The notes under the pieces: model-generated
Told to the model about the DNA's origin: nothing
What the model saw: the letters and a program-made list of their open reading frames with translations, nothing else
The model's database searches: none
Shown here: piece by piece, positions 1 through 64,000 of the stretch
How the letters are laid out: the number at the start of each line of letters is the position of its first letter
Position numbering within the stretch: the first letter of the stretch is position 1
Assembly (NCBI GenBank): GCA_964016885.1
Contig: OZ024741.1
Span: forward strand, 59,830,001 to 59,894,000
Direction: 5' to 3'
Source of the DNA: Eledone cirrhosa
Taxonomy: Eukaryota
Length of the DNA: 64,000 bases
Position numbers and translations under genes: made by a program

Positions 1-320
1 TTAAATTTATTAATATGCGTGCACACGTGCGTGCGTGAGTTTGCGTGCGTTTGTGCGTTTGCGTGTGTGTGTGTGTATACGTGCGTGTGGTGTTTTACTT
101 ACGCCATTTTGTTCAGTGACAACATATTCACTAACTTACACTCATTCCAACCGCTGCTCTTACTGTTAACCCTCTCCCTATCCATACCACGGTTAAGACA
201 GCACCCATGGCCTAGCAATTATATAGTCAACCGTTCGGAAATCACATGCATCGGTTTTAATTCACTGACGAGTTTACTCCTTATAATGAGTTTCAGTGTA
301 CTTCGTCCTGCTTTTAGGTC

Positions 321-3300
321 ATGCATCGAAGGAAGAGATACTCCATTGGCCGAAAAACTGCGAAAGCAGCAACAAGAACAGGGCGGGCAAACGAATCTGC
401 TATTCGACGGTCGCAAGATGCTAAACATGCTGCCACCAGAAGAGCACTTGAAACAGACAACCAAGGAACCATTCGCCGAACCGCTAATGCCGCATCAACT
501 TCTGTTGCGCGAGCTGCCGAGACGGAAGACCAGCGTAAAAGACGTCAGAGTACGGATGCTGCGAATACTGCTGCCGCTTGAGCTACACAGACCTCGCAAG
601 AATGAGACATTCCACTACAATGTAATGTTCAACGAAGGGCCTTTGGGCAGGGTATTTCAAGGCCGTGTTGCTCACGATGGTCCTTAAAAGCATTCGTGTA
701 CAACCCTGACTATGATTACAGTGGCCATCCAGACATGCGAATTGGGAGTATGTCAAAGACGTGCTCTTACTGCAATGCAAAAAAGTGGCCCAGAGAAACA
801 CCTGGCTTGTGTTGCGCAAATGGAAAAGTAAAATTACGGCTCCTGGAGGATCTACCACAACCGTTGAAGTTCCTATATTCAGGCAGTACTGCGGAGTCAC
901 TGAATTTCTGACTTACATCCGGAAGTATAACTGTGCATTCCAAATGACATCTTTCGGGGCGAACATTGTCAAGGAAAGCGGATTTATGCCCACATTTAAG
1001 GTGCAAGGTCAGGTGTACCATATAATCGGATCCCTCCAACCTGCCGCCAATCAAGAACCCCAATTTCTTCAGCTGTACATTGTTGGGAATGTCAACGAGC
1101 AGGCAGCCATGAGGAACTCCATTTCACCTGGTACCAACGTCGAACTTATAAGGAAACTGCAAGACATTCTGCACACAAAAAACAGCTGTCATTAGCTTCA
1201 GCTATGCCTTGGAAGCAGATACCACAGCCAATTTTAATGTGGTAATTGATGCCTCGAAAATGCCATCTGGGGAGCATCCGGCTCGGTATAATTATCCTGC
1301 ATGCAATGAAATCGCTGTGCTTATGCATGGGGGTCAGCATAATCCAAGAAACATTGTCGCCAAGCGTCGAGATAGCATTCTTTAGCGAATCAGCGAAACA
1401 CATAGGTCTTACGATGCGCTCCAGTATCCACTTCTCTTTGTAAATGGTGAGGACGGCTATCAGTACGGAATTCACCAGCATAATCCAGTAAACCCTCAAA
1501 ACTCCGTCAAAAAACCAGTTTCATGCATGGATTTCTACTGCTACCGCTTCATGGTTCGTCACGATTGCTTCAATGACCTACACCAGTCAAGAGACCTACT
1601 TCAGCAATTCGCCGTTGATATGTGCGGAAAATGGAATAGGAGAGCCTGTGTTTCATACGGTCACACCAAAGGCAACTGCGGTCCAAGAGCTACATCCATC
1701 TCCGAGATGCCATCAACAATGACGCAGCTCCCAGTAGCGTAGGAAAAGTCTACATTCTCCCCTCCACCTTCACCGGAAGTCCGCGCTACATGCACGAGAG
1801 AACGCAGGGTGTTATGACCTACGTACGGCATTACGGCAAGCCCGATTTGTTTCTTCACATTCACTTGCAATCCAAAGTGGAAGGAGATCGGGGCAGAACT
1901 GTTCCAAGGGCAACAGGCCAAAGACAGGCATGACCTTCTGGCCCCAGTCTTTCGGGTGAAGCTTATCAATCTTATGGAGCTCATCAAGAGCGGGCAAGTC
2001 TTTGACCCAGTGAAGTGCGACATGTACACCGTAGAGTGGCAGAAGAGGGGCCTAACGCACGCCCACAGCCTCATTTGGCTGTCGACAAAAATATCTTCAA
2101 ATGACATTGACAGCATCATATCCGCAGAGTTTCTTGATCCGTCTATAGATAAAAACCTCTATGACATAGTGAAGACAAACATGGTCCATGATCCATGTGG
2201 GTGGGGTTTCAATTTAAGCTCACCCTGCTTGAACGACAATATCTGCAGCAAAATATTTTCCCCGAAAGTTCTTCCAAGAAACCCAGACAGGCGTTGACGG
2301 ATACCCACTGTACAGGCGACGCCAACCCGGAGTCGGTGGTTTTACAGCAACAGTTGGACAGCACGAGGTCGACAACAGATGGATAGTGCCATACTGCCCT
2401 TTTCTTTCCAATACTTTCGATGCTCTCATCAATGTCGAGTTCTGTAATTCCGTCAAGTCAATCAAGTACATATGTAAATATGTGAATAAGGGTTCAGACG
2501 CTGCTATGTTCGGTCTTCAACAGGACAACAGCCGTGACGAGGTCACGCAATACCAAGTTGGCCGTTACATCAGCAGCAACGAGGCTTTCTGGCGTATTTT
2601 CGGCTTCCCTATACACCAAAGGCACCCTGCAATTGAACAGTTCGCAGTCCACCTGGGGAACGGTCAAAAGGTGTACTTCACTGACGTTAATGCTGCTCAA
2701 ATGGTGGGGGGAACCACGGGAAATCACCCTCACTGTATTCTTCAAACTTTGTCAGGCCGAATCATTTGCTAAAACCCTGATGTATCCTCAGGTGTGGTGC
2801 TATTACACATGGAATAAACAACAATGGGTTCGCAGAAAGGCAGGTCAGCCTGTTGATGGACATCCTGGCATAAAGTTTGATAGTTGCCTAGGGAGAGTTT
2901 ACACAGTGCACCCGAACCAGCATGAGTGCTTTTACCTCCGTATTCTGCTACATGAGGTAAGAGGACCCCAGTCCTTTCATGACCTTAGAACTGCGGACGT
3001 TTCATTATGCTGCACTTACAGGGAAGCTTGCTTCAAGCACGTCCTGCTAGAAGACGGTGCGCAGTGGGATGCCACTTTATTGGAAGTTGTTGCATCTCAA
3101 TCGCCTATGAGCCTACGAGCTCTATTTGCAGTACTGCTGCAAACTTGCGAACTGAGTAATCCTATCTCTTTGTGGCTCAAGTATAAAGATGACTTATCCG
3201 AGGACTACAAACGTCAGGCGCAAGTGCAATACCCTGAGATGGAAGGTACCAGCGACGAGGTCTTCAATCTAGCGTTAATTGACATAGAGGATAGAGTTAC

Positions 3301-3849
3301 ATCACTCGGCGGAAATATGGTCTGCCCCAATGGTCTGCCCCAAACAACCCGTACAGGGTCAAACGTACTTGCTAAAGCTCTTTCCGAGAAACGTCCTACA
3401 ACGTCGATGCTCTTACCAAGTACGCCCTTGAAACCGGACCAACGTCGTGCTTACACCATTGTTGCCGACCATGTGCGACACAGAAAAGGAGGTATGTTCT
3501 TTCTGGATGCTCCTGCGGGGACGGGCAAAATATTTTTAACGAGACTCCTCCTTGCAAAAGTCAGGATGCACAAGGACATTGTGGTTGCTGTTGCCTCTCC
3601 TGGAATTGCTGCCTCTTTGTTGCCCGGTGGCAGGACCGCACACTCCAGTTTTAAATTGCCTCTCAATTTAACGTCAGAAACGCCTACTTGCAGCATCAGC
3701 AAGACCACCGACCAGGGCCAAGTCCTAAAACGATGTCAGCTCATTGTGTGGGATAAGTGCACCATGGCCCGTAAGGGAGCTCTGGACGCATTAAACAGAG
3801 CTCTAAAGGACATCAAAGGCTGCCAGGCTCCCATGGGAGGTGTTACGCT
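321..3849 (+). mobile_element. Helitron RepHel (HUH Rep + PIF1-like helicase), frameshifted and 3'-truncated
   Basis: Successive ORF pieces give an R/E-rich N-terminus (321-581), zinc finger CSYCNAKKWPRETPGLCCANGKV, YNCAFQMTSFGA, Rep motif VEWQKRGLTHAH, KSIKYICKYVNKG, and helicase motifs FFLDAPAGTGK, GGRTAHSSFKLP, IVWDKCTM and PMGGVT. The sequence breaks into a pyrimidine-rich tract at ~3849. Confidence 0.95.
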
Positions 3850-4186
3850 TTTTTTCTTTTTTTCCTCTCCTCACTTTCTTTTTCCTTTTTCTCCGTCTTC
3901 TTTCCTTTTATTCTATTTTCCTATCTTTTTCTTACTATTATATTTTCTGTCATATGTAGGTTTTGCAATTTCCTGTTGACAAGTGATTTTAGGCCTCATA
4001 TCATGTTACCTTATTTTATCTGATGAGAACACATTTTTTGTCCCAGGATGATGTTGTTTTGGAAATGCGCATTATAAAATATATGGAACTTCTTTAACCA
4101 TCTTTTAATTTCTTCTATAATATATACTCCAGTTCTACCAACTGTTGAGTGCTACCTATTGTTCTACAATATTACTCACCTTCTAC
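3850..4186 (+). mobile_element. PLE-type 3' end (pseudo-LTR remnant) interrupting the Helitron
   Basis: Pyrimidine-rich tract, then an HHR (4013-4080), then TTGAGTGC (4145-4152), ending at (TA)n. This is the same layout as the 3' UTRs of the coding PLEs in this window. Confidence 0.65.
4013..4080 (+). ncRNA. Minimal type I hammerhead ribozyme
   Basis: Stem I ATTTTAT (4013-4019)/ATAAAAT (4074-4080); CTGATGA 4020-4026; imperfect stem II; GAAA 4062-4065; palindromic stem III ATGCGCAT; predicted AUU cleavage triplet. Confidence 0.75.
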
Positions 4187-4329
4187 ATATATATATATAT
4201 AAAACATCTAATGTATACACTATGAGCCTTAATACATACAACTATTTTATACGCCGCGAATTACATAAAAAAATACAAGAAAACCACAGCATTAACATAG
4301 ACGGTCTTAACATAGTAAACAAATCTTAA

Positions 4330-5374
4330 AATATCAGATAGAACCGAGCCTCTTACACCTTGTGAATCTACTTTTAATCTGAAAGATCATAAATGTAACT
4401 TCGAAACCAACCCTACCATTAGATTGATATCTCCTTCAAAATCAGATATAGATAGGATTAGTAAGTTTATACTAGATAGAATATTACCACAAATTAAGAA
4501 ACAACTAATTATCAAGCTCTGGGGTAACGCAAGTGAAGCAATAGACTGGTTCAACTCATTAGACAATAAAGAATCGCCCGACTTTATACAATTTGATATA
4601 AATGACTACTACTCTCCTCTCTTCCCAGTCACCCTTAATAAGGCATTATCCTTTGCCCAAAATCATTCGGATCTTTCAGCAGATGAAGTTAAAATAGTAC
4701 TAGCCGCTAGACGAACTATCATTAAATTCGACAATAGCTACTGGGAGAGAAAAAGTAGACTGAATATCTTCGATATCACTATGGGATCGAACGACTCAGC
4801 CCAGATCACAGACTTGGTTGGAATTTATATAGCATATTTCTTACATAAGAAATTTGGTAACTTACAAATACACGCCAAAGTACACCACCACAATACACCA
4901 ACAAATCTAATTCGCAGCCCATACATAACAATCTTCAAAATCATATAGTAGAACTGGCGCATAGCCACTTACCCGACAATTGCCCTCCACTAAACAGATG
5001 CCTTGAGATAAACGTAGTATACTTGTGTATTATCAACTCAGGTAGCTTGGCATGTTATTACATTGGTTCCACAGCTGATGTTTTCAAAAAACGGTGGTAC
5101 GTGCACAGACATTCTATGGTTAATAAGAACCAATCAAATACAACAACTCTTGCAAATAAAATATGGCAACTCACAAATGCAGGCAGTAAATACGAGATCA
5201 GCTGGAAAATACTATAATTTGCTAAAGCCTATCAAACTGGTATGTAGGCTCTGTAATATGGAGCTCTTCCAAATTCTTAATTTTAGTAAAACCCTTCTTA
5301 ACAGTAGGATTGAACGAACTATTTTTTGCCGGCATAAATCAGCATCTAAGTTCCTGAACTTTAGACCAACTTAA
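4330..5374 (+). mobile_element. Penelope-like retroelement (RT + GIY-YIG endonuclease), internally deleted, Naiad-like
   Basis: RT: LKDHK..NPTIRLISPSKSDI..ISKFILDRI, FIQFDINDYY, FDITMGSNDSAQITDLVGIYI. After a deletion, GIY-YIG: YYIGSTADVFKKRWYVH, TTLANKIW, CRLCNMEL, LLNSRIER..CRHK. Clade assignment is from recalled motif similarity. Confidence 0.9.
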
Positions 5375-5890
5375 CTCCATTTTCTTCTCCTTATTCCTCT
5401 TTACACTTCTAGAACTTATTACGATATCAAATTACAACAAACTTCACAATTGTGTAGGAATAACCTAAAAACATTTGTATTAACATCATTATTTTTATTT
5501 TTATTTTTTATTTATATTTACATCATTTATTATCGTATATATATACATCTTTCACCATGTGTCGTTATATTTCTCCACTTAAACATATCCTATCTCGATC
5601 ATTTTATCTTATAATATAATACATCACAAACTAGCTATTTTACATAGTAATGTATATTCGCCCGTGTGTTTATTTTCTTCTCTCTATTCTTCATATCCGT
5701 ATATTAATTTTCCCCTCTATATTTTCTCTTCTCTCTTCTTCATATCCCCATATTCTTGATTAATTTCTACCCCCTCTACTCCCTCATCCCTCTTAATCTT
5801 CCTCTATTTCTTTCTCATCTTCCTTACTTATCCTTCCCCTTCGCCTATAATATACCCCCCCCCCATCTCTCCTTCTCTACACATATCTTT

Positions 5891-6092
5891 AGTCTTGTAG
5901 TTATGCAATAGATGTTTGGTGACGTGTGGACAACGTGTGAAAAATTCACTTCTCGTGTTTAGGCAATCACTATTGCGTAATCTCTTTAGGATTATATATA
6001 TACACACATGCATCACGTATATAACGAAGGTGTATGGCTTAGTGTTTAGGCTACTCGGCTCATTATCATGATTTATATTCCAGTCACCTCAT
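5891..6092. repeat. 202-bp direct duplicate of 6785-6986
   Basis: The segment from AGTCTTGTAG to CAGTCACCTCAT is identical by eye at both places. It contains a minus-strand PLE C-terminus (LNTRSEFFTRCPH) joined to a SINE head. Confidence 0.9.
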
Positions 6093-6279
6093 ACGATAGG
6101 TTAATTTCGTAAAGTTGGCGGTTATACTTTTAACTGCATCTTAATTCCTTCTTTCTTTCTTTCTCTCTCATTTCCATCTGTCTTCCTTCCTTTATTTATT
6201 CATCATTAACAATAGTATTGATGTAGTAGTTTGAAATTTTAAGTTTACCGTTACGCATATATTTTATATTTCTTAATGG

Positions 6280-6381
6280 TTTCCGATGAAATGGTTGAAT
6301 TTAAATGTATTGTAAGTTGAATTATACTTCTCCAGTATTTAGTAATTTATAGACAATTCTACGATGGAAACAATTGTAAGA
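6280..6381 (+). ncRNA. Degenerate type I hammerhead in the 3' UTR of the 4330-5374 PLE
   Basis: CCGATGA (U4>C) 6283-6289, long imperfect stem II, GAAA 6367-6370, palindromic ACAATTGT stem III, GUA triplet, 3-bp stem I. Confidence 0.5.
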
Positions 6382-6514
6382 CTATAAATAAATACCCTTG
6401 TTCGTTTTGTCAACCATGTTATGCTTAACTTATATATATATATATATAAAAGTAAGTTAATATATATTAATATATATATATATATATATATATAAAAGTT
6501 TATATATATATATA

Positions 6515-6890
6515 TAAGTGGTTTCACAACAGTTAGTTCACCATACCGAGAACAATTGTTTCACCTTCGCGGATCTTCAGCTCGGGATGTGTATAGTTAT
6601 AGGAACAGGAAGGACAACCGTACGAACGCGCATGCGCAGAAATTCGGTCACTTCACACAGGCAATACTAGAGTGCGTGCGGGGGGGGGGGGGTGTAAGGG
6701 AGATAACTGCGAAAATCCGGAAAGTTTTTTGGTTGAAAATAAAATTTAAAAAATTTAAAATAAAATTACAAAGAATCAGTCCGGAGTCTTGTAGTTATGC
6801 AATAGATGTTTGGTGACGTGTGGACAACGTGTGAAAAATTCACTTCTCGTGTTTAGGCAATCACTATTGCGTAATCTCTTTAGGATTATA
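6515..6890 (-). mobile_element. PLE 3' end (C-terminus ...LNTRSEFFTRCPHVTKHLLHNYKTPD*, plus 3' UTR)
   Basis: PLE C-terminal LNxRSE..C.H motif on the minus strand, followed by a UTR carrying an HHR and ending at (TA)n. Confidence 0.75.
6546..6585 (-). ncRNA. Minimal type I hammerhead ribozyme (40 nt, intact core)
   Basis: Minus strand reads CCGAG CTGAAGA TCC GCGAA GGT GAAA CAATTG TT CTCGG: 5-bp stem I, short stem II, palindromic stem III, GUU triplet. Confidence 0.85.
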
Positions 6891-6917
6891 TATATACACA
6901 CATGCATCACGTATATA

Positions 6918-7210
6918 ACGAAGGTGTATGGCTTAGTGTTTAGGCTACTCGGCTCATTATCATGATTTATATTCCAGTCACCTCATTCTGATTTTGAATA
7001 CGACACAATTTTATGTTGCTCCAGTCCACCTAGTAGGCAAAAATGCGTTGTTCCCTTAGTTCACATACCTTTCCTGTTGCATACTGTATCACCCTGATAA
7101 TCACGTGTTGGGAAAGTGCTCAGCCGCTTGCACATTGATTTCATGAGCAAGGGATTCTTTTGATTAAACAAGTAGAACATCAGTCGTCGATACCGACGGA
7201 GGACCAACAA
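6918..7210 (+). mobile_element. Degenerate tRNA-derived SINE
   Basis: A-box-like TGGCTTAGTGTTTAGG at the 5' end. Similar decayed heads occur on the minus strand near 42880-42995 and 48480-48580. Confidence 0.45.
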
Positions 7211-7457
7211 CACCATCCGTCATTATCATAGCAATGCAATTATTATATCCTTTGTAATTTTATTCACAGTTTGTCTTATTAATTTCTAAAGGGATACTTT
7301 GTTTGTAAGCTTTTTTATTGATTACGGATATAGAAAGAAATATCTCTAAATGCATCTATTTCAATGGATGTTGAAACGAACAAATAAAGCGGCGTTATAT
7401 CAGAGTTATCACAATATCGTATAGAATGTTTTCCGGTATTCGTTCGATTCTACTCAC

Positions 7458-7660
7458 CTTCTCTCTGAGAAAAATCCGTTTTGTTTCGACCTGGAGAAGT
7501 ATGGGCTTCATTAGATTTTAAATGCCCATGATACGTTGATAGTAACGACGACGTTCCTACGACTCCACTTGAAGATAATGGGACATGACACGGCAATGAA
7601 TTTTGGGTGTAACGAGTGGGGTCATGGAACGAATTAGATTCCACACTACACGCTTACAGC
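7458..7660 (-). CDS. Candidate host coding exon (S/T/H-rich, unknown protein)
   Basis: Non-repetitive open frame (ESNSFHDPTRYTQNSLP...KTDFSQREG) ending at a consensus donor AG|GTGAGT (plus strand ACTCACCT, 7452-7459). The acceptor position is uncertain. Confidence 0.35.
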
Positions 7661-8069
7661 AACTAATTTGGAAATTAATCTTTCAATGCCAATAAAGAAT
7701 ATATCAGTGATTTATTTGTTGAAAATATTGTCTAGAGAAGTTAACAATGAGAATATCTTATCTTGAATTCGCAGTCGGAATCTGTCTGATATATTTAAAT
7801 GTGTTATCATTGATATACTGCTACTGATAGAACATGTCTAGACTAACATAAAATCTATCCGTTACCAGTAGCTGTGATGTAATTAAATATAATTTCACTT
7901 GATTAAGGAGAACATCTCGTATCGATCTTTTGTTTGATGAGCTAAAATGAAGGTTAATGCAGTCAGCAATCATTTCAGGGTAAAAACGGATGCAATGTCG
8001 GCTATCGAAATTTTTCCCACTGTGAAAAGTGTTTATAGAAGACAGGTGATAATACACACACACACACAC

Positions 8070-8105
<36 letters not shown>

Positions 8106-8334
8106 ACACCCACACACACTCATAATATATATATATTATTTATTTATGTTTATACACGAAACAAGAGGCGTTACCGCAGATTTCAAATCCCAATATTGAA
8201 CATATCCCCAGAATATGAGATCAAAATTGTGAACTATCTTCAGCTGCTTATATGAGGCTATAAGATAGCGTTAAAGGTAATTTGTGCTAAAAACACGCTA
8301 ATTTACAAAAAACGTGTTGTAACAAAAGAATATA

Positions 8335-8510
8335 ATTATTTCTACTTTAGGCACAAGGCCAGCAATTATCGAAGTGCATTACTTGTGCTTTATTTTATCG
8401 ATCTCTTAAGGATGAAAGGCAAAATTAACCTTGGCGGGATTTGAAATCAGACCATAAAGGGGCATAACTCTATGCTGCAAAGTATGGCGTCCGCCGCTCT
8501 ATCGATTACG
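8335..8510 (-). mobile_element. tRNA-derived SINE copy (same family as 42586-42772)
   Basis: Shared core GGATGAAAGGCAAA..TAACCT.GGCGGGAT and tail GGCACAAGGCC. Confidence 0.85.
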
Positions 8511-8643
8511 ATCACGGATAAAAGCAACCGAAATAGGGTTCCTCTGATAAAGCGAGTAGCTCGGAGATCAGAGAGTCACTCGATAAATTGAAAGATCACT
8601 GTTCAGATACTATGGACATGTGTGGAAGAAGAAGGAGAAGAAG

Positions 8644-8674
<31 letters not shown>

Positions 8675-9384
8675 GTTGATGCTGGAAATCAGCGACAACA
8701 TCAGGTGCAAGAAATTGAATAGCAAAGAAAATCAAAATACAAAAATTTAAGATTTTACTACTTTCTGTCTTACATGACTTTTAAGAAGTTTTCAAAAATC
8801 ATGTCGGAATATCTTGGTAAAAATTTCATCAAATTCACTAGATAATGTTTTCAACTAAACATCTTTTAGCACTACCAGTCGATGTTAGCACAATTTCTTT
8901 TTTCTGTAATATGAAGTGGTCATAAAAGAAAAGAAAATATACTAAAGGTCATATATACATGTATACACACTGTCTCTCACATATAAGCACATACACACGT
9001 ACTTCTGCACATACACATGTACTTCTGCACATACACACGTACTTTATTTCAAGGTTGTGAGAGGCGTTCACATTTGTATAAATTCCCAAAATATGAATCA
9101 ACTCTCTATATAGATATAAATGTACCCATAGAAATGCACACAACCCTCCCACACACACACATGCATACATACACATACATACATACACACGCTTGTATAT
9201 ATGTATGGACATATGAGGTGTGAAAGAAAAGTAACAGGACTTAATGTGCTATGGGAGTTATGAGTGGGGTGGGGATTAACGGGTTATGGCACATGTAACA
9301 ATATCCACGATATAATAGCGATCTCAGCTATCTGTGTTTTCCAGCTGTTTTTGTTAACAGCTCCTCAATTTTAGGTCGTCAAGC

Positions 9385-9945
9385 GATGGACACAGAGCAA
9401 AGAACCAAACTAAAGTTTCTGGTCTGGCTGGAAAACACCTCGTCAGAATCATTCGGAATGCTGCAGCAAGTATATGGAGATGAGACGATGTTGTACTCAC
9501 AGGGTTTCCAGTAGCACAAAAGGTGGAAGACGACCCCAGGAGCGGATTCCCTTCAATAAGCACAACTGAGGTCAACGTTGTGAGCGGGAGGCAGGGGGTG
9601 CGTGGGGATCGTCGGCTGACAGTTCGACTGATAGTAAGTGAGCTTAGCATCAACAGCAACAGTGTTTGGAAGATTTTTCACCGAAGATCTGCGTGAAGAT
9701 GCTGCCAAAGCTACTGAACGATGACCAGAAGGAGAGGTGCATGTTGATGAGTCTTGAAAGAGAACCAAACTTGATGTGGAGAGTATCACCGGTGATGACT
9801 CATGGTTATTCAAGTACGACCTGTTTTCAGACTTGGAAGCCATCAAGTGGGCCCTGACGGCGAAGCGGCAGAGAATCCCGTGAGAACCCTTCCAGCATGG
9901 TGGAGAAGGATGGTAAATTTCGTGAGACTCAGTGTGGCTGAAAGA
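9385..9945 (+). mobile_element. Tc1/mariner (mariner-type) transposase relic
   Basis: Translation gives EQRTKLKFLV..MLQQVYGDETM, DDPRSG.PS, DRRLTVR, KMLPKLLNDDQKERC and ITGDDSW..YD, with frameshifts and deletions. Confidence 0.85.
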
Positions 9946-10599
9946 GATCCAACGGTATATTGTCTATACATTACACCAGAAACATACAGCATCAATGATG
10001 ATACATTTGTCACTGTGACAGGAAAACTTATAAGACAAGAAACCATCATAAAGATACGTGATTGTCGGCTAGTGGTAAAAAAAACAAAACAATTAACATT
10101 CTATCGGATGTATCTTATCAATCTCTAGCAGCAGGCACTCGGGGTAGATGTACATATACCAATCTGGTTGACATGAGTAGAAACAATATTGGTCCCGCAA
10201 TGCACTGCCGACCTAGTGCATGCCAGATTCTAATGTATAAAATATATACAGCCTGTCTGAACTTATTCCTCCAGGTGTACTGTGACAATAATAACATCAT
10301 CACAGATGAGCAAGCAGCTGAGGAGAAAGATGTGTGGGTGTGTGTTGAACAACTATGTGATCAATGGGGCTATGGGATATCTTACTAATTGCCTCAGTAC
10401 AAACTTTGTGAGGCTGACCTTCACAGAGCCAGATAAGAGTCAGTTAGAAAGAAGATTGGAAGTAGACTCCACTACTTGAAATGTAAAAATGTGTGAAACA
10501 TTTAAAAATTCTGTACGTAATAAATGCATATATACATGTATAGATACAGAAATATATACACACAGACAACACCTCTAATATTACCTATACCTGATCACA

Positions 10600-10825
<226 letters not shown>

Positions 10826-11843
10826 AAATAACATGCGTATTTTCCTAGTTGATATTGTCTAGATTCCAATGAAAGTGCCTTGTTTCTATGTTAGAAACCA
10901 GCTGTCACTATTGGTGAGCATTTATATAATAATAAACCAGCAAAATCATCCATCCATACATTCTTATATACATACATACATGTGTACACATACATGCATA
11001 CATATATACGTGCCTACATACATGTCTACATACATACATGCCTACATACATAATGATGTAAGGCAGAGACCAACATATAGAATCATACTGAGTAGCTATG
11101 CAAACTGCATTAACTTGATGCTGGTTTTCAAACCAAACGAAGCTATCTATATGCGCCGACAATACATAGATGTCAGATACAACTGGAAAAATGATTTTAA
11201 TGCGCCGTTTAACGCCACAATATTCAATAAATTCTGTAAAGAGAAGGACTTTATGAATATTATCTATCTTCGCTATATCTGCGGATACATATTTCTCAAA
11301 ACATATCGGCAAACTATCAACAACACACCGGGAGCTCAAAGGCTAGCCTAAGAAATATTTACTAAAGGTATCCTGAGATTGATATTGACAGGTTTGAAGT
11401 CCTGGTAGACTACTCCTGACAGATATCGTGGACTACTCCTGACAGATACCTATGAACTGAAGTATATGCAAAAAACAAAAGACATTCAAAAAGCATAGCA
11501 TCAATGGCAGAACCATGAACTACTAGAATGCATTATCGCGTTTCCCCGTTCCTCATTCGAACGTCACCGGAAACGATACACCTCCATATATATGTGACAG
11601 AATCTCTAGTCTTGCTAAGAATTTAGTATACAAACCGATTTTCTGAAACAGGGTTCATGAACAATTGAATATTGTTGTGAACTATGTGTGAGATCAAGAT
11701 TTTGGTGGATAACGTGATAAAAGTTGACATGATACACGACGTAATATATTCCCGTTTGCTAGCTTCAAAAACAGGAGTCGTATTGTACATATAGAAATAT
11801 CATTTGTGACATGTACGTAATGTTATATCCTGATATATCGGAT

Positions 11844-11950
11844 ATCCCGCCGAGGTTAACTTTGCCTTTCATCCTTACGGGGTCGATAAAATAAAGTACC
11901 AGTAATGCACTGATGTAATTGCTGGCCTTGTGCCAAAAGTAGAAACAATT
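11844..11950 (+). mobile_element. 5'-truncated SINE copy
   Basis: ATCCCGCCGAGGTTAACTTTGCCTTTCATCCTTACGGGGTCGATAAAATAAAGTACC...GGCCTTGTGCCAAAAGTAGAAAC matches 42586-42772. Confidence 0.9.
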
Positions 11951-12248
11951 ATTATCATTTATCATGTTATATCTTATGTTGCGGTATATCATGGATTAAA
12001 CTATTTTCCATTTGGTTTAGAATGGGTATTATGACAGACAAACAATAAAAGTCTGTATGGTATGTCGGCGTGTGGGTGTATCACTAATGTCTGTGTATGT
12101 GTCTCGTCTGCGTGTGCGTGAGGAATCATTCATAAACTTAAAACTATTCTATTTTTAAATATTACCGAACATAAAAAGGAAATATGTATCATGTTTGTCT
12201 GTGATTATATATACATGTATATATTGTATCTCTCTCTCTCTCTGTATA

Positions 12249-12282
<34 letters not shown>

Positions 12283-12369
12283 GTGTGTGTATATATATGT
12301 GTGTGTGTATGTATATTTAAATATATGTGTATGTTTGTGTGTCTATACAAACATACACTAATACATACG

Positions 12370-12402
<33 letters not shown>

Positions 12403-12442
12403 ACACACATACGCGCGCGCACACACACACACAGACACACGC

Positions 12443-12528
<86 letters not shown>

Positions 12529-13699
12529 TGTGTGTGTGAAATGCGCGTGTTCGTGTGTCTGCGTGTGTGTGTGCGTGTGCGTGTATGTGTATCTTTTCTA
12601 AATATATAATGTCTAGCCTAGCTTTGTTCTGATAAAAACACAAAGAAACCGAAGAGATATTGTAATAAATATAACAACAGACAACTTGAAATCGGTGTAA
12701 ATATTCATTCTGCTGAGCTAGAGGAAATTAATTTTAAACTGACATGTACATAGACATGATAAAATAGTAAATTATACTACTTCAGTTTTTTTTTATTGGA
12801 GATTTGGTATCATTTTCTTAAGAAAGAATTGCTTAGTGAATTGATGCCAGTGTCATTATTCTCTCGTGTCAAGACCATTTTCACTGATCGACAGTTCTCA
12901 ATAACTGCTTCTTTGTATAGAAGCTTGTTATGTAGTTACGTTAAAGAAAATTCCTCAAACTTATAATAATCACACCAGTCACAAACTTCTTCAAGAAATA
13001 AAAAAAGGAAGAAAATCGATAAACGTCTTTTATGATTGTAAGTGTACTTAACATTTGATGGAGCTGTGAGGAGTGTTGTAAACTAACTAAACTTATTATA
13101 ACATCCGAGCGAGCTGGACTGATTCACTGAGTTTTTGAATTCCAGATGAAGAGAGTTCACTTCGCTGACACCACTGATATCGTTTGAGAAGATACTAAGG
13201 TTATGCAGTCAACAGTAATCAATATTTGATTGAGATGTGACTAGCACCATAATATTCGTTTGGATTCTGTGTGAAGTGGGATTTTAATAAAAATGTTAAC
13301 CGACTGAGACCGATCAACTTATATTAAAGCTACGTATAATATTTAAACACATTGTTGGATTTCCATCGTTTCCGACGTCAATTGTTCCAGTTGTTCAAAC
13401 AATGGAACAGACAGCTTGTAAAATGTCGAAATTTTCCAATGCTTCTTACGTCAAATGAATGTTCATACTTCTAGTTACAGGCTCAAAATCTTCTAAAATT
13501 GTAGAATTACTGGTCAGTGATTGGTTAGCATATTAGTTAGAGCATTCGCCCTACACCTTGCATGTAACTCTTTCCCCATGTTTCTGTATCCAGTGTGAGT
13601 TTCTCAACTATTATTTATAGTGATCCACTATTATTGTCATTTAACTATTTTATCAGCTTCAAACATATTCAGCAAAGTTCTTCAGACATTTTCAAAGCT

Positions 13700-13960
13700 C
13701 AGCCATTGACGTTTAAAGAAGATGGAAGTGAATTAAACTACATGGGTAAGATGTATGATCAATGTTCTAAATGTGGTACATTTCATGTTGTTAAGAGAAA
13801 GTTTCTTTATGAGCTTCCATGGACACCCTCTGCTAATGAAAGGGTGTTGATAATTACTACCATCTCCTAAGCTTAAAGACATGTTAATCCAAGAACTGAT
13901 AATGCTGTGAAATCGAAATTTAATATTAAGGCTTATAACTCTGCTTTAATTTTTACGTGA
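13700..13960 (+). mobile_element. Old Helitron N-terminal fragment
   Basis: LNYMGKMYDQCSKCGTFH (zinc-finger start) followed by NIKAYNSALIF, comparable to YIRKYNCAFQMTS in the 321-3849 Helitron. Confidence 0.5.
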
Positions 13961-14489
13961 CCAGGCGCATTTAACACTAAAAAGAAATCACAACACATTA
14001 CGGGTGTATATTAAGGTGTTTCATTTTGCAAAAATCACCACTCATCTCATGACAATTATCTCATTAACTAAAAAATATGCCGAATTATAGATCAATCAAA
14101 TGATATTTAAATGTTGCACTGTTTCACATATTTTTTATTTATGACGATTTGTTGGGCCTTCTGTTAACTTTACTGAATCCAATGAGTAACCTACACAACG
14201 GAAAGAAATTAAACGAAAGTAAGCTGAAGGAATATCTTCTAAATAGACAAAAATATTGAGGTTAAAGAGAAAAATACCTTTTTTGAATGGCATTTATTAC
14301 TGGCCAGACTTCCCTATGTCATCTGGAGAACTTGCTGAAATGATAAGTAACAGACAACTGAAATGGAAATAAGCAAGAGAAAGACGTTTGAATACACACT
14401 TGTATCGAAGTTAAAGAGAGAAACTGTTTATATGAATGAATGTTATAAACGGAAACGTCTTTGTCTAGATCTCTCGACTCACGTGGTGT

Positions 14490-15940
14490 AAGCTTAGATT
14501 GTTCTTTGAACAGAACAATCTTGATTACATATATAGCCGTAGTCACTCAACGGGCTTGGTGGTAATCTACTAAGACAAAGAAGGAGAACTGCGGAGATAG
14601 CCATCCACCAAAATTGTGAAGGCCGAGGTTTATGAATTCGACATAAGCTCCTCGGGGATGATCTCAAGAAAGCAGTAGTCAGTAGATAATTTACCATCTC
14701 CTCCCAATTTTGCTTGTAAAAATCTCATTTTGGCACATCATCGTCCAGGATAGTTTAATAATTGGACTTATTGATGGAGTTCCAGTATACCTGGGACTTT
14801 TTGTACATTGGGATACCGGGATGGGAAACATATCTGAAAGATATTCTTCAAAACCAGTTCAAAAATGTGATGGCGGCAAGCCGGCCACAAGAGGGACTTT
14901 TTCAGAGCTGCTTCAAATTTGCTATCGGCTCCTTGGTGCATGCGGGAGTTACTGGCGGTGGTGTCGAAGGTCATACCAATTATTCTATCCTCACTTTTGA
15001 GGCGTTGAATTTCCTTTAAAATGACTTTAGTGACTTGTGCGGTTCCATCTCTTCTAATCCGAAAACCTAAGCGCTCCTCATTTCTTTAATCCAATCTATG
15101 AATGTACTATATCGGGAAGCCGATGGTAGTGATTCTCTATCCCAATGGCGGAATATCCATGATCTGTCATCAGGTGGGAACGCGGAAAACTCGAATTCCT
15201 GAACCATCTTCTCACAATTAGTGGTTCTTGCTCGATAAACAGTTGAGGGAGGAATTGACAGTTCAAACACATCACGATTAAGACTCTTTGTAATTGCGAA
15301 GTATATGCTTGTCATACCGATAGGGTTTCCCGATCCCACGTGTCCACAAGAGTACCGTCGATATACTGTGCTGAGTTGAAGCTTTCATCATCATCATCAA
15401 CACTAACAGCTGAGCTGGATGACGAACTTTCAAGAGGAAATTTCTTGAACATCTTGATTTTTTATCCTGCTTTATCTGTCTTATTTTTATATCGTGAATC
15501 TTCTTTTCCTTCTTCTCAATGGCTCTCACATGTTTTGCATCAACACTAGCGAGTAGTTAAGATACCTAATCTTCCTTCTGTGTCTCAATGAAAGCACTAT
15601 CTTCAGGTTCGACATCCTTTCGTTCGAGAACGTCCTGGATTGCAAGTTCAAAATCTGAAGTTTTACAATTATTTTGTCAATCAGCTTTGGATTTTCATTT
15701 TTGATACTCCTTATACAATTTCTTGATTGAAGTGGGGATGTTGTTTTCCGCAGGGATATTTGCTTTTATATACACTTCCTAGATCCCCTGGTTAGTGTTT
15801 TTTACGGCAACTGTAATTTTCTCATCGAGTTTTACGTAATGGTCGAGAAGACATGTGAGCACTTGTTCGGAGGTGAGTCGAGTCTGAGGTAACTCTCCCT
15901 CTGGCTTTTTCTCAAGCAGCCAAATGGCCATTTTGGTTTC
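14490..15940 (-). mobile_element. Degenerate DDE transposase with CxxH motif (hAT-related, hATm-like)
   Basis: N-terminal ELPQTRLTSEQVL..KANIP, STVYRAR, first-D region RHWDRESLP, and FDTTASN..LLWPACRHHIFELVL. Subgroup name is from recall. Confidence 0.7.
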
Positions 15941-16649
15941 TATGTTTTTTTTTTTCTGAGAAATATGAAAAGAAAATCAATCAATCAATTTCATTTTAAC
16001 GAGACTTCGCTTCTTACATAGTTTGTACCCATTAAAGCTATGAAAAACAAAAGAGAAAGAAATTATTTCGAAATTTATAACAACGGATGGAACTTGACGA
16101 AAACAAGTGTGTTTACAACTCTAACAAAACCACCACTGAACTAAGAATGCATTGAACCTAAGAACCAACAATTCAATGAACCTTGCATTAGAACCTTATT
16201 GTTAACTCGTTACCTTATTGTTAACGCATTATCAAAAGAAATATGGCAAAGTTCACCTCATGAACGTGATACCAAATACTTCTTCTTTGTACGAACAATG
16301 AAAACAAATCACTGATGTGAAATTATTACTACATAATTAGTTTAAGCTTCATTTCTTTTTCATTTAGTATTCTATAAACGTTAGAAACTTCTGTATGTAC
16401 ACGGACGGAACCAGAGAAAATGCAATTTGGCTACAATTAACAAGTGCTGAAGTATTGTTTTTTCTTCTTCATTTTTTGTTATAGCAGTCCGTGTTAGTGT
16501 TGTCGAGTTTGGGAGGGAGGGTCGTTGTCATTCTGTTTGCAGAATATGGAGTTGGTTTTGCAAAAGACATGATGGGAATTTGGCGTTTGGCTTAGGGTTT
16601 TTCTGAGTGTTTTGTGGACACATTGGAGCAATGACTGTCTTATTCACGT

Positions 16650-17085
<436 letters not shown>

Positions 17086-18232
17086 TATCACACAATAGCT
17101 TAAACCCTTTTTCTCTTCCAACTCCAACCATCAAACGTGCTTCCGATCTAGAAGCTAATTAGAAACCTCTTTTCTGCCTTACTACTTAATGCACACTACA
17201 GTTTCATTCACCTGTAACCATAAATTATCCTTCGCCTCTCTCTCTATATATATTTCTTTCTCTTTCCTTTTACCTACTTCACTACGCCTATTACAGGACT
17301 GCTAATAGTTTCTGATAGTTAACGTCCATAATATTATATATTTCCACGTGAAAAATTAAATAGATTTCTGTCATCTTAATTATCCTAATGGGGTCTACTT
17401 TACCACGCTACCAGATTATCTAAGTCAGATTAAGTCCACTCTTCATATTAATGCTAAAAGGCTGCTTCAAATTTAAAGTAGACCAAAGAAGACAGTCTGA
17501 TTATGTTCGTGTGTTCATGTATAAACCGGCCAATTTAATGACCGCTTGCGTTGAAAAGTGTTTAAAAGAAACGATCAGATGATATTCTTCTACACAGAAA
17601 CTATTCCCATTCGTATATCTTATTCTTTTAATTTGTTATGTCAATAGAATGTGGCCACTCTGGGACACCACCATCAGTTTATCGATCACATCTAACCAAG
17701 CACTTAAAATTTCGTGTCTAATTAAATGTTCATCGTTTAGTTACGGGAACATAAACAGTCTGATACAAGTGTAAACATAGACCCACCCCCACCCCCACCA
17801 TATATATATATGTGTATGTGTGTTATGATCTATGAGATGATGGCTATATATAAACATCGGCCCTATTTCTTTTTGTGGATGTGGGTGAGACTTTGAATGA
17901 ATAGGCAAAACTACTCGTGGTTTTCATGTGCGTATGTGTCTGTGTACGAGTGTGTCTTTATTCATATGTATCTGTGTGTATGTGCGTGTTCGTGACTTTG
18001 TTTTTAATTAGTGTGTTTATAAATGTGTTCCCGTGCGTGTGTTGGTATGGTTGTGTGAGGGCTGGCGTTGCTAACTGGACATTCAAAGTCTTATTTTTGT
18101 CAGGTAATGTGGAATTCATAAACAGGAAGTGAAAACAATGAGCGTTCAGCAGGAGACTGTAGAGTTAGGTAGTATTCGGCATTTGTGATATGCACGACAG
18201 CCTCGTCGAGGGTCAAAACATCTGATTGTAAT

Positions 18233-18339
18233 AATTGTATCTACTTTTGGCACAAGGCCAGCAATAACCCAGTACACTACTGGTACTTTATGTTATCGAC
18301 CCCATAAGGATGAAAGGCAAAGTTAACCTCGGCGGGATA
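18233..18339 (-). mobile_element. 5'-truncated SINE copy
   Basis: Reverse complement of the 11844-11950 core. Confidence 0.9.
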
Positions 18340-20866
18340 ATGATAATAAAGACTGTGTGAATACATGATATTTGGATTCATCATAAACGATAGTTATAAG
18401 AAACTCTCGGGAGAGCTGTACCACAAATGGTCTTCAGAGAAGAAACCCTCACGTGAAAATGTTTCGGCCTTAAATTTCTGACACTCCGTGTTTTACCCAC
18501 TTGAACAGTGGATATATGCTGGAGATGGCTTTTGTTCCTCTTCAACAAAATCCACATGGAACTTTTCTCCGATGCCTCAAGCTGTCAAATTTATATTTAA
18601 ACGCTTATTTCAAATCCTTTGAGTTATATTTACAAATATAGAAATATAATTTTGGTCATGGTAGCTTTGGAACATCAATAATAACTTCGATTATTTCTCT
18701 TGGTGTACATTAATATACAAGCGTATTTCACTTAAACTGTATAGAGATCACTTTCGTTCCTTCCACCAGATCTAGCTGGGACTCATCTCTGCTGCCTCTA
18801 CTATTACCTTAAATGCTTTGATCCTGATTTTCCCAGAGATTCAGAGCATTTTCATGAGATTGTAGGCATATTTGCCAACGAAACCTCTTGATCAAATTTA
18901 TATGTTTACTGTCAAATGGCAGAGTGAGTTCAATCAGAATCAGTTGCTGTCATAGAATGGAATGAAGCCACTCTTGCTGATGAATTTTTTAATGTATATT
19001 CTAGGCTTTGTACATCCAAAAGACTCTACGTCCGTGACTCTACGTCCGTGACTCCGATTCTCATTAATCACCGTATCATTTTGCAGAGTTCCTCAAGAAC
19101 ATTGGGACATTTTTTGCACAACCAGTAGGGTATACTGTTTGACCTGGCTTTCTTGACTCAGCCAGTGCTGGTGGCCTAATCGAGACCCTGGTTTTCAAGT
19201 AGATTTTAACCTTCTTTTTAATAAAACAACTCCACAATTAAGTTCATTTCATATAGACCTATAACTGTATAATATACGTTTTTTTTTTGTACTATCAGAT
19301 CATCCTTCCTCAGGCAGGATGAACTTTTCCCGATTTTACAGAGTAAAACGACAGTCCGGTGATCAAAGACACAGGAGCTCTCGACGGCAACGGCACGAAA
19401 TCCAAGCGGTTATTTAAATACTGGTAATTTGTTTTCTTCCCCTTCCTCTGCACTTCGAGCAGTCATGCTTGAATATGTGGCCAATGGGATCAGATTGTAT
19501 ATTTATAATATATTTAAGTTCTATAGTTTTCTCAGATTGTTACAATTAATAATATTTTATTCATATGACGATTACGATAATTACCAACATATAGTTTTAT
19601 GGCAGATCCTGCTTCCAGCATGTGAGGAAACACCAGCTAAATCTATTTCAGCAGACAGTCTTAGAAATAGAAACACACAAGCAGCATAAAAAGAAAACAG
19701 AAAGTGATAGTCCAGTATATTTTACCGTTATTCTTTAATATGAATTACGTTAAGGTTACTCGTGTCTATGGAATGATCATCCACTTAAATTGTAATTTCA
19801 AGAGCAGGCTCTTCTTTGGAAAAAAATGGCACATTCACACTCGAAACCGACGGAGGTCCAGTCCTTCTCTCTGTTGTTTCATTGTCTCGGCTGATAGGAT
19901 ATTTACTGATGCAAAGAGGATCCTAATTACTGCGAGGAAGGAAGGAGACTAAAAATATCAACTCAACCAATCTAAAAATATAATAAAGACATTGTTGTTG
20001 GGAAAATGCCAAAATCTCACTTGCAAATATAATTTCGAATTTGTTTCGAGCAATCTTACAGATTTCTACATATTTGACACAAGGAGTTAAACGTTTGTTT
20101 TCTATTAATAGATTCGGGTATTTTTGTGTTAATTGAGGAGAAATAAATGTTCTACTTGATATTAGAAGAAAACTCCAAGTAGGTTTTAACGTACATCTTC
20201 TTCGCAATCATTAGCTCACAAGATCGATTCCACAGCTCGTGATATCTTTAGAAAATGTCATTTACCATAGCCACGAGTCGACCTATAAATTTTGACTGAA
20301 ATTGAGTTCAGGAAAACTGTTTAAAAGCTTGTTGGAACGACCGTATCTGTAAATCAAGCTCCCTGTTTTGTCACAATCTGTACTATTTGAATCTCCTTTA
20401 GAATCTTGTTAAGTGTATGCGTGTTTGTTGAGTACTCAGTCACTTAAAATTCAATTCGAGAAGCAGGCTGTTCCGTTTCTTAAATAGCATATATATATAT
20501 ATACATATAATTAACATAACCAAACGATTACGACATTTGCATCGAAGAAAAATTGACATAGAAACATAAACAAAAGCACACAATATTTGACAGGACACGC
20601 ACACACACATGTCAGTCCACAGACGACGTCACCTTCCCATTACTTCCTGCAGCTATAAATAGACCACCGCTTGCAAACAAAGAAAGTAATACGGTGTGCC
20701 TATACAAAAAACACAAAGCCTCAAAGCAGTTTCTTATAATCTTCAGACAAGGAATATTGGGACAGGTAAATATAATAACAGGTGATACACTAATATCTTC
20801 GTTGCCTTCAGTTATATTCCAAAAACTGCCGTCACTTTGCAGCGATTACACTTTAATCTGTTCTTA

Positions 20867-21594
20867 TCTATATATATAAAACTGAGGACGTCTGTCTGTG
20901 TGCGTGTGAGTTTGAATCCCTAAAACTCGAGAACCACCGACTGTTTTCAAACTTTACACATGTAATACTTATGTTTCAGGGAGTGTTCTGAGCAAAAACA
21001 ATTTCAAATTTTCAATGCCCTAGGGACCGCATTAGGCGATTTAGTGATCTCTCTCTATAATTCTTAGTCTTTCTCTTTTTAGGTAGATACATACATATAA
21101 TGTCGCGCCCTTATAATATCTGTCTGTATGTCTGTATGTCTGCATTACGTCACTTCCCTGAGGATGTCTGTGTGTGTGTGTGTGTGTGTGAGTTTGTTTC
21201 CCTAAAACTCGAGAAGTACCCAACCGATTTTTTTCAAACTTTACATGTGTATTACTTATGTTTCAGGGAGTGTTATGCAATAAAAAATCATACATATAAC
21301 GTCGGGCCATTATAATATATGTTTATATGTCTGGCTGTCTGCATTACGTCACTTCTCTGAGGATGTATGTGTGTGCGTGTGTGTGTGTGTGTGTGTGTGA
21401 GTTTGAATCCCTAAAACTTGAGAAGTACCCAACCGATTTTTTTCAAACGTTACATGTGTATTACTTATGTTTCAGGGAGTGTTATGCAATAAAAATCATA
21501 CATATAACGTGGGGCCATTATAATATCTGTTTGTATGTCTGGCTGTCTGCATTACGTCACTTCTCTGAGGATGTCTGCGTGCGCGCGCACGCGT

Positions 21595-21626
<32 letters not shown>

Positions 21627-22224
21627 ATGAGTTTGAATCCCTAAAACTTGAGAAGTACACAACTGATTTTTTTCAAACTTTACATGTGTATTACTTATGT
21701 TTCAGGGAGTATTATACACATAAAATTCAACATTTTGATCTCCTAGGGTGAAATTAGGTGAAACACTGCGTTTTTTTAAGCTTTTTAGGGGGTCTTTGAG
21801 GCGTTACGTCAGACCGATTTACTTGAAATTGTAACTATGTACTTGTCAGTCTCTTCTTCATACCGTGAGCAAAGAAAATCCAACTTTTTTATGGCCTAGG
21901 GCCCGGATTAGATGAAAAACTTCATTTTTTTCAGCGTGTTAGGGCTTTTTGGAGGCGTTACGTCTAGCCGAATGTCCCGAAATTTCAAACCATATTATGC
22001 ACATAAAAACATTAATTTTCTTGATCCCATAGGGCCCGCATTAGGTGAAAACCTGCATTTTTTCTGCTTCATCGAGGAAAATCTTAAAGATTATCCAGCC
22101 ATTAGAGTATTTGGTTTATTTTCTTTACATATTGTCCAGGCATGCAGTTTTTCCACGATTATGTCTGTTGGCGGCCAGCGTTCCAAAATACCTCATCCCG
22201 TGCAACGCCGGATACCACTGTTAG
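20867..22224 (+). mobile_element. Non-autonomous Helitron-like element with internal ~205-bp tandem repeats
   Basis: Starts A|TCTATATATATAAAACTGAGG with GTCT/TG microsatellite. Ends with the subterminal hairpin CCCGTGCAACGCCGG and TTAG|T (degenerate CTAG) at an A/T target. Repeat units start near 21111, 21310 and 21518. Confidence 0.75.
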
Positions 22225-22266
22225 TAATAAATATTTGCTCTACGAGCTTCTATATTTATTTATACA

Positions 22267-22309
<43 letters not shown>

Positions 22310-22321
22310 TAAATATATATA

Positions 22322-22425
22322 TAGCCTGATAGTGGGGTTTATAACCCTCGGAGAAATGGAAAAAGATACGGCAACACTCATCTTTTTCCATTTCTCCGAG
22401 GGTTATAAACCCCACTATCAGGCTA
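22322..22425. repeat. Perfect 46-bp inverted repeat with 12-bp spacer
   Basis: 22322-22367 is the reverse complement of 22380-22425. Confidence 0.9.
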
Positions 22426-23151
22426 GAAATATCTTTAGTCTAAATTACGGTGAAAGATTATAATTTCTAATTTCTAATTTCAACCTCGCGCACCGTTTCA
22501 AAAACATACTTACATGTTTACGTTTATAATTTGCTTGTATATATATATATATCCGCAATCTTTACAGCACGTTTTTACCACCGTCGTAAAAAAAACCTTC
22601 TGGATTATCTCCCTTTTCATTCTCCTTCCTTTTGGTTGCCCGTCTCTCTCTCTCACTTCCTCCTGTCTATACGAGAGGCAGCACGATTATACCAGCTCTG
22701 AGTCGTAGCTGACCACCAGGCTAAAGTCTCCTCGGTTGGTCACATCTTACTTTCCCTATTTCTCCACGGTTACTTTTTTGCATGTTTCTTTCACCTGTGT
22801 CTTCCCACGATGGGATCTGTACACTTTTTTTCTTTCATTCCTTTCTTATTTTCCCCCTCTCCCTCTTTCCTCATCTTTTCCTCCCTATTTTTCCTCCTTT
22901 CCCTCTCTCTTTCCTTTTGTTCTCTCTTTTTTTCTCTCTCCTTTTCCACCTGGCCTTTTGATTAATAAAAGGCCTCGGGCGCACCCGAACTATACCGATG
23001 TCCAGTAATTCAGCGCCGAAACATCGGTTCGGGATAGATTTACAGCTGACGATGGAAACTCCTTTCTTCCTCTCTCCTCCTGTTCCGTCCTAACCACCAT
23101 CCTAAACCTTGTTTTTAGTAACCACACAGCTCCTTTCATTTCATAACTTTT

Positions 23152-23249
<98 letters not shown>

Positions 23250-23316
23250 ATCTATATATATATATATATATTATATATATATCTATATATATGTATATAT
23301 ATATTATATATATATC

Positions 23317-23348
<32 letters not shown>

Positions 23349-23349
23349 C

Positions 23350-23381
<32 letters not shown>

Positions 23382-23476
23382 CTATATATATATATATATA
23401 TTATATATATATCTATATATATATATATATATTATATATATATCTATATCTATATATATATATATATATATCTATA

Positions 23477-23564
<88 letters not shown>

Positions 23565-23566
<2 letters not shown>

Positions 23567-23907
23567 TATGTTTACGTACATACATATATGTATACAGTTG
23601 TACAGTAGTATGTATATATATGCATACATGCACATATATATATATATATGTACGTATGGGTTCACCGAACATTTATTATAATGCTCGGTTTGTTTGTAAA
23701 CAAACAAAAAGCACGAATTAAGCCGTACTGTATTTAGCAACCATCATTGCCCTTTTGTTCAACACTGACAAAGGAACGACGTACTAGTTTCAAGCTTATT
23801 AGCTATCGTCAGCATATATGTATGTACGTATACATACTTCTATTTAAGTAACAGCCTTACTAAGAGTGAGAAATGAAATTTCGTTTCATATTTTCGTTTC
23901 ATTTTTT

Positions 23908-23955
<48 letters not shown>

Positions 23956-24024
23956 ACATATATATATGATGTAATTCCGTTGGAAGGATACAGGAAAAAA
24001 GAGTGCTCTATGTAGGCTACAGAG

Positions 24025-24062
<38 letters not shown>

Positions 24063-24101
24063 CTCTGAATTACTTCATATATATATGTATATATATATAT
24101 A

Positions 24102-24162
<61 letters not shown>

Positions 24163-24295
24163 ACATATATATATGAAGTATATATATAAATATATATATA
24201 TATATGGAAAAAATGAAACGAAAAAATGAAACGAAATTTCATTTCTCACTCTTAGTAAGGCTGTTACTTAAATAGAAGTATGTATACGTACATAC

Positions 24296-24300
<5 letters not shown>
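23565..24300. mobile_element. Rearranged dispersed copy of the 45624-46570 repeat unit
   Basis: 23565-23812 is a minus-strand piece including the HHR; 23815-23910 is a plus-strand piece; 24205-24300 is its reverse complement. The pieces are embedded in (TA)n. Confidence 0.8.
23779..23814 (-). ncRNA. Minimal type I hammerhead (same family as 46343-46383)
   Basis: Minus strand reads ATG CTGACGA TAGCT AATA AGCTT GAAA CTAG TA CGT. Confidence 0.75.
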
Positions 24301-24354
<54 letters not shown>

Positions 24355-24576
24355 ATCCTTATCGAGCCCTCTTCGGATATTTTAGTCGTCATATTGATTA
24401 TTACTATATATTTTGATAATTTGGATGGTATAAGCAATATTTAAAATCGAATGTCACAACAGCACTGCAGATAGCGATTTTTAGACGCATCCAACCACAT
24501 ATTAGCCAATGAAACATGTTAATACTGGGCATAAACTCTACTGTATAGTTTATCCATGTTATTCTTTATTCCTGCT

Positions 24577-24663
24577 AACTTTGCCTTTCATCCTTACGGG
24601 GTCTATAAAATAAAGTACCAGTAATGCACTGGTCAATTGTGGCCTTGTGCCAAAAGTATAAAC
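24577..24663 (+). mobile_element. Truncated SINE copy
   Basis: AACTTTGCCTTTCATCCTTACGGGGTC...GGCCTTGTGCCAAAAGTA. Confidence 0.85.
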
Positions 24664-25527
24664 ATTTATATATATATATATATATATACATAGTGTGTGT
24701 GTGGGTGTGTGTGTGTGTGGTCCTGTTTGCGCTTCTGCCTCTTTCCCCTCTACAAATTACCCCCACACTGAGGGGGTATATATGGCGGCAATTATCCATA
24801 CCACTGCAGTGCACATGGCGTACCATGTATGTGAAGTAAAACCTCATAACCCCACATATTATACAAGCGCACATTCCAATTAAAATAGGCCAAAGTTATA
24901 ATTAATATCATTCATTTTTATAAAGCTAATTATCGGGCTGGCGTTTAATAATTAGAAGGCTATAAACAGGTGAAATTTTCACTGTAGCCATTTTCTGTCA
25001 TATATTGATTTCCCAAGACACTTTATATCGCCTCTTTAAGTGAAGGCAGGTTTCCTGTTAGTTCAGATGTTAGACTCACGATCATAAGAAATGCGTTCAA
25101 TTCTGCCTTCTGTTGTTAAGAAAAATGCTTCATTTACCGTATCTCGTTCAGTCAAGAGTTTCGACAAATAAATTACCTGTGTGCACCTATATTATACAAT
25201 GTTGAAATCAGAAAAATTTGAATTCAGGATGCAGTGAACCGGAACAAATTCCATAAATAATTATTTTTGATACTCTGAATACATTAAATTAAGCAATATT
25301 AAACCATGCCAGCACCTCGAGTGTCATTTTAGAAATATAACTGTAAAGGTCGATATGTATTTCTATGCCATCTAATACACGGATTCTTGATTTATGATGG
25401 AGTTGTAGGAGTTACGTCACGATATACAGCTTCTCATTTTCCATGTCTAGAAACATCCGATGTTTTTTCGGAGTAGAAGATAGAGTGAGTGATAGAAAGT
25501 ACAAATATATAAAAGAAGAGTCGACAT

Positions 25528-25660
25528 CAGTATTGGACCAGTACTTTATTAATCGACATGCGAAGGATGAAAGTCAAAGTTGGCTTCGGCAGGATATGAA
25601 CTGAAAGCTCAGAAACCTTGAATTCTATGCGACATTCTAACGACTCCCAATTGCTCGCCT
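25528..25660 (-). mobile_element. Older, diverged SINE copy
   Basis: GTACTTTATTAATCGAC..GAAGGATGAAAGTCAAAGTTGGCTTCGGCAGGAT resembles the family core. Confidence 0.65.
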
Positions 25661-27024
25661 TTATCGTGTGTGTTTATAAAGAAAATTAAGCAGTAAATTA
25701 TAATATGAGAGGAATTAAATGATTGTTGGTATAGTTATGTTTTCCTTTTCAAAAGAGTATTATAACCTTATAATGCAGATTTTCAATTAACCTTTTTATA
25801 CGGGGCTATCATTTTCTATGTGATTGAAAGAAATAATCAGATGTAAGTTTATAATAGTTTCTTACAACACAATTTTTTTATTCAGACTTCCGAATTTCAG
25901 TAATATTATAACATAGAGACATATATTTAAATGCATATTTCTTATTATCATTTCTATTTTATTTTATATTCATTCCATATTCTTCAATTTATTTTAACAA
26001 AAACAAAAAATACATTTATTTTGTTTTCCGCTAAAACATAATTGAGAATTAAATAGAGATATTGCCATAGAGAAATAAACTCATCTATTATGAATTCATC
26101 TTGACGGAAGCCAGAGAAATTCTTATATTCAAATATTCTAAAAGGTTACTTTATTTGATGCAGAAAAGAAATGTTTAAACAAAGGATAAAGCTGGAACGA
26201 TCTGCTTTAACATTACGAAAATTTTAGATTAAAGATTAAATTATCAGAGACGCCCAGTTGAAAAGTAATAACACAAGCAATTATGTTTATATGGAATATT
26301 TAATATAATAATGTTCAAGTTGTGCAAGAAACCAATAAAAACTTTTAATATATTTCCTTGAAATTAAGTTGTAAGGAGTAACATCATCAACGAAATGTAT
26401 CAACTAAAATTGTCTTTAAGAAAATAATCTCAGTTCAAATTTTTTAAAAGTAAAATATTTGAATATAATTCAAACATTAATCTATCTTTAATTATATTCT
26501 TATTAGTAATAGAAAATTAAATCTGCTCATTTTCAATAATGATTTACATTTCCACTAAATGTGGACACAACATGTAACCCATTTTTTATTTTATAATAAT
26601 GTTAGTGATTTGTTGGAACTGCATTGGTTCCACAGACACGTGTACCATTTACATAATTCTCAGGTAGATTCAGTAGGACATAATATCAGGTGAGGCTAAT
26701 CCTTTGAAATGCATATAACACGTTTTTGCCAGCTGGACCAACTGGACCAACGAGAAGATGTCTTGAAACAACATGCCACTGGGAATCGAATTAACGACCA
26801 TACGATCATGAGTCGAAAACTTTCACCAGACCATGCGTTTTCACAGGTCAACAAAGTATTATATATTCTTAAAAAACAATAGGTACAAATGCTGGGGAAA
26901 AGTGTTGCTTCGAGGATATGATATTTCAAAAAGTACAATATCTGGTTGATGAAAAAGTAAAATATAAATAGACGAGCAGATGTGTAGCTCCCCCCTCGTC
27001 ATATATATGTGTGTATGTGTATGT

Positions 27025-27106
<82 letters not shown>

Positions 27107-27358
27107 TTATATATACCAAAGTATTGCACCAAGAAATATATAGACTTCGGTGAGAAGAAAGAGTAAGAATTTATTGGCTATAATATATTTCTATACCTAT
27201 TATAATAGTCTACATATGCTGAATACTATATATATATATATATATATATACATAGACATTTATATACATTCATATATACTTATATATTTCAGATGTTACA
27301 CTAATATTTTTCTTCAAAGTTCTTTGCTGTTTGCTTTGTTATTTCGGTTTACTTTTTA

Positions 27359-27391
<33 letters not shown>

Positions 27392-27411
27392 GCACACACA
27401 CATACACACAC

Positions 27412-28565
<1,154 letters not shown>

Positions 28566-28584
28566 TGTTGGTGATTAGCTGGTC

Positions 28585-28781
28585 ATTAGCTGGACATGCT
28601 CACCGACATCCAGAGTTGACATTGCACTCAGTGCTCCTGTGGGAGCCCCTACATGGACACACTGGAAGAGGAAGACCAAGGTTAACGTATGTTGATACCC
28701 TAAGGACAGACTGGTCCGTTGATAATGAGGGACAGAGACCGCTGGAGAGAACTCGTCAATGGATCTCGGGAATTTTACCCG

Positions 28782-28784
<3 letters not shown>
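28585..28784 (+). mobile_element. 3' end of the same RTE/RTEX element (non-inverted part)
   Basis: LAGHAHRHPEL..LLWEPLHGHTGRGRPRLTYVDTL; another copy lies at 51800-51980. Confidence 0.85.
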
Positions 28785-28826
<42 letters not shown>

Positions 28827-28941
28827 CATATATGAATGGCTATGGCGTGGAGGTTGGTATTTGTTTGTTTTTCTGAAAATATTTGGTGGACGTATATTGC
28901 ATAGATAGAATTCACGAAGTTACTGATTAAATTATTCCTCC

Positions 28942-29011
<70 letters not shown>

Positions 29012-29107
29012 TTACATATATATATATACATACACATACATATACGTGTTTTGCAACTGGTCACTTTGTGGCTCAATGAAAAATTAATAAATTAAACAAT
29101 CAGAACT

Positions 29108-29857
29108 ATATATCATAAAACATGTCTATAGAATCACAAGATAAAATATATACTATTTCCTCTCCCAATTAGCATAATTAACTATCTAAAAAATCGAATA
29201 GACCATGAAGGAATCTCCGACAAATAACCAAAACTAGCGCTTCGCGTCGGCCGTACACGTATATGTATGTGTATGTATATATATATGTATATATATGTAA
29301 ACTTTTATATGTAATAATCTCCCACTAGGTTGAGATACAAATTTGGCTGTATTGTGCTGTGCTTTCTAGCAAAAATGCCACAAGTCGTAAGCAACTACCA
29401 CACCCTTCCAACTTGACCGCGACTACGTCACGATTTTTAGCCATTTTGAAATGAATTCTTGGCGCGATCGTTTTGGAAAATTTAATGTCTTAGATATGAG
29501 CGAGCTTCCTGAAGAATCCGGCGCTCGAGTTTATATAATTATTACATAATTATTGGAAAACTCAAAACACGGACGAAACCATGGTAGAGGTATTTAAATG
29601 TATTCTATTTTCTCATAGTTTATTTTAAACCTAATTCTGCTTAGTTGACTGTATCTAGGCGATTACGCTGTCGAAATATTCGATAAATATTCCGCTACGG
29701 CCGACGAAAAGCGCTAGTTTTGGTTATTTGTCGGAGATTCCTTCATAGAAGCCTCATTCGTATAGCCTGGTCTATTCGATTTTTTATATAGTTAATTATG
29801 GTAATTGGGAGAGGAAATAGTATATATTTTATCTTGTGATTCTATAGACATGTTTTA

Positions 29858-29865
<8 letters not shown>
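29108..29865. repeat. Fold-back element: ~150-bp inverted arms (29108-29254 / 29696-29865) around an HHR-bearing core
   Basis: The arms are reverse complements apart from a ~20-bp indel and a few substitutions. Confidence 0.85.
29505..29590 (+). ncRNA. Type I hammerhead ribozyme
   Basis: CTTC CTGAAGA A TCCG..GAGTTT...AAACTC..CGGA C GAAA CCATGG TA GAGG: stem I CTTC/GAGG, palindromic ACCATGGT, GUA triplet, 10.1-11.1 pair mismatched (A.C). Confidence 0.8.
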
Positions 29866-29903
<38 letters not shown>

Positions 29904-30305
29904 GGGGTGGGGTGCGTGAGTGTGTTTGTGTCTGTGTGTGGATGTGTACGCGTGTGAGTTTATAATTACGCTCTGTTAAAAGAAAATAATGGAAGTTTTG
30001 GAAATGATTCAAGCAATATGATTTGTAATATCTGTTTCTCTTTTACATAGATTAACTTACCATCACTGCAATACCTTAGAAATTCTCGAAATAGATATCC
30101 TGTAAACAAACACGAGAAATGCAATTACATTAGAATACTTTTAATTTGTGTATCATGTTAGAATATATATAAATAAATAATTATCTAGTAAATAGTGGTT
30201 CGCCTTTAAAAAATGTACATCATTCTCCTTTCAGTGAAAATTAAACTAACACGAGAGGAACAACAACAATAAATGACAATATAACTGACGATATCGGTAA
30301 ATATG

Positions 30306-30348
<43 letters not shown>

Positions 30349-30394
30349 ATACTAATAAATTTGAAGACTAAAACCCAAAGAGGGCTCGATAAGG

Positions 30395-30478
<84 letters not shown>

Positions 30479-30719
30479 GCATATATATATAAATGTGCGT
30501 GTGGTGTATGTATAGATGTTGGCATATGTATAGCTCAATGTTTAGAGCACCTAGCTTGTAACTGTGTCAAATTGAGTGAGATTATTCTTCGTAGCAGCCG
30601 GTGTTAATATTTTCTCGTCTCTAGCCATTTATAGCAACCTGTAATTGCAGTTATTTTCCGCGTCTGAGCTTCCTACATCATACATCTCCTCCGTTCTTAG
30701 CCTGTTCGGAAATTCGAGC

Positions 30720-30797
<78 letters not shown>

Positions 30798-30979
30798 AAG
30801 AGAGAGAGAGAGTTAGAGAGGGTGTGAGGGAGGGAGAGAAAGAGAGAGAGGTGGAGAGAGAGGGAGAGAAAGAGAGTGGAGAGAGAGGGAGAGAAAGAGA
30901 GAGAGGGAGAGCGAGGCAGAGAGGGGGAGAGTTAGAGAGGGAGAGGGAGAGAAATAGAGATGGAGGGAGAGAAAGTGAG

Positions 30980-31450
30980 TATCGGGTCCTTCCATGTATT
31001 TAGGGGCAGTATCAAGGTATGAATGATGGACTGCTTGTTACTACGCAATGGCGTCCATTTCAGTTGTTATTCCAGCTGTTAATGCCAACGTTTAGTGTTA
31101 GACCTTCCATGATCTTCCAAATGTATATCACTGTGTATATCTCCCAACTTCGTTCCACGGAATAGAGTTCTCCTTTTAGAATTTCTTAGTTGCTCACCTC
31201 CTACATGCTGGCAATATCCTTGGCGGAGCTTCGTTAGATCTGCAGTGAATCTGCTTCGAGATCTGCAGTGAATTTGATATTATTTGATGAACATAGTAGG
31301 TATTACTTGTTCAGGTAACAGAGGACATATTTTCCTGGTCTCTTATACTGACATACCTCAGAATCCGGCTAACCAGTGGTCAGAACATCACCAACATCTT
31401 CGTAGTATGCGTATGAATTAATACATCGCTGCTCAAGCTAATTGCTAGGG
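30980..31450 (-). mobile_element. Degenerate CR1-like LINE 3' region
   Basis: Minus translation gives ELYSVERSWEIYTVIYIWKIMEGL, resembling the LYSLERRRERY.IIY.WKI.EG C-terminal motif. Confidence 0.6.
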
Positions 31451-31646
31451 CCGTAGAGATGTTGAATCAACCAGAGTAACATTGTTGCTGTGGATTTGTG
31501 TCAGCGGTTGTTAACGAATATTTTAAAATGTCTCGATATTAAACTGAATATCATTATGTTTATCACATTTATATATAGCATCCAAATTTCGAGGAAGACG
31601 GTAGCACCATTTATAATATATATTATGTATATATATATATATATAT

Positions 31647-33480
31647 GAAAATGTTCAAGACTCCGACGGCAGATCTCAAGCCGTTTCGACGGCTATTTCT
31701 GGACTAAAATTAGATTTCTAGCGTGGTAATGAATAGCCGAACTTTTCAAGGGGTAATTCCTTATATGGAAAGATTGTTCTTGTCAAAAGGATTGGTCAAA
31801 ATTTCTTGTAAACACAATTAAATCTTTCATGGCGGTGGGTGGAAGGTGGTGGTGGCTGAACTTGCCTGTAGAACAATGAGGGGGGAGGGCGCGGTCAAGC
31901 GTTGAAAGTGAATTTTATACAGCAAATTCTAAGGAGTGTGGATGAAAGTAGGCTAGCTAGAAAGCAGGCAAAAAAAGAATTATGGAGGAATCTGAGAGTG
32001 GGAAGTTATAAAATCAAAAAGTTAATAGATTGAAATTAAGAAATTAAAAAATAATAAATAAAAATAATAATAATAATAAAAATTTAAATAAAAAAAAAGC
32101 TAGTCTAAAGCAGCTGCTATATTTGTAGCTGGTATTGCGTTTTCGGCCAATGCTATATAGAGTTAATCTGGGGTGGGGGTACTGAGGCTACAAAATCCTG
32201 ATGGGCTGCCTCAGGGTAAGCGAAAGATGAAAAAGGAAAAGGAAGAGGAGAGTGAGTGAAAGGAAGTGAGAAGAAGAGATAAAGGGAAAAACGAATATTC
32301 CAACAAAGCCTATATAGAATTAACCGCTTGTGACTTTAAGACCCGGCTCTACCTACACAGACATACGTTCAGAAACCCGACCCGGCAACATGCCACTACA
32401 CTTTCGAGCCACTTCTGGGACCTCCAAGATAGTAATATCACATACCACCTTACTTGGAGCTTACTTTCCAGGGCTAACTCCTACACGGGAGGTGGCCGTC
32501 TGTGTAACTTATGCTCGGAGGAAACAATACAAATGCTCTTTACGAAGGTCCAACTCCTAAACAAAAGAGACGAACTTGTAACCGCATGTAAATACCAATT
32601 GCGTAGGACTTACCTTGCCCTCAAACCCCCTCATGACCCGGATAAGTAGATAATGGCTGTAACATCCTTCTTTTCCCCACTTGCCGAACAAGATAGGGGA
32701 AACCCCAGCATACATAGGTAGATGTACTTTTTTATTTTTTCCTTTTATCTCTTCTTCTCACTTTCTTCCACTCCCTCTCCTCTTCCTTTTCCTTTTTCCT
32801 TTTTCGCTTACCCTGAGGCAGCCTATCGGGCTTTTGTAGCCTTAGTACCCCCACCCCAGTAAACTCTATATAGCATTGGCTGAAAACGCAATACCAGCTA
32901 AAAATATAACAATTGTTTTAGACTTTAGCTTTTTTTTAAATCATTTTTTATTTTTTATTATTTTATTTTTTAATATTATTATTATTTTTATTTATTATTT
33001 TTTAATTTTTTAATTTCAAATTATTAACTTTTTAATTTTATAACTTCCTACTCTCAGATTCCTCCAGAATTATTTTTTCGCCTACTTTCTATCTACGCGA
33101 CTTTCATCCACACTCCTTAGAATTTGCTGTATAGAATTCACTTTCAACGCTTGACCGGCTCCACCCATTCCCTCATTGTTCTACAGGCAAGTTCAGCCAC
33201 CCCACCTCCCACCCACCGCCATGAAAGATTTAATTGTGTTTACAAATTTTGATCAATCCTTTTGACAACTACAATCTTCCCATATAAGAATTACCCCGTG
33301 AAAATTCGGGTATTTATTACCACGCTAAACATCTAATGTTAGTCCAGAAATAGCCGTCGAAACGGCTTGAGATCTGCCGTCGGGGTCTTGAACATTTTCC
33401 TATTACCCACTCTACTACCCTAAGTATTGAGTACTCTGGTGCGTTATGGTCCACCTGGTTCCTTACCACACTTCCTTCGT
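31647..33480 (+). mobile_element. 5'-truncated PLE (GIY-YIG C-terminus + 3' UTR) preceded by an inverted ~640-bp copy of its UTR
   Basis: The 32292-32649 part encodes AYIELT..FKTRLYLH, TTLSSHFW, LCNLCSEE and LLNKRDELVTAC. 31647-32291 is the reverse complement of 32736-33399. Unpaired tail 33400-33480; (TA)n on both sides. Confidence 0.9.
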
Positions 33481-33885
33481 TATATATATATATATATATA
33501 TATGTTCGTGTGCATGTGTGTGGGTGTGTGTGTAAAAGGTGAACAGAAATAACAATACAATCGGTATAGTATCTAGAAGGAATATATTAGGTTAATATTA
33601 GGTTAACGCTTGAAATAGCCGAAAGAGGGTCCTAATTTATTATATTATATTATGTATATAATTCTATATTATAATTATGTTTAATCTCTGTATAAATGAA
33701 ATGAATATTGATTATGTAACTCAATACAGAAAGCTCAATGAATATTAAACACAGAGCATAATTGTTTACAAATTTAAACGATATATCAAGAAACCATTTT
33801 TCTATATCAAGTTGAGAAACAATACTAGCATTATGTTCATATATAGAACAATAAATAATAAATGTACGTGCTTAAATAAAAATTA

Positions 33886-34027
33886 TCTTACGGCCGTTTC
33901 ATGTAAATTTAGGATACAATGTTTACAATCTATTTTAATGTTTGATATCAATCACCAAGTAATAAACATCACCAGGATTGTATCATAAACAAAATCAAGA
34001 GCACGGAAAATCTCCATTCGTCAGTCT
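33886..34027 (-). ncRNA. Hammerhead motif with long stem II; stem I disrupted
   Basis: Minus strand reads CTGACGA ATGGAGATTT...AAATTTACAT GAAA CGGCCG TA: palindromic ACGGCCGT, GUA triplet. The stem I flanks are not complementary. Confidence 0.55.
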
Positions 34028-34181
34028 GAGCTACGGGACATTTATATATAAATCACACAATATACACTAGCAATATTTACAAGCAAGACCCTCAAAATAA
34101 TAGTACATGGATAGACTAATTAACGTCTTACAGAAAGGGAGACATTTTACAGGACTGCTATCACTAAAGATAGCAGCCAAC

Positions 34182-34382
<201 letters not shown>

Positions 34383-34389
34383 TATATAC

Positions 34390-34450
<61 letters not shown>

Positions 34451-34518
34451 CATATATATATACATATATATATATATGTATATATATACATATATATATA
34501 TACATATATATATATATG

Positions 34519-34580
<62 letters not shown>

Positions 34581-34612
34581 CATATATATATATACATATA
34601 TATATATATATG

Positions 34613-34664
<52 letters not shown>

Positions 34665-35025
34665 TACATACATATACATTAGAAAACCAAAGCTAAACAG
34701 AAAGAATGAGTGGAACAACAACAACACCCAAACAAACAACACTGACCTAAGAGAAGTATAAATAAATAAGTAAATTAAATTAAATAAAATAAGATAAATA
34801 AATACATACACAAGCACATAAACACACACTAGTCACCCAGCAGACACAACACGATACACACTAGTCACACATCACACTATACACACACGCAAACGCATGC
34901 GCAAAGAAGACAAAATAAAATAAGATAAACAAACAAGCAAATAAATAAATAAATATATAGACAGACTGAACAAAAAAAAATGGCGTAGACATACAACACA
35001 ACAGGAGGAACAATGAATATAACAC

Positions 35026-35063
35026 CACTGACGATGTTGCAGATGTGCAACGAAAGATTTATG
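35026..35063 (+). ncRNA. Minimal hammerhead with an extra nucleotide before stem II
   Basis: CA CTGACGA T GTTGCA GATG TGCAAC GAAA GATT TA TG; the surrounding element (34973-35268) shares motifs with 61048-61307. Confidence 0.6.
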
Positions 35064-35265
35064 TAAACTATATATATATGTGTTTGTCTATATTGTATCT
35101 GTATTATTTTTGACCGCCGGTCAGTCAATGGCAACATTGAGGACCGAGTAAGTTAGATCGCAGATATATATATATAAAAGACAGCGAGAAGCGAAAACCA
35201 ACCAAACAGTGAGTGTGTTCTGTTATTAATTCTGGCAATATTACGCAAATATGACCCTCCCCAAA

Positions 35266-37952
<2,687 letters not shown>

Positions 37953-38074
37953 AAAATTAAGATAGATTGAAAGAATACAATCAGAATCGAAATTGTGGGT
38001 GTCATACCTTAACGGAATGCGCCATATCGCCCGGAAAATAAGCTCTAGGACTTTGTACGTACGAGCATTTTATA

Positions 38075-38736
38075 ATAATAACTAGGAATTGATCAACATA
38101 TATATAAATAAATATAAACATGAAAAATCACAGGACATAATTTTTACAAGCGTGTAACCACGCATGGCTAGTAGGTAACAAATAAATAAAGTTAACTAGA
38201 ACTTCAAAAATATATACCTTTTAATGATTAATCTTCCCTGTATATATTTCATTAAAGAAATATATTTCACCAATTAATCAGATGGTAAGTCACGGAAAGT
38301 GGATATTATTGGATTATCAACAAGGAAGAACAATATCAAGCGATCCATGTTTACACTTCGAGTCAAAATCTTAAACTGGTCGTTACCACGTGTTGATATT
38401 ATTATTAGTGATGTGTAATATCAACACGTGGTAACGGCCAGTTTAAGATTTTGACTCGAAGTGTAAACATGGATCGCTTGATATTGTTCTTCCTTGTTGA
38501 TAATCCAATAATATCCACTTTCCGTGACTTACCATCTGATTAATTGGTGAAATATATTTCTTTAATGAAATATATACAGGGAAGATTAATCATTAAAAGG
38601 TATATATTTTTGAAGTTCTAGTTAACTTTATTTATTTGTTACCTACTAGCCATGCGTGGTTACACGCTTGTAAAAATTATCTCCTGTGATTTTTCATGTT
38701 TATATTTATTTATATATATGTTGATCAATTCCTAGT

Positions 38737-38742
<6 letters not shown>
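38075..38742. repeat. Near-perfect ~327-bp palindrome with ~14-bp spacer
   Basis: 38075-38401 is the reverse complement of 38416-38742; I found two mismatches by eye. Confidence 0.92.
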
Positions 38743-38815
<73 letters not shown>

Positions 38816-38856
38816 CATATGTGTATATATATACAAATATACACAGATATATATAT

Positions 38857-38897
<41 letters not shown>

Positions 38898-39044
38898 TAC
38901 ATACATACATATATACATGCACATTCATACATATACATTCATACATATATACACTATAAATATACATATCTGCACACGTGCGTGTATGACTTCTGTATTC
39001 AGGAATAAGTTATACGCAGTGTGTCTGCAGTGACATTATGTATG

Positions 39045-39132
<88 letters not shown>

Positions 39133-39228
39133 TCTCTATATATATATATATATATGTGTTTATATATGTATGAATGTACATATGTATATATGTATGTATA
39201 TATGTATGAATGTACATATGTATATATG

Positions 39229-39289
<61 letters not shown>

Positions 39290-39804
39290 ATGTATATATA
39301 CATACATCAATATTTTGTGCCAGTGTTTACTATTTCCTCCTCGAAATCCTCCAGCAACAGCAAACTAGAAATCGATATGTTTAGCAAGCAATGAATATTT
39401 ACATAAAATCCATAAACGATAGACGCGATGTAGCCCCTTGTTATCAATATTTATGCAATGTAATATTTTTAGTTCTTCATAGGAAATTGTCTCCTTAACG
39501 GCTCCTTAAAATGCTTTAGTCTGTTACGTGGGAGAAATACATTTATAAGTGTCCGAAGACAAACAACACACTGGAGTCTTCTTTCTTTAAATAATGGTTT
39601 TATTGATTCTAATGCAGAATGTATCACAATGCAACATGTGACGTGATTCATGAATTGGTCACAACGCAACCACATGGTGCTGACTTCGAACCCTACGTGG
39701 CAGCGCTTTAGGCAAATGTCGTGTATTCTACTACAGCCTCGTGTTTACCAATGAGTGGAACTTGGTAGAGGAAAACTGCAGAAATCCCACATTAATATCA
39801 TTAT

Positions 39805-40205
39805 CATTTTTATTTTACGTCCGCTTTTCCCTGCTTGCAAGGGTGGGACGGTTCGTATTCTGCACAGCATCTCTCTATTCATCACAGTCCTTCTTCATAT
39901 CCTCCGTGAGATTCAGACATCTGAGATCAGCTTTCACCACCTCTGCCCATGTTTCTCCTGGTCTTCCTCTACTGCCTCTTACTTCTACTGGGATTTCTTG
40001 GCACATCTTTACCAAGCGGTAATCCTCCATGCGCAGCAAATGTCTATACTAACGCAGTCTTCTCTCTCGCACACTACAACTTATCCCTCTTATACCCAGT
40101 TTCTCTCTCAACTCATCTATGATTGGTCATTTACACACATTGACATTGCACATCCAACGGAGCATGCTTGCTTCATTTCTCTCCTGCCATCGCATATCCT
40201 CCGCA
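39805..40205 (-). mobile_element. RTE-clade LINE 3' end
   Basis: Minus translation gives VRERRLR*YRHLLRMED..VK, RGRPGETWAEVVKADL; short ATAATG-type tail. Confidence 0.8.
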
Positions 40206-40299
40206 GTTACTGCCTCGCTCTCTATATATATAGTGTGAGTGTGTGTGCGAGTGTATGTGTGTGCCTGTGTGCACGCAAGTGTGTGTGTAAGTGCATGTG

Positions 40300-40492
40300 A
40301 ATCTCGGGTTCAATTGTGGGTAACCATAGCTAGTAAGGTACTCAATACATTAGTAAAGTATAAACATCAAGGTTAATAAAGAAATGGCTTCTACAGGATG
40401 AGATCTGTTTCATTCAAAAGAGATCATTTGATGATTTCTTTTGAATGAAACAGTTGTAGTCCTGTAGAAGCGATTTATTTATTAAACTTGAT
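40300..40492 (-). mobile_element. Small fold-back element (arms 40366-40492) plus tail homologous to 57550-57650
   Basis: Imperfect hairpin centred near 40428; tail GTATTGAGTACCTTACT...TTGAACC.G.GATTCA is shared with 57598-57647. Confidence 0.7.
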
Positions 40493-42585
40493 ATATACAT
40501 GTATATATAGGGGAGATGTGTGTGTTCATTTCTATATTCACGTTTGTGACTGTGTATGTCATGTAAGGCAGTTGTTCTTCGAAAATTCTATCGATGAAAT
40601 ATACACCAGACTTTAATAAAACAAATATTGGGGTTGCTATGACCGACAAAATCATTGCGATGCCTCTGATCGCAGTTGAATTATTATAAAAATATAATAA
40701 TATTCAACCAATGCAATATTAGATAAGACTCTCATGTCATGAGACCTTGTATTTACGCTAGAAATCATAAGTGTTATATAAGAATATTTCCAGTATTAAT
40801 GTCCGTGGAATGCAAATAACAATTTAATAGAATCACAGCAACTGTTTTTTAAGGAAAATAGCCGATCTTCAGTTCTTGCTAAAGAAACATTATTGCTATT
40901 GGTCTTTCCATTGCTAATACTATCTGGCGGTCCCAACACCTGATAGAAGAAAGAACAGGAGACGATATTCTGGTCGGACCGCGAAAATAATGTTTTCATT
41001 GGACTGCCCTTTGCTTATACTATTTACCGAGTACTATTATTTCAGGAGAAAGGAACCAATATTCATTCCAGACCAAGGAAACGATATTTCCATTCGACTT
41101 CGCATTGTTTTATTATTCGCAGCTAATGGCAGAAGGAATCCAGATTTAAAGTTAGAATCGGAGAAATTCCGCAAATAGTTCCTTCCAAATCTTTAATAAT
41201 GCTGTCAATCTATCACATCTAGACTAGTACTTTATATTGTTGATTCTAGAATGATGACAGACAAAGTTGACAACAATGGATATTGAACTCAGTGCTCATT
41301 AATCCAGAATAAATATCGAGGCATTTAATTTGACTCACTAACAACCTTGTAATTTCGGTGCCTTCTTGGACGTAATATTGTGTCTCTTCCGCCACATACA
41401 TAGCAAAAACATGAACGGAGCATGGCCATATGGTGAAGGAGTTCGCATCGCAATAATTAGTTTCGGAATTGTATCTTGGGTAATTCATTTGCCATAGCTA
41501 CGAGGAGACGCCAGCCTTGTCAGCGAAATGAGGTAGGCGGAAACTGTTTGGAAGCTTGTCAGAGTAATTTTACTTGTAATTTAAATAGCCAGCCTTGTCC
41601 AACACTATCACACCGAATCTCTATCAGAATCATGCTAAATATACACGTGTTTGTGGAACGTACAGCCACCTACACGTTGATTTCAAGAAAAAGTAGTTGA
41701 GCAAACAAATGTAGCACGTCGAAGCCGACGAATGTCCAGCGATTTATCAATCAATTAATAATGAATAACACGAACATTTCTACTAAAATCTCTTAGTTAT
41801 ATTTCCCTTTTGAATTAAGATTTAACAACTAAAATTAGTGCACAGATGGTTTTAGAATTGTAAACTGTAACTAAGTTTAATGGAGGGTGAAGACATGTTC
41901 GAATTAACGCAGATACGAAAACTAAACATGGCGTCAACTATAATTAAATCACCGCCTCTCCTCCAAAGAATAATGAATGCAAGAGAGGATTGAAAATATT
42001 TTATATAATATTCACATGTCTAGTATCATAGGAACAATATGTTGTGTGGATGGTAAATAGAGAAATAGGGGCGTGGTGGGGACGTGAAAGGGAGAAATAT
42101 ACTGTTTGAAATACAAATAATTTAAAAACGCAAAAATAAACAAAATAATACATTTTAATATAGTTGATTTGATGATGGTAGCATACTTCAATAACTGATT
42201 ATGTTACTATTAATGAACTTTTAAGGCAGAAATCGGTGAATTGAAAGTTAAAAATCAATTCTTCACACATGAATAATTAGTAATGGAGCGAATTTTAAAT
42301 GAAGATATCTTCATAGGAAGATTTTCTAAAGTTTTCCAGTTAGTTATTTCACAGAAAACAATAAAAGGAATGCTGAAAGCTATACAATACAATCTCGTTG
42401 ATGAGCAACATATTCCAGTAATTGTGTTGTTGTTGTTGGATATCCGTCGGTTTTGACGATGCATGTTCCAGTTATTCGAAAAACGAAACAGACCGCTTGT
42501 GAGATTAATGTGTAAATTACTGAGCATTGCATAAACATGTGTATCTTTTGAATTAAAGGCATAATCCATTTTGTATTATAGTGTA

Positions 42586-42772
42586 AGGGTGGTGAATTGG
42601 TAGTATCGGTGGAGGGTCGGACGCCATGCTTTCCAGCATAGTTACGCCCCTTTACACTCTGAGTTCAAATCCCGTCGAGGTTAACTTTGCCTTTCATCCT
42701 TACGGGGTCAATGAAATAAAGTACCAGTAATGTACTGGATAATTGGTGGCCTTGTGCCAAAAGTAGAAACAA
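42586..42772 (+). mobile_element. Near full-length tRNA-derived SINE
   Basis: A-box-like TGGTAGTATCGG and B-box GAGTTCAAATCCC, conserved core GCCTTTCATCCTTACGGGGTC..TAAAATAAAGTACC, tail GGCCTTGTGCCAAAAGTAGAAAC; at least 6 copies in the window. Confidence 0.9.
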
Positions 42773-43347
42773 GTATAGTGTAAGAGGCTGATCATTCCAC
42801 AGAGATATATATTTAACATAGTAAAGGGTATGGCAATACTGGCCTTTGAATTACAGGTACAGCTCATGTCTTTTGCTTCATGTGTGGCATAAGGAAATGT
42901 GAAAGTATTTTGTTCAAGGACACATGGTGTTACTGGAAACAGAACTCACAACCTTAGTATCGTGCGCTGAATATACTAAACGCTTAGTCATACAACACCA
43001 CATTCCAGTAATTGCATTTATATTTAAATACTGAAAACATAAAATAGACAAAACAGATGTACTTGCTTTGTGATTGAGGATTTTATTGCTGAATGATGTT
43101 ATTGCAATTACACATTATATAACAGTTAACAAAAATAAAGAAACAATTTAGCATTGATTTTAGATTGCACTAATTATCTAATTAAGTAGATACTGACATT
43201 CACTAACAAATACATGTTTCAATGTGTAAATATTTTGTTTGTAGGCATATGCGTGGATATTTTTGTATATACGCATGTATTAACGTATATATGATATACA
43301 TCTCTCTCTCTCTTACTCTTTCTCTCTCTCGCTCTCGCTCTCTCTCC

Positions 43348-43379
<32 letters not shown>

Positions 43380-43579
43380 CCATCTATCTATCTATCTATA
43401 AATAACAGTTGACTTAAGGAACATTGTGCAAACTAGAAGTATGTGCATCGCAACGTAAATGACGATAATATATATAGTGGTGGTGTAAATAGGGTGAAAT
43501 ACTCATGGAGATGTTGGGTTTGAATAGGTGCTCACGTCTCTGTCAACGCTTTTCTATGTTGGGGGGTACTTTTCCCGAT

Positions 43580-45299
43580 TTTATTATTGAAAAATATGTA
43601 AATACGAGTTCTAACCATCCACTCTCTATAATTAAATCCATCCCTAGAAATGTTTCTCTTAGAATCTCCCGCCTGTCGTCCAACCAACAAACCTTCAAAG
43701 AACATGCCGAATATTATGATGATGCACTTAGGAAAGCCGGACACCTAGATAATATAGAGTATATAGTCGAAGATCACCAAAACACCCAAAATAAATCCCA
43801 TAGGGGTAGAAATAGCACAGAATTCCCACCATACATACACTACCGCAATAAACACAATAACAGTCGCACACCACCAAACAGAAGGCGATGTAAAGAGTAT
43901 ATTTGGTACAACCCGGTCTATAACAACTCTATTAAAACCAATCTACCCTCACAATTCTTTCGATTAGTTAAAAAACACTCTCCAACATCACATAAATATA
44001 ATAAAATCTTAAACCCTAACACTATTCGACTTTCATATTCAACCGCCCCTAATATTGAACAACATATAAAAAAGCTTAACGCAAAACGGTTGTATAAACG
44101 CCTTCCAACACATAACAATACACGTAAAACATTAGCTATAACATCACAAAACAACAAACAACATCCTGTCCTACCTAAGCAACCTCATCAACCCATCCAT
44201 GCCAATACAACAACGCAAAATTATAACTGTAACTGTGTCCAACCAGGAATGTGTCCGTTGAACAATCAGTGTCTTGAACGCAACATCATATACAAATGTA
44301 CTATCGAATCGGATAGACAGAAGTGGTACTATGTGGGATCTACAGCCACCTCCTTCAAATCACGCCTTTATAGACATCGTTACTCGATAAAACATGAAAA
44401 CCAGCGTTATGTAACAACACTCGCAGACAAGGCTTGGCAGCTGCGTGAAAATAACCAACAATTTAACCTAAAGTGGGATATAATATCGTGCCCTTCCATA
44501 CCCACGGACAGGAATTTCATAAATTATGTAATATGGAATTATTTTGTATTATGAAATCCAAAAACATTTTATTAAATAACAGAATAGAGCGATCGTTATA
44601 CTGTAACCATCGCTTAAAATCTACATTTTTATATTACAAATACTACCAGGATTGAACGCCTGTCTCCATCTCCGTTTGATTGTCAAAATACATATTAACA
44701 TTCTCTATTAGTCTTAATTCTATCATCTCTTCTATTATTTACCATTTAATATAAACTGCTATAGATAAAATGAGATTTCTTAATTCAATTCCCTAATGCA
44801 TATATCAGCTGGCTACTAGCATTGATGTTATTCAGTAGAAGTCGAAATCTCCCCCTTCCTCAATTGACACTTTATAATTAATACTACTACACCAAATGAC
44901 CAGCCCTGCCCATTGTTCAATTGGTCAAGTATAGATTAAAATAGGCACTCCCAAAAATTCTTATTTAGATAAAATAAACCATTTACTCATTGTATTCTCA
45001 TTAGAAACCCTTTATATACTTGTTTAGCAGTAAATTGAATTACCATCTGTCAAATACTATCCCCTCTTTTCTTCCTCTATTACAACTAATATAAATACTT
45101 CAATTTTTCTGATTTTATCCAACTTATCCAAAATTTCTGAAGAAGTGACAACTGATTATACATTTGCTATCGAATACTTGCTAACATTATATGATTACGC
45201 AAGCAGCGATACATAGGTATTCCGTCTGTTACAGAAACATATGTCAATACGTAATAAATTCCTTTTTTTTAAAAAAAGCACTTTCATTTTATATTCATC

Positions 45300-45300
<1 letters not shown>
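43580..45300 (+). mobile_element. 5'-truncated PLE (RT thumb, linker, GIY-YIG) with 3' UTR, Naiad-like
   Basis: YVNTSSNHPLSIIKSIP..RISRLSSN, IWYNPVYN..IKTN, YNKILNPNTIRLSYS, CNC..CPLNNQCL..NIIYKC, YYVGSTATSFKSRLYRH, LLNNRIER..CNHR (ends 44655); the UTR carries an HHR. Confidence 0.93.
45134..45248 (+). ncRNA. Type I hammerhead with long stem II in the PLE 3' UTR
   Basis: CTGAAGA 45137-45143, stem II GTGACA/TGTTAC, GAAA 45234-45237, palindromic ACATATGT, GUC triplet; stem I is only 2 bp. Confidence 0.6.
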
Positions 45301-45369
<69 letters not shown>

Positions 45370-45519
45370 AGGGAGTGTAACGCGGAGTTACTGTAGGTTC
45401 TCCCGGGTTAGCACTCGATGTTTAGGTTCACTTCTGTATCAAGGTGTAGAGGTAGGCAGAGTGTAGTATAATAAAATAAAACAAGGATGAGTGGTTACTC
45501 CTTCATTACGTTTATTGGT

Positions 45520-45586
45520 TGGTAACGTGCGTTTCGCCGCCGATCAGCTCAAGGTGTGATCTGTAATCAACGGCTCGTCAGATTAT
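45520..45586 (-). ncRNA. Hammerhead in a minus-strand PLE-type end (45368-45620)
   Basis: Minus strand reads CTGACGA GCCGTTGATTA...TGATCGGCGGC GAAA CGCACG TT: 11-bp stem II with G-U pairs; stem I is weak. Confidence 0.6.
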
Positions 45587-45921
45587 ATTCCAGGCAATAC
45601 GTGGACACAGGGAACTTATACATACCGAGCATTATAATAAATCTTCGGTGACTCCATACGTAGATATATATATGTGTGCATGTATGTATATATATATATA
45701 CATACTACTGTACGTCTGTATGCATATATGTATGTACGTGTACATACTTATATTTACGTAACAGCCGTATTAAGAGTGGGAAATGAAATTTCGTTTCATT
45801 TTTCCGTTTATCGTTTTCGGTGCACCCGGCCGATTAACCCACTCGATATGCAAATTGGGCTACTCAGCCGTTAATATGCATAAGGTAAGTATATACGTTC
45901 AACAATCTGCAGGAAGGTATA

Positions 45922-45962
45922 CGTTACTGACGATAGCTAATAAGATTGAAACTAGTACAGCG
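45922..45962 (+). ncRNA. Minimal type I hammerhead, unit 1 (two stem mismatches)
   Basis: CGTTA CTGACGA TAGCT AATA AGATT GAAA CTAG TA CAGCG. Confidence 0.75.
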
Positions 45963-46342
45963 TTCTTTGTCAGTGTTGAACAAACGAGCAACGATGGTTG
46001 CTGGACACTACAGCTTAATACAGGATGTTTGTTTACAAACACACCGAGCATTATAATAAATTTTCGGTGAATCCATACGTAGATATATATATGTGTGCAT
46101 GTATGTATATATATATATACATACTACTGTACGTCTGTATGCATATATGTATGTACGTGTACATACTTATATTTAAGTAACAGCCGTACTAAGAGTGGGA
46201 AATGAAATTTTGTTTCATTTTTTCTGTTTATCGTTTTCGGTGCACCCGGCCGATTAACCCACTCGATGTGCAAATTGGGCTACTCAGCCGTTAATATGCA
46301 TAAGGTAAGTATATACGTTCAACAATCTGGCAGGAAGGTATA

Positions 46343-46383
46343 CGTTGCTGACGATAGCTAATAAGCTTGAAACTAGTACAGCG
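46343..46383 (+). ncRNA. Minimal type I hammerhead, unit 2 (intact)
   Basis: CGTTG CTGACGA TAGCT AATA AGCTT GAAA CTAG TA CAGCG: 5-bp stem I, AGCT/AGCT stem II, palindromic ACTAGT stem III, GUA cleavage after 46378. Confidence 0.9.
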
Positions 46384-46627
46384 TTCCTTTGTCAGTGATG
46401 AACAAACGAGCAACGATGGTTGCTGGACACTACGGCTTAATATGGGATGTTTGTTTACAAACACACCGTGCATTATAGTAAATGTTCGGTGAATCCATAC
46501 GTACATATATATATATATGTGTGCATGTAAGTATATATATACATACTACTGCACGTCTGTATGTACATACTTATATTTATATATTTATATATTTATATAT
46601 TTATATATATATATATGTACATACTTA

Positions 46628-46702
<75 letters not shown>

Positions 46703-46936
46703 TAGCGAGAATTGTATTTCAGCTCAGGAATTAACGAAAATCAACTCCCGAGATGTGTGGCAAGCGCTCGATGATTCATATGAATCAGAGCTACAACATA
46801 CGTTAAGGGCCAAACACACTGAGATGGTGGTTAAACAAATCATCCGCACTGCCAAAATAAACGACCAAGTAATTCGGGTCAAACAATAAAAATACATGTG
46901 ATTGAAAAATATATGTATTTGAAAATATATATATAT

Positions 46937-47045
<109 letters not shown>

Positions 47046-47189
47046 ATAATAATAAATGTGAAGACTAAAATCCGAAGAGGGCTCGATAAGGAATATATAT
47101 ATATATAAGATATATAAAACTGTAGAGCAAATATTTATTAAAATAACATATTAAAGTTTAAGCAGTAACTTTAACTTTAATCTGTTATC

Positions 47190-47272
<83 letters not shown>

Positions 47273-47396
47273 TTATATATATATTTATATATTTTATTTA
47301 GGTTTGTTGCTTCAGGACTGGATAGAATTGGTCATTCCGTATGGTCAGTCTCAGTCAGACGCCCTCAAGTGCGTTTGTTCATTTGTTATATTTCGA

Positions 47397-47454
47397 ATAC
47401 CTGATGATATCACCGGATTCATACGGAACCCGGTCATTGAAATGATCATGGTAT
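47397..47454 (+). ncRNA. Degenerate hammerhead (G at position 17, probably inactive)
   Basis: ATAC CTGATGA ..ACCGG...CCGGT.. GAAA TGATCA TG GTAT; palindromic ATGATCAT. Confidence 0.55.
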
Positions 47455-48929
47455 AATAAACCTTTCAAGGATTTACACCAGTCCAGCCTCCTGTTATTTT
47501 ATTTATTATATATATATACTATATATATTTATAATGACGATGATTATATAATGAAGATGATATGATGATGATGATATTTACCAGGTACATTTACAGGAAT
47601 GTATTCCAAAATTACGTAATTCTGATTATATTGAAATCTGAAATTTCTTTATTTTTTATTGATATTTGTTTATTGTTTATTTATTTCCACAACGACTACA
47701 TCTTATCCCTAATTCTGTCAACGAAATTAGCCTATGTACACTAAGGTTGGATTTCTACACAATTTAGATTTATGTCTAAACAAGACATTAATCAGTAATA
47801 CACAAAAACGAAAACAATGTTAGCTGAAGACATTAGACTGAACATCAATATTTATCATTTAAATTTCTAAAAGAAACGTTTCAAATATTTCGTAAAATTT
47901 AGAGATTTTTCAACATCGTGTTTACTTCTTCTGTTATTGTACTACAGAATAGAAGAAATCGGATTAAGATTACGAATGGTAATCTTGTAGGTAGATTCAA
48001 TCCGTCGCCTGATTTAACACCACCACTACCACCTTACATTAAAAAAATTTAAAATGAGATTTATAGATGACTCTTAAGTAGGGAAGCTGGCCTCAAATGA
48101 GGATACATCTCATAGGTGGTTTCTTGAGTGATAAAGGCACCTGACCTCTCACGTTTTTATTTCAGCTTACACCCATACAGGTTTAGCTGACCTCCTACAA
48201 GGTTTCATCTCATATGTTGTTTCTTGAATGCTTTAATGATAGGGACTGCTGTCATATCATGTAGATACAGTTCAAGCATGTAGATGTTTAGCTGGATTCC
48301 TACAAAGTTTCTTACATTTTTTTAATGTGATAGGGGCCCCTGTTCTATCATGTTTTTCATTTTGCAGCTCACACCTATGCAAATTTAGGCGGATTGTTAC
48401 GCGTTTGCATCACATAGGAAGATGATTGGGTGTTTTAGTTATAGGGGCACCAGTCCTGTTATGAAAAGCAACGCAAAATAAATTGCCTGGCCAAAGAACA
48501 CAACGCGCTGGATCTGTGAATCGAATCCATAACATTATCATCATGATTTGAACTCCCTAAATACTAGGTTACTTAACTTCAATACCTGATATTTTCACAC
48601 CTTTAGCGGATTCAATTAGAGACCAGGTATTTGGTGTGATGATACCCCTTTCTTCCCGTCAACACTACATCTATCTATGCAGCCACCCACGGAGGATTAG
48701 ATATGTATGAGGGACATATGTGTACTAACAGCTAAGAAGAGGAACGGTCCACTAGTAAGGCATAACAGATACACACATTCCATAAAATAGAAGCAGTAGC
48801 TGTTGCTAATGAAACACAAACCAGTGACGGAGCCTTTCCATGACCACTCGATTAGCTAGAAATAGCAGCCAAATTTCCCACAAGCACTTTTAAAAGCAAA
48901 TCGATGCATTCGAGGATAATTCAGTCGTA

Positions 48930-49430
48930 AATACACAGCAAAGAGTAAATAAATGGTATGAATATATCCCAAAGAGTGTCCTTGATAAGGATGAGGTAAA
49001 CATATTGTGTGATTTTATGACATAATGTGAACATATTATTGAAGAAATGAAGCCAGCCATAGTAATTGTAAGCAAGAAAATCAAATATTGTATTATAATG
49101 GATATTGCAGTTCCTGGTGACAACTGGGTAGGAGGAAAAGAGGAGGCGAAAATAAACAAGTATGGACATCTCAAACGGGAAGTTGCCATATGGCAACTGA
49201 AAAAGGTAAAAATAGTGCCTATAGAAGCTGGTGGGCTCGGAACTGAGTCAAGGAAGGAAATTAATTGATTTGGCTGGAAGGAGTGTTTGAGATCTCTGGC
49301 CCCACGACCCCCTCAAGAAGAAGAAGAAGAAGAAGAAGAAGAAGAAGAAGAAGAAGAAGAAGAAGAAGAAGAAGAAGAAGAAGAAGAAGAAGAAGAAGAA
49401 GAAGAAGAAGAAGCAGCAGCAGCAGCAGCA
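48930..49430 (+). mobile_element. R4/Dong-like non-LTR 3' end (restriction-like endonuclease) with (GAA)n tail
   Basis: KPAIVIVSKK..CIIMDIAVPGD..KEEAKINKY..VKIVPIEAGGLG, followed by a GAA microsatellite 49315-49412. Confidence 0.8.
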
Positions 49431-50703
49431 ATATCTTTAAATAGAAATAAAACATACACATTCGTTGTTACAGTTCGATTAATGCACAAGAAATTAAAAT
49501 ATAAGTGATGTATAATATAAGTGCATGGATATATTTATGTGTGTGTTCTATATACATATAAGCTTTGCGTATCTACTCTCCTAAACGGCTAAGAGACATT
49601 TACTGTTATATACCCGTGGAAGATCTTGGCATGTTATGTTCCAAACATCGGCATTAAATAGAAATTGTATGCGGTAGATACGGCCAACTCCCGATATACC
49701 GCCTTCGAATTCACGAGCAAAAACACCACTTTGTTATTTAGAGCTTTCTAAGTGTTTAAGTGCCCACCGAAAGAAATCAGAAATATAAACGTGACCTCTA
49801 TTGAAACACTGAAAAAAAGAATTGGATTCATGCCTACCCACGATATCATTCCAGCGATATAAGCAAGGAAGATCAGCTGCTACAACTTCAACAAAACCGT
49901 TCGCAGTACAAAGACTGAAACCATTAAAAGATTATATGCACGCATATGTATATATATATATATATATATATATGAGTGTGTATGTCCATGCATGTGTGTA
50001 TGTGTGTACATACAAGGGAACATTCGTTAGAGTGGCATGTTATATGCTACTGAAAATGTCAGTTTGAGTAATGTGTGCGTTGTAGTAAAAGTGAGATACC
50101 AGAGAAAGAATATAATGTTCCATTAAAAGATAAGGCAAAGATTGAATGTTGAATAGCAAAGAGATGACATTTAGTGATAGAATATAAGCGATGAGAACGG
50201 GAGCAGTAGAAATTGTAAACCGAAGTCATTCTAGTTGGATCATAATATGAAACGACAAGAAAGTTAAGAAAATGTAAAGTTAAATGAATATAAAGATAAA
50301 TCTTCAACTGGAAATGTGTAATGGCTTAGATAATATATATAAACCGTATATCGTTAAGAGCTTTACTTAGATTCGGGATAGCTTTCCCATCGTTAAGTTA
50401 AAGAAGTAATTTAAAAGAAGATCCTGGAAGTATTTGAAGTTGCGAATAATTGTCACTGAAACTTCACATTTTACGGCACGTGGGTGGTGTAAATATGGCT
50501 CGCGTTACAACTGAGAACAACGAAGTGGCGACCTAGGGTGTAGGCCACGAAAAAGCACATCACTGAACATTAATTGATCACGAGATTAATAGAATTGTAT
50601 ATTTGAAATCAATAATTATGTTACTAGATATATTTGTGGTGTAGCAACGGTGTGGAAATGACCAAACGGTTGACAGTCGGATGGTGTTATGACCTGTCGC
50701 ATC

Positions 50704-50754
<51 letters not shown>

Positions 50755-51403
50755 ATATATATATACATTGTAATGGAAAATGCAGGGTTTGTAATCTTTT
50801 AAATATGACCAGTGCAACAAATGTCAAACATTAGGTTTGTCAGCTTGCCGAACTGTATATTGAGCTGACTAAGGAATTATAAGACATTTCTCGGTAATAT
50901 TTACTTTTATTAAATTTATTCAAACTTTCCAAGAGTTTCCAAACGTTTAAGACTCTCACTGGAATAAGACCACATCTCAAGTAGATGGAAAATGGTATTC
51001 TTTTATTAGTTTAGCGTTCAATAATGGTTTTTAAAAGCCACAGACTATACTATAGTATCAACAAAACGGTATTAGCAAATAGTTCTTCTCTTTCTATTTT
51101 AATTGAAGTTGATATTTTTCAATTCATTACAATTGAATTATGTGAATATAATCTGTTTACTTCTTGAAGATTCTGAAACAAATTTAGTAAACTGCTTTTG
51201 TCTTGTTCATTTGATTTCTTGTGCGATTTCTTGTGGTTTTAATAAGAGATTTTCTGGAATATCGATTTTTTGTTGTAGAAGTGAACTCTTTCCAACGGAC
51301 GTATTTAGTAACATGCTAGCGAATGGAAATATAAGAGAAAATAGAAGCACAGACAAACACTTATATACACACTGCTATATATATATATATATATATATAT
51401 AGG

Positions 51404-51574
<171 letters not shown>

Positions 51575-51754
51575 TTAATACATTAACAGAGAAAGCTTTA
51601 AGCAATACTCCTACCGGCTTCCGTCTCACTCAACAAACATTAGGATATAGCTTAGTATAATCCCAATTTTACGTTTGGGGTGCTAACTATACGTATTTTG
51701 CAGATAGCCAGTTGTATTATTTTATATGAGACATAATTAAAATACAGATCTCTT

Positions 51755-51793
<39 letters not shown>

Positions 51794-51799
51794 CAACTC

Positions 51800-51980
51800 T
51801 GTGTGTCCTTTGGGAGCCCCTACATGGACACACTAGAAGAGGAAGACCAAGGTTAACATATGTTGATGCCCTAAGGACAGACACTGGTCTGTTGGAGATG
51901 CAGGATATGGCAGCGATAATGAGGGGCAGAGACCGCTGGAGAGAACTCGTCCATGGATCTCGGGAATTTTACCCGCCTTA
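51800..51980 (+). mobile_element. RTE/RTEX 3'-end fragment
   Basis: LWEPLHGHTRRGRPRLTYVDALRTDTGL; matches 28635-28784. Confidence 0.85.
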
Positions 51981-54106
51981 GATAGATAGATGTGTGTGTG
52001 TGTGTGTGTATGTATGTGTCAATGTGTCTGGCTGAGTGTATGGTTAGTATATTTTGTGTTATTTAATCAGCCGACACTAGTATACGCAGGAAAAACACTC
52101 GTCGAATTATACAAACAATTATTCCCATAATCACACTATTTACAAACACAAATACACATACTCACATACGTATATGTATATATAAATATATATATATATA
52201 TATAAATATACATATATATAGAGAGAGAGGGTGTCCCCAAAATGTGTACACACTTCAACAGAATTCTAATAAATATTGCGTGTACAGGCAATCAAAGTGT
52301 CAATAAATTATAAAATTCTTGGGGACACCCTGCATATATATATAACATCATCATCGGGTTTTCGTCCGCTTTTCCATGCATACATGGCTTCGACTATATA
52401 TATGTATATATATCACAAAAAAAAAAAAAAATCAGTGTTGCGACGAATGGAATTTATTGGACAATCGTTTCTCTGGGGACCAGCTCGAGGCACGATCGAT
52501 GTGATGATCGAACCCGACTCTGAAAATCGCAAGGTCCTCAGATACGTCTCGATTCTACGAAGCAGATATATATATATAATTATAAAATATATATGCGTGT
52601 GTGTGTGTGTGTGCGTGTGTGTGTGTGCGCGCGTGTGTTGTGCTTTATATCTGTGGTGTGCTGAGACATTTGCAGGTTTATTTCACGAGTACGCTGTTTC
52701 TTTGTTTAGACAACTGGAACATATGTCATTAGAACAGACGAAGGACCCACAAGTTACATCGGATCGTCATTGAATGACATATTAGCTTTTCTCGTAATGT
52801 TGATTCCTGTCATTTCTAGCATATTGTGGAACCATGTCAAGGATCCCTCATTGAGAGTTGTCAGCAGATTGAAGATAGTTAAAAGTAATATAATGGTTTG
52901 ATGTTGAAAAGTAATTCATAATTGAATCTCCTCATTTTAATCCATGAATGTCTCTAAATGGTTCAACGAACTCCTAGAAATAGCAGCTAACAAGTTACTT
53001 CCTTTGAACTGTATTATTTCAGAGTTTCACTTTTCTGACAGTGACTTGATCTGAGATGGTATGTTGTAGCTAAAACAATCAAAGCTCTTAACTTTGCTAT
53101 ATATTCATGAATTATTTCTTTGTGGATAACTTTCCCTTTCACTGTCTACAACTGGTCACTGGCACATTATAGTAGAGCTCACACATTATATAATACTAGA
53201 GACACTCTAAGATACTCTTTGGTCCCTATTAATCGTAGATTGGAAGAAGCGAGTGGGGGTATAAGTAAAGGAGCTGGAATAAGTGGTTGGTTGGAATAAG
53301 CGAGGTTGTTGGAAAATCGGTAATATTTCTAGGTTATCTCAGTTGATTTTTTAAAAAACCAAAATTTGGCGATTATTTGAGATCCGAGTGTATGTGGATC
53401 TAGACGTGGTTGAGGGTTTAAAAAGATTGCCTGGCAATTATGGGGTCTTGTGTCTATGAGAATTACGTTAAGGGCTCACGGTGCATATGTTGGTGGCATA
53501 TTCAACCACTTACACTTTGATACAAGATACATTGTACCTGTAATTCAAAGGACCAGCTTTATCATATATAGTGTCACCCTGATTCTCCCGGATAAGTACG
53601 TTATGGGTAACCAGACTCAATCATTTGCAGGTTAATTTCATGACCAAATTATCCCGTTAGTCGAAAAAATGTAAATCCATGTTCGCAACGGACGAAAATC
53701 CATTCCATTATCTATTTTTCAAATATTGCAGGCATAAAACTTTTCGAAAGCTCTAACGATTTCCAATATGAAACGAGAGGAAATTTGTATTCATGAAATA
53801 TCATGTTGTTACGATAGCAGCCCTGTTTAGAGGGTCCAAATAGATTTCTTATAAAAGGGAAGAGCTGTCGTTATTCAGACATGCATGATATATATCACTC
53901 ATTTTGATAAGGCAAGGGTCTAGCCTGTCTTTTGTCACATGGTAAGGCTATTTGAAAACAGATTTTTATTTTCGAACAATACATAAATATAATGAAAGAA
54001 GCCTTATTTCTGTACATAAGGGAAATATTATTGGAATTATTTGCGCGTGAGCTACGAATTATAGATGAAGTTGAATAATTGTCTCAGTGATGTTAACTAG
54101 TAACAT

Positions 54107-54188
<82 letters not shown>

Positions 54189-54190
<2 letters not shown>

Positions 54191-54403
54191 AAAATGTTTA
54201 ACCCCGACGGCAGAGCTCAAGCCGTTTCGACGTATATTTTTGGAGTAAATTAGAAATTCTAATTTAGTCCAGAAATAACCGTTGAAACGGCTTGAGCTCT
54301 GCCGTTGGGGTTAAGCATGTTCCTATTACCCACTCTAATACCCTAAGTATTGAGTACTCTGGTGCGTTATTGTCCATCTGGTTCCTTACCACACTTCCTT
54401 CGT
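54189..54403 (+). mobile_element. Miniature fold-back copy of the 31647-33480 PLE terminus
   Basis: Hairpin 54189-54322 centred at ~54256, plus tail 54323-54403 matching 33400-33480; (TA)n on both sides. Confidence 0.88.
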
Positions 54404-54874
54404 TATATATATATATATATATATTGTCTGTATGTACGTTCACACACACACACACACACATATATATATAAATATATATATATATATTATATGTATACAA
54501 CCAGAATTAACGGCTAGTGATATCACACGTCTATTGAGATAGCTGGGGTATGATCACAGCTTTAAAAACTCATAGCGATATTTATATATATTTATTATAC
54601 ATACATATCGTATATGCCTTCATATGCAACGTATATGTATGGAGATATATATATATATGGTTGTGTGCGTCTGTACGTGTGTCTACGTATATACAGTCAC
54701 GAATGAATATGGGTTGCGCATATAGTCTGAGCAAGGTATTTTTGTGGAAGACCAGCAGTCGCTTATGCATACCAGTCTCCAATCCCCACGGCAATGTTGT
54801 TGTCCAAATACACAAGACATCACTCTATTTGCGGATCAACTTATGATTGTGAATCCACCACTCTAGCCACTAAA

Positions 54875-54948
<74 letters not shown>

Positions 54949-55529
54949 CACAGACTAAAATCGCCGAGACATTCAGACGGAGAAAAAAATAGATTTGACT
55001 TTAGAATAAAACGTTCTATAGTAAGACATGCATTCCCATACAAGATAAGCCGACATAATCGTGACCTTTGTATTGCAAAATGCATGAAGATAACTTAAAT
55101 ATAAGGTAATCAACCAGAAATCTAAAGTAATCTTTAGCTGTCAGCACAAAGTATTCTTTCTTACATTTAAGATTTCCTCGGTGGGAATCGAGTGGAATAC
55201 CATGCACACACAAAGCAGAATTATTGCACACCCACACCAAGGAGATAAGTAGAAATTAAGTTTATCAAACACCTAACCATGTATATATGTACATAAACTC
55301 AATGTGCAATACACTGATTATGCACAAATATGAATAGTTATGGTAGACAACTGACACCGTTTGTAATTGTAATGACACATATTCTTTGCAATAACTAATA
55401 CTAACTGCTTATCATAGACTTTTAATGTAAATAACTTCTAATATAATTAGAATAACATTCAATTATACAAATTCCTATAACAGGATTATCCTTCAAAATA
55501 TTGTTGAACATGTGTATACAACAACTACA

Positions 55530-56160
55530 ACGGTACGCGATGGGGCCCACCCACAACCCCGGCAGACAGAATGGAGAAGGCGTTTCCCCGGAGGACGGCA
55601 AGGGAGACGCGCTGGAAAAACCACTCCAACTCACGGGGCTCACACCTGCGGCTGGCCAGCTGGTGGTGAGTAAGGAGGTAGCCCTGGGGACGAGGATACC
55701 AGAAGTCTCCACTGCCATGGGTACAACCGCAAACCTGTCGGAGAGCGACCAGTATTTGAGGAGTTTATACCCCTCAGCCCGACGTGCAGCAGAACCTGGG
55801 TCAGTCGCAGACTGCACCAGGTTGCGGCTGCAGAAAGTGTCGGTGCAAGTGGCATCCCAGACGAAGGGTTTGCCACCGCGGAACGGGAAGATGGTCATGC
55901 CATCTGGCCTTTTGCCGTTCTCTCGATCCAGCCCCACCGGCTCGAGCTGGGAAGTTAAGCCTGCAGCGTCAAACCCATGCTTAATGACCTCGTTGGGAGC
56001 TGCATGGCGTGGAATGCGGCCGGCACTGTGGCGACAGGAAAGCGGGTGGAGGCCGAAAGAGTCCACGGTGGAACCGCAGCGACATTGGTGTGGCTGGCAG
56101 ATCCGGAGGCCGAGTCTCAGGGAAACGCCGACGCGCAGGCTATGGTTGTCTAGCTGCGTG
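55530..56160 (-). mobile_element. CRE-like non-LTR retrotransposon 3' end (Zn knuckle + PD..D endonuclease)
   Basis: LRVGVSLRLG..CRCG..DSFGLHPLSC..RH..NEVI, KRPDGMTIFPFRGGKPFVWDATCTDT, AVETSG. Confidence 0.88.
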
Positions 56161-56296
56161 TTATAGTATTTATGTTTTTGTGATGAGCTAGTGTTGTAAG
56201 TATTTAGTGGATTCCATACAAATAGTTTGAATAAACTCTTAATCAATAAAGATGCCCAAACATTGTTGGGTACTCTTTATTCATTAAGATCAAAGA

Positions 56297-56645
56297 TGAT
56301 ATATAAAAAAGAAAATTGATGTGTCTGAGGTAATGAAAGATGTAGGAGATCAACTTCAATGATACGAGTCCATGGAGTGAGGGAGGTCTCTCTCTGGCGT
56401 GTAGTAAATCAGGCACTAGCCGCATCGTGGTTACAGCGGACAAAATCGAGAAAGCGGTGCCCCGGAGGATAACAAAGAAAACATTGAAAAAGGCAGTCCA
56501 ACTGATAGGGCTCATTTCCAGGGGTGGTTATGCGGGAAGTTTATGGCGATGACACATTACTTTGTACATAGCTCTTCCATCATGAGTTTGATTTCCTACA
56601 TCTTTCATTACCTCAGATACATCAAGTTAATTTTTATATATATCA
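56297..56645. repeat. ~55-bp imperfect inverted repeat (56297-56355 / 56588-56645) around a decayed CRE-like fragment
   Basis: TTGATGTGTCTGAGGTAATGAAAGATGTAGGA versus TCCTACATCTTTCATTACCTCAGATACATCAA. Confidence 0.7.
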
Positions 56646-57427
56646 CCGTTGACCTTCTCCTTCCATCGTATATCATATCCCTGTCCTTTCACCCTCCAAT
56701 GCATTCCCACTAACTATTCTTTCCACTCAACCATTAAATGTCTACTTATAGATCGGGGCATGGCCGATTCTGTCTTCATATCTATAAACTAATGAAGACA
56801 CATGGTTCGTCGTTGTCTATGAGTGGCTGAGACCACCCAATATTGTTACTGTTGTCATTTCCATGTTAGCAGTGGAGATGTTGCTATCACCAACTTCGAT
56901 ATGGTACAGCCACATTTTGTTTCATGAGCCAATCACTCTAAGGAGAGTTTACTCCTATATCCATTATGTTTATATTTACTTTTTTCTTTTTATTTTATCT
57001 ATATCCTTGTTTTTTTATGTTTATAGCTAATATTATTTTAATGTCATGTTATTATTTGTCTCGAACATTACTTTCCTAATCACAGGGCCCTAAGGGATTT
57101 AGGGAACACCCTATGGCGTGCCAAACCCCAGAGGACAGAATGGCGAGGGAGATGCGTTGATATTGCCATTCTACCTCAATAATCTAGGTGGCCATCTTCG
57201 ACCCGATAGTAATGAATAAGGAGGTGGTCCGGGGACAAAAACAACGCAAGTAACTATCGGTACATGTTCGACAGCAAACCTATGGAACCATTACATAGCT
57301 GCATATGACTTAAAGCTGTTCATTTGCGAAACTAGAATTACTCGTGATTACAAATAAAGTATAATGACATGAAGCGTCGATCTCTCATTCTTGATATAAA
57401 CACTCAGCAAATATATATTTATTTATA

Positions 57428-57537
<110 letters not shown>

Positions 57538-57722
57538 AGTATATATATATATTTAATGTTGAAGCCATTTCTGTGTTAAATATTTATACTCTGCTATGTA
57601 TTGAGTACCTTACTTACTGTAGTTACCTCGATTGAACCTGCGATTCAGCCCACCCCACCCACATACACGTACACACATATATATACATATACAGATATAG
57701 ATATATAGATATATATGTGTGT

Positions 57723-57764
<42 letters not shown>

Positions 57765-58031
57765 AGATTTAACGATCCTTCTACTTTATTTCATGCTCTA
57801 AACCTTGCTTCAGTTGCATTTGTGTTTATTACAAATATAACATGTATTTATTATCACATTTTCCTAGGTAACAGAAATTTAAATTCAAGAGTATACATAA
57901 AACAACCATTCGTTATATTCTTATATTCCTATATTCCATTCTAACATATGAACTGCCTTTTAATTTCATTCTACTAGGCAAAGGAATAGCTAGCAACTGA
58001 TGTGTGGTCAGCTGTGTATACAAATGTGTAT

Positions 58032-58072
<41 letters not shown>

Positions 58073-58299
58073 TGTGCATATGAATGCGTCGAGATTTATA
58101 TCCATATAGAAATAATAATATTTTCGGAGTTAAGAAACAGATGTGCCATCAGATAAAAATGTCTATTAAATAAAAGTTAGAAATGCATCTGTACACAAAT
58201 ACAGACAGACAAAAAGTTCTAGCAATCTTTACAGAGTCAATAAATAGATATATATAGTGCACATACTTAAATATGGAATGTTACGCAATGCAAACACAC

Positions 58300-59460
58300 A
58301 CACAGCACCGGCGGACAGGATGGAGAAGCCGTTTCCCCGGAGGATGGCAAGAGAGACGCGCTGGAAAAGCCACTCCAACTCGCGGGGTTCCCACCTGCAG
58401 CGGGCCAGCTCAGTGCCTATGGTGGTGAGTAGGGAGGTAGCCCTGGGGCCGAGGACACAAGAAGTCTCCACTGCCAGGAGTGCAACCGCAAACCTGTCGG
58501 AGAGCGACCGGTATTTGGGGAGTTTGGCCTCCTCAGCTCGACGTGCTGCAGAACCTGGGTCAGTCGCAGACTGCACCAGGTTGCGGCTGCAGAAAGTGTT
58601 GGTGCAAGTAGCATCCCAGACTAGGGGTTTGCCACCGCGGAACGGGAAGATGCCATCAGGCCTTTTCCCATCCCTTCGGTCCAGCCCCACCGGCTCGAGC
58701 TGGAAAAGAAGCCCGCAGCGTCCAAGCCATGCTTTATGACCTCGCTGAGGCATGGCGTGGAAGGCGGCCGGCACTGAGGCGACAGGAAAGCGGCTGGAGG
58801 CCGAAAGAGTCCATGGTGGAACTGCAGCGACATTGGTGTGGCTCGCAAATCGGAGGCCGAGCCTCAAAGAAACGCCGATGCGCAAGCTATTGTTACCTAG
58901 CTGCGTGCCAGTGGAGACTGTGGGGTTTGGAGGCCGCACGAAAGCAGCCAAGGCGGTGCTCGTCGAGCTGGAGTGTGAGCCTATCTGAGGCCAGGCGGCA
59001 CTGCATGGCATCCCAAGTGATTTGGGGGGAATTGACGTCAACAGGGGGATAAGGAGGAGGGATGTTTACTGGGCTAAGTCCCAGCCGGTCCCACGTCTCA
59101 CAGGCGGCCTCACGTTCTCTGAACACAGAGGGTTCTATTGTGTTTTGAAGAACCCTGCTGACGAGGCCGCGGCACGAGGTTACCGACGAAAGATGCACCG
59201 GCAAAACCAGCGAGATCGGGGACCGGAGGCCAAGGCCGCCATACCTGACAGGTAAAGTGGCCTTTTTCCATCCAATGTCGTCAAACTTGACATTGCATAT
59301 CACCTCGGCTGCTGCTCAGATACAAGTATCGAGGTCAGCGGGGAGAGATGTGTGGGTGTAGCACGTAGCGCTGCGAAGGGTATAGAGGAGCTTCGGCATG
59401 ACGAAGCAGTTCCTCAACAGAAAAGAGTTCGGTGGCCGTCGATCAAGCCCAGTCGGCTCC
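58300..59460 (-). mobile_element. CRE-like non-LTR retrotransposon, longer 3' fragment
   Basis: LLRNCFVMPKLLYTLRS, WKKATLPVRYGGLGLRS, KRPDG.FPFRGGKPLVWDATC, FQRVSLAILRGN; close paralogue of 55530-56160. Confidence 0.9.
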
Positions 59461-60711
59461 TGAGCGTCTGGAGTTGTTAAATGCACAGGCAGCATAAACA
59501 AATGATTAAGATGTTCGTTTCTCAATAATTATGTTCGTTTTTCAATCCCCTTAAGTGGAATCTGGGCAAATGTCATGTCATAGCCACTGGTTAACCAAAG
59601 CGTTGTTTGTGAAATGGTAAAACACAGACACTTATATGTTAATTTAAGGAACAGGATATTCCCTTCATCGAAGAAGTTGGATAGTCTTCGTCAAAATAGG
59701 CAGAGCTCCATTCCAGCATTTTAACAAATGTTGTTTTATCCTCTGCTTCTCTCACCAGGTTCATATGTTTGGTTCGTACCGTCTTGAGAGCGATGCAGGC
59801 GGAAACAGTGTATAACTTCAAATCCATCCATCTGCACCACGAGGCTGGACTTGGGATTTCACGGGTTCTTTACTTTCAGAGTCGGTGATGAGGGGCGTCG
59901 GAACGGGACGGAGCACTGTACAGACCTGCCAACCTCTAAAAACCAAAACAAGGAGTACCATGAACAAAATAATAACAAAAATGAGGCAAAATGGGGAGAT
60001 TTTGCATAATAAAAGCTATACCCATTTTCACAAGAGAAGAGATCTCTCACCTACCTCAAAGTGGGTGGGAGATATCGCTGTCAGACGAGGAGAGTGACAT
60101 GCCTGATGGTACCACCTGATTCTGGTCACCTCTAGCGTGAGTTAAAATTGAGTTGTCAAGAGATATTTACCTCCACGCCCATAACGGCTCTGATACGTGA
60201 AGCAATGTACGAGCCGCATCCATGCTCCCCGTTCTTTAATTTATATATTCTTTCTTCTTATTTGTAAATATCTACAACTTTGAAATGAAATTTGAATCAT
60301 TAATTTGATTGAGAATATATTAAAGTGTTGGCAAATATAAGTCTTTCATATTATTAAAACTAAGTCCAAATTATTTTATTCCTGGATTGTGAAACCTAGA
60401 TACGAAGTTCTCTTGCTATAAAGAAAGACATAAGTTATAAATTATATATTCTTTTTAATATTTGTATTTAAAGATATGAATTCTAGACTTGTAAGACAAT
60501 TTAATTGCTTCTGGCAGTTGATAGATTTTTTATCAAATTAGAAATGTGATGATTCCAAAATCTTCATTATCCTAGTGGAAAATTACGTATCAGCTACAGG
60601 TGTGGCGGTATAACAAAACATTTTATAATTACAATATAATTCTCTCTCTATATATATACGTATGTATGCATGTGTGTGCGTGGAGGGGGGCTTCCTTCCC
60701 CCTCCTATCCT

Positions 60712-60795
<84 letters not shown>

Positions 60796-60986
60796 GCTAT
60801 ATATTTATATAAATAAATATATATATATATATATATATATACCTATATATATTGTTATACTTTGGGAGGGTCATGTTGTCAATAAGAAACACACGCACCA
60901 GTTGCTTTCACTTCAATTTATTATAATAAATTTATAAATTTCCGATTGGTTGGTTGGTTCCACTACCAGATGGTTGTTTATATATT

Positions 60987-61029
60987 GTCAACGTTCTTTC
61001 GTCACACATTCTGAGACCTCTTCAGTGAC
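60987..61029 (-). ncRNA. Hammerhead, inverted-arm copy (mutated)
   Basis: Minus strand reads GTCA CTGAAGA GGTCTCA GAATG TGTGAC GAAA GAAC GT TGAC (U16.1>G). Confidence 0.5.
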
Positions 61030-61110
61030 TGGGGATTCTTTTCTTTGAAAAACAAGATGGCGTAGGACAGAACAAAGGAGAGGCACAAAAAACAAAGAAA
61101 AGAATCCCCA

Positions 61111-61153
61111 GTCACTGAAGAGGTCACAGAATGTGTGACGAAAGAACTTTGAC
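61111..61153 (+). ncRNA. Minimal hammerhead with an extra nucleotide before stem II
   Basis: GTCA CTGAAGA G GTCACA GAATG TGTGAC GAAA GAAC TT TGAC; CUU triplet. Confidence 0.7.
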
Positions 61154-61361
61154 AATATATAAACAAGCATCTGGTTGTGGAACCAACCAACCAACCGGAT
61201 ATTTATAAATTCCTAAATTTATAAATTTATTATAATAAATTGAAGTGAAAGCAACTGGTGCGTGTGTTTCTTATTGGCAACATGACCCTCCCAAAGTATA
61301 ACAATATCGGTTTCAACACACGTTTTCAGATAAAGAATCTTGCTAAACAAATTCAGAAACG

Positions 61362-61408
<47 letters not shown>

Positions 61409-61662
61409 GAGGTTATATTTAATTTGTTGGGATTCAACAAGCTTAAACATTTTTATAACTACTTTAAACCTTTTTATAATTGCTTTCTTCCAACAGTTTA
61501 ATTTAAATAAACCGTCGTTTTTTCAATTTTTTTGACACTCATTTGCATACTTGCTCATAACTTTGAATCACTCTCAATAAATTACTTTTTCCACTATCCA
61601 GCGAACCTCAAACCTTAAGGTTGTCTTTATGCGGGTATGTCAATATTTATAAAACAAATTTG

Positions 61663-61728
61663 TATTTTATCTGATGAAAGCGCACCAAAATTTGCCTTGG
61701 TTGCCCTTGAAATATATATAATAAAATA
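61663..61728 (+). ncRNA. Minimal type I hammerhead ribozyme
   Basis: TATTTTAT CTGATGA AAGCGCACCAA..TTGGTTGCCCTT GAAA TATATA TA ATAAAATA: 8-bp stem I, palindromic stem III, AUA triplet. Confidence 0.8.
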
Positions 61729-61766
61729 ATTATGATTTTATAAATATAGTTTCCATTTATTAATAT

Positions 61767-61830
<64 letters not shown>

Positions 61831-61837
61831 GTGTGAT

Positions 61838-61868
<31 letters not shown>

Positions 61869-63009
61869 CGCACATGCACTATTAAGTTACATCTGTATAG
61901 ATACAGAGTGTGAAACCGAGACTGCAATGACATATGTAGATATTTACACACATCTGCAATGCAGGCATGTAGAGATGTCAGAAATTACCTATGTCCATGG
62001 AAATAAAATAAAAAAAAGGGATAAACGCTTTTATCGAATTCTGGATTTAATCGGTCCCTCATCACAAGATGGAAATATCATCCTATCAACTTCAAGTAAA
62101 CATGTATTTTATGGGTATATATAGCTATTCGCTCTCAGTGTTATTCTGAAATGGACGTACTAGTTTGCATATATTTAACGCTTGCGTTGAGAAATTCTTA
62201 TCATATGTATTAAGAAGTGCGCTAGCAGCCGGAGTGTATGACAAAGTTATATCTCTATAAATACACAGTGTTTATAAGGGTTTAATCAGATCAGAAAATC
62301 TATTAAAGATGTTTATCCTTTTTCTGATCAGATCAGAAAATCTATTAAAGATGTTTATCCTTTTTCTAATTTAAAGGGTAATTCATATTTTTTGGATTGT
62401 TTACATTCCTAGATATTAAATATCTATATATATATTTATACGCATTGGGTCAATCTCGGTTATACACTTTGCATTTATACAGATATAACTTTACCCTACA
62501 CTTCGGCTTCTAACGCCGACCTTACAGTACTGCTTCACAAATCCAAGAGTGTGTTAGGCAAGAGGAAATCGATTCAAGTAATCATTATCGATTCCAGTAA
62601 AAGCCAACGAATGACAAAGAGCTACTCATCAGAGGAATTGTCTTTAGATATGTCATACACTGTACAAAATACCTTTATATATGTTGAGAGGTGAGAGTTT
62701 CAATGAGCTTCAAACCACATGGTGCCGATTAACGTTTAAGTATGTACATTTTTTACTTAATATCATTTGTATTAAATATGTGTACAAAATAGTATGTATT
62801 TCTCACACGATATATGACTCTTTCTCCCTCTCTCTAAATATATATTTTGAATCTGAATTATATGTATATAGATATCTTTCTTTATTTGCCACAGGGATGT
62901 ACAAAAATGGGACATTACAAGACGTGACGGCGGGGGTTTTACATAAAAATAACTTTAACATTAATAAATAACAATAAACTATATATAATAAAATAACATT
63001 TGAAATCGC

Positions 63010-63830
63010 CAATAGGGGGGGGGCGTTACTGTAGGGTTGTTTTACACCCCGTGGATAGAACAACCCTCCATACCAGGAACACGTTTTGTAGGTGTTCCTG
63101 TCTTCCCTCTGTTTATCTTCTTCAACCTACAGGTTTATATACAGAGAAGGCCCATTCACTCGGGCCATTTTCGCCACGTTCCCCCATCTTTCAGCGAATT
63201 TACTGGGGTGTAGCACTTCTCTCTCCACTCTCACCTTCCTTCTGAAGTGATACTTAAAGAAGGGGATAAGTTGTTATCTGGAGAGAAAGGTGTTTGCCCT
63301 CAGTCCTTTTAACCTCGTCCAACATAATACCTCTTTCGCCATAGCCACCAGACAGAGGAAAACCACCTCTCCTTCGTTCTTAAATGAAGGCGGCGGGGTA
63401 ATCCTCACGATGGACGCGGCTGACAACTGGATGGGTCCCTCACGTGACAGTAGCTGTTCGATATAATTCTACAGGTCGGTCACATCGGGGCACTGATCAA
63501 TTGCGTGCAGAACGGTTTCGATGTACTGCTCGCATCTTGGACAGGTCATTTTGGCAGGATCTCTGCCTGGGCGTCCGTGCCTGTAGATTTTGTCTCAAAC
63601 TGGTAGAGCTCCTCGGTAGCACTGCCAGGCCAAAGACCTCTGGAAGTTATCCATAGGCCCTGGACGGAAAGTCCTCTCGCACAGACTGGTCAGTTAGTCC
63701 TCCTCGATGCCTAGAGTTTCCCCGAGAACGTCGTCGCAATTATCCTCCACTAATCCCTATAGAATGTCGAAGTGGAGTCTCTGCTGATTGCCGTTTCCTC
63801 TTGGTAGAGGGCTGTGAGCGCCTGTAGGCA
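63010..63830 (-). mobile_element. L1/Tx1-type LINE ORF2 C-terminus (zf-RVT) and 3' UTR
   Basis: Minus translation gives YRGALPV*DKIYRHG..TCPRCEQYIETVLHAIDQCP..LW, FLCLVAMAKEVL, FAERW. Confidence 0.8.
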
Positions 63831-64000
63831 CTCATAGGTAGGGAGACAGATAGATAGATAGATGAATAGATAGATAGATAGATACATTTTTTTATTAGCC
63901 ACAAGGGCACAAAAGAAGGGGACAAATATAAATGGGGAGTTTACATACAGGTATATGAAAATAAAACTATTAATAAAATATCAAATAACAATTGAATTCC

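Follow-up and report, generated by a model that had tools for sequence, protein, structure and literature searches.

A non-coding hammerhead repeat of Eledone cirrhosa with a PLE-type insertion signature at (TA)n microsatellites

The window analysed is a 64,000-nt stretch of Eledone cirrhosa contig OZ024741.1. At positions 45620–46579 (+), it carries a one-armed, 5′-truncated insertion of 2.3 repeat units arranged head-to-tail, as delimited by comparison of the window with itself. Unit 1 (45624–46042, +) shares 96.2% identity with unit 2 (46043–46464, +), which is 422 nt long, has a GC content of 37% and serves as the reference unit, with numbering (q1–q422) counted from 46043. A partial unit 3 (46465–46579, +) terminates at a 3′-end site designated S1. 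The 5′-end of the insertion near 45620 abuts unrelated DNA, and its 3′-end at 46579 leads into the (TA)n target microsatellite (46580–46699). Self-comparison bore out an earlier note's description of tandem units of about 420 bp beginning at 45624, 46043 and 46465 (partial), and the repeat likewise contains no recognisable ORF: its longest Met-initiated frame is 95 aa long and is broken in sister family B. Within unit 2, S1 is located at q126–133 (46168–46175, +) and a second end site, S2, at q187–189 (46229–46231, +). These are the putative first and second starts of reverse transcription, and the segment between them corresponds to a PLE-type ‘tail’. Among contigs from four sequencing runs, those of organism A, possibly the source sample, end loosely in TA at 46231 and at 46175; organisms B and C yielded 12 and 4 contigs, respectively, too few for use.

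The unit is mobile, as had been proposed from a dispersed third hammerhead copy, and further copies occur genome-wide. The third copy, at 23.6–23.9 kb, is a head-to-head two-armed insertion in which an older minus arm (23557–23814, −; 85–87% identity), running from q304 to S1, faces a partner arm (23812–23899, +) that runs from q99 to about S2. Its hammerhead core (23812–23782, −) has a stem I interrupted by the inversion junction, with 3 pairs remaining. A further repeat fragment without a ribozyme extends from q42 to about S2 at 24216–24354 (−).

The type I hammerhead of unit 2 (46342–46384, +; core from 46348; predicted cut after 46378) is intact and consists of a 6-bp stem I, the CUGACGA box, a stem II of 4 bp with a U·U mismatch at its base, GAAA, a palindromic stem III and GUA. 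That of unit 1 (45921–45963, +; core from 45927; predicted cut after 45957) occupies the same position but is damaged by two substitutions, G>A at 45926, which leaves A·C as the closing pair of stem I, and C>A at 45945, which leaves G·A in stem II. A type I hammerhead in each full unit, as first described, therefore holds for position but not for integrity. The GUA cleavage sites were confirmed in position as predicted cuts, one after 45957 and one after 46378 with a spacing of 421 nt, and the palindromic stem III, ACTAGT, was found in all three copies in the window. The motif had been called minimal, which proved incorrect: a helix I of 6 bp, a helix II of 4 bp and a short palindromic helix III characterise the canonical metazoan type (PMC4209133), and the hallmarks of minimal hammerheads (helix III absent, helix II enlarged, helix I short) do not describe the motif of the repeat. 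Canonical metazoan type I hammerheads with a short stem III are described as acting as dimers (PMC4209133), and an axolotl ribozyme with a basal U·U in helix II shows weak cleavage on its own and good cleavage in dimeric form (PMC7229834). Two focused Rfam scans gave no hammerhead match to the motif, even at an E-value of 10; over the whole window Rfam returned 231 matches, the 150 listed being miRNA/sRNA models on simple repeats. The minimum free energy fold of the lone motif has no stem III and does not surpass those of shuffled sequences (z −0.39). The complete monomer folds well (z −5.3, or −4.1 without its TA/TG block).

Exact matches to the 36-nt motif number 5,150 in the 3.0-Gb genome, and those to a 23-mer just downstream of it 13,094. 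A degenerate pattern for the intact core, covering the whole superfamily, gave 27,265 matches, while the reversed control of each of the three patterns gave 0. At about 440 nt per core, the superfamily is estimated to account for roughly 0.4% of the genome. The loci examined (about 119 non-redundant loci of the present family, A, and 32 of sister family B) were chosen non-randomly, as best hits or as first matches on contig C1. Family B has a unit of 467 nt that is about 80% identical to that of family A, and its copies are 98–99% alike. Both families are young and both have spread as bare units. Arrays range from the 2.3 units at 45620–46579 to 4–10 units elsewhere and, in one case, about 50. 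This longest array (G000:C1:51772416-51793780; L259, L090-L092) has a partly four-unit higher-order period and is a retroelement turned satellite. Some repeat arrays grew later by local duplication: L051, L089 and L091 are perfect dimer or four-unit periodic arrays with terminal units of a different type. The dimer-periodic arrays L051 and L089 were considered as proof of dimer circles and rejected, their terminal units being of a third type. An apparent conserved splice donor (AG/GTAAGT at q261–268) was also discarded, since it is missing from family B. At L177 (G000:C1:19617100-19626400), two distinct two-armed insertions have each been tandemly duplicated together with their flanks.

Between families A and B, none of the 23 columns in the core and stems II and III of the ribozyme differ, against 39 of 279 outside it (p=0.036), a modest value that comes from a single pair of lineages whose related copies are not independent. 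Of the four A/B differences in the ribozyme, one falls on the free base of the core and one in a loop, and the other two are the partners of a single stem I pair (303:339). Across 152 locus counts (141 loci), this pair is U-G in 103, G-U in 33, A-U in 6, C-G in 3, U-A in 2 and unpaired in 5, so that pairing is kept in 147. Selection of modest strength appears to act on the ribozyme fold, and the ribozyme likely matters for the spread of the repeat, because its fold has been kept between lineages. At 45620–46579 itself, the two lesions in the unit 1 ribozyme mean that probably no circle is produced, and the circular RNA of about 421 nt that had been predicted from 45624–46570 is probably wrong, one of its two ribozymes being damaged. 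Two consecutive intact ribozymes, the state called ‘active’ by Li et al., are present at other loci such as L026, L164 and L237 and absent from 45620–46579.

The ends of the insertions are highly ordered. Among 151 uncut 3′ arm ends, 126 lie at two fixed sites (63 at S1 and 63 at S2), which are 56–59 nt apart; S1 ends fall mainly at q126–130 and at times at q133, and S2 ends at q187–189. A TA flank is found at 49 of 63 S1 ends and 57 of 63 S2 ends, as against 10 of 25 other ends, and the S1 and S2 ends join (TA)n across 2–5 nt of TA-like identity. The 5′-ends are truncated at scattered points. About half of the loci sampled consist of two arms placed head-to-head, and these pair the two end sites almost strictly: 54 two-armed copies comprise 35 with S1 and S2, one with S1 twice, one with S2 twice and 17 with a non-standard end, so that one of each is found in 35 of the 37 with standard ends (p=5e-9). 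When a strict motif is used for the count, S1 is paired with S2 in 27/27 family A pairs and 4/4 family B pairs, family B using the same two end sites as A. Rare variants are common to partner arms at 2.2/kb and to different loci at 0.08/kb, a difference of about 28-fold; both arms of a pair therefore usually appear to come from one source. The predicted cut site is spanned by 131 of 156 arms, a figure biased by selection on the ribozyme, and only 3 of 42 5′-ends fall in q330–346, none of them at q337, in a set picked on sequence downstream of the cut. This lack of a pile-up of 5′-ends at the cut site points to a circle or an uncut multimer as template; a linear monomer cut at the ribozyme does not usually serve as one. 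Indels at q333–343, a possible sign of template jumps, were absent from about 210 rows, partly due to selection. With its 5′ truncation, partial tandems and head-to-head inverted copies, the repeat carries the insertion signature of PLEs.

Upstream of the repeat, a 5′-truncated PLE at 43493–45302 (+) retains an RT thumb, a CxCx5C linker, a GIY-YIG domain and a 3′ pseudo-LTR. Its family is young, the best 150 hits sharing 94–98% protein identity, and has open frames of up to 783 codons. A 774-aa frame at L131 contains RWK, DKT, the CxCx5C linker and, C-terminally, a GIY-YIG domain. This frame has 58 homologues at 32–40% identity, one of them from a sea cucumber, and Pfam assigned no family to it. 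PMC8557442 describes RWK, DKT and CxCx5C as characteristic of the Hydra clade, whose target is (TA)n, and the element at 43493–45302 can be assigned to that clade by its motifs and its (TA)n target. Insertions of the family likewise end in (TA)n at two sites, separated by 107 nt, and its two-armed copies are mixed in 10 of 11 cases by eye and in 4 of 5 by strict motif. It appears to be a highly active PLE with a ribozyme that is non-canonical or dead; its pseudo-LTR (44900–45302) contains a hammerhead-like half with stem I, GAAA, a palindromic stem III and GUC, without a CUGANGA box.

The repeat unit and the PLE at 43493–45302 have no sequence in common, and they presumably adjoin because both target the (TA)n microsatellite. 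Mobilisation of the repeat by the resident PLE RT/GIY-YIG machinery, as the earlier note envisaged, is thus partly upheld: the insertion ends are of PLE type, and a helper of the neighbour's kind is plausible even though the neighbour lacks homology to the unit. According to PMC8557442, non-autonomous PLEs usually share 3′-end similarity with their helper. A helper with the end sequences of the unit was found neither among about 150 repeat loci nor among 42 PLE loci; among the few of many PLE families compared, no PLE end matched the unit over more than 19–22 nt, which is at chance level. Repeat–PLE chimeras at L003, L004, L152 and L237 were rejected as pointers to a helper, their PLE parts being decayed or ending at the same class of site. 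The kind of helper is well supported, at the level of a Hydra-type PLE rather than of one particular family.

Other short elements lie close to the repeat. The element at 45368–45582 (−), considered as a partner arm and rejected, belongs to a separate, older (about 90%) short non-coding family with at least 2,509 candidates, mostly monomeric. Members start just 5′ of a hammerhead of their own (CUGACGA, long stem II), terminate in (TA)n at two sites separated by about 99 nt, and frequently form inverted pairs. At 47040–47190 and 24354–24411 are 3′-end pieces of another Hydra-like PLE family (also at L195, L217 and L237), which has a hammerhead-like stretch without a canonical core and often adjoins copies of the repeat.

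Non-LTR retrozymes are an established metazoan class that includes molluscan members (PMC7229834). The earlier assignment of the repeat to this class is supported by its non-coding tandem units, conserved type I hammerhead, mobility and independence of an ORF, and every sequence-level feature of the class appears to be present. We therefore regard the repeat as a likely non-LTR retrozyme, that is, a non-autonomous PLE, which would integrate through target-primed reverse transcription begun at two sites within the element. It is very probable that a Hydra-clade PLE RT/GIY-YIG protein copies this non-coding hammerhead repeat into (TA)n, with priming at S1 and S2 and joining of the ends. Such a protein would cut both strands of the microsatellite; one cDNA would be primed at S1 and the other at S2, and their joining end to end would yield a head-to-head copy. 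A purified PLE reverse-transcribes from two internal sites in vitro, with a tail, cuts both strands and is a predicted dimer (PMC11167929). PLEs are also described as making partial tandems, and inverted copies with the tail on one arm (PMC3846280, PMC8557442). Counting against the reading are the dispensability of a PLE's hammerhead for insertion in vitro (PMC11167929), the results for Xenopus retrozyme dimers, of which eight of nine showed no cleavage in vitro and one was cleaved (10.64898/2026.07.22.740005), the missing end match to a helper among the loci compared, the lack of an Rfam match and the poor fold of the lone motif. The template RNA would run through the ribozyme site and could be either a circle, produced when hammerheads cleave and ligate as dimers, or a multimeric transcript left uncut, the two standing at about even odds as the main template.

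The full classical retrozyme cycle, in which monomer circles serve as the principal template and are copied into the tandem arms by rolling-circle reverse transcription, may operate, its chances falling slightly short of even. Arms cross the cut site without ending at q337, units within an arm mismatch at 4.5% of diagnostic sites as against 32% between loci, the monomer is well folded, the ribozyme is conserved, and circles are known from coral, mussel and axolotl (PMC7229834). However, arms or partner arms at L187, L055, L100, L077, L069 and L024 mix subfamily states, which one monomer circle cannot produce without later conversion, and the periodic arrays L051, L089 and L091 point to local duplication. 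A comparable weight is given to linear multimeric transcripts, uncut or partly cut, from tandem arrays as the template, in which case the ribozyme would only trim or fold the RNA and circles would be by-products. The mosaic arms and the existence of a source-sized array (about 50 units) are consistent with such transcripts, as are the use of unprocessed RNA as the main substrate of the anole PLE in vitro (PMC11167929) and the slow cleavage expected of weak U·U-type ribozymes (PMC7229834). Copying from an internal start, however, would shorten the product at each round; long 5′-ends run past the cut site, and young multi-unit arms (L026, L029, L160/164) are uniform, unlike the old long array. 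A narrower version of the circle cycle is rather doubtful: a single ribozyme-made circle would template a dimeric Hydra-type PLE protein, the subunits of which would start at two fixed sites, one per (TA)n strand, roll round the circle and have their products joined head-to-head. If true, the integration step that accounts of animal retrozymes have lacked would be legible in tens of thousands of genomic copies.

It is very unlikely that the unit is no more than the pseudo-LTR or UTR of a coding PLE, with the arrays left over from truncation. The ends and the ribozyme do resemble those of a pseudo-LTR, and Xenopus retrozymes are reported to derive from pseudo-LTRs (10.64898/2026.07.22.740005), but the units here are directly adjacent with no ORF in between, the PLE ORFs beside arms (L003, L004, L152, L179) are decayed, belong to unrelated families and have arbitrary junctions, and two families that differ by 20% have each multiplied as bare units. 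An ordinary satellite that was dispersed through DNA recombination and resembles a hammerhead by coincidence is the least credible explanation, since, for all the real local growth of arrays and the lack of an Rfam match, 3′-ends are fixed in (TA)n, 5′-ends are truncated, S1/S2 pairing is strict and changes between lineages are limited to tolerated ribozyme positions.

With the metazoan non-LTR retrozymes described in PMC7229834 (among them axolotl HHR_Amex2 and mussel repeats), the repeat, read here as a PLE-mobilised retrozyme, shares non-coding tandem units of low GC content (37%; class <45%), a single type I hammerhead in each unit, copies in the thousands, a well-folded monomer and the presence of PLEs in the same genome, and with HHR_Amex2 also the U·U at the base of helix II. 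It differs from them in its slightly longer unit (422–467 nt vs 170–400 nt), its internal TA/TG microsatellite block and the predominance of dispersed arms of 0.5–2 units, often inverted. Vertebrate retrozymes have been argued in a preprint to be non-autonomous PLE derivatives (Li, Clavereau, Pollet; 10.64898/2026.07.22.740005). The conclusion on origin and mobilisation is the same here, and the unit is within their range of 51–972; the preprint's evidence is co-occurrence and pseudo-LTR homology, whereas the present evidence is the target, the two end sites and the one-of-each inverted arms. A homologous pseudo-LTR, present in the retrozymes of that preprint, was not found among the PLE loci compared here.

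The Hydra clade and other EN+ PLEs, as described in PMC8557442, PMC3846280 and PMC11167929, have in common with the repeat insertion into (TA)n, truncated 5′-ends, partial tandems and inverted copies arranged head-to-head, as well as a tail that one arm may carry, two start sites inside the element and a hammerhead. In contrast to those elements, the repeat lacks an ORF, has a tail of 56–59 nt rather than 30–40 nt, and consists as a whole element of the monomer. Like non-autonomous Chlamys elements such as MRC1 (PMC8557442), it is a non-coding PLE derivative with multicopy head-to-tail insertions; the Chlamys elements, from a different clade and host, resemble an autonomous family at their 3′-end, a match that was not found for the repeat among the PLE copies compared. 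A literature search for retrozymes or hammerhead-bearing PLEs in octopus and cephalopods found no description, though repeat databases may list the family, and the main text of an octopus repeat paper does not mention ribozymes (PMC13282606).

Re-entry of animal retrozymes into the genome has so far been argued from co-occurrence and pseudo-LTR likeness. What is new here is a counted insertion signature for PLE-type integration of a retrozyme, beside a young autonomous family that inserts in the same manner; the repeat family names a target, two start sites and a candidate type of enzyme. The nearly invariable pairing of one S1 with one S2 end further limits the ways in which PLEs in general can form inverted copies.

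Elsewhere in the window, two more hammerhead-like motifs are found in other repeats, at 61115–61149 (+) and 6580–6551 (−), and pieces of two further Hydra-like PLE families lie at 4319–5374 and 32260–32649. Decayed frames at 606–3979 are, by their motifs, what we take to be Helitron-like Rep/helicase remnants. RT fragments of two kinds of non-LTR retrotransposon, presumed on their motifs, are located at 27593–28599 (−) and at 55422–56276 and 58229–59476 (−). A 209-bp tandem unit with a GT run is present in 2.5 copies at 21090–21609.
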